The notes: generated by a model from the sequence alone, not told the origin. Counted from the stretch's first letter, positions 1 to 64,000 are shown. The stretch is DNA of 64,000 nt from Squalus acanthias (GCA_030390025.1 CM059437.1:66588001-66652000); one strand, 5' to 3'. Translations and numbers: made by a program.

Positions 1-394
1 ATCCCTTTTAATAAAAATTACAATTTTTAAGAAATTTAAAAGAAGTTTTTTTTTAAGTTTGTTCGTCTTTATTTCAGGTTTATCTTTTCCCCATGTGAGA
101 GCCCCAATCTTTGTTTTGCTCTCTCTAACATTTTTTTAAAGTTAGATTAAAAGGAGCTTATTCTCTTCCTGGTTGCCGGGCTGCGAGGATTCTGCATTGT
201 GACTGGCTGCTTAGACAGCTTGTTGACATCACAGCAGCTCGCGCTAGGGATTCCCCATTAACTAACACTGATTTCAACTGAATGTCGGAAAAGCCGATCT
301 TCTCAGCACAGTGATCGCGAGATTTTTGTGGGACAGTTACTTCAGGGCCAACGGTGGACGCTTTTGCTTCGCCGCTGACTGCAAATTGCGAGCC
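1..394. mobile_element. Right part of a PIF/Harbinger-type non-autonomous DNA transposon
   Basis: Ends gcaaattgcgagcc|att, the same terminal pattern and ATT flank as the TIR-bearing element at 13274-14026. Confidence 0.45.
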
Positions 395-1828
395 ATTTTT
401 AAAAAAAATTACAAGAAACTGAGCAAACCTATCTACACAACAACATTTCTTATGAATATTTCCACCTATGTGGGAAGCCTCACCATGTAGTTCATAGAGG
501 TAACCAGAGCAATCGCTCTCAGCTGAAGACCAAAGTTCCCAGCATGGATTTCTGCCTGCAACTCAGGGAATCTTTTTAAACAATCGACAGCAAGACTGGG
601 CAGTGACAGAATAAGCCAGGACTTGCTATTTGTGAGCCCCACCCCACTTGCACTCCTGTATATTGATAGAAAATTACTACTGATGAAACACCTCCCCCCC
701 GCCCCGCCCCCACCACCACAGGGAGACTATTGTTTGAAGCAGTTATGGTAATTTGAGTTGGGATTCTTTTTTATGTAAAACATCAAAAAACAATGTAAAG
801 CATAAACTCTTCAACCTTTCCTGAGATAACATTGAGACAACAAAGGTGTCTACTGTATACCAACTTATCTTCCACATGTATAGCCAGAGAGCCAAAAACA
901 GATATAGTTGAGGATAAAAGTAGAAGGACTCAAATATGAATGTCTCAGTGCAGTTCTTTAAGTTTTGTAATGTATTCTGAATGGTTGCACCACCTACATT
1001 TTTTTATTTATTTTATCTTCAAGCCAGAAATAGCTATCGTCCTTTTAAACAGTAGCAAGTTCTGGAGGCCCAGTGCACTATTCAAGTTTGGAGGGAAGTT
1101 CTGAATAAAAATCTGAAGTTAATTATGCATATTTCAATAAAACCTTTCGGTAACACGAATTACTACTGCTGAGATATTTGGTAAAGAAGGGAAGATACAA
1201 ATTAGTTTAATCTTTTCTTAAGTTTTAGAAATTTCTAGACTTTCATTATAATCTCACATCCTAAACAGGTGGGCAGTAAATGTAAAAAGTTGCTCTCTCG
1301 TATTCCATGCAGAGATTTATTTATTTATGTGACTGTGGTATTTATGTATATATTTATCTACTTTCACTGATTAATGGAAATACTTTATTGACCAGAAACC
1401 AATCCAAAAATCGCGTATTGCACCAGCTCTGAGGAGCTCTCTTACAAACTTTTTTAAAATTCTTTCAGTGGAAATGTGAACTTTCCATCACTTCCACTAT
1501 TTCTTGGCCCTCAGTGTAAAAATCTTCACACTAAACAGATGGATAGTAAAGATAAACAGTTGTTTTCCATGTTACGTAAAGCGGCATATATAACTGTGGC
1601 ATATGAGCAGAACAATTTGTTTAATCTTCTGCAGTGGGTAAAGGAAATGTGATTTATTTATTGATTTTCGAGAAGCCAATCGAAAAGAATATGGAGGGTT
1701 TCTTAAAAACTTCTTTCTAAGCTCTTTCAGCAGAGATGCAAACCCTTCACCCAAATGAATTTTCCAGAACCCCACTTACCATCTCTGACTCACTGCAAGA
1801 ATCACAACAGAAGGCCTGCCCGTTTAAA

Positions 1829-1956
1829 AAGCAACAAAGGCTTACACTTATATAACGCTCTTAACATAGCAAAAAATCACAAGGTGCTTCACAAAGGCGG
1901 CAAATCAGTCACCGAGCTGAAATTGGGGGAAGTTTTAGTCAAGCAACTGAAGGCAT
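1829..1956 (-). mobile_element. L2-clade LINE 3' tail, left piece (outermost layer of the nest)
   Basis: Resembles the L2 tails at 16400-16478, 23498 and 62161; continues at about 9576. Confidence 0.6.
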
Positions 1957-1965
1957 GTGTCAGCC

Positions 1966-2000
<35 letters not shown>

Positions 2001-2190
2001 AAACTTGTGGGTTCAAGTCGCAGTCCAGAGACTTGAGCACAGAAATCTAGGCTGACACTCCAGTGCCATACTGTGGGAGGTGCTGTCCTTTGGATGAGAT
2101 CTAAACCAAGGCCCTGTCTGCCTGCTCAGGTGAATGTAAAACATCTCATGGCAATTTTTTGAAGAACAGCAGGGGATTTATCCCCAGTGT
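1957..2190 (+). mobile_element. SacSINE1-like DeuSINE, 5' half
   Basis: A box tggctcagtggg, B box ggttcaagtc, Deu-like gatgagatctaaaccaagg; colinear with the full copy at 57786-58258. Confidence 0.85.
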
Positions 2191-3747
2191 CATAAGAACA
2201 TTAGAAATAGGAGCAGGAGTAGGCCATTCGGCCCTTCGAGCCTACTCCACCATTCAATGAGATCATGGCTGATCTTCTGCCTCAACTCCATTCACCGGCC
2301 CTATCGCCATATCCCTTGATGCCCTTACTAGTCAGAAATCTATCGACTTCTGTTTTGAATATACCCAATGACTGAGCCTCCACAGCCCTCTGGGGCAGAG
2401 AATTCCAAAGAATCACCACCCTCTGTGTGAAGAAATTTCTTCTCATCTCAGTTCTGAATGGCCTACCCTTTATCCTGAGGCTGTGGCCCCTGGTTCTAGA
2501 CTCCCCAGCCAAGGGAAACATTCTCCCAGCATCCACCCTATCAAGCCCTGTAATAATTTTGTATGCTTCAATGAGATCCCCTCTCATTCTTCTGAATTCA
2601 AGAGAATACAGGCCTAGTTTACTTAATCTCTTCTCATACGACAGTCCCGCCATCCCAGGAATCAATCTCGTGAACCTTTGTTGCACTCCCTCTATGGCAA
2701 GTATATCCTTCCTTAGGTAAGGAGACCAAAATTGTACACAGTACTCCAGGTGTGGTCTCACCAAGGCCCTATATAATTGGAGTAAGACTTCTTTACTCAT
2801 GTACTCAAATCCTATTGTGATGAAGACCAGCATACCATTTGCCTTCCAAATGGCTTGCTGCACCTGCACATTCACTTTCAGTAACTCATGTACAAGGACA
2901 CCCAGTACCCTTTGAGCATCTGCATTCCCCAATCTTTCATCATTTAGGAAATACTCTGCCTTTCTGTTTTTTCTACCAAAGTGGATAACTTCACATTTAT
3001 CCACATTATATTCCATTTGCCATGTTCTCGCCCACTCACTGAGCCTGTCGAGATCCCCTTGAAGCCTCTTCACATCCTCTTCACAACTGACACTGCCACC
3101 TAGCTTTTTATCATCAGCAAATTTGGAAATATTACATTTAGTCCCCTCATCCAAATCATTGATATAGATTGTGAATAGCTGGGGCCCATGCGCCGATCCT
3201 TGCGGTACCCCACTAGTCACAGCCTGCCATCCTGAAAAAGACCTGTTTCTCCCTACTCTTTGTTTTCTGTCTGTTAACCAATTCTCAATCCATGCTAGTA
3301 TCTTACCCCCAATTCCATGTGCCCTAATTTTGTTCACCAACCTCTTGTGTGGGACCTTATCGAAGGCCTTCTAAAAATCCAAATACACCACATCTACCGT
3401 TCCCCTTTGTCTACTCCACTAGTTACATCCTCAAAGAACTCCAATAGGGTTTGTTAAACAGGATTTCCCTTTCATAAATCCATGTTGACTTTGCCCAATC
3501 TTACTATTAGTTTCTAAGTGTCCAGTTATTGCATCCTTTATAATAGATTCCAGCATTTTCCCAAATACTGATGTGAGGCTAACAGGTCTGTAGTTCCCTG
3601 TTTTCTCTCTCCATCCTTTGTTAAATAGCAGGGTTACTTTGCTATCCTCCAATCTGCAGGAACCGTTCCAGAATCTATAGAATTTTGGAAGATGACAACC
3701 AATGCATCCACTATCCCAATGGCCACCTCTTTCAAAACCCTAGGATG
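2191..3747 (-). mobile_element. 5'-truncated CR1-clade LINE, 3' part (RT C-terminus and tail)
   Basis: ORF 2282-3340 has GVPQGS, FADD, RPHLEYCVQFWSP; CR1 tail ...ctcctatttctaatgttcttatg on the minus strand; disrupted frames upstream. Confidence 0.92.
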
Positions 3748-3918
3748 CGAGCCAGCACTGAGTGCAAGTCAGCAGAGAGTGCTGAGTTTGGGTAAGTGTG
3801 AGTAGTTCTTTAATTGTTAGTTCTCTTTAAATCATTCTTGATAAGAGTACTTAAGCAGTTTAAGTGAAGGGGAAAAGTTAACTATTTGGGATTCTGTTGG
3901 TTTAAGAAGAGTAAAACA

Positions 3919-4501
3919 CGCGGGAGTCTTCCCTTGTTCTATTGGGGACTTGGCCTGGAGGGTGTTGCACGGAGCAGTCCCGTGCAATAGGTTGATAAGT
4001 AGGTTTACGGACTCCCAGGCCGCTTGCCATTTCTGCGGCCTAGAGGAGTCCGTTTTTCACGTATATATAGAGTGTGAGAGGTTGCAGCCCCTCTTTCATT
4101 ACCTGAAGGGGCTGCTCCTCAATTTCTGGTTGCACTTCAGCCCCACGCTCCTGATCTACGGTCACCCAGTGCGGAGGGGAGCGGGCAGGTCGGAGGACCC
4201 CCTCGTGGGACTGCTCCTGGGCCTGGCTAAGAAAGCCATTAATTGGTCCAGGCAGCGGGCGGTCGAGGGGGTCGTTCGGCCCGATTGCCTGCCTCTCTTC
4301 CGCGGCCATGTTCGCGCCCGGGTGGCCCTGGAGATGGAGCACGCGGTGTCCGCCGGCACGCTTGAGTTTTTCCGCGACCGGTGGGCGCCGCGGGGGCTGG
4401 AGTGCATCGTCACCCCGGACTACCAAATTTTAATTTGATTTGTTAAGTTTCCTTTAAAGTTTTATTCAGTTACAGATAATTGATTGGTTTGATCAAAATA
4501 G
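3919..4501 (+). mobile_element. 5'-truncated Tx1/L1-clade LINE 3' end with 16-bp TSD
   Basis: Open frame DLAWRVLHG...CHFCGLEESVFHVYIEC (CCHC zinc motif typical of L1/Tx1 ORF2 C-termini); flanked by taagaagagtaaaaca at 3903-3918 and 4502-4517. Confidence 0.88.
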
Positions 4502-4896
4502 TAAGAAGAGTAAAACAAGGTTACACTGCAGTAGGAGTAAATTGGCACAGCAGGCAGTGGAAACCAGTTTTCTAATCAATCAGCAGGGTTGACTCATTTG
4601 GCTGTAAACAAACAAACAGTATAAAAAGACCAGGACTAGTGTGAGCCAGCAGAGAGTGCTGAGTTTGGGTAAGTGTGAGTTCGGGTGAGTGGAGGGTGCT
4701 CTTTTCAAACTTTAACTCTGGGTTGTAGTTAATAAGGCCTTTCTGGTGCAGAGTGACTGTTGGTAAACCATTTAACTGGTGTAATTTAGAGGGATTGATT
4801 TAATTTAAATCCAATTAATTAGAGGGGATACTAGCAGCTATAATCGGGCAGAGAGTGTCCATAACTAACAATAAAAAATTTAATTAATTACATAGA

Positions 4897-5850
4897 ATGG
4901 AGCAGGTGATGTGTTGCTGTTGCGAGATGTGGGAGCCGGTGGACCCCATTGAGGCTCACGGTGATTACATCTGTGACAAGTGTCTGCTGTTACAGGAACC
5001 CCAGCTCCGTGTTGATGAGCTGGAGTCTGAGCTTCAGACACTGTGACACATCAGGGAGGGGGAGAAGTACCTGGACTTTGTGTTTCAGGAGGTGGTCACA
5101 CCGATGAAGTTAATTAATTCAGATGTAGCCCATGGTCAGGGACAGGACGGTGTGACTACGAGTGAGGCAGGTACGGGGATCCAGGAGGTAGTGTTGGAGG
5201 AGCCGCAGCCCTTGCTCTTGTCCAACAGGTTCGAGGTTCTTACTCCCTGTGGGGACGGGAGCAGGGACTGCAGGGAGGATGAGCAACCTGGCCACAGCAC
5301 CGTGGAACGGGTGGCCATTCAAGAGGGGGGAGTAAATAGAAATGTTGAAGTGGTAGGGGATAGTATTATTAGGGGGATAGATAGAGTTCTCTGCAGCTGA
5401 GAGCAAGAGTCCCGTAGGCTGTGTTGCCTGCCCGGTGCCAGGGTTAAGGACATCTCCTCTGGGCTGGAAAGAAACTTGCAGTGGGAGGGGGTGGATCCAG
5501 TTGTCGTGGTCCATGTTGGTACAAACGACGTAGATAGGACAAGGAAGCCGGTTCTGTTAAAGGAGTATGAGCAGCTAGGGGTCAAACTAAAAAACAGAAC
5601 CTCAAGGGTAATAATCTCTGGATTATTACCTGAGCCACGAGTGAATTTGGCTAGGACAAATAAAATTAGAGAGTTAAATGAGTGGCTCAAAGACTGGTGT
5701 GGGAGAAATGGGTTTTGCTTCCTGGGACACTGGCACCAGTACTGGGGCAGGAGGGAGCTGTACCGTTGGGACGGGCTTCACTTGGCCAGTGCTGGGACTA
5801 GAGTCCTGGTGGATCATATAACTAGGGCTGTAGAGAGTGCTTTAAACTAA
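4897..5850 (+). pseudogene. CR1 ORF1 (Cys finger, leucine zipper, SGNH esterase), two premature stops
   Basis: One frame from ATG 4897: MEQVMCCCCEMW..CDKC..LRVDELESELQTL*, then GDSIIR, VHVGTND, DGLH. TGA at 5044 and 5398, both consistent with CGA>TGA CpG decay. Confidence 0.9.
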
Positions 5851-5853
5851 CTA

Positions 5854-8841
5854 GTGGGGGGGGAGGTTCCTAGAGAGCAAATAATAAAAATGACAACAGA
5901 GAGGGTCATAGACTTAGGTAGCAGTGGGGAAATTAAAAACCAGAGTGTGTCAGGAAGGGGCAGAAGGTATGGAGTAAAAGGTAAAGTAATAGAAAGGGCA
6001 AAAGCAGGAACTAAGTGTCACAAAACATATTTGAAAGTTCTCTATCTGAATGCACGTAGCATTCGTAACAAAATAGACGAGTTAATGGCACAAATAATTA
6101 CATATGGGTATGATCTTGTGGCCATTACAAAAACATGGCTGCAGGGTGACAATGCCTGGGAATTAAACATACCAGATTATTTAACGATCAGGAAGGACAG
6201 GCAGGAAGGAAGGGGAGGTGGGGTGGCTATGTTAATAAAGGAAGGAATCACTGTAATACAGAGAAATGATATTGGGTCAAAAGATCAGGATAATGAAACA
6301 GTTTGGGTGGAGATAAGGAATAATAAGGGGAAAAAAACACTAGTGGGTGTAGTCTATAGGCCTCTGAATAGTTGCAACTCTGTTGGACGGAGTATCAATC
6401 AGGAAATAGTTGAGGCTTGTAATAAGGGAACATCTATAATTATGGGGGATTTTAACTATCATGTTAATTGGACAAATCAAATTGGGCAGGGCTGCCTTGA
6501 GGATGAGTTCATTGAGTGTATTAGGGATGGGTTTCTTGAGCAGTATGTAACTGAACCGACCAGGGGGCAAGCAACCTTAGATCTGGTCCTGTGAAACGAG
6601 ACAGGATTAATTAAAAATGTCCTAGTAAAGGATCCCCTTGGAATGAGTGACCATAACATGGTTGAATTCCATATTTAATTAGAGGGTGAGAAGGTTGGAT
6701 CTCAAACAAGCGTGCTAAGCTTGAATAAAGGAGACTATGAAGGTATGCGAGCGGAATTTAGTAGAGTGGATTGGGAAAATAGATTAAAGGGTACGACGAT
6801 ACATGATCAGTGGTGTACATTTAAGGAGCTATTTTACAACTTCCAAAAAATATATATTCCACTGAGAAGAAAAGGGTGTAAAAGAAAAGACAGTCATCCG
6901 TGGCTAAGTGAAGAAATTAAGGATAGTATTCGACTAAAAACAAGGGGTTATAAGGTAGCCAAATCTAGTGGGAGGATAGAGGATTGGGAAAACTTTAAAA
7001 GACAGCAAAAAATAACAAAAAGATTGATTAAGAAAGGGAAGATAGATTATGAAAGTAAATTAGCAAAAAATATAAAAACAGATAGTAAGACTTTTTATAG
7101 TTATATAAAAAGAAAAAGGGTGGCTAAAGTAAATGTTGGTCCCTTAGAGGATGAGACCGGGAAATTAATGGTGGGAAATATGGAGATGGCAAATACACTG
7201 AATGAATATTTTGTATCAGTCTTTACAGTAGAGGACACTAAGAATATCCCAACACTGGACAAACAGGGGGCTATAGGGGGGGAGGAGCTAAACACAATCA
7301 AAATCACTAAGGAAGTGGTACTCAGTAAAATAATGGGACTCAAGGCGGATAAATCACCTGCACCTGATGGCTTACATCCTAGGGTCTTGAGGGAAGTGGC
7401 GGTAGGGATTGTGGATGCATTGGTAATAATTTTCCAAAACTCCCTGGACTCAGCAAAGATCCCGGCAGGCTGGAAAACTGCTAATGTAACACCCTTATTT
7501 AAAAAGGGCAGTAGACAGAAGGCTGGAAACTATAGACCGGTTAGCCTAACATCTGTGGTAGGTAAAATTTTGGAGTCCATTATTAAGGAGACAGTAACGG
7601 GACATTTGGATAATCATATTTTAATAGGACAAAGTCAGCATGGTTTTATGAAGGGGAAGTCATGTTTGACAAATTTGCTGGCGTTCTTTGAGGAAGTAAC
7701 ACATAGGGTGGATAAAGGGGAACCAGTGGATGTGGTGTATTTAGACTTCCAAAAGGCATTTGACAAGGTGCCACACAAAAGATTATTGCTTAAGATAAAA
7801 AATCACGGGATTGGGGGTAATATTCTGGCATGGATAGAGGATTGGCTATCTAACAAAAGGCAGAGAGTTGGGATAAATGGTTCATTCTCAGACTGGCAAT
7901 CAGCAACTAGTGGTGTTCCACAGGTGTCAGTGCTGGGTCCCCAACACTTTACAATCTATATTAACGATTTGGAGGAGGGGACCGAGTGTAACATATCAAA
8001 GTTTGCAGATGATACTAAGATGGGAGGGAAAGTAGTGAGTGAGGAGGACATAAAACATCTGCAAGGGGACATAGACAGGCTAAGTAAGTGGGCAGAGATT
8101 TGGCAGATGGAATACAATACTGGAAAGTGTGAGGTTATGCACTTTGGCAGGAAAAATAGTAGAGCAAGTTATTATCTAAATGGCAAGAAACTGGAAAGTA
8201 CTGAAGTACAAAGGGATCTGGGGGTCCTGGTGCACGAAACTCAAAAGGTTAGTATGCAGGTGCAGCAAGTGATTAAGAAGGCCAATGGAATGTTGGCTTT
8301 CATTGCTAAGGGGATAGAATATAAAAATAGGGAGGTATTGCTTCAGTTGTACAAGGTATTGGTGAGACCGCACCTGGAATACTGCATACAGTTTTGGTGT
8401 CCATACTTAAGAAAAGACATACTTGCTCTCGTGTCAGTACAAAGAAGGTTCACTCGGTTAATCCCAGGGATGAGGGGATGGACATATGAGGAGAGGTTGG
8501 GTAGATTGGGACTCTACTCATTGGAGTTCAGAAGAATGAGAGGCAATCTTATTGAAACATATAAGATTGTGAAGGGGTTGGATCGGGTGGATGCGGGGAG
8601 GATGTTCCCGATGATGGGTGAAACTAGAACTAGGGGGCATAGTCTTAGAATAAGGGGCTGCTCTTTCAAAACTGAGATGAGAAGGAACTACTTCACTCCG
8701 AGGGTGGTAGGTCCATGGAATATGCTGCCCCAAAAAGCTGTAGAAGCTACATCATTACATAAATTTAAAACAGAAATAGACAGTTTCCTAGAAGTAAAGG
8801 GAATTAAGGGTTACGGGGAGCGGGCAGGAATTTGGACATGA
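5854..8841 (+). pseudogene. CR1 ORF2 (APE endonuclease plus reverse transcriptase), two premature stops
   Basis: YLNARS, MGDFN, SDH (endonuclease); YRPVSLTS, LDFQKAFDKVPH, FADD (RT). Stops at 6592 (TGA) and 6676 (TAA) in the same frame; motif substitutions ITKTW and GVPQVS. Confidence 0.93.
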
Positions 8842-9068
8842 GTCTAGGTTCGGATCGGTCATGGCCCTGTGGGTAGCGGAGCGGGCCCAGGGGCCGTGTA
8901 GCCTGATCCTGCTCCTATTTCGTGTGTCCAATTATGTTAGGTTCAGGAGATGGTTCTGTGATAGTAGATTGGCGGTTAGGATCAGATCAGCCATGATGTT
9001 ATTGAATGGCGGAGCAGGCTCGAGGGGCCAATTGGCCTACTCCTGCTCCTATTTCTTATGTTCTTATG

Positions 9069-9346
9069 TAGGTCATCCGGTCCTTGGGATTTATCAACTT
9101 TTAGTTCCATTAATTTTGCTAGTACTGTTTTTTTACTAATAATAATTTCTTTAAGTTCCTCATTCTCGCTACACCCTCGGTTTTCTCGTATTTCTGGGAG
9201 GTTTTTTGTGTCTTCCTCCGTGAAGACAGAAACAAAGTATTTATTTAATTTCTCTGCCATTTCCTCATTCCCCATTATAAATTCTCCCACTTCTGACTGT
9301 AAAGGATCTACATTTACCTTCGCCAGTCTTTTCCTTTTCACATACC
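9069..9346 (-). mobile_element. Continuation (5' part) of the minus-strand CR1
   Basis: Minus ORF KRKRLAKVNV...LKVDKSQGPDDLH runs directly into the piece ending at 3747. Confidence 0.9.
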
Positions 9347-9575
9347 TGTCCTGTCCAATATTTCTCCCTCAAGCAACATCACTAAAAAAAACAGATTATC
9401 TGGTTATTATCACATTGCAGTTTGTGGGAGCTTGGTGTGTGCAATTTGGCTGCCATGTTTCCCACATTACAACAGTGACTACATTTCAAAAAGTACTTCA
9501 TTGGCTGCAAAGTGCTTTGGGGTGTCCTGAGGTCAGGGAAGGTGCTATATAAATCAAAGTCTTTCTTTTTTTCTT
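9347..9575 (+). mobile_element. SacSINE1-like DeuSINE, 3' half
   Basis: Resumes where 2190 stops (tgtc|ctgtccaata) relative to the intact copy; ends gctatataaatcaaagtctttcttt. Confidence 0.85.
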
Positions 9576-9900
9576 TCAACAAATTAGGATCTGAGGAGAA
9601 CTGTGAAGATTGGAGCGATGTAGCTAGGGGAACAGGTTCAGTAAGAGAATTTGAAAGGGCAGAGCCATGATGGCTGAAGGCTCTGCCACCAATGGTGGAG
9701 CAGAGGAAGAAGAGAGTGCACAGAAAGTAGTCCATACTCAGAAGAGGGGAAGGGGGGATCTGGGGCATAGAGCTGGAAGATGATGCAGACATAAGCTGGA
9801 TCAAGGCTTAGAGTGATTTGTTAATGAGGATGATGGGGAGCCAGTGGAGGTGAGGAAGGACTGAGGTGATAGATGAGCTGGGCCTGGTATGGGACAGGAG
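9576..9900 (-). mobile_element. L2-clade LINE fragment, continuation of 1829-1956
   Basis: Minus strand shows LHWLP-like (ggggagccagtggag) and STIGGRAF motifs also seen in the L2 at 16092. Confidence 0.7.
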
Positions 9901-10600
9901 GTTGGCAGAACTAACTTGTACTTAAAACCATGATTTTTGGAGATCTAAAAATTAGTTTAATTCCAACTGCCATCTGTCTCTTTATAGATAATCCTATGGG
10001 TGGGAAGAATGACGGACCAAATGATGAATCTAATAAATGTGGGCATGAAGTACAATAACATATATCTCCAATAGACTAACAGACATTTGTGCATCAGTTC
10101 CTACTCTTTTCCAACTCTAAACATTTTGATTTAATCATAAGGTCTGTCCTGATTGATTAGAACAGATGTGAACATGAGACACTTGTTGCAAATTAATGAG
10201 ATCTGTAACTGAATTTACTCGCTCAACAAGGGGAACAAATGGTCTGCTTTATTGGCTGCATATTCCAGTATTTAGGGTCTAAGATGTTTTTTACTGTCGT
10301 GGTTGGCAAGAGATATATGCACATTTTAAAATAACTAGCTTTTGGAGGAAGGGAGAGAATGCACATTTAATTGACACCTTTAAAAAGCACAGAACTCCCT
10401 TGATACAAGTGAGACCACTTTTATAAATGAATATCTAACATTTGTTAAGGGTGTAATCTTTCAACTCTCTGATTGTCTAAAACTGCCTTGCTTGATATCT
10501 GGAATTTTGTAGCATAGCAGAGAGTCCTGAAACAGTACAGTCAAAGCAGAGGACTGAAGCAACAAATATTATAAAATAATACAAGTCTGACTTCAAAAGA

Positions 10601-10685
10601 AAGTAAAATTGGGCAGGGTGTAAAACGGGCGGTTGATCTGATCCCGGCTGTTTCCAACTGGGAGGATTAGGTTAAAATTATCCCC
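10601..10685. mobile_element. Short MITE remnant
   Basis: Ends aggttaaaattatcccc, resembling other Harbinger-type termini in the window. Confidence 0.35.
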
Positions 10686-11185
10686 AAATAGTAGTGAGAT
10701 GACCTTTCAATATTACAGAATACTGAACAATGATTATACATAGCATTGGATAAATGTCAATAGCGTTGTTCAACTGTTCATAACAATTCCAAGGATTGAA
10801 ATATTCATGCATACATTTATCATCTTGTACAAAACAAGGGACTTCATAGAAAGTAACAATGGGGGCGATTTTGAGTTCAGGCGGACTGCATTGAAAAGAC
10901 CATTGGTAAAACTCCACTCAGTTTTAACTTCTCTTGATTTTAAACCAAAAATACACATGTAGGTCATAAGACGTGTGTTTTTGTGGAACCCTTATTTCAG
11001 TTAAACTGATCTGCATATGTGAATGAAGGCATAACAAGATCTGCTCTTATGCTTAGACCTAATAATCCGTATCAGTTTGATTCAAATCAAGCACCTCATC
11101 AAATGCATTGTAGAAAATACAAAGTTCAACTAAATTCATTCATATATATAAATTAATGTCAAACTCCACTTGAAGGATAACTCAA

Positions 11186-11360
11186 GTTATTAATTTTAGT
11201 AGGAAGAATGAAGAGAGGCAATATAAACAATATAAACTAAATGGTACAATTTTAAAGGGAGTGCAGGAACAGAGAGACCCGGGCGTATACATACACAAGT
11301 CTTTGAAGGTGGAAGGACAAGTTGAGAAGGCTGTTAAAATGGCATACGGGATCCTTGGGT
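11186..11360 (+). mobile_element. Internal CR1 RT fragment
   Basis: Translates QEQRDPGVYIHKSLKV...VKMAYGILG, similar to the QRDLGV..KKANGMLA segment of the CR1 ORF2. Confidence 0.75.
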
Positions 11361-12426
11361 CATCAGCCAGTTTCCTTAAAGGAACCATGCACAAATTTAG
11401 TTTGACATTTGTGCTGTCAGTGTTCTACAGCATTGAGGTGCTGCAAACACTGACAAGCACTGCACAGAGGTGCACAGCTGCACTCAGGCTCCCCCCATGA
11501 CTCCCTCCATATGCTTATGGAGGGAGTCACAGCATGCAGGGAGGTTCTCTTCCCTTCCAATGGGCGGAAGAGACCTCCCCAGGAGACCAACGCAGCCTGG
11601 TTGCACATTGCACAGGAGGACACAAACAGTGATGTTCTCAGGAGGACCAGGCTGCAGTGACACAAACATTTCAATGATCTCAGTAGATCATGAAACGTTA
11701 CTGCAAAGCCACACTCAACCTCATCCTGCTGTGTCACTCATCACATCCCCATCACTCTGCCTTCCCTACCCTACTCCTGCACATCCTTACTTACACCAAC
11801 TTACCTTGCACCTCCACCCATCCCTCACTATCTACATTATCACTTCCCCAACTCACTAACCACCCCTCACACTCATCCTCATCCTAGCCCAATCATACCA
11901 GCTAATAACACACAAGGGTAGGCACTTGTGTATTTTAGCCAATGTTCATGTGAAGTTTCTGTTAATGTGCTGACAAACATTCAAATCTTTATGTTCTTGG
12001 ACAGATTTGTGTGCACCTTTGGAAGTGGCTTAGTGAGTTGCAATGAATGGTGAGACATAATGGTGATGAGTGTGAAAGGAATGGCTTGGGCATTGTAGGG
12101 ATGCTTTATGGTGTTGGTGTGGGGTGGTGCCAACCTGATACATCATGTGGCAGCCAGAGTGTACAGCATCATGTGAAGTAAATCTGGCCATGGTGAGGCC
12201 ATCCCTGGCGTCCTGGGCAGCAATGTGGTCGGGTGCTGATGCCCTGTGTCCTGTGCAGCATCAGTTGATTGCGGAGAAGGTTGGTGTTGTTGTTGGTGCT
12301 GCTGGTGTGCCCGGTGCTGCTGGTGTTGGGACTGATTGTGGTGGGATTCTGAGGACCACATTACAGCTTAAGACCCCATCTTGGCCACCTCTTTAGCGCC
12401 TAAAGTATTTGGCCAAAATCGCTCCC
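11361..12426 (+). mobile_element. PIF/Harbinger-derived element with decayed Myb/SANT-like ORF, left end missing
   Basis: Colinear with 63264-64000; right terminus ccaaaatcgctccc. Confidence 0.75.
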
Positions 12427-13051
12427 TTAAATTCAATCACTGATGGGAGATTTTGTAAATATTTGATCTGAAAAGCTCCAACTGCTTATGAGTTATTATC
12501 ATCAGCGCCACTTAAAAATTGTGGGCTTGTTTCGATTGAGGAATTCACAAAAAAAAATGCTGCCCCGCAAAAATCAAGCACCTCCTGCCATAAATGTTAT
12601 TCAGCTCTGCTCTCCACCTCGTCCACCAGGGGATTAAATATGATGCATGCTATGGGTGGGGTGGGGGAGGGGGGAGTTCCTGACCAACTGCTAATTCTTT
12701 GAGTTGAGTCCCCTCCCGCCCCGCCCAACCCTTATTCCATCCCTCGCCCTTCCAAGTGGTTGTTTCTCTGCTTCGATTTGATCTCTTGGCTCTGAAAACT
12801 TAAGTCTCCACTAACATTGCACATTGAACTTCTGAATTATGAATCCAATGGGACTTGTTATTTCCATTTGCACATATTATTTCAGAAATATGACAAATGG
12901 CAAATAAGAATCATTCTTCCCAAAGCCTTGACACATCCAACTATTTTCACATCCCTGCAATGATACCAAGGATTCCATATTGCAAAACGTACCTGAAGAC
13001 CTGAAACTAGGGACTGCTCCCTTCTACTGTGAAGGTGTATTCATATATAAT

Positions 13052-13234
13052 GGGGTAGAGTTTCCGCTTTGGGTGCAATCTGCGATTCCAGCACAAATTG
13101 CACCCAAAATTGCGCCTGTTTTGAAAAGTCTTTCCTCCCCCCCACCCCCGCTGAGTTTCCAGTCAAACTCATTTGCATATCGCCGAAGGCAAAATATGCT
13201 GTGAACCAGCGCAATCGAGTGAAAACTCTAGGCC
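13052..13234. mobile_element. Small MITE with imperfect TIRs
   Basis: ggggtagagtttccgc ... gtgaaaactctaggcc. Confidence 0.6.
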
Positions 13235-13273
13235 ATAATCTTTCAAATGTATACTCAAATATTGCAATATATT

Positions 13274-14026
13274 GGCCCGTATTTTCCGATCCCTACGGGT
13301 GTGTACGAGCTGTGTACACACTCGTAGGGGCCTCGCAAGTGCCGGTTTCAGGCATGCGGAGCGCATGCGCTGAAAACCAGCACTTCCGATCTTTCAAGAA
13401 TCCTCTTGACAGATCGGACTCCTGCCCTGGAGAAGGGCCTCTGCGGGTGGAGAGTTCCGCTTTCTGCAGAACCTCCGCCCGCTGAAAACCCTTAGAAATC
13501 TTACGCCTGGTAAAAGCAGGCATAAGGCCCACTTTTACCAGCATAAGAGTTTAAAAAAGTAAAAAAATAATTATTTTTTCACTCATTTATAATTTAAAAA
13601 TACTTTAAAAAAAGATACGTTTATTTTTAGCCCCGTAAAAAACTTTAATTATTTTTTTCAAAAAATTAAATTTTTGTTTAAAATATTTAATTAAATGTAA
13701 TTTTAACTAATTTTAAAATGTATTTAATGTTTTAGTGTGTTTTTGAGTGATCCCCATTCATACTTTTGATGGGTTTAAGCTGAGAGACCTGTCAAAAGTG
13801 TGAAGAGGGATTCCCTTCTTCCATTGGTTCCCCAGGGCCCACGTGATCCCAGGGATGCTTGCGATCTGCCTGCGCCCCTGGGATACCTGGGCCTCTGCGC
13901 GCGTGGACCAGGAGAGGCCCAGTAGTGGAAATGCCCAGACCTCCGGAGCCAGCAGGTAAGGGCGTAGATTTTTTCTAGATCGGAGGCCTCCGCACACAGG
14001 AAGCCTCCAATCGGAAAATACGGGCC
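13274..14026. mobile_element. PIF/Harbinger-type non-autonomous element, 753 bp
   Basis: Perfect 17-bp TIRs ggcccgtattttccgat / atcggaaaatacgggcc; 3-bp ATT duplication on both sides; AT-rich core. Confidence 0.85.
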
Positions 14027-15381
14027 ATTATAACAGGAATTAAAAATACATGTATTACCTCTTGAACTCATCAACTTAAAAGGGCAAAGATACATATATT
14101 TAGTTTCTTGAGTATTTCTGCAAAGATTGATTGGAGCTTGTATATTTGAAATTTATACCATTTGAGTGTTGGTTATACATATTTCATCTCATCTTTCACT
14201 ATAAAGAGTTTCTTGAAACATGCCAAATTGATGTCAACCAGAACTGGGAAACGAACAAGTGATCCATGAAGAATCTGACTAGAGAAAAGCCCATCTGCTC
14301 CATATATTTATATTCTTATTCCCACAGAGACTCTTGTAATATTATTGTGATCTGTTTTCAGTCCTACTGCCAAACGTTATTTTGAATTCATAAAACTGAA
14401 CACTTCAACTTAGGGCTATAGAGAGAATGTCAGGATGTCAAGTCAGTGGAGAGGCTGGACAATCTAATTATTATTGACATGTATGCTTAAGTATTTTGTT
14501 GCACTTAACTGCTGGGGCACATATTTCCATTTTACTTACTCCCATAAGACCGCACAAAATAAGTTCTAGTTCAGGAATTGTCATCATCATTTTATGTAAT
14601 ACATTAAATGTCATAAGTTTTATTAGAAAATAAAAGCTGGCTATTTGTGATTTCTGCTGGGGTTTAAAAAAAAATCAAATTGCACACTTGAAGTCAAATA
14701 TTTGTCATGGTTTCTCAACTTGAAAAAAAGTAATTATCGTAAATTTGCACAAATTTTGGAATTAATTCTAAATTAAAAGTTAGCATGTGATGCACCCACT
14801 TAAGATAGTTAAAATACCATGAGTGTGGTACTTTGTACTAATACAATATACATTTGCAATATTAAACAGAAATGGCAAAGATGAAGTAAGGAAATCAGGT
14901 TTCCATTCTCTTTAATTTGGAGATGTTAATTGTTATGCCGCACAGGTAAAGACAGAAAACTTAATGGAAGTCTTACACTCATGTTTATGGAAGGTGTCAG
15001 AATGAGAGACAAATCCTTTATTTTACTTCCCGATGCCTAGTCTCCACATTAGTAGTCACCTCAGTTTCTGGAATCATTCCAACATGACTCACTCTGGGTA
15101 CAGTCTGAGCTGTACTATTAAAGACCTTAAAACCAAGTCATTAAAACATCTAGGAAGGATTAGACATTGGGATCTAATGCCAACACATTGACATTCTCTT
15201 TTACCTCATAGCAGTTGTTATATGTAATGCTGCCACTATGTTGGCAGTGTTGGACCAGTACATGCACAATTTCTGTACTTGTGTATATAGGAAGCATGTT
15301 GTTACACTGCTTGCTCAGACCACTACAAAGGGATGACAGAATTCTGGATATAAGCACTCAAGCACATGCAAGTTTAGCAGT

Positions 15382-15612
15382 CAAAAAGCAGATGCTGCAA
15401 ATCTGAAACAAAAAAAGAAAATGCTGGATAGAACCTCGCAGGTCAGACAGCATCTGTGGTGAGAACAGTTAACATTTCAGATGCGGACCCTTCATCAAAA
15501 CTGGAACTACAATACCGAAGAAGGGTCCACTCTCAAAATGTTAACTGATCCGATCTCTCCACGGATGCCGCCTGACCTGCTCAGTGTTTCCAACATTTTC
15601 TGGTTTTGGTTC
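15382..15612. mobile_element. Penelope-type inverted terminal-repeat element
   Basis: Arms aaaatgctgg...caggtcagacagcatctgtgg and ccacggatgccgcctgacctgc...cattttc are reverse complements; decayed hammerhead-like cores inside. Confidence 0.65.
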
Positions 15613-16091
15613 AAGGTTATCAGCCTTCTACTAACAATGTAGTTTCTACTATTTGGGAAAAAACTAGCAAGTTAGTCAATTCTTTCCAACCAGAAGAAAA
15701 AAAGGAAGGTGACCTCCAGGACCACAAAAGGTTTGGTTAAAGTTGCAACCATACAGGTTGTACCCATGCTTCAGTCATCCTACAGCCAGCTAGAATGGTA
15801 AAAGAAATCTCACTTACATTAATATTGCTGACATTTACCAAGCACTCTCAACATTTGATTGCATTGACACCAGTATAATAGCAGCAAAAACCTCCTCTTA
15901 CCTCAGATGTGTACTTAATGATGACACACCCATATGAAGCCCATAGTTTTAAAGCTGTGAGGGGTTTACACAATTAATTAACTCTCAAGTTGAATCCAAG
16001 CTGGATTCATTCAGGAATAAACTGTATAGTAAACAGAGCTCTAAATCTGTAGGAAATACTTCCTTCTAAATCAAACAACTCTATTTCTTTT

Positions 16092-16548
16092 CCCTGTGCT
16101 CACTGATCTACATTGGCTCCCGGTTAAGCAGCGCCTCAATTTCAAAATTCTCATCCTTGTTTTCAAATCCCTCCATGGCCTCACCCCTCCCTATCTCTGT
16201 AATCCCCATCAGCCCCACAACCCTCCGAGATATCTGCGCTCCTCTAATTCTGCCCTCTTTAGCATCCCTGATTATAATCGCTCAACCATTGGTGGCCGTG
16301 CCTTCTGCTGCCTAGGCCCTAAGCTCCTTGAATTCCCTGCCTAAAGCTTTTGGTCACCTGTCCTAATTTCTCCTTATGTGGCTCGGTGTCAAATTGTTTG
16401 TCTTTTAATGCTCCTGTGCAGCGCCTTGGGACGTTTTACTACATTAAAGGCACTATATAAATGCAAGTTGTTGTTATTCTTAACCTGAATAAGGAAGAAT
16501 TACATATGTTGAAGGCGCTATATAAATGCAAATTGTTTTTGTTGTTGC
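16092..16548 (+). mobile_element. L2-clade LINE 3' end with a second tail copy
   Basis: LTDLHWLPVKQRLNFKIL...STIGGRAF; tail gcactatataaatgcaagttgttgtt, repeated at about 16512-16548. Confidence 0.85.
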
Positions 16549-19500
16549 TGAAAATAATTACTTTTCTATTCTTCACTTCCCTGTACTCAACAAGGTAAGA
16601 AGTAAAAATTGACTGGAAAACGTACCTTATTATTTTGTTTGCTATCTTACACCTTTTGTGTGTGATATCCCAGGTTAATTTAGAGAGAAGCATATTTGTA
16701 ATGCATGATTATAAATTAAAAGTATGTTTAATAAATAATGTCCTGCAAGCTAAGTACAAAAAAAATTAATACCTTGAGAAAAGTTCACAAGGTTCTTGTC
16801 ATAAAAAGAGTCAACCACATTTGTTAGGTTCTCTTTGAAATATAATTTAGCACTCACCTTTTATCTTTGAAACAAGACTATTCTACAAGTGATTCATAGT
16901 GCATGTAGATACCTAGTAATAACATATCGTGACAATTACAATGTTCTCATTGGTACTGATATCCTTCCTTTAAACATTTCTCGTGCCAGTACTTAGGGTG
17001 CCACCCCTATTGTCAAAAAAGTGCTGTTGCTAAGCACATAAACATACAGAGCGTCACAAACAACAATGTAATTTCCCACACTCAAATCGTTGCCTTTCCA
17101 CAGAGATTGTAACCCAGAAAATACCATGTGATTTTGATTTTTGGTCATTTTTTTCATGGAAATACTTGAGAGTGAGTTATGTTTGGTTTTTAAAACAATT
17201 TTGAAGAGCCAAACCCACTGAGACGGAATGGGGGGGTGGGGGGTGGCGGGGAGAGGGTTGAAGTTTTAATGACATAGGCATTAAAGAATTTCCACAATGA
17301 TTGTGGACATTAAACATCTTTTTATCTCATCTCAGATGGCCTAGTACACATTCCCAATGATATTGGCAATGATCTATTTGTGTATGTCCAGCAATCTGAA
17401 AATATACTTTTAGGGAAGGAGGCGAGTCAGTTTGGTTAACAGGCCTGCTGGTGAATCCTTGAATGGGACCAAAGGCACCAGCCTTCCACTTCCTATAAAT
17501 TCAGGGGAAGGAAAGGAGAGAAGAGACCCATGAATGGTCAGTCACCAAGCGAGGAAGGAGATCTTGTCTAATAAAAGAAAACCCTCTTTTTCCAGAGCTG
17601 GTCAAAACTCAAAGGCTGACCAGGAATAGTGTGTCGTATTTTTATTATTTTTCTTGTTCTTGAGGAGGGATATGACATTAGTTGGATTAAGGCTGCAATT
17701 GAATGTTCACTTGCTGTCTGTAAAGTAAAGAAAAGCAGCTTAATGATTCATACCTGGCCTCATCCCATTAAAGTATATACAGTCCGCCTACTGAAAGATT
17801 GGAGAAGCACACATGAGAGCACGTGTGAAAGACACAATATCCAGCTCCGATCACAAGATTGCTTACCACCACCCCCACCCCCACCCCCACCCCGCCCCAC
17901 CATGTTAGTGTCAAACCCAGACACTCTGTATATTGTCTCCTTCATAAAGACAACTGAATGTGTCAGAAATAGACCACCCCCAGACAATACCTAAGGCAGA
18001 CCAAAGTTTGTAACAGTGATACCAGTGAACTTTGCGTACATGCTTTGCATATTTATATAACAGCGCTTTGTCCAATATTATAACAGAAGCATTAACTTCT
18101 TTAAAATAATGAGCAGAAGAATACAAATGCATTAAGAATGTGTCTGCTAATATCGCCAACAGTAATGTATAGGCTTATTTGATACTTGACTACTCTTGAT
18201 AAAGTCCCTAGCATTGCCCCTGCAGTGTGACCACTCTGAACTAATGGATTAGGTTGATTTATAATCTTCATAAGTTAAGACAGAAAAAATCTGGCTCTGG
18301 TCTAGTTTTGTGCTGTGCGTAGTACAATTTATTTCTGATGCTTTTTATTGACAATTGTATTCTCCATTTATAGAGTAATGGAAGAACTTCCACTGTAAAT
18401 CAGAAATCAGTCAATCATATTATTCCATGAAGCAGTCCTGAAACACTATAAAAGGAAGGTGAAATGTCTTGTAAAAATATAAAACAAAGGGTATAAGGAT
18501 TTATTTACATTCAGAGGCTGAGGGTTAATCCACAGTCTATATAAAGCATTTTCAACCCACTGAATGCATGAATTTCAGTTTCGGCTGTATGTTGTGCTTG
18601 CTATCTATAGGAGAGTTCATTGCAGGTTACACGTGCATGAGTTTGGGTATGCATATAATAGACATATAATTATAGAAGCAAAGCAGATTTAACGGACCAA
18701 ATGATCCATCCTATTTCAGATCACATTATATATATTTTTAGAGAAATTTGTAGCTATGCCTAATATTGTAATCATTTAAGAATGACTTTTAGGAGTGCTT
18801 CTGTGAAAGATTTCTGTTGTCTTTGTGAGTAGAGAATACACAACCTGGGTTTGACACTTATGTGGGGGTGGGGTGGTCTTGATCTGCCTTTTTTTTTAGA
18901 TTTTTGGAAACAATCCATCAACATTGGTGGACCAGACACCTCAGGCTTGTAATATGTTACAATATATTTAAGGTTACCACAGTGAGAAGAGACTCTGTTG
19001 TATCCCTAATGGCTGAACCATTAAAATAAGCTTTACTTTTCAAAGGCTAGCTAGATGCCTGCTGTGTCAGAATGAGCATCTCATGATTGAGGCAGATGCA
19101 AGGCATTTGTGCTGATCCACTTGACATGTGAGCCATCTCTTGTCTTTTTTTTAATTTAGATTGACAGTTCTTTAGCCAGACACTGTCTGAATCTGGGAAT
19201 AAATATGTTAAGCTTTCCATAGTTTTGTACACACAGTTCCATTGCATGTATAGGTTGCTGTGGTAGACAAACCTCTGCGAGCAAAATGGTGTACATTTAC
19301 TAAAAATACACCTCAAAAGATCTTTGTTATGCTGGTTTGAGAAAAAAAGTTTTAAAGTAACAATGATAATTAAGAACTTTTTTAATCTGCTGCTTTATTC
19401 TAGTTTCTGTATAATTTTACTTTTTTAATAAATATAGTTTTGTAGTTTATAGCCTGAGCTGGTAGCATGGCATTTTCTATTAATCTAGAGAGATATGGAG

Positions 19501-20034
19501 CACATGGATAGGTCACATTATTGCTCATGCATACTCTAAAGCAATGCTAACCCAGATATTTGGTGCATCAAGCCATTTCAGTTCACAGAAAGTGTGGGAT
19601 TGCCTGTGAAAGCTGACTTTTGTGGTGACCACAAGCAAAAGTATTGGGAAGTAGCTGAATTATAACAGAGAATTCCAAGCAGCACTATAATCATACCAAT
19701 CATTCACGATTTTGGATAGGAGAGAGTTTGTTTTAATTCATTTTGCAATAATTCAGAAGGTACTTAAAGAAATCGGATAGCTCAGTGAGAGACCAATAAT
19801 CATTCTGCTTGAGTTTCCTCTTCCACCATCTTTGTTGCTCATCCATCCTTACCATCCGTTGTTTTGTTCCGTGACCTCATTAAAAGACTGTTCCAGATGA
19901 CAAGTTTGTTTTTATAATGTGCATTTCTACTGAAGAACAATGGATTTAGGATGTTAGTGATGTAGCAGCAATGGTTCAGTATTTTTTGAGATATTGAATA
20001 TGATAACAGAGTAATGGATGACCAGGTGTTAATT

Positions 20035-20110
20035 ACAACAACAACAACAACAGCAGCAACTTACATTTATATAGCGCCTTTAACGTAGTAAAACGTCCCA
20101 GGGCGCTTCA
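20035..20110 (-). mobile_element. L2/SINE 3' tail with (CAA)n
   Basis: acaacaac...ttacatttatatagcgcctttaacgtagtaaaacgtccc. Confidence 0.7.
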
Positions 20111-22275
20111 GGTAAGCACATAGGTCAGAAGTGATTTGAGGCTTCTTCATTTAGAAATGCAAGCCTAAACTTATTAGTTTGTACATTAGAATAATGAATG
20201 TCCCGTCTATAAGCTAATAATCCACCCCCCCGAACTTTCCTTATTTTCATAAATGTAAGTCTTGTTGACCTCTCATAGCATAGCTCCTGGAGAAAAGTTT
20301 TCTTTAACTGTTTCTCTTTCTGTAACAATCTCTCTGCTTATCGCCCACTCTCTATTTTTCGATCTATTAGTTTTTCTGTGTCTCCTCTACTCTTTCTCTC
20401 GGGGCGGCTCTCTCGCACTTTCTGCCGATGTTTGTTTTCATATCCCCGTTTGTTTCCGACTTTTTTCTTCATTTGTTTCTCTCCCTTTTTCTGTAAAAGG
20501 CCGATATTCCTTTTGAAACAAATATGAAAATGACCTGACGATGATCCGGCTATGGCAATGGCTATGTATTTCGGTGAAGATTTTCTTAATAGCCAAATAT
20601 GCATATTTATCCACAAGTGTTACATTACCCGATCTTATCCCTGGATGTTTTCTCCAACACTTGCACTGGCGAGTTTACTATCAACTGAATCATCGCAGGA
20701 ACTCATATTATTCTTTTTTTATGCTTTTCTAATGACTAATGTCCAGTGGCATTGGCTGATGGTCGAAGCTAACTTGTGCCACTGCACCATACAGCCGAAT
20801 CACTGACATCTCCATCTTTTGTCTCCTGTTAGTAGTACTGTCTATTCTCTGATGCAACAATACGCATTTTTGTTTGTGTTTTCTATTTGCCACGTATATC
20901 AAAATATTTAAACTATTTCGAATGAGCACCAATCACAACCTCGTTTTTCCTTTCAAGAGATTTCCTCTCAGAGTACTACTGTATCCAGGATACCACATTT
21001 CTGATGCTGCTGTGATCTCCCAATGACAGAGGGACATTGTACTGTGAGAGGGGATATTTCCTGGCAAACGGCATCCAATAACACAGCTTTTGGGGATCCA
21101 GAAACTAGCGGGAAGTGGAATCTTTCTAAACTGAGAAAATCTGACAAATGTAATGATGTGCTGGTGGTTTAAATGAGCGTGATACACATCGTGAAAACGT
21201 AAGACTTGTTGAAAACCTGCCCCGGGAAAATAAATGAAACCAATCTGGCTTACAGCATCAGCATTATCTCATATTCCATGAATCAACCAGTTCACTCGAA
21301 AGTGAGACTCAAGACAGTTACTTAAAAAATATCATGGTCACCCATGACATGTAGTAAATATCTCCACAACGTAGGAGTAAATAAAAGCCGTGAATAAACT
21401 ATGATCAGAGACTGTTAAGTTCTGTTTTAACTACATGGGACTCCATTATTTTTCTTGGTTTGGGGATCACATTTCCTGGATCTCACAATGAGATATTTAT
21501 CATATACCATGCATTCAAATATTCATAACACTTATAGTCGGTTTTGAGCTGAGAAATATAATTTCGCTGAGTATTTTGCAGTCTTGTGGCTGAAGAAAAG
21601 CAGTTGAATTTTATCACTTTAATGTAACTTTACGATAACACTTCATGTATTTTTTAGTTCCATTGCTAATTACCCACATTGATATTAACAATGAAAATTA
21701 TTTTTTCCTAACATTCATTCAAAAGTCGGTCTGTTATTGCGAATTGAGTACAGACAGGAGACAATTGGTAATGGCCATCCCTCGTCAATGATATAAGGTG
21801 TGAGGCGCAAATTACACGCAGCCTGCACATTCTAGAGTAATTCAGTTTACAACGGTAATATTTTTGGTTAGGAAATCTCTCGATATGCATATGTTTAAGC
21901 AAATAGTTTTGATTAAACCAGCTCGTACCTGTCCTGTGGTATTTCTGATTAAAAGAGTATCGTTCATGACTCTTTGCAAGGTTCGTGAACTGTTAACCGG
22001 CTGTAAACTAAAAAGGTTATCATACATTAAATGTGCGCGAACAGACTTGTATACGGAACCCAGTCAAAAAAGAGTGAAGATTTAATTTATATATATGTGT
22101 GTGTGTATAATCAGAGATTTAAAAATTGATATATATGTCTAACATATGTACAATATAGTTAAGAATTTCAACTCCATGATTCCAAGCTGATTGCATAACC
22201 TCAGAAGTCCCATGATGTGAACATTCTTGGTACTTTTCCAGATGCAACCCACGATTCATGGAGGCAGTGGTGTTG

Positions 22276-22670
22276 TAGAATCATAGAAAGTTACAGCACG
22301 GAAGGAGGCCATTTCGGCCCATCGTGTCAGCGCCGGCCAACAAAGAGCTATCCAGCCTAATCCCACTTCCCAGCTCTTGGTCCGTAGCCCTGCAGGTTAG
22401 AGCATCCCAAGTGCACATCCAAGTACTTTTTAAATGTGGTTAGGGTTCCTGCCTCTACCACCCTTTCAGGCAGTGAGTTCCAGACCCCCACAACCCTCTG
22501 GGTGAAGAAATTTCCCCTCAAATCCCCTCTAAACCTTCCCCCAATTACTTTAAATCTATGCCCCCTGGTTTTTGACCGCCTCTGCTAAGGGAAATAGGTT
22601 CTTGCTGTCCACTTTATCTATGCCCCTCATAATTTTATACACCTCAATAAGGTCTCCCCTCAGCCTCCTT
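22276..22670 (-). mobile_element. CR1-clade LINE 3' fragment, different tail subfamily
   Basis: Minus strand encodes the CR1 RT C-terminus (NFFTQRVVGVWNSLP-like) and ends in ttctatgattcta. Confidence 0.85.
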
Positions 22671-23497
22671 GTGACTGATTCAGTCTGAGAGCACCATGAA
22701 ACTTAGGTTAGATGTCCAATTGTCAGAGACGGCGGGACACTTTTAAGTTCTAAAATGTTGGTTAAGTTAACCTATGATATATAGATGATCTTGCAAACAG
22801 GTGGAACACATTATTCTGAATATAAATAAGGCTCGGAGTGACACGTTGCTACAGACCCGGTAATAAAGGTTCGGCCAGCATTATGTTGTGCTCAGGAGAT
22901 GTTCCAACGGGAAACGTTCGAGTGGCAAAAGCTTCTTGCCAATGCCTCGGAAAGCAAAGATTTATGATCGGTGCATATTCGATAAATTGACCAGAGAGAT
23001 ATATTCTGGACGTGGTTTTGAGCTGAGCTCGGTATTATATTAATAGCTTCGCAACAGTTAGTAAAAACCGGGAAGGATGGTGGTGTGTTTGCGTTGCTTG
23101 CGGCGTTTATCTAGTAACAATCCTGGCACCTGAAACTAAACTGCGTTGTGTAACTGACTTTAAAGGGTTGTTGGCTAGTGTCCTACATAACACAATATAG
23201 TCTCGATACCAGAATATAAAAGCTTTTTTTAGCAAAATTGCCTCATTGTTTGCCTTTCAAGCATTGTAAAAAAATGTCAATACAATTAAAATGATACAAT
23301 TAAAACACCAATAGTTTGTTCTACTGCTATCTGAATAAATGCAGCTTAACTTTTCAAATGCAGTCACTAAGCGTGCCCACTCATGCCAAATATATTTTAC
23401 AAAGACATATTTGGAGTGATATTTAAATTTGGCCCAGAATTCGATGCAGCGCGCCAGGAATTGAGGCTGTAAAGGAATCTATATAATAGGTTATAGG

Positions 23498-23875
23498 CAA
23501 CAAATAAAGCAACAACGTGTATTCATATTGAGCCTTTAAGGTAGGGGAAAAATTCCCGGGGCACTTCACAGAAGCCCAGTCAAAAAACTCAAATGAACCC
23601 AGAGCCAAAGGAGGAGGATGCAGGAGTCATGGCCGAAAGCTTGGCCAAAGAGATGGGGTTTGAGGATAGTCTTAAAGGAAGGGAGAGAGGTAAAGAGACA
23701 GAGGGGTCTGGGGACGGAATTCCACAGCATGGGACTCAGGTGGCTGAAGGCAAGGCCGCCAATCGTCCAGGGAAAGGGGGAGACCAGAGTCAGAGTAAGG
23801 AGATTCTAGGGAGTGGGTTGTGGGGCTGGAGGAGTTTACAGGGATAGGGAGCGGCCCAGCCATGCAGGGTTTTAC
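23498..23875 (-). mobile_element. Degenerate L2 3' fragment
   Basis: Colinear with 16092-16478 (reverse) and 62161-62493. Confidence 0.65.
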
Positions 23876-26337
23876 AAAGAGTAATGACTGCAGAATAACC
23901 TATATTAATTAAATAGCCACTGATGCTTAAAGTCATTTCTGTCTTCTCTTAGTTGAACAGGACTGCAGTGGTCATTTTTTAGCTCGATACCTTTTCGATT
24001 AGGATTAAAATTGAATTTTGAAGAAGAATCTCCACACCTGTTCAGGAGATTAATCGTTTTAACATAATGTTGCAGCGCCAGAAAAAGGCAAAATGTTATT
24101 TTTTAAGACACACACGTTACCTGTCAATGGACCTCACGCCGATTAAAGATAGGAGCTTTTGATGATTATCTTGTTTCATAAATACCTGAGCTCGGATACG
24201 TTACCTTCGGTGCGACCTTGCGCCCGCCTCCAGCCCAAGAAAAAAAAGTGTATTTTCAGTTTGAATGACCTTATTGAGAGTTTATTGACGGCAGTTAAAT
24301 GAGCTCCAAAAAGGTCTGCATTTTTTAACTGTCAGACCCGGGTACAGATATGCTTGTGATCAAAGGCTGCACTTTGGCGTGTAAGTTTATAGCAGTCGGG
24401 GGAAACAATACCCAACATTATCCCCGAGGAAATGTCTGCCCCAGGAAGAAAACGAAGCGCCAGGAAACTATTTCTGGATTGAAGAATATTCCTGGACCGG
24501 TTTACAAAAAAAAAATATCGGGAGGATAAAAATGCAATTGCTAACGAAGATTAGTATCAAATACGATCAAACTATCCGCCAGACCAAAACGAATCGACTT
24601 GTTTAACGAATCGGAAGAGGTGCCTTTCTGTTCAATAATCAGTAACTGAGGAGATGAAATGTTATGGCAGATTAATTTAAAGAACCAAGAGAATGCATTT
24701 CTAATAAAGTTATACCGAAGACTGTCTGTCGTTTAGCCCCACAGCCTGTAACATGTCTACACTCAGCGATTCGGTTGATTAGCTAATGGCAAAACGGTAC
24801 CAATGAATATTTGCATAGGTATGGATTATGAACTAAATTTGCAGAACTGGAAGGCATGTGTTATTCCAGCACGGTACTTGTTCTAATCCGTAATTCAGTA
24901 GATGGTAAGGAATGTTTTTTTACAACCACTATATCAGCCCCAATATCAACATGGGCTTAAAATACCCATAGGTTGCGATACTGAAAGGACATCTATTCCA
25001 ATCAACAATTGTTAATATGTAATTAAAAAGCGATCGCGAATAACTCCACTCTATCTTAGCACCTCAGTTGAACTAATTAGTATTTCTTGGAAATAAATCT
25101 GCCGTTTGGCTGGTTTCAGGTACGGGGAATGATACTGTGTGAAACAAAACCGGCACAACCATAGAATCCCTCGAAGTGCAAACAACTTCTGCCATTCGGA
25201 AACAGAATGAAAGCCGTACGATATCAAATCACATTAAGTGAATTTCGCAAGTCAATAACTTGACTTAACAAGTTACAAAGGCACCATTAGGTAATAGGTT
25301 TAGAAGAATAATGCCTTTACAATCCAATAATGAAGCGTTCACTTTTAAATGAACCGCAAAAGCATCTCCGAAATAGGACGGGTGACACTCGGAACGCTGT
25401 CTTTCTCTCTGTCAATTCAGATACTGACTGACCTGCTGTAAAATATAACTCTTGGGATTGCCTGTGTTTCTATCTGATTGCATTCACTTGCTTAGATTTA
25501 CATACTTGCACCCTTACCTGTACGATAGTTTTGTTCTATTTGTTAGGTCGCTTGTAAGGGAGGCGATATATGTTCCGGGTCTTGCTGTTTTAAAATTAGC
25601 GTGATAACATCTTCTTTATTGTTAACTCAAGCCGCCACATCTTTCTTTCCCAGGCCTACAATAATTGCAGAGATTGTGAATGCAAAGACAATTTTAATAT
25701 GATACTGTTGGCGGGGACGTAATCTTTAAATTCAAATACATCAACATGCCGTCCAAAGTAATTGTTAACATTTTGTTCTTGAATAAGTTTTTATTGCTGT
25801 TGGTCGCGTTCCCCAGTCAGGAAGTGGCTTTAAATGTATTTGGGAAAGGTTCTGATTGTGGATATAATATATATATATATATATGTATTTCAGCCAAGTA
25901 AACTTAAGTTGCACAGCTGCAGTGCTGCTTGTATTTTTTTGGTAATGCTGTACCATCTAACTTGGCGCAGATGATGCCTTGTTCGACTCGTGACCACCAT
26001 TCCTGCCATACTGGTACCACTGACAGGGCTTGTCAGGATCAACTTGACAGTCAGCCCGTTCGCAGAGACTTGGCCGCTAAAACCAAGTAGACAGCACACG
26101 TGTTCGAGAGGGGCAGTCGACCTGCTACTAACCTTAACGCGAATGCCTCACCTTATCCTCTGTCGGACATTTGCGGTACTGATAGGTGGGCTCAACTATA
26201 GGTACATCATTTGTCAAAATAAACTGAACATGGGAAAAACCGTGAATTCTAACACATAACCGATGGGTTGAAAATCAGCGGGCCAATTCTAAAGTGCACA
26301 AAAATCTTCTGAAACCAATATTGTAGAGTGTGTAATC

Positions 26338-26573
26338 AAAACAGAAAATGCTGGAAATACTCAGCAGGTCAGACAGCATCTGTAGAGAGAAAAGTCGATG
26401 ACCCTTCGCCAGAGGATAAGGTTCACTCACTGTCAAACTGATCCTGAAGAAAGATCATCGACCTGAAACGTTAACTCTGTTTCTCTCTCTACAGATACTG
26501 CCTGACCTGCTGAGTGTTTCCAGTATTTTCTGTTTTTATTTCAGATTTCCAGCATCCGCAGTATTTTGCTTTT
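26338..26573. mobile_element. Penelope-type inverted terminal-repeat element with hammerhead-like core
   Basis: Arms aaaacagaaaatgctggaaatactcagcaggtcag... and ...ctgacctgctgagtgtttccagtattttctgtttt; CTGAAGA...GAAACGTT at 26444-26472. Confidence 0.75.
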
Positions 26574-26778
26574 ATAAAGTCTGTTGGTTGTTTACCCTCC
26601 ATGGTTGGTATTTTTGTCCTCCAGCATTAAAGGGTCTATGACGGTTTTCTGGTAACTATTTTTCCTACTGTATAAATCGGTGACATTTCTTTCGCCACTT
26701 CCATCTCCCGCGGTGTGACATTATTCTATCCACTGCTGAATTATTGGCAGCGCAAAATAACCGCATCTGGACTACTTT

Positions 26779-26881
26779 AAGAAAGAAAGCGCCTTTCGCG
26801 GCCTCGGGACGTCCCAAAGCGCTTTACAGCCAATTAAGCACTTTTTGAAGTGTAGTCACTGTTGTAATGTAGGAAATGCGG
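26779..26881 (-). mobile_element. SacSINE1-like 3' fragment
   Basis: Reverse complement of the 58140-58255 segment. Confidence 0.8.
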
Positions 26882-28889
26882 TTGAACTATTGTAATTCTT
26901 AATTATGACCGCTAGATGCTGCTACTAGATACTGACTGTCCCGGGCAGTGCAGAGCAGCAAGAATGTCCTCATAGACACAGCCCCCAATAACCTGAACCG
27001 AACTCTGGAATCCAGGAGGCGCGAAACGCCACTCCAAATTAATATAGGGAATAACAAAAGAGACTGTGGCAAGCAGAACATTAAAAATAGAAATAGGGTC
27101 AGATAAATCGACAGGAAATTTCGAAAATACGAGAGATTACGAATACAGCTAAAATACAGTCAGAAATAAAGACCAGACAGGACCACGCTGCTGAAAAATC
27201 AACACTTTTCTGTCGAATACCTGGCTAAAAAGTCTAGAATCTAGAAGCAGGCGGTGTGAGTGAGTGAGTGAAGTGCTGCACCAGCAACTAGAAAACAGTA
27301 CAGTAGCAATGGAAAATACAAGACAGTGTCTTTGAGGGGAGCAATGTTAAAAACTGTTAGTTCATTTTCCTATAATCTAGCAGTTGGCAAATTACATAGT
27401 ATTGTCAATACATAGACAAAATATTCAATTTCTTGTCATGTTGATGGGCTCGGTAGTTTTGTTTTATATTTAGAATGTATGAAGCAGTACTTCAAATTGA
27501 GTTTAGGATTTATGGATGTGTTAATGGACAGTATAATGATAATGTGAAACTGGTTGCGTCACAAAGCAATACAAAGTCACATAGCCTAAGGATTAATCAT
27601 TTATGATGAGGAACATTAAGTGGCATTTGCCAGCATATGTAATGTAGACACAGCCGTCCCTGAGATGTTGTAGTTGTGTCGGATCTAAATGATCAGACAC
27701 AATGATAAACTAGGCACATTCTTGCGATAAATCCATTCGACAGAACCTGCAACACAAAAGTGCAGATGCAGAACCTTTAATTGCGTTTTGTGCTAACGGG
27801 ACCCACTTCAATGTTTTGGCTTTATTTACAAAATACTAATATAAACACGTGGCTATTTACTTGAGTAATGAAGTTCTTGCTCGTTCACTATTTCATCATA
27901 GAATTTATTAAAAAGAGAAACATAAACTAGCAACTTTCGGGAAGTATATTCATCCGCTGGTCTTGTCCTTACATCGATGCTATCTATTGTAGAAAATGTG
28001 TATTGTTCTACCATTTAAAAAATGTAAGTACAAGATTAAACACTTCCCATTCGGAATTTGCTCCTATTGCACTATATAGAATTTGGTATAATACTTCCTT
28101 GTGCAATATAAATCCAGTCACATAATGTCATGTTTTGTGCCGTTTCATTACATAGAACATTGCATCTGGTCAGTTCAGCACATACCAGTCACCTGTCGCA
28201 CACGAACAAAGGATCAGTGTTGTATAATAACACGTTTAATTAGTTATAGTTGCAGTTTAGTAATTAAGTGGTCTGTCATATAAATATTAAAATTTGGTAG
28301 ATTTTATAAAGAGTTTATAGACATATTTTTACGATTCAAACAATTAACAAATTGAGATTCAATTATTTATTTCTCATTTGCATATAAAATATACTGTATA
28401 TTTAAATGCACTGAGACTACATGTATAATTCCTCCCTGCATGTTTGAGTAAACGTTTGGTGAATTTTATGTAGATTTAAGGTACACTAATGTAAGGTGTT
28501 CAATCACACTACAGTCTAACGACATCAGAAGTATTTCTATGTTGACAGTTCACAGGATCTGCAGTAAACGGTGAGCATATCCAAAAGCAGATAGGATGGC
28601 AAACTTGCTTACAGCAGTTTCCAGGTGCACGTACTGAAACTTTCTATTTCCAATCCTTTAGTTTGCCATTGTGGTTTCTGTTAGCTCTAAAGGTTTATAA
28701 TGCTCGCTGTTCATTATTCATTTTAGCACGTTGTTTTTTGCTTTAGATTACATCAGAACCCCAAACCACCAAAACCTACCGGAATTGCCAACTTTCAAGT
28801 TCAAAGAAATGAACCCGAATATGAGTTGCAGCCCTTTGCTGGTTTGGGCGAGCAGTTTCAGTGAATTGTGTGTTTCTCTGAAAGATAAG

Positions 28890-29109
28890 GAAAAGAAAGA
28901 CTTGCATTTATATAGCGCCTTTCACGACCACCGGACGGCTTTACAGCCAATGAAGTACTTTTTGGAGTGTAGTCACTGTTGTAATGTGGGAAACGCGGCA
29001 GCCAATCTGCGCACAGCAAGCTCCCACAAACAGCAATGTGATGATGACCAGATAATCTGTTTTTGTTATGTTGAGGGATAAATATTGGCCCCAGGACACC
29101 GGGGATAAC
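28890..29109 (-). mobile_element. SacSINE1-like 3' half
   Basis: Reverse complement of the 58025-58255 segment, CpGs retained. Confidence 0.85.
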
Positions 29110-29502
29110 CAACTGAGCCACAGCTGACACTAGGAATGATATCCGATGAAAATATTTGTAATGCACTTCACAAAACATTTACTTGCTGATAACAAACCTT
29201 GAAGGAACAAGACAATGAGCTTCTTCCAATCTTGTACAAGCGAGTAAACTTCTAACCCTCTCAACTCCACCCCCACCCCCTGCAAAATTCAACTTCTGAC
29301 GAGTGTTACTCCGGAAAAAATGAACTTTTGACCCCCATACCTGAAATATTTCACTTTTCACAATCAGTAATCTTTTATTGCGAGTTTGTAAGGGTAACTA
29401 TTGTTACAGGTTTACTCCAGATTATAGCCTTGTGTCCTCTATGTGTACATTTAAACCACCTTTTTTACCAAATCTGTAAACTTTACGGTTTAGAGTTCAT
29501 CT

Positions 29503-29698
29503 GTCGGGAAGATTTCCTCGGTCGCTGTGTGTAGCCACAGAGGAACATTTTTCGCGAGAATTTCCTCTGTTCGGTATTTCTTCTAGCGAAGTAGTAATAG
29601 AAGGCACTTACCATTTCGCTAGAAATTACGAACAAAGAAATTCTCGATCAACACATTTAGCATGTCCCTACACCGAACGACAGAGGAATTCTTTCCCC
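29503..29698. repeat. Imperfect ~200-bp palindrome (possible ancient MITE or hairpin RNA)
   Basis: cgagaatttcctctgttcggtatttcttctagcgaagtagtaa pairs with ttaccatttcgctagaaattacgaacaaagaaattctcg; outer arms pair more loosely. Confidence 0.75.
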
Positions 29699-32600
29699 AT
29701 AACAATGCTCAATCTTTCGTACCACGGTGAGAAAAACACTATATCGGGCTAATATTTTCGTTGCATTTTCAAGGCAAGATTTCCACATTAATTTCTAAAT
29801 CCGACAGCAGTGAATCACTACTCAGGGAGAGGTGACAAGATGACTGTTGTAGACATCCTTACACCGTTTGTTTGTGTTCACGATGGGATAATGGTTCTGT
29901 CACCAGAACTGTATGAAATAAATGCGCAATATTTGGTTCAATTGTACAACACACTATTGATTGAAGGACGCTTCGTGGGTTTGTAGTTATTGAAATCTGA
30001 AACTTCTGTTTTAACGTTTAGTTGCTTGGGGAAATTTGCAAGTGTACAAAGATCCAGATAGTAACTGCCTTCCAAGGACTCGCCCTATGGCTCGCCCTGC
30101 GCCTGGCTAAGTCACATCGGGGCTATCCGGTTTGCTGCCAACACGCTGGAGCCGTGACTTATCACATTAGAAAGAGACAGAATCATTTTTGCCATTCATG
30201 GTGATGATCCCCGCCTCCCCTCCCCCGACAAAGCGATACCGTAAAGTCCGACTGGTGGCTGTAAGCAACTCGAATTTTGCTAAGTTTGCGGGGCAGACAG
30301 CGTCATGTTTCACAGAAATACGCATCAGTCATATTGCTAAAGCATGACGGACACAGGGGGACACAGTGTGGCAGTGAAGAACGTGGGAGGAGGGATGGAA
30401 GGTATTGCATGACTAGGAAACTCCAACAGTTGCTGTTGTCGGCCACAACTCATTCGATATGAGAATGTGTGACCTCTGTTTCACATCCCTGCCGTGGATG
30501 ATCAAAAGAGACCGATGTGACCCCGAGTCCACGTTTTCCCTACTGCCCCAGTGTTACCCTTACTGATGAACTGAAGGCTACTTGAGGCAGGAGTAGGGCT
30601 AACCTGAACAGACCGATGCACTTGGCGCACTGCAGCTAGCTTTCTGGGATCCTGTTTTGGGTCTGCGTATGTTCTCTTTAAACATTAAAGAGCGATAGAT
30701 GTACTAGCGATTACAACCAGGTTGTCAAGGCGCGCGTGTCTTTGATAGTTAGCAGAAACGACATTCACAGCAAATAACATATCAGAGACACAATCAGAAT
30801 CGAATAGGATGTCTAAATTTGCACAAAGGATATTGTGCAGAATTGACTTTGAAAATGTTGCACACTAATGTACACGCCTGTTAAAAGATGCGGTCTTATT
30901 GATCAGTGAATGGTATGCAACTTTGCAACAGTTGGCTCCGTGAAAAACTAGATGGAAGCCAATTAATCAATGTAATCGTGGCATCTGATTGCATGGTTGG
31001 TCACCTCTCTGATATTCTATTCCCATCCGCGATGACTGGAGCATGATTAATATTAACCCAGAGGTTTTTGTTTTATGAGGCACCGCCAGTTGTTAGAGAA
31101 ACAAATCATAAAATTGCGATCCGGAGATCAATTTGCAGGAGCGGTTATAAACTTTTCATAATCGGGTTCGCCAGTCTGACAGTGTAACCGACAACTGGCC
31201 AAGATGTCCATGATGTGACGTGACCATGCCTTGCAGTGATCGCCCACGGAAGGCTTGCGTGAGATGACAGCGAATGCCAAAGTCAATCCCCCAAGTGCAA
31301 AAAACCATGGCAAGCACGTTTCCATCTTTCAACCGTGCTTAATGTAATAATAATCCCTAAACCATCCGTTCTTAAATTACAGCATCGACTGCATCTCATT
31401 GCTTTCCATAAAAAAAGGTTGTTAATATACAACTCTTTCATAAAATTCAGTTTGCATCTTCATGGCCTGTGATTATATATATGGGGAAGTGAAAACGGAT
31501 CCCTCGATTTGGCTGTGTCGGCAGCATGGGATGTGATGTTGCTTCTGATCGTCTTTCCCAATACTAGTGGCACAGAAATCTATGGAGGAATCGCACAAAT
31601 TGGACATTGGAGCCAGTTTGCTGGTTAATAATTGATTGGGCAGCAGGGGCAGTTCGGAGCCAGGATTTTCTGCTCGCAACTGCTCCACGTTGACAACTTC
31701 ACTACTTCTAAACTCGTCAAACCCCCTTCTCCCTCGGTGTCTCTGTTTATCCCTCTGTCTGTCTCCCTGTCTCCCAGTCTGCCTCTCTCTCTCTCTCTGT
31801 GTGTCTTGTGAGAGGGAGGGGGAAGGGGGAGACGACGGGAGGGTGAGGAAGGTCAGCCAACTTATGTTTTCTCTGCTGAGACCATTAAATCTGTGTATGG
31901 TTCAATAATGATTTGAATGGTTAGCAGAACTCTGAAGTGGCAGCTCGAACATCTGATTACTTAAACGAAGTGTATTAAAATATCACAGAATTACATGCAG
32001 GAAAATGTGTAGTTTTAAGTATTTTTTTGCCTATAGCACATGACACATAAACATAGGAATACGTCACCCACCTCCCCAGGGGTCAAATTGTTGTTTATTT
32101 CTTCGTGAAACACTTAAATGCTTGGCAATAAATAACATCTTCTAATTTGCTATGCGTTAAGGATGAAGTATTATTTCTTTCGAGTTGAGTAGAGGGGTCA
32201 TGAAATCTACAACATAATACAAATGTCTCGTGTTTGAATGTGCAATATGTCTGATCCGAGTCACATTTTTCCTGATTTTTCAACAACTTGTTACCGAGAG
32301 CTTCCTGGCTGCTGCTATGAATACAAGAAATTAGGCCTGAAATTGAAAAATATTGAGCTGTACATGGCGAGAAAGGGGATACTTTCGTGTCCCAAAAGCC
32401 AACTGTGAATTGCAGTGCGTGTCGCTGCCAATTGTTGCTTCGAATGGCGCAGTGCATGGCACCAGGAACCGAAGCCAGCAGCTGCCCACACGCGAAAGCG
32501 ATATATTTTATAGCAATTCAAAGCATGATGTTGCGTGGGGAATCAGCATGGTGATTGTTGGTTAGTTACAATTGGAAGCAACGTTTATGGGGCTGTCGCT

Positions 32601-35600
32601 CAGAATAAACTGACATGCCCTTTCATGTTCCTGGGCCTCCCTTATGTATTCCTTAAGTTCTAGTGGATGCACATACTTTGAGGGGGGTGGGACTCTAAAT
32701 ACTGACAAGCTGAAATGAATTTAGCATCGACTTTACTCCCAGCCATAATCCACAGCAAATCCAATTTGATGATCTTCCTCTGTGCTGGTCAGAAATATGC
32801 TTTGCTTTGCCAGCCAGTTACTAGCCTGCGTTTTCTCAATCAGTGATTCGCGTTGAGTAAAGCACTTCCCAATCTGAGCTCTCTTTGTTTCCTTTCCGTT
32901 CTATCATTTAGTTGTATTCCCTAATGTATTTTTTTCCCCTCTGTGAAGGGTTTACTTCCTTTTATAATTTTCCTAGTTTAACTTGCATCCTAGTTGAATA
33001 CTTTGCGGAAACCAATACCGAACCTGTGGCTCCAGCCCTCAATGTAACTGCATTTGGGTTTTTTTTACACTGAGTGTGGGGGTTCAGTGTTGTCACCTGC
33101 ATACTTTACACGTTATGTGACCGCCTCCCCTGGACTATTCCGGGACGGTGCCCAGCACGCAGATTTAGCATGTAACTTTACGTGGCATGTGCAGAGCAAT
33201 TATCATTGTATTATAATTACTAACTGATTTCAAAGTGGAAGGCTTAAAACCCTGAAAGATAAAGGAAATATACATTATTGGTAGAAATGTGAAACTAGAG
33301 TTTTCCCGCTGGCTTTTCTCCAGTTATTGGTAGATTTTTGGTGAAAGCTGGAGGGCGTTTGTCTTCTTGTACTAAAGGCAGTGAAACAGACGTGTACAGA
33401 TTGCATATTACCAAAATTTTGAAAATGTTTGCTCCCCGCTAAACATAAAACTTCAAAGCTTCCCTACAACAATGACCACTCACAATAACGTGTAGGATTT
33501 ATTCATCTGTTGTGCTCTTTACACATCTGAGTTATTTATGAACAAAAAAAAATATGTGCGCCTAAGCTTTGATTTTCATATAAGGCACTGAAATCATTGT
33601 GCTAGTTAATAGGTTTTTGATTAAATGGCCGGACTTTAATGTGTTCTGTCTTTGGAATTGCCTTATCATGTTCCAAACTGCGGAGACTCGTGTCCTTACT
33701 GAGCCCTCCCACATATTCCCCAAAACGAAAGTCACTTTATCTGGTGGAACAGTGTGAAGCGTGTGTCCACTTACTTGCACGCTGAGCTTCTCTTATCTTT
33801 CCAGCAAGTGTCTCTCCTCAGTTCCCGGGGGCGGGGTGGGGGCGGCTGGGACGGGACAGCAGTTAAAAGAGATGTGTCTATGTAAAATTACAAGCAGCTG
33901 GTTTTTTTTTAAGTAACAAAGATTCCGACATTTTTAAATAACGTAGAGCCAACTAACGCAACGATTATGCGGAATCAGCCGCCATCTTTTTTTGTACCTA
34001 AACACCCTTTACCCTTCTCAAAATACTTGGGAGGAACACACACTGAATATTTGGAAAGAGTGGAAGCGTGTCGTGTCCTAATGCTGTTTTGGGGGTTAAA
34101 CAATTGGCCAAAAATACAGCATTTGATCTTAAATGGAATATAGCAATAGTTTTTACACTTTCTAATGTTGTATCCAGCTGCCTGGGAGACTTTACTAACA
34201 AGCATGATGTCAGTTAATGCGTTGGAAATATATTTTATTTCAGATTAATAAGCCTTATGATTTGGAACATATGCATATTCCATTGGAACCCAGCACTGCA
34301 TTTGCTACAAGAGCCAACATGTTAACGTGGAGATTATTTTCTTGATAGGAATGAGATATTACACATTATTTGCACACAAACAATAATCGTTTTCTGATCG
34401 CTATGCAAATTTAAATACAGAAACTTCGAAATTGATTGAATATGTATTCATGGAATTGGAGCGCTATCAGCCGTAACAGATTTAGACTGACTGTGAAAAT
34501 CTACACAATGTTTAAAGTAACTTTTATATAGTCTTGGATTAAGTCTATATGCTTATATAATAAATATTGCAAGATTTTACTTCACAGATATAGTTGAATA
34601 GTTATGTTCTAGACACAGGTGTAATCTTTGTAGTATAAAACCTGCAGGTAAATATACATTCAGAAAACATTTATATATATATATATATTATATATAAGGC
34701 ACATATTTTTAATTGTTCTGGGAAAAATAGTGGAACATGCAAAATGTTGGACCAAAAAAACCCAGACTGAAACAGCTGGACAGTTACATCATTCCTGCTA
34801 TTAAGGGGCAAAGTAGGAGATTAGTAACGGACTGGATATTTTTGGAGATTGCCACGAATGTGATCATATTCAATGTGCTTTGACATTCTCCTCATTTTCT
34901 ATGTTATAGATCTTGATTGCGAGAGTGGTGTAATTAAATCCATTATTGCTAGAGGAAGAGAGTTTATCCGGACCGCAGCAACTGCGGTTCCTGTTAAAGC
35001 TGCTTTAACTGCTGGGTTTTTTTTCTTTAAAGAATTCAAAAATTGCAAATAGTTAAAAGCTAGAAATGAATGTTTAGCAGTCAAAATGGTGCTGAAGTGT
35101 AAACAACAATAAATTATTGTTGCAGCGGAACAGTAAGTCTAAAAGTTTTCAATTCTTTGCCAACCAAAGCTGCATCTTTGCAAGGCTACCTGAGCTTCTT
35201 TGGATTAATCATAAACGCTGGGCAGTCAGTAATGTGTTGTTACTTACTTTTAATTAATTTTATCATTTACATTTTTAACATCTCGCTTCTCATTGTACAA
35301 GTTTGAAGACTGAATTCTTGGCTGCCGCTGTGAAGATTTCAAAACGCTGCATTTGATGTACCTATTGGGTAACAAACTAAAGCAGAATACCCGTCCTTTC
35401 GTGTACATTACGCCAAATAAGATATCCAAACTTGACATCGCAATCTCCTTTATTATTTATTTCAGATGTGCAGGGTTCCTAGATTTAAAACATATTTTAC
35501 GGATATGGTAAGATTGATCATTATTGCATCAATATGTAATATAATGCTGAAAATATTTTTGTATACTTCTCTGTTACAAAAGTGAGTATGTTTCACGCAA

Positions 35601-38600
35601 ATGCCAAATAACAACAACTGACTGCCAATTCAAGCTTTATTCTCTTAAGGATTCATAGAAGAGCGCAATTTCCTGGTCAAAATGGCACTGGATTGTAAAT
35701 AACATATATTTTCTCTTGTGGTCGAACAATAAGTTTTACCGCACTTTTTCGTGGATATGTTAGACATTGTGGATATAAATCACAAAATGATATCTGCCTA
35801 GTTATCTTGTTCGCAGCGATAATCCCACACAGTTCTCGGAAGAGTTCTGATTTACAAATACCACCACTAATATTAAATAAACTTCCTTTATGCTTTTTGT
35901 CTTTTCACGACTATTGGGTCATACTTTTAAAATTATGCGTTTTCTTCAAGATGAATTCATCATCACCAAACGATGAGTGACCTAAATTTTATAAATTAGT
36001 TAATAATTTGACATTAATACATTCATAAACCGAATTAATCCTCATGCTGAAGGCAAAACTATGCTTCTGTTTTTACTTGAAAGCCGAGTGAAAGTTTTGT
36101 TTGGTGGCCTGCAATGAACCAATAGACTGCTGATTGTTCTGTATAAACTGCCCTGACTTAAAAAATAAATAAACTGTTGTCGAGTATAAATATGATTTAG
36201 CAATGAAGCAACAGGCAGATACATGTATTTTGTCAGTGGTCTTACAAAAAAACTGAAGCAACATTTCTAAAATTTGTATGGATGAAAACTTGAACACAGC
36301 AAAGCTCCAAATCGCAAATTAGCTTATGTTGCGCTTTGCTAATGGGAGTGTTAAACGGTGAGTTTGATATGAATGTGGAAGGTTCAAGGAAATATTTTGA
36401 AATGAGTTTCCAGGAAGCTGAAAGCTCTTGATGCATTTCTCAAATGATTGGTTCAAATCTTGAAGATGTAAAATAAATGCTACAACATTCATTGATAAAT
36501 GAAAATTGTCGATGACTTCAAAAATAACCATTGTGCTCATAATTCTGGAAAAGCAAATTGGAAAAGAATTTGAGTCAGTATTTGAAGAAAATGTTTCAAA
36601 AAGTGTAGTCAGACAAATATAGGACGCTTTGTGGAATGATGCTACTCTGGCTGGGCGACAGACAAGTCATGAATGTCTAGTGACGGCCAGTGCTGGGATG
36701 TCAGCTGGTGTTTTGCTGAAATCTTTAAATGACGGTGACAGTAGGACATTAGCTTCTCTAGCCCGCCATGCGCTTACTGATCCAGAACGGTTTGGTCTAG
36801 CCTAATGGAATCATTAGGCTACCTGTGTGTGAATACGGTGGCTGAGTGGCCTGGCTCCACTTTGGCCAATGTGATGAATGTTTTCAACAGCCCTATAGGA
36901 TGGCAACAGCCCTTGCGAAATGGGAATGTGTTCGCCGTGCACAACAGATGCGCCGAGTTGGAAAAGAGGGGTTTGCAGTTGAACAGGATTCCTTTGGCGT
37001 CTGGTTAATATCTCTTACTGAACTGTCCGTTGGGTGGGACCTTTGGGTGATTGTGCTGGGTTATTTGTTTGGGGTAGCTTTAACATAGATCACTATTGAT
37101 GCTGTCAGGGCAAACTCCCTCTTTATGGCAATAATAGTTTAGCTACACCCCTTCAGCAATCAAGATCTATAGCAAAAAAACACAGCAATTATGATACGTA
37201 TTTAAAAATAAATATTTGTCTTTACCTCGCTGATGTGGTTTCTGGTGATAAAACGATACGTATGTTATTGGATTGTTTTGATCGCCTCGTCCAGTTAAAG
37301 TTACAAAGTAAGGCTGATGAGTCCCAGACAGAGTGGCACCAGTGGTCATCTCTGTAGGCAATAGGTCTGTCAGTTTAAGCCATAGGACAGGTGTAAATCT
37401 CGCTGACATTCCACATTTCCACCCCGTGTCCTTACCTGGAGCTAAATTCATTTATTACTTGGAGCAAATCAAGTATATTTTTTTAACACGCTGATCACAT
37501 GTAACACCCTGCTTGGTGATAATAAAGTTATTGCCAGTATGTTAAAGGCAAAATTGCTGAATGCTGCAATTATATTGCCTGCAACACCGGTTGCGCAACA
37601 GGTCACTAGTGGTTAGTGTAGAATGATATATTCCCGGACAACAACAAAAAGCTATTCCCATCTCAGAGTTTAAAATAAAAAAACTTAGGATGCTGTTTTT
37701 GTTGCTCTTTATTGGCCTTGAATAGGTCACACATACAAGCAGAACACAGTGAGGGAAACCAGCATTTCTGGGCTTTGATACATTGGCATTCCACACTGAA
37801 AGAGTTAACACTCTAAATGTTAGGAATTAATACACCCTTTAAGGGTATTCATCCAACATGTCAACAACTTTCCTCTTTTTTTTTACAGTACTGTATTTTC
37901 GAGCTGAAATGAATTAAAGAGCCAATTAAAGAGTTCAATGCTTATATATTACATTTTATTGGTTATAATACTTCTTTAGGCTTCCATGTTATTGTTGGGT
38001 TTGAACCCAACAAGTGGCTCCAAAAGTATTAAATGCTCTAGAAAAAAATCTTGTTTAAACTTTAGATTCTGCTATAAACTGCTAGTCTTTATTTTAATTT
38101 CTAGCATTTAAGACAATTCAATGTATGGGTAGAGTTAGTTACAGAAAATAACTCACAATAATGCCATGTTGCAGGGCTGTTTTACGGTCCCATCGTCTGG
38201 GACAAAGTTTATTTATAAGGTAGTGTGCCGCTAATATAGTATGTATTTATCATTCTCATTATTACAGATTCTCCGTTAGTTAACGATGGCAGCTTGTGCT
38301 TTGACTGGATTTTAAAGCAATCACATGTTTTACGTCTAACAATCCCCGCGTGTTTGTGTCCTCTTTTATTCGCATTTTTTCGAACTAACTTTTAAATCAG
38401 AACTGGGTTGTGCAAATGTCAGCATCATGTTTGGTAAATCAACACATAAATCAGCAATAGTTATTTGTTGCTGGCTTAATCAGTGTCGGTGATGTTGGGA
38501 AGACCGGTGTCCTTTTGTGTGACCGCATTCCTGCCCCTCTCTCTCCCCCTTCCCACTGACTCCCCTCTCCCCAGCCCCCTCACCACAACAGCACCGCGTT

Positions 38601-41600
38601 GGATGTCGGACTGGAACTGGCCCTCTCACGTGTGTTGTTTATCTGAAACTTCTCACAACACAACCATATTTTCTCCTGCCATTGTCTGCTATAATATAGA
38701 GAAAGGAACGCTGCCCCAGAGCTTCGCCGGCATGGCATTACAAACAAGAGTCTAATTACGGCTCCGAGATAAACACCGCCCATTTATAAGGACAGTAAGT
38801 CCCTAAGTATGTAACAAGTCTACTACAGGAATATAATTGAAATGTCTCTTTGAAGTTCTAGACATCAGAAGCTCTTAAAAAAAATGAAGTCGAGGTTTGT
38901 GGGAATACAAAATTCTTATTGCACTTTATCTGCAATAAAGTTTTTTTTATAATAAGGTGTACTTTGTGTTGAAAGAAAACTACAACCACGAGTCCAAACA
39001 CTGTGAGTGCCAATGTTGATTATGAATTGTTCCCAAAGATGTGCTCAGACATGAGATAATGAGGGCTGTGATCGCCCAGATCCCTTTACCTTTTCCCAGG
39101 ATTGAAGCTGTCGCCAGGGCACAAAACGACAGTGTAACAGTGCACCACGCTACTCACATCCAATTTGTTCTGTACAAAAGCTGATCTCTAAATCCGCACT
39201 AACAAAGCGGTACTCGGAGACAAATCATATAATGTTCAATTTTATTCATTTTCGACTAATTAACTGGAATCCCACCTTCTCTCATATAGTCTCCAATTAA
39301 TTTGCAATGTATGTCAGAGGTCGTTAGACTTCCAGTGAACCTTTGTTAAGATTTTGTCTTTCTCTCTATATTGATCTTATTAAGGCATTTCTTCTTCGTG
39401 CAAAAGGCCGCGGAGTTTTTTTTTACTGCCCTGGTCTTTAACTTGAAGCGTTGATAATAGGATTCGTGTCTGGGCTCAAAGTTTAAAGCGATGTCGTGGT
39501 TGTTTGGAGGGTAGGTCAAAATACAGCGCTGTAGAGTAGTTTGGCATTTGGATAATATCCGGTACAGGCTAACCATTCTCATTTGAAGAAAATCTAATTA
39601 ACACGTGGATAATTTAGATACGATCGTGCAAGTATAAAATATAACTTATGTTAGATTTGCCTTACAAACACAAAATGCTAATGAGTTTAATTTGCATAAA
39701 TGTACACTTTGAAGCCAGCTTCGGTTTGAATAAGGTGTAGTACTCTAATTAACAAGGGACTGATAGCTGATCTGTCTGCACTCGTCGTACTGTATGTACA
39801 ACCACAGAATTTATATCTGAAGATTATTTCAGGCTGCATAATGAGGAGGTATATACGTTATAAAAGTAATAGAAATGTGTCACTAGTTGAAATGAGAAAA
39901 AAATGTTTCTGTTCCTTTTTACTGATCAAGCTGAGGTGAAACATAATAAAATCGATTTTACGGACTATATTGACTTCAGTTTCGAACCGTATGACCTTTG
40001 AATTGATTGGCGCTAACCTGGTGAAAACGCCATTAAAGAGGTCAGTCTATAAGTTTTGCTTGTTATCCAGAAAGAACGGACCCTCCAAAAATAAACCCAA
40101 AGGACGCCAGGAGTAAAGAAATGGCCAACGCATTAATCAGGGGAAAGAACCGGACTCCACCAATACCCAAATTTAACACTTTCCTTTGAAATTGTCGCCG
40201 GACAGAATTCCAAACTATCAAAAACCAGACAAGGGTTTAATTAAAATGTTATAATTTAAGGTGTTGAGGCTGCCAGCCTCTATTTTTAACATTTCAATTG
40301 AAGCAGTTGAAAAATATAATTAATCAGTTTGATTGACGTTCATATATCATCGGTGCAACTAAATAGCTCCATGGAAATTATGGTCACACTGGCAAAGGGC
40401 GAACCTACAACAGAGAAAGTGAACTTCGGATGAACTTTTTGCATTAAATGGACTCTGAAAAATGTAGAAGGTGCAGCATGTTTGACACAAATAGTACACG
40501 CGAGACAGTGGCTGGATGAGATGGCTGATTTATATTTTCTAGTGTGATTGACATATTGATTAAAAAACTTAGATTACTATATTATCCCATAGTCGAAGAA
40601 AAAAGATAGCATATCATGTTGTACGACTTTTCGCTGATTAGAATTTTTTTTTGTCAGAGAAAGTCTGTTTAAGTAACAGCAGAAGTAAATTTGCCCATTC
40701 CCTGTTAAATCTTGGGTTGCAAAAGCAGGGAACCCAAAGACAGCGCCATCAAGCGATAGATGGCTGTTATTTCTCAGGGGAGCAATTTGGCCTACGGTGG
40801 CTAGAGAGGTACCACAGGGCGTTTTAGCGCTGTTATAGTAAGAGAGAAGATGTACATTTGCAACAAGAAAGTTAAAGCACAAGGCTTTTTTTTGTACTCA
40901 ACCTATCCAAACCAGTTTAGTATTGTTTAGCCATTATTTTCTATATGACAAACTATTAACATTATTTATAATATTTGTATCAGCATTTGAAACATGTATC
41001 ATGCTAGGACTTCCCGGTTGACAATTGCATTTCTTTCAACAATACCTTAAGCATTTCCTAATGTGACGTTTGCATGTTTTTGTCATCTCTAACAACAACT
41101 CACACAAAACTGGTCGTGTAAATTCGACCGACCGGAGATGCTTTTCAGTAATATACCTGAATTTGCTACCTTTGAGAAGAATGCTGTTATACCTGTCACA
41201 CATCTAAACGACCTATATTTACACCTGCGGCGTGATGATGGACCTAAGCACATTGCAATTAACTGAATTGTAAATCTTTTCCGTATGTTTTAAAAACGCG
41301 AGAATCATCTGTCTTTAATAAATTCTAACAACACGCCCTGCTGCAAACAATGTGGCACGCACCAATCTGCTTGTTCTACACAATTTGCGCAAAGCAATGA
41401 CTACAAGAACGGCACTTGATGGCCGGTGACTTAAAAGGAAGCAAAGGGAGAGTGTTCCTATATTTTAAATCTGTCTTGTGATGGAAACGGGCTTGTAAAT
41501 ATTTAAAGTGACATTTCCACAAAAAAGGCCACTTTAAATATGGCCATTACCTAAGGTTGTTTCTTACAACAATATTTGCCTTTGATAGCAGTTGAATCAC

Positions 41601-43297
41601 TCGTAACTGCGTCCTTCTAAACGCATTTTACATTGCCAGTAAAATGAACCTGTATCAGTACAGATGCTTCTGCAGGTCACTATTGGAGTTACTAACGTTT
41701 TTAAATGGCGTTAATATGTTCAGCACGCGAGCTAATTTGTTCTGGGTATCAGTAGCTAATGGTCACTAAAAGTACATAAATGTTACCTTCACCTGTTAAG
41801 TGAAGCGCCTGATTGCTTACTTGCTGCGTAAACATTCGGTTGTTCTTTTCCTAGAGGTTCATGTATATTCTTCTTCTTTATTTATTTTAATGTTTTCAAC
41901 AGCACGTGAATTACCACCTTATTTATGATCTGCCTTTCATATTATTCTGGGCTGCATTGCGTGGTAGACTCCAAACCATGTTAAGAGTATATTTCACTTC
42001 AATTTGTGGTAACTGACAAACAGCATATCAGTCAGCAACGGGCAATATTATGATGCACTGTACTCGTGCTCAGTGCAAGATCCGCAACATGTTTTGAACG
42101 TCAGTACCTATTAAATGAACAAAGACGCGTTGTGTCGAAAGTTAAACAATCAGATATGATTTTTACCATTTGGCCTCTGGTTATTTACTGATCTTTTGAA
42201 ATGTGCTTTAATCTCTAATATCAATTTCTGGTCGCATTGGTGAAGTTTGTGCATTGAACTTTTCCACTGGTTGGTAAAATAGTCTAAAACAACGCAAAGT
42301 GTCTATCAGATTCATATAAAAATTACCACAGTTGGTCTAAACAGTTAACCTCGGTGCACACCCTAGCATTACTTCCGGCCAGAACTGATTTAAACAAAAT
42401 ATTAAGTACTACGATTTCAGTAACAAATCTCTCTCTCTACAAGATGTTTTTAAATTCTCACTCGATCAGTCCAATGATGAGCTACCAAACATTTTGTTCC
42501 AAAGTAAACCCGAAGTATTATGAATATCAAACGTTGCACAACGAAAAACAGCTACATTTCATATTTTAGGACTATTCTGAAAAGTTAAGTTATTTTTCAT
42601 ATTAAAACATATATTTATCTATGCATACAGTATACATTGCATTATGCATTTCTTAATAACCTGTTGATATCAAAATTCACGCCTAAATACTCGATTTAAA
42701 ATATAGGAATTAGCAGCACATTCACATTGAAGCATCAATGGATTTACTTGTCCATTCAAATTGGCATAGGCGAAACCCTAAATGCAGGGCAATATTAATC
42801 TAAACAAATAAACAAAATACAGTCAGCAGTAGTAGACAAGACTCAAATATTCGGTCCTATTTTTCTTCAAATGATCGTATATGATAGTAAGTTTGTTGTT
42901 TTCTATCATAGTATAATAAACTGTTCTGAAACAATTTATGAAATAAACATATATTTTCCTCTTGAAATCAGCCATTTAATACCTGCTGCATTTTCTAACC
43001 GTTAAATAATCCATGTACTTTCATAAACACAGACATTACTATTAATTGATGGACGGTAGAGTATTGGGCAGGAATGTGCCAGACTGTTTTAAAGAAACAG
43101 ATCTTAAGTTATATAGTTTGTTGGTTTTACTGTTGCCCATCGATTAACCAGAGGGTAATGCCACCCTCACCCACACCAATGGGCATTACAGCAATCCATT
43201 GCCATGTGATGTCACAATGGTATCAGCGTTTTATATCCTAAAGTGCTTGGATATGAGAAAATATGAAAAGGACCTACCCATATGCCAACAATAAAAA

Positions 43298-43305
43298 GAT
43301 GGATG

Positions 43306-43377
<72 letters not shown>
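43298..43377 (+). repeat. (GATG)2(GATA)18 microsatellite
   Basis: Read directly. Confidence 0.97.
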
Positions 43378-43379
<2 letters not shown>

Positions 43380-44872
43380 CACTTTCAATGTTGCTATAAC
43401 ATCCAATCAAAAAAGCTTGCAAAGCTGCCTTACAAGCATCTATATGAAATCAGAGTAAATTTACAGCTTCAACTCTGTTGCCCATGTCTATGCATTTCTT
43501 AAATAAACGTCACTTCATTACAGTTTATATGCAGGAAATGTTTGCTAAGAAGAGTACAAGTGGTAACATGCTTTTACTACAGGCGTGCAGCTTGTATCTC
43601 ATCGGTGGAGTGCATGTATTTTGAAATTACAAAACACTTTACGTTTTTTCAGTGTGTAGAAATGCCAGGGAGCCTCGAGGTTGATAGAGGTTTACAAGAT
43701 GACGTGACATTTACTGTCTATGTTTGAAAGAGAATAAGAGTGGGCTTAATTCCTTGAAAATTAAAAATATCATAGGAGGCGAGGCAATGGTTAATCCATT
43801 TATAAAATATGCGTTCTACGTGTGTAATAGAATTATACCACAAATTTCAGCTACGAGCAAGATGAACCATTGATGCCTCAACAAACTTTCCTTAAACTAT
43901 GATTTCTTGTATTGTTTGGGGAAAATCGATAATGTATCTCACGGTAGGTGTGCTGCTGCTAATTCCTCGCCAATTACAACATAGAAGATGGGCCAGATTT
44001 GGATATGGGTGATTGTTTGTTTATCATCAACGCCAGCATTGTTAAATATCATAATCGTGATTGTCCGGTATCCCAAGAGGAGAAATAAGTAATTGAGCTT
44101 TCTATATGTACACACACATGAAATAAAGCAGATTGCAGTTTTAACAAACGGCAATTCAGCCATTGCACACGGTTGGAGGGTGTTTGGGTCTGCTGAGAGC
44201 ACATCGGTTATTTACATTTCCAGGCATGCACTAGTCACGAGGAGATTAATATTTCTCCATTCGTAATGTATAATTGCTGAAGCTTTTGAGAGAAGCTGCA
44301 AAAAACTATTGCAAATGTCAGCGGCGGTGAACATCAGGGAAAAACTAATCTTTAAAGAGCTTGCAGAAGTATGATCGCATGCAAACTATCCACAGTAAAA
44401 TGGAATTGGAAGGCATGCAGATCCGAAAACAAAACTGTAATTGCATTTCGCAAAGATTCATGTTCGCTCCTTACTGATGTAAAATGAATAATATTAAGTC
44501 AGCTAGTTTAAGAAGCACAGATATTATTGTTAAGAAATCGGCAGCAAACATCAGTCACTCCTATTATACTCACTATGCCCTTCTGTTAAAGATGCCTCTA
44601 AACACCCCCGTCGAAAAAGACAACTATTGATCGCCTAAAGCCTGTATCACATCTGCTTAAAATTTGCTTAGTAAAAAATCACCAATAATTGCTGTCAGTT
44701 CTAAAAGGCCAAATGTCTACAAGGCCACGTGTACTTTGAGCTCGCGTCAGTGCAAATGAGCACTAATACCCCAGCAAAATGTATATGAGGGGAGCTTTCT
44801 TTAATTCGCTCAATCATATCAGAGTGTACATTCTCGAAATTATCGCAATAATGGGTTACGTTGTAATTTCAC

Positions 44873-44894
44873 TATATATATATATATATATATA
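44873..44894. repeat. (TA)n microsatellite
   Basis: Read directly. Confidence 0.9.
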
Positions 44895-47499
44895 TGTGTT
44901 CCTGTCACTTACCTTCAAAAAAACAATCTGAGAACTTCAGCCCAAGCTGACCGGTGCGACTATAAAACACAATTTGATGGTAAAATGAGATAAAGTCACC
45001 TTGCAGTTTAATGTGGTAGGGCTTGTCATACTCGATCTGCAAGAAACGCATCACCAACAATGTTGCCGGCAGTTCTTAATGTATCAGCCCATTCTTTGCA
45101 TAGCGTTTCTGTAGCAAAAACACACAAAGAAAGCATTGATACAGTAGTTCGCTACCTAGAATAAGTTACCCTCGGAAACTCCAATTAGTTTAATTTCCAC
45201 AAGAAAAAATATTTTCGACTGACATCTCATCGCAAAGTCCAAATCATTATTTGGTTAAAAATGTAATTAGGACTGTTAGTCTTAGATAAAAGGAAGTTGG
45301 TCATTATCCACAGGCTACTTAGCTATTTTGCCAGAAACATGTTCCTAAATGAAAATTGACAAACGGATGATCACATGTAACGTGCGGCGGTTTGTGAACA
45401 GCCTAAACCGGCTGGCGCCAATGTCGGTCTATAGCCTAAAAATAATGCAGTCTGGAAGGAGACAACTTTTGACAATCTGCACAAAATTCTTCCTATGGCA
45501 CTAAAATAGTTGATCAATAATTGAAGTGGCTGTCAAGAGAACAGCGCTGACACCACAAGCTTGGTTTACCTGTTTTGTTTTTATGATGAGTCTGAGCAGG
45601 ATACTACTTGTAGAAGTTAGAAATTAAGTTCATGAACTTTATCACAGAGTGATATATTTACAGTGCTGGGTATGACGAGGAAGCTATTACGGTATATTTA
45701 GTTATAGGAAAGGCCATTTCTAAAAATCTATTAAATGTTTAGAAGGGATTGCATGAAGGATGTGGTCATAAGCACAATGAATGGAGCTATGTTGATAAGG
45801 GGAAAGGAAAAATTGTAGTGAATGGTAACGGATAGTGAAAAGAGCAGCGAGTGTATGAAAAAGACAACGCGATGAATGGACTGAAGACAGAAAGTGAGAT
45901 AGGACTGGGAGTGGGGAACAATAAAGATGTTCAAAGATGAAGGCCAAATCCGAGTTGCGTGCAAACTGCTCTTTGCTATCCGTGCACTGCAACTTTCTCA
46001 TATGGCAAGAGACGATTTGAATGTGCAGTCTAACAGCTACAGCTATTGCCTTTACTTGCCAGCAGAACATAAACTATGTGCGTTTAAATATATAGTTCTT
46101 TCAAAGAAGAAACTGAGAATATCCACAATAAATTATTACTGACAGTTGTCACAATGCAGTATAAACATGTGTTGATTATATCGTTTTGCTGCCTTGCACC
46201 GTGATTTCCGATACTTCAAGAGTATATGGCGCACACATACATATTGATTAGATCTATTAGACAGATAGATCATCGGTTTAATATGAACTTTGCACTAAAT
46301 ACTATAATGCCTAAACTGAGTTATTTTACGCGTGTGAATCCACTCAAATTTTAATATTTGGATTATCCGCATACTACAGAGAATTCTATCACACATGTAT
46401 TGATAAAAGATTAAACCTACAGGTTACTTAATTGCGACTGGCCGTCATCAGAATAAAGTAGGTACCACAGTGTAAACTTCGACCTGTATTTAGTAACACG
46501 TTCGGTTAAATTGGAAATGGCTCGCGAATGGGCTGAAAGTTTCGGGAGGAATAAGCATGTAATCGGCACTAGCTGGACCTCACACATACTAAGAGAATAT
46601 TTACACGAAACTTGCCAATGTAAACGTGCCCGCCTCTTTCAGATAAACAGTAATCAACAAACCTCTGTATCATTCGGGGCTATAGCTCTGTCTGCTTATA
46701 GCTAATGAAGTGAGGTGTCTGGTTGCACAGGCACTACAGAGCGACTCGGCGCTGGCGTAAATGCTTTCAAAGCCATTTTAATTTTCACATCAGTGCACTT
46801 ACTAGGTTTTAAAGCTCTGACGGCTAACAAGTAGCTTGCGGTATTGGCGAATGTTTAACTAAGATGGCTAGCCATCAATTCCCTTTTGTTTGCTTGCAAA
46901 TTAATCATCCTATACGTAGTTGGCGCCAGTGTAGATTTATCACACACAGGAGGGTGAATGAGCCGGGCGAGGAGAGACAAAGAGAGTTCGCACCTTCCTG
47001 CTTTTGATCCTAGATTAGTGCACCCTCCCTTCATAATACGAGTCTCTAGGGTGCTTAGCCTGGGAGGTCAGTCATAATTGGCGGAAGTTAGTGCAACATT
47101 TTAAAACGTTACATTATAACGCATAATTCCTAAATATTTATTGATTCAACAGAGTCATTTTCAGCACAATACTATAGAATATGATTATTATTTTATAAAG
47201 ACTATATCCGAACACGATCCGCTTATCTGGTTTTTTTTCCTGGCAGACAAACTGTTATAAGGAATGTTTAAACCGGTGGTTATTATTTAAAGAAAGCACA
47301 GATCTGAATGGGATCGCCCTTTGTCTAGATGTCAAACAGAAAATGTACACACATAGGTTCAAGGGAACTCGCCTTGAAGTGAATCTGACGGCTTCCAAAT
47401 CTCCACACAGCTCAGGAAAGCGCCGTGCTTTTGGCATCCGCGGCTTAAGGAGGGAGCCAAGGGTTCACAACACCAGAGAGAGAGAGAGAGAGAGTGTGA

Positions 47500-48747
47500 A
47501 ATAAACCCAGGAAGTAAAATGAAACGTCGTTAGATCGCAAGCTACAACGGCGGAGACTGGCGGTGGTCAGAGCGACTTTCTCGCCAGGATATACTCACAG
47601 ATCAGGGAGGCGATATTTTCGTTTTTAAAAAAAAACGAAAAGTGATACGAGACGCTAGTTACAACTCGACGTCAGCAGCCTGGCGCCAAGCGCCCTTAAA
47701 CATGTGCGTCAAAAATGCAATGTTACAAGAGCTAATCACTTTAGATGTTCCGCTCCTATCTCCGTGCATTTAGCCGATGTGATTGCTTTTCAGTTCTAAC
47801 TTTTTTTTCCCCAGCGGCTTTCAGAGAGAGAGAGAAAAGCAGCGTCCTTATACTTGAAGCTGCAGCAGCCCATTAGGCGCCATGTCCTGATAATTAAATC
47901 ACCTCGTTAAATGAGGCGCTTTTTTTTTTGGGGGGGGGGGGGGGTGGTTGTTGAAAGCATCGCCAAGCAACAAAATAAAATGAAGACGCTGGACATCTCA
48001 CGGCTCTGCCTTTTTTTTGTAACAAATTAAAGTGCAGAGATCGCTATCTGCTGCAAGGGCCCGGGGAAAGGACAAGACAAGGGAACAAACAGACACAAAA
48101 TCAGCAGGAATAAAAATGAATGCTAATCGCCCAGACTGGCATTTTAAGGCGGCGGCGGATTAGTGTGAAGGGAGGAGTGATGTTTCGGAGATTGCATATA
48201 ACGGCGAGAATGGGGCAGAAGGGGCCGTCTGGCTGAGACCCCGGTTTGCCTGTAGACAGACAGATGATTCTTCGCCCGATTTCCTGGTAGTCGATGGTGG
48301 GTAAAGCCACCTGAGGCGGCCCCGCGCCTTGCCATTGGCTGCTCCCCACCACCCGCCCCCCCCCCCCCCCCCTCTAATGATGTTGACATATTCACACGGC
48401 TGAAGTAGTGATGCTGGCTGTACGTTACAGTTTCCGACACCTTCTTTTTATAACTCATCTATCCCCGGCTTTAGTTGTTAAAACCACGCCTATGGAGCCA
48501 CACAATTGGTCCGAAAGCGTCAAATAGCCAATCAACAGGGCTCAGCTATTCGCAACACGCACACTACACACACACACACACACACATACAGAAAGATCGG
48601 AGTTGACTGTTTGGGGAGATGCGTCTCGGCTCTGCCACCGCCAACCAGTCTTACTTTCTGTTTATGTGAAGAAGAAAATAATAATAATAAATAATGATGA
48701 TGATGATGTGCCTGTAAGCGACCGTCCGACAGAGATCTGGGGAGTGG
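47500..48747 (+). promoter_or_regulatory. TBX3: TBX3 promoter / 5' UTR region, CpG-rich
   Basis: CpG-dense; inverted CCAAT (ATTGG) near 48334 and at 48505, CCAAT at 48528, G/C runs, (CA)n. TSS not determinable. Confidence 0.6.
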
Positions 48748-49139
48748 ATGAATTTACCGATGAGAGAGCCAGTTATTCCGGGGACAAGTATGGCTTATCA
48801 TCCGTTCTTACCTCACCGGGCACCGGACTTTGCGATGAGTGCTGTGTTGGGACATCAGCCTGCTTTCTTCCCGACTCTCGCCCTGCCTCCGACCGGCGCG
48901 GCTGCTCTAACACTCCCGGGCGCGCTTAGCAAGCCCATTATGGATCAGCTTGTCGGCGCAGCTGAGGCTGGGATCGCTTTATCGTCAATGGGCCACCAGC
49001 CCTCGCATCTGAGGCCTCTTAAGACTCTGGAGCCCGAAGAAGAAGTGGAAGACGACCCAAAAGTTATACTCGAAGCGAAAGATTTGTGGGATCAGTTTCA
49101 CAAGCGTGGCACTGAAATGGTTATCACCAAATCTGGAAG
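48748..49139 (+). CDS. TBX3: TBX3 coding exon 1 (N-terminus, start of T-box)
   Basis: ATG at 48748; translation ends [19 protein letters not shown]; donor AG|GTACAG at 49140. Confidence 0.96.
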
Positions 49140-50292
49140 GTACAGCGCATTTTTCCATCCAAGAGACGAGTGCCAGCCTCTCTGGTTGGAGATCATACGA
49201 GTTATTTTAATACCCAGCCGTGGTTAGTTGTGACACAGGATAAAATATCATATATTTTTAGTGCAATGTAGGATTTAAAACATGCAAAATAGATTTGATT
49301 GAGAAAAGCGGTCATTTGTATTCGGGTGTAATCTGCCAAGGGCTTTTACAGCACTTAGACTAAAAAATGCTTCCTGCATAATGATCCATTTTGGTGATAC
49401 AGTTTGTCTCGGCAGCTAGCTTTACGATATATGAAGTCATTTATTTATTGGAATAGCATAGCCAGTCTCCGAACCCTTTAGCCTGCACCTTTGTTTAGGC
49501 GATGAGACAATCCAGATCGTCAGACTAATAAGGGCACAACCTCGAACAAATATTTAATTTTAATAAATGCTAATGAAATTAATTGAAATAGGTTCTTGCT
49601 TGTGCTAGGGAAGGTCACATGTGATCTGCAGAGAGCCGGTTGATGAATCTGACTTGCCGAAGTTTAATTTATCCATTCATTTGATCTGAGCAATAACAGT
49701 AATGAATCAGCGGCCGCCTTGTAAATAATGTGCACCGGTATTGCACGATTAAAGCTCCAGATCAGTGCGTAGATTCCAAAGGGGGAATTGCAATTTCTCT
49801 TTGGGGGAAAGGGTATGGTAGAGTATTTCCACGACACCTGTGATGGTAACATTTTAACTCACGCACAGTTTTTTTATGGCACCAATTGGTGATTATAAAA
49901 CCATAAACTTTGAGTTAGCCGCGGCCTTACCCAGGTAGCAAACGCACATATACCTTGGGCAGGGTTATTGAATCATGTATATAATCAGTCATACCAGAAA
50001 TATTGAAATCTATATCCCTAGGTAGAATCTACTCACTAGCTTCTTCTTGCACCATTTATAAAGAGCAGAATTTTGTATATGTAAACTTTAAAACACATTT
50101 GACAAGGCATCTAAAGAACTCGGTTGCTGTTTTGCAATGGTTTTATAAAATAGCATTACTGAAATGTGTTGTCTCAAATATTTCACAGTAGTAAATACCT
50201 GTGAGTCAAGGTCCCAGTCTCAAAAATACTATAGAAATCTTAACTCTTTATTTTACTTTCATGAGGATTACATTACTGACAGATTAATGTAA

Positions 50293-50616
<324 letters not shown>

Positions 50617-51672
50617 TAATCTTTAATAATTTGTTCGAGTGATTTATAAACAAATAGTAACCGATGAGTGATATGTATTTACTTAGCAGTAAAGTGCTAA
50701 AATATTTTCCGCATTCGGAGTTAAAAAATTTTTTCGCACTAACTTGTGCTGGCATGGAGGGCTGTACAGGGTTTTGCTTTTTGTATTTTTTCTGCATATC
50801 ATGAATTTGTGTTCTTATAACCTGGGGTATTGTGTAGATCGGCCATTTTAGGTATCTGGGATTGCAAGTATTTGATCATTAGGATCATATTTGACAATTT
50901 TCTATGGAACTGAAAAGTGATAAGGCTTAGTCACATGCCAACTTTCTCTCCCCATTTTCAGTTTATAAATCTCGGTGTAATGGACAATGATCTGTAGTGC
51001 GAAATATTTTAAAACTAACATACTTTGCCAAATCTGCAATGTATTAATGCATTATGCTCGCTGGAGAGAAAAAAAAGTATCCAGCCACTGTAATAACAAT
51101 GACGATAGCAGTAGCTCCGTAGTCAGTGCATTTCAATGTGACGTTCAGAAAACAGTACACTAGACAAGTCGAAATTGTTTATGCTTGTATACTAGTCACT
51201 TAGTATTTAACACATAGCATTCTCAATTATTATAGTGCATGTCAGTATTGTTTGTGAATTGTGGTGGCGGTTTATATATATATTATAGAGAGATACAGAT
51301 ATCTATATATATATGTAGATATATATAATATATTTCTAAATCATATAGTCTTATTTTTGCAAGCCCCCAAACAGTGGGGGAGGCCATAATGCAGAGGTTA
51401 CCCCGCCGTCAGCTGTTCATGTGGAAAGACGGATTTACACTCCCGCTGAACTCTGTCCCCTCCTGTAAAATCTTTTTGACTGTCTATTAGTTTACATTAT
51501 TCTTGATCAACCATTAACAAGCAGTGTGCGATTAATCAGTAAAACGATATTATACTAAATTTGGCAGCAGCAGAATCGAGGATTAGCCTGGCTGAATCCA
51601 GAGCAGTCACAGCATGTTGTACAGTTCCATGCGCTCTGGGCGAATTGTGATTGTTTAATTTATTCTCTTTAG

Positions 51673-51819
51673 ACTATTTTGAATTCCATGCACAAGTATC
51701 AACCTAGATTTCACATTGTTCGTGCGAACGACATTTTGAAACTTCCTTATAGTACTTTCCGGACATACGTGTTCCCTGAAACAGAATTCATAGCCGTCAC
51801 TGCATACCAAAATGATAAG
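51673..51819 (+). CDS. TBX3: TBX3 coding exon 3 (T-box)
   Basis: Acceptor ttctctttag|; [49 protein letters not shown]; donor |GTGAGT. Confidence 0.97.
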
Positions 51820-53377
51820 GTGAGTCAAAAAATGAAAGTTGGTAATTTGTGCAGAAAGGTAGTGTTGCTTGTTATATAGAATGTCGATTTGCCTTGTGAG
51901 ACGTTGTAGCTATTGTACCAAAAAGGTAAAAACGCGACGCCTTAGTCTGTATCCCAATTGTTTATTCTGGTCAATACGACTTTCAGTGTTAGATACCGGA
52001 GTCTCATTAAATGCACAAGAACGCTTGTTGAATATTCTGCGCAGACTGGGGCTGATTGCGATTTTATGCTTTGTTTTGTGATATCGGTGTTAGCATGGGT
52101 TGAGTTGTGTGGCAGCAGACACAACGCTCTCCTGTATGCATATGTTTGTCTGGGCCGTGCGTTCAGATAAATTTTGCACTGCGAGGTAATAGGATTTAAT
52201 AGATTTCTAAACTGTTATTAAATTACAGTCATTTAAAAACAAATGAGACTTTTCGCACTGTTTATAGGTGGTGCATGTTCTTGGATGAATCCGATAGAAA
52301 TTTAGGTCAAAGAGATTTGGAGTAGTGTCCTCAGTACAGGTATCAAGCCTGCGATGATGAACAATTAATGTTAATAAGTTCACCCAAATCGTGTTTAAGG
52401 AACTTGGAACTCTTCTGTTGGTATTTAACTTCTCATCACACTTCTAGCTAGTCAGCTAACATTATTAATAAGAATTACAGTGAAGTACACTGTGTGTAGT
52501 GACTTGATAATACTTGATCACCGCACTGTTGATTATGGGGAGTTTCATTTCAGAGGGAATAAAAGCTGATAACGAAAAGGGTGTTAACTTGATAAATGAG
52601 GCAACCTTAACAGAGTCGATGACTTGATTTTTTTTCTGGATTTGTGTTTCTTGTACTGCTGGGTTATTATCTTCAGTTCATTATTAAAAGGACAATGATT
52701 TCAATCTCGTTAGATTCTCTACCCTATTGAAATGAAGATGATAAGTGACAATAAAGTTACTGTTGACTTGTTGTCAACAGAGGGCAAGTTACGATGGTGA
52801 CGCTAGACTAGCTTCACCCTATCTCGCTGATAAAGTACCTACTTGTCTTGTGCTAGCTCACACGCAGGTTATCATGAATCGAACATGCTTTACTTTAGGG
52901 CAGATATGTGATTTGCTCCTTGCATTTTCACATTTAATAAAATAAAGACACCGCGTTAAATGCCTTAAAACTGAATTCAGGACCATAGTTTCCGCACTGA
53001 TATAATCTTACAGCATGGCTGTGTTCAGTGTTGGCCCAGCCTTCAATGGGACGAGTGCAGAATTAAAATGCAGGAAATGTTAGAGCCACAGATCAGGTGG
53101 AGACAGACAATGGGCTGTACCATTAAAATATTGGTACAACGTTACCATTGACTGTATATAATGCGGTGGCGGCTTTAACATAATTCGACATTTATTTATT
53201 TTTAAATAATAATCCGAAACAATAATGTAATGGTAAAGTAATGCTGCTGTCTAGTCTCTGCATTTCACCTGTAACTTCCAGCAGCATTCTTTAGAGCCTG
53301 CGCATTTTTAGTAAAGACGGTAATTGATGCTATATTGTATTACGGGAAAGTATCAAACCTATTATTTTGACATCTAG

Positions 53378-53454
53378 ATAACCCAGTTAAAAATCGACAA
53401 CAACCCATTCGCCAAAGGCTTTCGTGACACGGGGAATGGGAGAAGAGAGAAAAG
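53378..53454 (+). CDS. TBX3: TBX3 coding exon 4 (end of T-box, basic NLS-like segment); not in the ORF track
   Basis: Acceptor catctag|; ITQLKIDNNPFAKGFRDTGNGRREK-R; donor |GTGAGA. Confidence 0.97.
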
Positions 53455-53871
53455 GTGAGATTGATTCAATTCTGGTCTATTTGTCAATCGGTGGACTGTT
53501 GGGCCTCGTTATATTCATGATTTTAACAACAATCTGATGCAGAGCTGTCACCGTCTCAGTAACACAGAAAGAGAAAATGAGGGCTGCTTGTCGTGTGCTT
53601 GTTACATTTTGCGACAGACTTGTGTCTTTCATCTTATGTTTGACGTTTTTGCACTCTGTCATTTTCGCTGTTTTATTTTTAGAAAACGCGAAGGCGTTCT
53701 CTAAACATAAGGCATTCCCACCGAGTATTGCTGCATAAGGCACCACCTCATGAGCCAACACCAATAGAATGTGTTCGATTTCTCGGGTGAAATAAAACTG
53801 AAACGACATGGGCACTTATTTAGATAACGAATATCTTAAGGCATTGTCCCCCCTTTTTTTTCTTGGAACAG

Positions 53872-54035
53872 AAAGCAGTTGGCAATTCAATCGCTACGAG
53901 TCTACGAAGAACAGCAGAAGGGTTCGAAAGAAAATGGGACATCGGACGATTCATCCAGCGAGCAGCCCGCTTTCAAATGCTTCGGCCAGTCCGCGTCCCC
54001 CGCTGTTTCCACTCCAGGGACTGCGAACTTAAAAG
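53872..54035 (+). CDS. TBX3: TBX3 coding exon 5
   Basis: Acceptor ttttcttggaacag|; [37 protein letters not shown]...GTANLK; weak donor G|GTTATT whose phase fits exon 6. Confidence 0.9.
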
Positions 54036-54573
54036 GTTATTATTTTGTTGCCTACACAAGGGGCTTGTTTGTTCTTTTTTTATAAGGCGCGACTAAGTTT
54101 GTGTTTTTCTCGCACATTAATTGGGTGTATGTTTGTGTTGAAGATCCTTATCACTTCACAACCGAAGTAACCCCGGACAAGATGCAGCAAGCGCTTTTAC
54201 TTATTATTCCCCTGGAATAGAATTAGATCGTGAAAATCTATTGCCAGCCTTCTCCGCCTACTGGAGTTTTGTAGGGTTTAATTGTTTTAAACAGACTTAG
54301 AATTATTAATCTCCGTATTCAGTGAAATTGTATTTAACAAAACAGCAGTTTTTCATGATTTATTTTTAAAAAGGTGCAGAAATAAAACCCTAAAAAGACA
54401 GAATTTGGATTGGTCGCACCTGAATTGCCACTGCCTGTGTATTCAACAGTGTTGTGTCGTTGCATTCGGATTTATATCAGGAGTGAGCGCGCAATGTTAC
54501 TGACCGTATCGTTTGGGAAAATGCCACTATATTTTAGCTGGTCCTTCTACTTTTATTATTTTCTGTTTTCCAG

Positions 54574-55238
54574 GTGCTCTGCAAAGTGACGAAGAAGAAA
54601 GCGACATAGACAGTAAAGATGACCCCATTCAGGAAGGGAATGGCTCAGGAAAATTCTCCACAACCACCGAGGAACGAAAGGAGGAGCGCAATTCCACGAA
54701 ATCTCATCCACGCCCATCGGACTCTGTGAGCAGAATTAGGGAACATGAAAGCTCGAGAACTGATAAGAGCTCGACGGATTCGCAGCAGAGCCCGACAAAC
54801 ACTTCCTCAAGCACTAGAGCCGTTAATGGCGAGGGCCCCGAGATCAAAAGTCCAGTTCGAGACCATCACCAGAAAGCGGATGAGTCCAGTGTTTTAAACA
54901 AGGAGTCCTATTCGCCCCTAACAGTCCAGACGGATAGTATCTCACACCTGAACCACGGACATTTACAGAACCTCGCCTTTTCTCATAACTTATCTGGCCA
55001 GCACTTCTTTACCCCGCTGGGCGCAGGACATCCCCTTCTCTTGCACCCGAGCCAGTTTGCGATGGGTGGGGCCTTCCCAAATATGGCAGCAGGTATGGGT
55101 CACCTGCTGGCCTCCATGTCGGCCTCCGCAGGCGGGATCGGCGGCCTGGACGCCCTTGTTTCGTCACAGCAGGGACTACCTAGTGGATCAGCGGCAGGTC
55201 TACCGTTTCACCTCCAACAACATGTCCTGGCCTCTCAG
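54574..55238 (+). CDS. TBX3: TBX3 coding exon 6
   Basis: Acceptor ttctgttttccag|; contains SPLTVQTD, HPSQFAMGGAF, LPFHLQQHVLASQ; donor |GTAAAG. Confidence 0.94.
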
Positions 55239-56014
55239 GTAAAGCCCCAACCTCCTCGTCTTATTTGATCCTTTAACTATAAAGTTACATCTTTTGATAG
55301 GTGTATGACAAATGTATTTTAAATTCAGGTCTTGCTTTTTGTCAGTCTTTTTATGTTGGAAACCAGGCACACTGCTATCGGAGAGCAAAATTCAATTGGC
55401 AGCCTTGTGTAATAACCTGTAAAATATTGAGAGATTTTTGTATAAACAAGAACACATAAAATCTGTGACTTTCGTTTCTAAAGATACCCTGAGAATGATT
55501 TTAAACGACAGATAAATTGATACAGGATATATTACCTTAAAAGAAAAATAATACTTTCACTTACAATGCAAAATATAGATTAATTAAGATAAACTAATCC
55601 AACCAGCTGGGGAGAATCACACCCATATGTCTTTCATTCTATGTCACATTTCATATTTTTCTGGCTGTCTTTTTGAGCGACCTCTGTGGTTCGGTGTAGG
55701 AGAATAATGGAGATATAATTACAGACAGTCCTTTTTGTTGTTGTTAGAAACCCACCCAATTTAAACACCCCAAAAGTGTGTGCTTTTATAGAAGTTTTAA
55801 GTGTTCTACAGTGCCTAGCCGTCTCATTCTTTAATTTTTGTTGCATGTTGGTAAATCTGCACAAGCTACTGCATGAAATAGATATTATTTCAGTGTCTTG
55901 TCTGTAACATTCATTTATTGGTAAACGCGGGAATCCAGTCTGATCCATCCATTGCTATCGGTACTTAGCATTAGTTGTTAAGATATAAACTAACTTTTCT
56001 TGTTACATTGACAG

Positions 56015-56476
56015 GGTCTTGCGATGTCACCTTTTGGTAGCCTTTTCCCCTATCCTTACACGTACATGGCCGCTGCCGCCGCGGCCTCCATGCCCGGTGG
56101 AGTGCCATCATCCGTCGCCTCCTCTGTACATCGCCATCCGTTCCTCAGCGCAGTCCGGCCTCGCTTGAGGTATAGCCCTTACACGTTCCCCGTGCCCGGA
56201 ATGGACAGTAGCAGCTTGCTGACCGCCACCGTGCCGTCCATGTCCGCCCCAGGCGAGGCCAAGGTGAACAGCATGGCAGCCAGTCCCGTGTCGGCGGGCC
56301 TGGACTCGGGCTCTGAGGTGAACAGCAGGTCCTCGACTCTATCCTCGGGATCGGTCTCCCTGTCGCCGAAACAGTGTTCAGAGAAAGAAACGCCCAACGA
56401 GCTCCAGAACATCCAGCGCCTGGTCAGTGGACTAGAAACCAAACAAGATCGGTCAAGCAGGAGCGGTTCCCCGTGA
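56015..56476 (+). CDS. TBX3: TBX3 coding exon 7 (C-terminal region with poly-Ala, to stop)
   Basis: Acceptor ttgacag|; [25 protein letters not shown]...RPRLRYSPY...[13 protein letters not shown]; TGA ends at 56476. Confidence 0.96.
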
Positions 56477-57265
56477 TAGGATGGTGACATCCGAAAGCCA
56501 GGTGGCTTTGCATGTCACACACGGTTTAGTCTGGTTTCTTTTTTAAATGCTAGTGTAGAGCCTTGATAATATCGAGTTTCCCAACTTAGCAATGAAAAGT
56601 AGCCGAAAAGTGGAAGATGGGGGTTTCTGGGCACCATCGGTAGTTTGGGTTGTAGATGTCAAATCTGCTTTTCATATATATGCAATAACAGAAAGAAACG
56701 GAGACTATTATAAAGTATTTATGTAATTATTTGATAACGTGTAAATATACTGAAATTAGAATACTCGAAATTATACTTTAATTTATTGTTGTTGTACATA
56801 CCTCTGTATATAAGGCTCCAAGCCTTTGTTCGTTAGTCATACGCATTTCAACACAACTCCTTATTAACCAGAGTGCCGGCATCGTTACCACTATTTTACC
56901 TAGCAATGTGTTACCTTGCTACATTCAAATAAAACCTTTGTAGACCTGAGTACAAGACGTGCCATTTTTTAGCTTTTACCATTGTTTCAGTGTTAAAGTG
57001 CTACTGTCTTTACAGTTTAGAGTAACAAAAAAAAGAGCTCACCAGTTGCTTGAAAAGTAATGAAGACGCTTTCGGGGTTTTTTTGGTGTGTCAAAATGAA
57101 TGGAAATTTTATGCTTACAGCTTGAAAGTGCCGAGAGTTAAAAAAAAATAAATGAAGGTATATTTTGTGTTATAAAATGTTGAAAGTTCTTGGTTTTCTT
57201 GTACTATTTTGTTTCGCTTTGAAGTTCTCAAAAAGTTTCAATAAATTTTTATCCAAGTTTCTTGT
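56477..57265 (+). terminator. TBX3: TBX3 3' UTR with candidate polyadenylation signals
   Basis: AU-rich sequence with AATAAA at 56928, 57147 and 57240; the last is followed by T/GT-rich sequence. The cleavage site cannot be fixed from sequence alone. Confidence 0.6.
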
Positions 57266-57464
57266 CCCAGTTATTCCAATCAAATATCCAGTCTGTTGCA
57301 CAGAGTAGGCAGAAGATGAGTTTGGCGAGATCATTGTGTTTTTTTGACAATTATGTATGCCCTTTTAATGTTCGCCAATATTGTTTCGGTTTGAAATTTC
57401 TCACGAGTAATTTCACCAAGGTGCAAGGTATTCTCACCATAGAAGGCGATGCCTTTGTTGCATA

Positions 57465-58650
57465 CCTTCTCCCAGCTGTGTTACATCGCCTCCCTCCCCA
57501 CTGTGTTATATTGCCTCCCTCCCCACTGCGTTACATCACCTCCCTCCCCACTGTGTTACATCACCTCCCTCCCCACTGTTACATCATCTCCATCCCCACT
57601 GCGTTACATCGTCTCCCTCCCCGCTGTGTTACATCACCTCCCTCCCCGTTGTGTTACATACCTTCCCCACTGTCTTACATAGCCTCTTTCCCCACTGTCT
57701 TATGTAGCCTCCCTCTCCACTGTCTTATGTAGCCTCCCTCCCCACTGTCTTACATATCTTCCCCACTGTGTTACATAGCCTCACCTTGTCAGCTGTGGCT
57801 CAGTGGGTAGCACTCTCGCCTCTGAGTCAGAAGGCTGTGGGTTCAAGTCCCACTCCAGGGATTTGAGCACATAAATCTAGGCTGACACTCCAGTGTAGTA
57901 CTGAGGGAGTGCTGCACTGTCGGAGGTGCCGTCATTTGGATGAGATGTTAAACCGAGGCCCCGTCTGCTCTCTCAGGTGGATGTAAAAGATCCCACGGCA
58001 CTATTTCAAAGAAGAGCAGGGGAGTTAATCCCCGATGTCCTGACCCAATATTTATCCCTCAATCAACATCACTAAAACAGATTATCTGGTCATTATCACA
58101 TTGCTGTTTGTGGAGAAATGCTGTGCGCAAATTGGCTGCCACGTTTCCTACATTACAACAGTGACTACACTTCAAAAAGTACTTCATTGGCTGTAAAGCG
58201 CTTTGGGACGTCTGGTGGTCATGAAAGGCGCTATAAAAATACAAGTCTTTTTTCTTTCCCCACTGTGTTACATCCCCTCTCTCTACTGTGTTACATAGCC
58301 TCTCTCCACACTGTGTTACATAGCCTCTCTCCACACTGTGTTACATAGCCTCTCTCCACACTGTGTTACATAGCCTCTCTCCACACTGTGTTACATACTC
58401 TCTCCCCACACTGTGTTGCATATACTCTCTCCACTGTGTTACATACCCTCCCCCAAGCTATGTTACATACCCTCCCCCCACACTGGGTTACATACCCTCC
58501 CCCACACTGGGTTACATAGCCTCTCTTCGAACTGTGTTATGTACCCTCCCTCTCTACACGGTGTTACATGCCATCCCACTGTGTTACATATCTTCCCCAC
58601 TGTGTTACATAAGCTCATTCCCCACTGTGTTAAATGCCCTCCCTCTCCAC
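57465..58650 (+). repeat. ~23-25 bp minisatellite (ccccactgtgttacatagcctccct) split by a SINE
   Basis: Many degenerate units at 57465-57785 and 58259-58650. Confidence 0.92.
57786..58258 (+). mobile_element. Full-length SacSINE1-like DeuSINE
   Basis: tRNA-like head (A box tggctcagtggg, B box ggttcaagtcc), Deu-like gatgagatgttaaaccgagg...aaagatcccacggcact, L2-type tail gcgctataaaaatacaagtct. Confidence 0.88.
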
Positions 58651-59678
58651 TCTATCAGTGATTTACTGTAAATAGTAAAATCGAGGCTCACTTGACACTG
58701 TTACAAGGCCTCCTTAAGATCATTATGTTGTCACTGTATTTCCATCCTCTTTTGCAGTGACTATTCACTCCACCTCCAACAGATTGTCCCACTGAAATGC
58801 CCGTGGGCAAACTAAAGCGATATTTCTATTTCTGAGAATACTGTATTTTTTTAAAGGTAAACTGCAACACTGTTTTTCAAGAATAATCATGCGACCCCAT
58901 TCCTTCATGTAGTGAAAATTCACACATTAGGTTTGAGGTCAGAATTAGTAACAGATCATAATACCTCTTACTGTACTCGGAGGGTTCATTTTCAATCTCC
59001 TGTCGCACAGCCATAGGAAGTCAAATAGGAAAATAAATCTGCATTTTGTTTCTGGCCTAACAGAAGCATAAGGCTTTTACAACATTCTCAATACCATGTT
59101 TCTGGAAATCCAAAGTTGTTTGTGTTTGACCTAAAAGGAAGAAGGGACCAATCAAAATGTTGTGGTCATATAAGGAAATGCAAACATATGTCATGTCAGT
59201 TTCATGGAGAGAAGGGAAATCCGTAAAGCCAAAGGGCAGTTGGCCTGTATTATGCGTTGACTGTTTTCTTATTTATGATGATATGCAATCCACGCCGCAA
59301 TTGGTTTCATTTGAAAACCAATTAACGATAGCAACCTGTGACTGTTTAAGAAAACAGGTTAACGAAACCCATTCAGAAATCACCCTCCTTTCAAAACGGC
59401 AGCCCAGGAAAATTTCTGAAGTGGCCAGAGCTATTTAATAATAAAAAAAAATCCTCGTAAGCAGAATGTGAAGTGGAAATAAAGTCGTCTGACCTGTTTA
59501 CCGTGACGTTAATAAATAACCAGTGCGGCGCTCGTGGATCAGGGTAAACAATGTGCAATATACTTGGATTATCATAGCGTATCGCTCACCTGGCGCCTCC
59601 GCTGATCTGATCTGTGATTTCAGGAGCAGCAGGTCCGCCGCAGCGCCGAGTGCTCGGGAACCTTTCCCTGGTGACTGA

Positions 59679-59693
59679 GCGCCATCTAGGGGC
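59679..59693 (-). promoter_or_regulatory. CTCF consensus motif
   Basis: Minus strand GCCCCTAGATGGCGC matches the CTCF core closely, inside a small CpG-rich patch. Confidence 0.7.
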
Positions 59694-62160
59694 GAGCACA
59701 CCGAATAATCCCAGTGACCCGGGCAGAGTGTAAAGGTCACTTCTTGGCCAGTCTGCGTAAAATTCATTACAGATTTGCCTGTCTGTGTAATTGAGAATCA
59801 TTTCATTAGGTAGCGGGTTTTTTTTGCGGGGGAGGGGGGTGGGGGGGGGGGGGGTTGGTCAGACGTGGGACATAGTCATTGCATTGTTCCTGCACCAATA
59901 TCCCCTTTATTTGACCAGATGTTTGCATGGGGAATTATTCGTAAAGTCAATTATAAAATATACAACATCGCTTTTTGCCTATTCCCAGTAACTATAATTG
60001 TCTATACTACTGATTTATAAACTAACATGTACGATTGGTAATATATTTCAATGTTGGAAACTATGGCCTTCATTGAAAAAAGATTGCCAAAGGACTCGTT
60101 ATTCTTTAGAATACATTCAATAAATATATTTGAAAATCTTCACTTCATGGTCTGGAGAAGCTCAAATAAATATGGCAGTGTGCTGTGTGGCTTGATGGCT
60201 CGATATACAGTTCCTGAACGTTACAGAGAAGGTATGCTGCGAATTGAAACCATTTAATTTCCCGAAAGACCCTTTTTCTTTAACTAATGAGAGGTATTGA
60301 TTGAAATGCCTGAGATAGGCGCTGTCAGGATATTGGGCCATTGCCGTCACACTGTTGCTTTTCAGTTACATATTTATATATAACAGTAAACGCGTGTAAA
60401 GATAATCTTTCGTTATCCGCTGGGCTCTTCTTTATTCTAATCTGCTGAGAAACCTTCCGTTCGGATATCGAATGCAAATCGCTTGTTCTGAACGGAGGCA
60501 CTTGAAGGTCGCCTGGTGTCAGTCACGTAAAGAACTCCAACCGAATACAGTTGTCGATCATTATTTATATCTAAAGCACAAAATACATAAACTCTCGACG
60601 TGCAATACGTCAGCGTGCGAGAATATTTGAACCCAATTTTCAAAACAAAATCCATTCGACAGGAAGTAATTGCCAAACAGGATAATTGAACTATAATTCG
60701 ACTCAAGCGCGAATCTAAATAATATGCGATGCAGCAAAGCTGGATTAAGTGTTTGAAATCGAACCTACTAATCGAGCACACACACAGTGATAATCATCAA
60801 TTTTGAGGAGCACGCGTGGTGAATAAATGTCGATGTCGTGTCCGCCTCACACCCACTCTGTCACTCAGCCCAACAAGAGCTGGGCGGCAGATTTACTGCG
60901 GCCGATCAAGCGTAAGGCGCCATCTATAGGAAGGTGTTAATTAGTTTGTTTCGGCCGGAGCGACCAAGGCTTTTTTTGTGTGTGGTGGTGTCGGTTCACT
61001 TGAAGCCTGACGCCGGGGTGTCCAGTCGCACTGACCTTTTCCACAGCTCCAAACAAAGGCGAGGGGGTCACATTGCAGCAATTTGGAGGCGGCGCTGTCA
61101 ATCACACACACACATTGTTGCCTCCGGGCTTGTAAGTACCCGCACCTCCAGGCTCGGCTCAGCCACCAAACATTGCCCGGGGTGGTGGTGGGGGGCGCAC
61201 CATCATCCGGGCCGATTGCACAAAGGAGGAGCAAAAAAAAAACCCCAACACTCTCTCCAAATTAGACCTTGCTTTTATTTTGGGGTGGGGGACGTCGATG
61301 TCATTGCAAAGAGTGGCGGTGCATTCTCAGTGCATGTCGAGGTATGCTGGCGCTGTGTGAACACTCGCATACATTCCACTGGGTGGAGCTCCAGCACTGG
61401 AGATCTGGTCGATAACTGATCCGTAAAAGGGGATTACAGGCACCTCAGTGCAAACTCCACAACTTGACTGTCCTGGAGCCGCCCAAAGAATGAACGGTTC
61501 GCATACCATGAAGTGACAGCTGAGTGCACAGCGCCCGATAACAAATCTTTTAACATCGCCACCACCAGTCCTTTTTTTGTGTGTGCTTTATCTTGTGTAA
61601 ACAGCTGTGTTCAGATGCTCAGATTACACGATACATTTAAAGGGTTGGATTCAAGGATTCGCTGCCAGATTACAATATAATCACCTGACGTTCGTATGCT
61701 CCATTTAACCGATGTTGATGTAAAATCGTCATGCAGAATAGCAGCCAGCTATCACAAGGCTGCATACAAGAGATGTGGATGCCATTAACTGACAGAGCAA
61801 ATCTCAGATCAGATGCACATTTGAAGTCACTCCTTTCTGTTGATTTTAGTTATAGCTAGTGAATCGCCCTCGGCGTTGCTCGCGATGAGTGGGGATAATA
61901 TACATTGGGACTTTTTCATGAGTGATTACTATTTTCAGTTATAATCCGAAACGTGTTAGCACCAAAAGCTTTGCTCGGTAGGATGGGAGTGTGATCGTGC
62001 AAAGGGTTTGAGCCTCATGATTACCTGATACCATCACTGAGTGGAGTCGGGCACCTAGGAAGGAACATGGAGGAGGAGATGTCTCCAAATCACTCTCGCG
62101 TTTCATCCAGTGGCTGCTTCAGAGTTGAGTCGACAGAAGCCCCAGCCTCAGGTAACATGC

Positions 62161-62493
62161 AACAATAACAACAACTTGCATTTGTATAGCGCCTTTAACG
62201 TAAAATGTCCCGACGCGCTTCACAGCAGTATTATCAAACAACGTTTGACACCGAACCACATAAGGAGATATTAGGACAGGTGCTTGGTCATAGCGGTAGG
62301 TTTGAAGGAGCGTCTTAAAGGAGAAGAGAGAGATAGAGAGGCCGAGAGGTTTAGGGAGGGAATCCCAGAACTTAGGCATGGCCACCAATGGTGGAGTGAG
62401 GAAAATCGGGGTTGCACAAGAGGCCAGAATTGGAGGAACGCAGAGATCTCGGAGGGTTGTAGGGCTGGAGTGAAGGAGGTTACAGAGATAGAG
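62161..62493 (-). mobile_element. L2-clade LINE 3' fragment
   Basis: aacaacttgcatttgtatagcgcc tail; colinear with the 16092-16478 reverse complement. Confidence 0.8.
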
Positions 62494-63076
62494 AAGAAAA
62501 ACTGGGGTAAGTTAAACGTTACCGATCCTAAAAGAATTATATCTCATGATGATTAAGACACTAAAATGTCAGTGATTTGATGTCCAGACATTGCATTTCT
62601 TTTTTCTTCTCCTATCTGCTCTTCAGTCCCTATGGCCATCGATCAGCTATGGTTGAAAGATGGACAACTTGTTCTGTTCTGTAGAAGAACAGCACCGGCT
62701 GACTCTCCCTGTTGGGCAATACCTGGCGTTTAGTTGACACCAATTCCACAACAGCAAATTAGGATCAGCAATTCGGGAAATGGGATTGAAACTATGGTGT
62801 TCCACTGCTAGAATACAATTTGTTGTGCCTCCAATGCATTGAACCACCATGGTGCCCATACACCTGTAAAGTGTATTGAAGTACAGTAGATTTTGGTAGC
62901 ATTTAGTAGGTCATGGTTTTATCACTCCGCACAGCATGAATTCCCACTTTTAGCCAGTCCATTAACGTAAGTTGCCATTTGGAGGCTTTGCACCATCAAG
63001 AGAGGAGAGTAGGAATTGGAATGGACTAGGAGTCACTCCTCTTACACACCTACCAGTGGCCTATTCCAGAGACATT

Positions 63077-64000
63077 GGCCGTGATTTTGCCGACCAAGGC
63101 AGGTCCGGGGCGGCCAGGATCGGTGTCGCGGTCCCAGCCCACTACTTACTGCAGCCCGCACTCTCCAAGTGATTTGACATTAATAGGGCTTGTTAAGCCC
63201 GCCTTGCGAGGTTCCCGGCCAATTAATAGGAAGCGGGTCTGATGACGTCATTTGAGGACGCATCATCAGCCGGTTTCCTTAAAGGGGCCATGTCCAAATC
63301 AGTTCTGCTGTCAGTGTTCTACAGCGTTGAGGTGCTGTAAACACTGACAAACACTGCACAGAGGTGCACGGCTGCACCCAGGCTCTCCCATGACTCCATC
63401 CATATGCTTATGGAGGGATTCACAGCATGCAGGGAGATTCTCTTCCTTTCCCATGGGCAGAAGAGACCTCCCCAGGAGATCAACGCAGCATGTTTGCACA
63501 TTGCACAGGAGGACACAAGCAGGGATGTGGTCAGGAGGACCAGGCTGCAGTGGCGCAAGCCTTTCAATGATCTCAATAGATCACGAAACGTTACTGCCAA
63601 GCCACACTCAACCTCATCCTGCTGTGCCACTTATCCCATCCCCATCACTCTGCCTTCCCTACCCTCCTACTGCACATCTTTACTCACACTAACTTACCTT
63701 GCACCTCCACCCATCCCTCTCTATCTACATTATCACTTCCCCATCTCACTAGCCATCCCTCACACTCACCGTCATCCTACTGCAAGCATCCGAACTAACA
63801 ACACACAAGGGTAGGTACTTGGGTGGTTTAGCCAATGTTCATGTGAAGTTTCTGTTAATGTGTTGTCAAACATTGAAATCTATATTTTCAACACTTTACC
63901 TTATTGGACAGATCTGTGCTCACTTTTGGAAGTGTCTTAGTGAGTTCCAGTGAATGTTGAGACATAACTACCCCCCCCCCCCCCCCCAATTGTGATGAGT
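63077..64000 (+). mobile_element. PIF/Harbinger-derived element with Myb/SANT-like (trihelix) ORF remnant; runs off the window
   Basis: Left end att|ggccgtgattttgcc; ORF at 63404 reads REILF...AACLHIAQE...RRTRLQWRKPFNDL, a decayed form of AW..IA..V...RT..QCRK.FNDL; homologous to 11361-12070. Confidence 0.75.

What the first reader, a model, noticed from the sequence alone, without database searches (positions are those of the whole stretch)
5839..5892. In-frame U_UUA_AAC slippery heptamer at the CR1 ORF1/ORF2 junction: candidate recoding signal
Seen: ORF1 ends gcT TTA AAC TAA CTA GTG GGG GGG GAG. TTTAAAC (5841-5847) is in the X_XXY_YYZ phase directly before the stop. In this copy ORF2 is in frame 0 and the -1 frame stops at TAG 5871. 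Removing one G from the G8 run (5856-5863) would put ORF2 in the -1 frame with no stop. The stop is also followed by CUAG, the context known for UGA readthrough. Known: UUUAAAC is the coronavirus -1 frameshift heptamer; LINE ORF2 is usually explained by reinitiation. Inference: active family members may make an ORF1-ORF2 fusion by frameshifting or readthrough. An in-frame ATG at 5890 leaves reinitiation open, and I see no convincing downstream pseudoknot.
Basis: partly seen in the sequence, partly recalled or inferred. Interest (0 to 1): 0.7.

Follow-up and report, generated by a model that had tools for sequence, protein, structure and literature searches.

The report
Ribosomal frameshift signal in CR1 LINEs
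A family of jumping genes found from shark-like fishes to land vertebrates ends its first gene on a ribosome-slipping sequence kept almost letter for letter and starts its second gene one base back, so its copying enzyme is likely made as an extension of the first protein, as in retroviruses; this particular copy is broken and carries one extra G that hides the layout.

Summary
Observation confirmed. The window copy is a dead CR1 LINE with one G too many: 80 of 100 listed family junctions have G7, which puts ORF2 in the -1 frame, open from the heptamer. Across 39 CR1 lineages the codon before Leu-Asn-stop ends in T 39/39 over six amino acids, and Leu is TTA 38/38, while a control Leu uses all six codons. 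In 22 lineages chosen for -1 phase, linkers of 105-285 nt hold 4 stops in -1 against 108 and 130 in the other frames, and 10 have no AUG before the endonuclease motif. Readthrough is refuted; AUG reinitiation cannot be general. No downstream structure is predicted; a G5 motif sits ten bases after the heptamer. Phase stays noisy or undecided in old families with unstable G-runs. Best reading: programmed -1 frameshift giving an ORF1-ORF2 fusion (0.8); translation untested. Nine literature searches found no report for CR1, but the 1997 CR1 papers were unavailable. The scan noted this signal twice before on other DNA.

The parts
4897..5850 (+). CR1 ORF1 (Cys-rich N-terminus, SGNH esterase), 317 codons, ends ...RALN-type Leu-Asn-stop; two internal stops in this copy
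   Evidence: intact 317-aa version in sister copy L012
5841..5847 (+). Slippery heptamer T_TTA_AAC (X_XXY_YYZ phase), last bases of ORF1
   Evidence: TTTAAAC in 34 of 39 lineages, TTTAAAT 2, three single-copy variants
5848..5850 (+). ORF1 stop, directly after the heptamer
   Evidence: a stop directly follows in 33 of 39 lineages (TAG 16, TAA 15, TGA 2)
5856..5863 (+). G-run: 8 G here, 7 in most family copies; its core at +11 to +15 after the heptamer (5858-5862) plus GG at +18/+19 is the conserved downstream motif, the candidate stimulator
   Evidence: G in 35, 34, 34, 33, 31 of 38 at +11..+15 and 33, 32 of 38 at +18, +19
5851..6048 (+). Basic linker between slip site and endonuclease; coding in the ORF2 frame from the heptamer on in G7 copies
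5890..5892 (+). In-frame ATG of this family (codon 17 of the -1 frame); not a shared feature of CR1 lineages
5851..8841 (+). CR1 ORF2 (APE endonuclease with the YLNARS motif, Asn at 6049-6051; reverse transcriptase); two internal stops in this copy

Best explanation
Vertebrate CR1 LINEs end ORF1 on T_TTA_AAC directly before the stop and carry ORF2 in the -1 frame, open from that heptamer, so ORF2 is likely translated by programmed -1 ribosomal frameshifting as an ORF1-ORF2 fusion. Shown: heptamer, phase, open linker, absence of AUG in many lineages, G-rich motif at a fixed 10-nt spacing, no predicted local structure. [quoted passage not shown] More weakly inferred: the G-rich motif supplies the pause, most likely as a protein-binding site. 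The window copy gained one G in the run, probably at or after insertion, and has four further stops, so it does none of this.
For: (1) Family phase: 769 exact junctions; of the first 100 listed, run length 7 in 80, 8 in 11, 9 in 5, 6 in 2, 10 and 11 in 1 each; G7 equals -1 phase; copy L005 is open for all 603 codons held downstream of the heptamer. (2) Other families: 24 of 30 loci picked without fixing the codons are in -1 phase, 4 in frame 0, 1 in +1, 1 without endonuclease; five of them are open for all 503 codons held. 8 of 11 vertebrate-type metagenome loci with a readable endonuclease start are in -1 (L131, L132, L135, L137, L141, L153, L154, L184; not L140, L143, L170). (3) Nucleotide-level constraint: third base of the codon before Leu is T in 39 of 39 lineages over Ala, Gly, Thr, His, Asp, Ile; terminal Leu TTA 38 of 38; control Leu of the esterase motif uses all six codons (TTA 4 of 39) and another control Leu none (0 of 33). 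Genome-wide only 215 of 15,927 Leu-Asn-stop ends have a non-T there, scattered as A, C and G over the same families in the 100 rows listed. 52 of 83 homologous proteins (sharks and rays, bony fish, turtles, lizards, frog) end in Leu-Asn, and in 51 of 52 the residue before can be encoded by NNT. (4) Linker coding from the slip site: 4 stops in -1 versus 108 and 130 in frames 0 and +1 over 1,332 codons in 22 lineages with linkers of 105-285 nt, also in the first halves. (5) No AUG before the endonuclease motif in 10 of these 22 and in 14 of 21 readable copies; AUG in the -1 frame within 30 nt of the stop in only 5 of 39. (6) RNA reads of a related organism cover the junction without a listed splice joint across it.
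Against: No translation data: nothing here shows a fusion protein or a shift rate. No stimulatory RNA structure, a usual part of -1 signals: mean z 0.0, 0 of 32 with z below -2; a G-quadruplex is predicted in 11 of 32 only and not in this family; no shared long-range partner. Phase is noisy in old families: 42 -1, 27 frame 0, 27 +1, 4 unread among the 100 copies; majority alignments gave frame 0 for four of eight groups (F1, F5, F6, F7); larger samples put the modal length at -1 for F4 (19 of 31), F5 (mode 11 of 47; 18 of 47 in phase) and F7 (mode 29 of 100 and 9 of 24, but only 3 of 24 single copies in phase), and left F1 undecided (8 of 22); F2 is 6 of 14 per copy. The 22 lineages were chosen for being in -1 phase, so they test openness and AUG absence, not phase. 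AAC is not informative alone (a control Asn is AAC 24 of 24). Lineages are related and some are single decayed copies, so counts are not independent events; the loci were preselected for Leu-Asn-stop at the amino-acid level. Near-cognate start codons are present in every linker tested (3-8 each). In the RNA reads the missing G was called in only 319 of 1,150 and 564 of 1,613 reads.
Confidence: 0.8

Rival explanations
1. Termination followed by AUG-independent reinitiation, as proposed for L1 ORF2: ribosomes stop at the ORF1 stop and restart in the -1 frame at or near it; heptamer and G motif would steer that restart and ORF2p would be a separate protein.
For: L1 ORF2 is thought to use an unknown initiation independent of its AUG (PMC5009743, passage); ORF2 translation depends on ORF1 translation in L1 and SART1 (PMC2881922, passage). 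It fits the missing AUGs, the fixed phase and the lack of a pseudoknot. Near-cognate codons are present; the invariant CTA overlapping the stop could serve as a start.
Against: Gives no reason for the exact X_XXY_YYZ pattern, above all the invariant T two codons before the stop (39 of 39) and TTA (38 of 38), which are what tandem tRNA slippage needs.
Confidence: 0.12
2. AUG stop-start coupling (SART1 UAAUG type or calicivirus TURBS type) or leaky scanning to an ATG such as 5890.
For: ATG at 5890 in this family; family F0 has TAATG overlapping its stop in the -1 frame; TGGGA lies within 81 nt upstream of the stop in 24 of 39 lineages; SART1 uses UAAUG (PMC3708506, passage).
Against: No AUG before the endonuclease motif in 10 of 22 lineages; an AUG near the stop in only 5 of 39; TGGGA absent in 15 of 39 and mostly part of the Trp-Asp codons; the linker upstream of any AUG is still kept open. 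At most an add-on in single families.
Confidence: 0.04
3. The motif is a DNA or RNA element unrelated to decoding (internal promoter, splice or packaging signal; TTTAAA palindrome plus a GC-box-like run), and the phase is inherited history.
For: The G motif is conserved at nucleotide level and unstructured; reads map in both orientations.
Against: Does not explain why linkers of 105-285 nt stay open in one frame right up to the heptamer or the missing AUGs; no splice joint across the junction is listed in two RNA runs (17 weaker joints not shown).
Confidence: 0.03
4. Stop-codon readthrough at UAA-CUAG into a frame-0 ORF2.
For: True of this copy's layout and of 11 of 100 family copies.
Against: Family state is G7 (80 of 100); CUAG not conserved; 21 of 22 linkers have further frame-0 stops; several families have two stops in a row.
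Confidence: 0.01

Closest known systems
Canonical -1 PRF signals of retroviruses, LTR retrotransposons and coronaviruses (U_UUA_AAC as the coronavirus heptamer is recalled; bipartite model from PMC7618472, passages)
   Same: X_XXY_YYZ heptamer in phase at the end of the upstream ORF, polymerase ORF in -1 and open from the slip site, structural-protein/enzyme layout.
   Different: No hairpin or pseudoknot 5-9 nt downstream is predicted; the stop follows the heptamer at once; the host element is a non-LTR retrotransposon.
PRRSV nsp2 -2/-1 PRF stimulated by nsp1beta/PCBP (PMC4937337 and PMC7618472, passages)
   Same: No obvious downstream structure; a short conserved low-complexity motif at a 10-nt spacer (wild-type spacer 10 nt in PRRSV; G5 starts at +11 here).
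   Different: Motif is G-rich, not C-rich; heptamer is of the -1 type; no binding protein is identified, so the likeness is geometric only.
Vertebrate canonical CR1 LINEs with esterase ORF1 (PMC13343379, PMC4316615, passages)
   Same: Esterase ORF1, APE endonuclease and RT ORF2; this element is an ordinary member.
   Different: Term searches in these two papers, in PMC3905857 and PMC2881922 found no 'frameshift'; the junction is treated as two separate ORFs.
ORF2 translation in L1 (AUG-independent reinitiation) and SART1 (UAAUG stop-start), and the HeT-A gag frameshift (PMC5009743, PMC2881922, PMC3708506, passages)
   Same: Bicistronic LINE RNA whose second ORF depends on translation of the first.
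   Different: Those give a separate ORF2p, or a shift inside gag; here the sequence predicts an ORF1-ORF2 fusion from a classical heptamer.

Membership tests
CR1 LINE (esterase type) | ORF1 with SGNH esterase | tested here: met
   Lipase_GDSL_2 E 4.9e-11; homologues in sharks, bony fish, turtles, lizards
CR1 LINE (esterase type) | ORF2 with APE endonuclease and RT | tested here: met
   Exo_endo_phos and RVT_1
CR1 LINE (esterase type) | RT phylogeny inside the CR1 clade | not tested
   No RT tree against named references was built; assignment rests on domain layout and protein hits
-1 programmed ribosomal frameshift signal | X_XXY_YYZ heptamer in the 0 frame | tested here: met
-1 programmed ribosomal frameshift signal | Downstream ORF in -1 frame, open from the slip site | tested here: met
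   Met for this family (80 of 100) and young families (24 of 30); noisy or undecided in old families; not met in the window copy itself
-1 programmed ribosomal frameshift signal | Heptamer conserved beyond amino-acid need | tested here: met
-1 programmed ribosomal frameshift signal | Stimulatory RNA structure 5-9 nt downstream | tested here: not met
   0 of 32 windows with z below -2; folding did not model pseudoknots explicitly; no shared distant partner. So not a member of the structure-stimulated class
-1 programmed ribosomal frameshift signal | Measured trans-frame product | not testable with these tools
   needs reporter, ribosome profiling or mass spectrometry
Protein-stimulated PRF (PRRSV type) | Conserved unstructured motif at 9-11 nt spacer | tested here: met
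   G5 at +11..+15; PRRSV spacing
Protein-stimulated PRF (PRRSV type) | A trans-acting protein binds the motif and is required | not testable with these tools
   no binding data
AUG stop-start reinitiation (SART1/TURBS) | AUG overlapping or close to the ORF1 stop | tested here: not met
   5 of 39 lineages; none before the endonuclease motif in 10 of 22
Stop-codon readthrough | Downstream ORF in frame 0 behind a single leaky stop | tested here: not met

The most novel reading that the evidence does not exclude
Vertebrate CR1 LINEs make a Gag-Pol-like ORF1-ORF2 fusion by a -1 frameshift that needs no RNA structure but a protein bound to a G-rich motif ten bases downstream (a host G-run binder or ORF1p itself): a protein-switched frameshift, the mirror image of the PRRSV C-rich signal, kept since the common ancestor of jawed vertebrates and open to host control.
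Probability: 0.3. Interest if true: 0.9.

Novelty: new variant of a known kind. Interest (0 to 1): 0.72.

Why it matters
How LINE ORF2 is translated is an open question (PMC3708506, PMC2881922, PMC5009743, passages). CR1 is the dominant retrotransposon group of most vertebrates (PMC13343379, start of abstract). If its RT is made as a frameshift fusion, then a LINE clade has converged on the retroviral Gag-Pol strategy, the esterase is tethered to the endonuclease-RT, annotated CR1 ORF2 starts are wrong, 'intact element' screens must ask for the -1 junction, and host anti-frameshift factors could restrict a LINE. The signal is about 30 nt long and directly testable in a reporter. It would also add a cellular-genome example of an apparently structure-free -1 signal.

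Tried and rejected
The 30 best DNA hits are biased to the query's G8 (12 frame 0, 11 -1, 5 +1, 2 unanchored), so an unbiased pattern count was used instead. An early idea that the heptamer persists when the stop is displaced by one codon (L071, L083, L099) was dropped: the larger sample shows TAG TAA directly after the heptamer in that family. The ATG right after the stop in family F7 (TAAATG) is in frame 0 and not in the ORF2 frame at modal lengths, though that call is weak. Local folding, G-quadruplex prediction and a long-range partner scan gave nothing shared; a partner near -48 to -50 recurs in several shark-type families at weak energies, untested against a control. Viral contigs held no relative. 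Esterase LINEs of non-vertebrate type among the metagenome loci (L145, L148, L151, L152, L160, L163, L168, L169, L174, L177, L180) lack the heptamer. A PDB sequence search with the endonuclease gave no hit at E 0.1, so the catalytic role of the Asn in YLNARS is recalled, not shown. The look-up of sequencing runs listed no holder on record as RNA; two raw RNA runs added by species label were laid. Six of 38 clusters (11, 13, 17, 19, 20, 22: frame-broken, deleted or redundant copies of families already represented) were dropped before the counts. Literature searches; five papers asked for by id were not held. No supplements were read.

Full report
1. Observation. ORF1 (4897-5850) encodes an SGNH esterase and ORF2 (5851-8841) an APE endonuclease and RT: an esterase-type CR1 LINE. 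The copy has two stops in each ORF and is dead. The genome is 3.7 Gb; the best named ORF1 hits are from rays and sharks.

2. The family state is G7, ORF2 in -1. The best DNA hits are about 97-98% identical and differ mainly in G-run length; G7 puts the endonuclease in the -1 frame with no stop from the heptamer on, G8 in frame 0, G9 in +1. A pattern that leaves the run free finds 769 junctions; of the first 100 listed, 80 have 7, 11 have 8, 5 have 9, 2 have 6, one each 10 and 11. L005 is open for all 603 codons held. The window copy is therefore a +1 G variant.

3. Other CR1 families in the genome. A pattern anchored only on the esterase motif WDGLHLN gave 5,370 hits; the first 100 were fetched. 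These are older: 42 copies in -1, 27 in frame 0, 27 in +1, 4 unread, with visibly expanded G-runs. Majority alignments gave an open -1 frame for F0, F2, F3, F4 and frame 0 for F1, F5, F6, F7. Larger samples moved F4 (19 of 31), F5 (mode, 18 of 47 in phase) and F7 (modal lengths; only 3 of 24 single copies) to -1 and left F1 undecided (8 of 22). A second pattern that excluded Trp before the motif and allowed any codons for x-Leu-Asn-stop gave 15,927 hits; all 100 listed show xxT TTA AA, and only 215 of 15,927 lack the first T. Of its first 30 loci, 24 are in -1 phase, 4 in frame 0, 1 in +1, 1 has no endonuclease.

4. Other vertebrates. 52 of 83 homologous proteins end in Leu-Asn; the residue before is A, T, Y, S, D, H, G, C, F (all possible with NNT) in 51 and E in one. 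A metagenome scan gave 68 loci. Vertebrate-type loci carry the same heptamer; 8 of 11 with a readable endonuclease start are in -1. L131 ends like unnamed and bony-fish proteins, L184 like turtle proteins; calling the others bird-like rests on recall. Esterase LINEs of other type lack the heptamer.

5. Constraint is on nucleotides. In 39 lineages (29 from this genome, 10 metagenome loci; 6 broken or redundant clusters dropped) the third base of the codon before Leu is T in 39 of 39 across six amino acids, Leu is TTA in 38 of 38, while the invariant Leu of the esterase motif uses six codons; Asn is AAC in 35 of 37, but so is a control Asn (24 of 24), so that base says nothing. Downstream, G is kept at +11 to +15 (31-35 of 38) and +18, +19 (33, 32 of 38), including two third-codon positions; the bases between vary. 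The lineages are related, so these are not independent events, but the control codons on the same set do vary.

6. The linker is coding from the slip site and often has no AUG. In 22 lineages in -1 phase (chosen for it) the linker is 105-285 nt long and has 4 stops in -1 against 108 and 130 in the other frames; 10 have no AUG before the endonuclease motif, as do 14 of 21 readable copies. That the Asn of this motif is catalytic is recalled (one search found no PDB hit). This excludes readthrough and AUG reinitiation as general mechanisms. Near-cognate codons exist in every linker, so non-AUG reinitiation stays open.

7. No structure. Windows of 80 nt behind the heptamer fold no better than shuffles (mean z 0.0; 0 of 32 below -2); a quadruplex is predicted in 11 of 32, not in this family; no common distant partner for the G motif was seen. 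Canonical signals have a structure 5-9 nt downstream (PMC7618472, passages). The PRRSV signal has none and uses a protein-bound C-rich motif at a 10-nt spacer (PMC4937337, passages), the same spacing as the G5 motif here. That likeness is a lead only.

8. RNA. Two RNA runs of a related organism cover the junction at depths of several hundred to over a thousand, in both orientations; the missing G is called in 319 of 1,150 and 564 of 1,613 reads; no splice joint across the junction is listed. This shows family transcripts, not translation.

9. Mechanism. Most likely tandem -1 slippage from U_UUA_AAC to UUU_AAA_C, bypassing the ORF1 stop and giving an ORF1-ORF2 fusion of about 1,310 residues beside free ORF1p (0.8). 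Shown: signal anatomy, phase, conservation. Inferred: slippage, fusion, ratio control. Speculative: protein stimulation at the G motif. Rivals: non-AUG reinitiation 0.12, AUG coupling 0.04, non-decoding element 0.03, readthrough 0.01.

10. What is known. Nine full-text searches returned no paper, judged from listings and abstracts, that reports frameshifting at the CR1 junction. Passages or term counts seen: PMC5009743 (first 300,000 characters; CR1 not named; HeT-A frameshift, L1 initiation), PMC11835228, PMC13343379, PMC4316615, PMC2881922, PMC3905857, PMC7618472, PMC4937337, PMC2734521, PMC3708506. Not held and so unread: Haas 1997, Kajikawa 1997, Kojima 2005, Alisch 2006, Kapitonov and Jurka 2003; the first two described the CR1 ORFs and may mention the overlap or the heptamer. 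Two earlier notes of this scan reach the same reading on other DNA; I looked after forming mine, and they are not independent evidence.

11. Verdict. A real, deeply conserved feature; the window copy is a broken example. A new variant of a known kind: a -1 frameshift signal in a LINE, apparently without RNA structure. Interest 0.72.

Noticed in passing
L202, L215 (G000:C1:228893-231976, 777177-780260): A family whose ORF1 end and first 17 linker codons are of the L201 type but whose remaining linker and endonuclease match the window family: an apparent ORF1 swap by recombination inside the linker that kept the -1 phase.
   Followed up: no
window 5856-5863 and family copies: G-run changes are biased to gains (18 longer, 2 shorter of 100) and old families show long G/T-rich expansions: about a fifth of this family's copies are out of phase at this one site, perhaps from RT slippage at insertion.
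   Followed up: partly
ORF1 codons 12-13 of the last 26 (window about 5803-5808): Leu at codon 13 is always CTN (33 of 33), and this TCCT-like stretch is among the top upstream partners of the downstream G motif in several shark-type families; weak energies, no control run.
   Followed up: partly
L180 (and L169): A non-vertebrate-type esterase LINE without the heptamer whose ORF2 also lies in the -1 frame, open across the ORF1 stop.
   Followed up: no
window 48718-56476 (+): Exons of a TBX2/3-type T-box gene (T-box and TBX2-3 repressor domain hits).
   Followed up: no
window 2282-3370 (-), 3845-4438 (+), 8982-9368 (-): Further LINE pieces around the element: a CR1 RT 3' part, a zf-RVT-bearing 3' end of another LINE type, and a short CR1 ORF2 fragment.
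   Followed up: no
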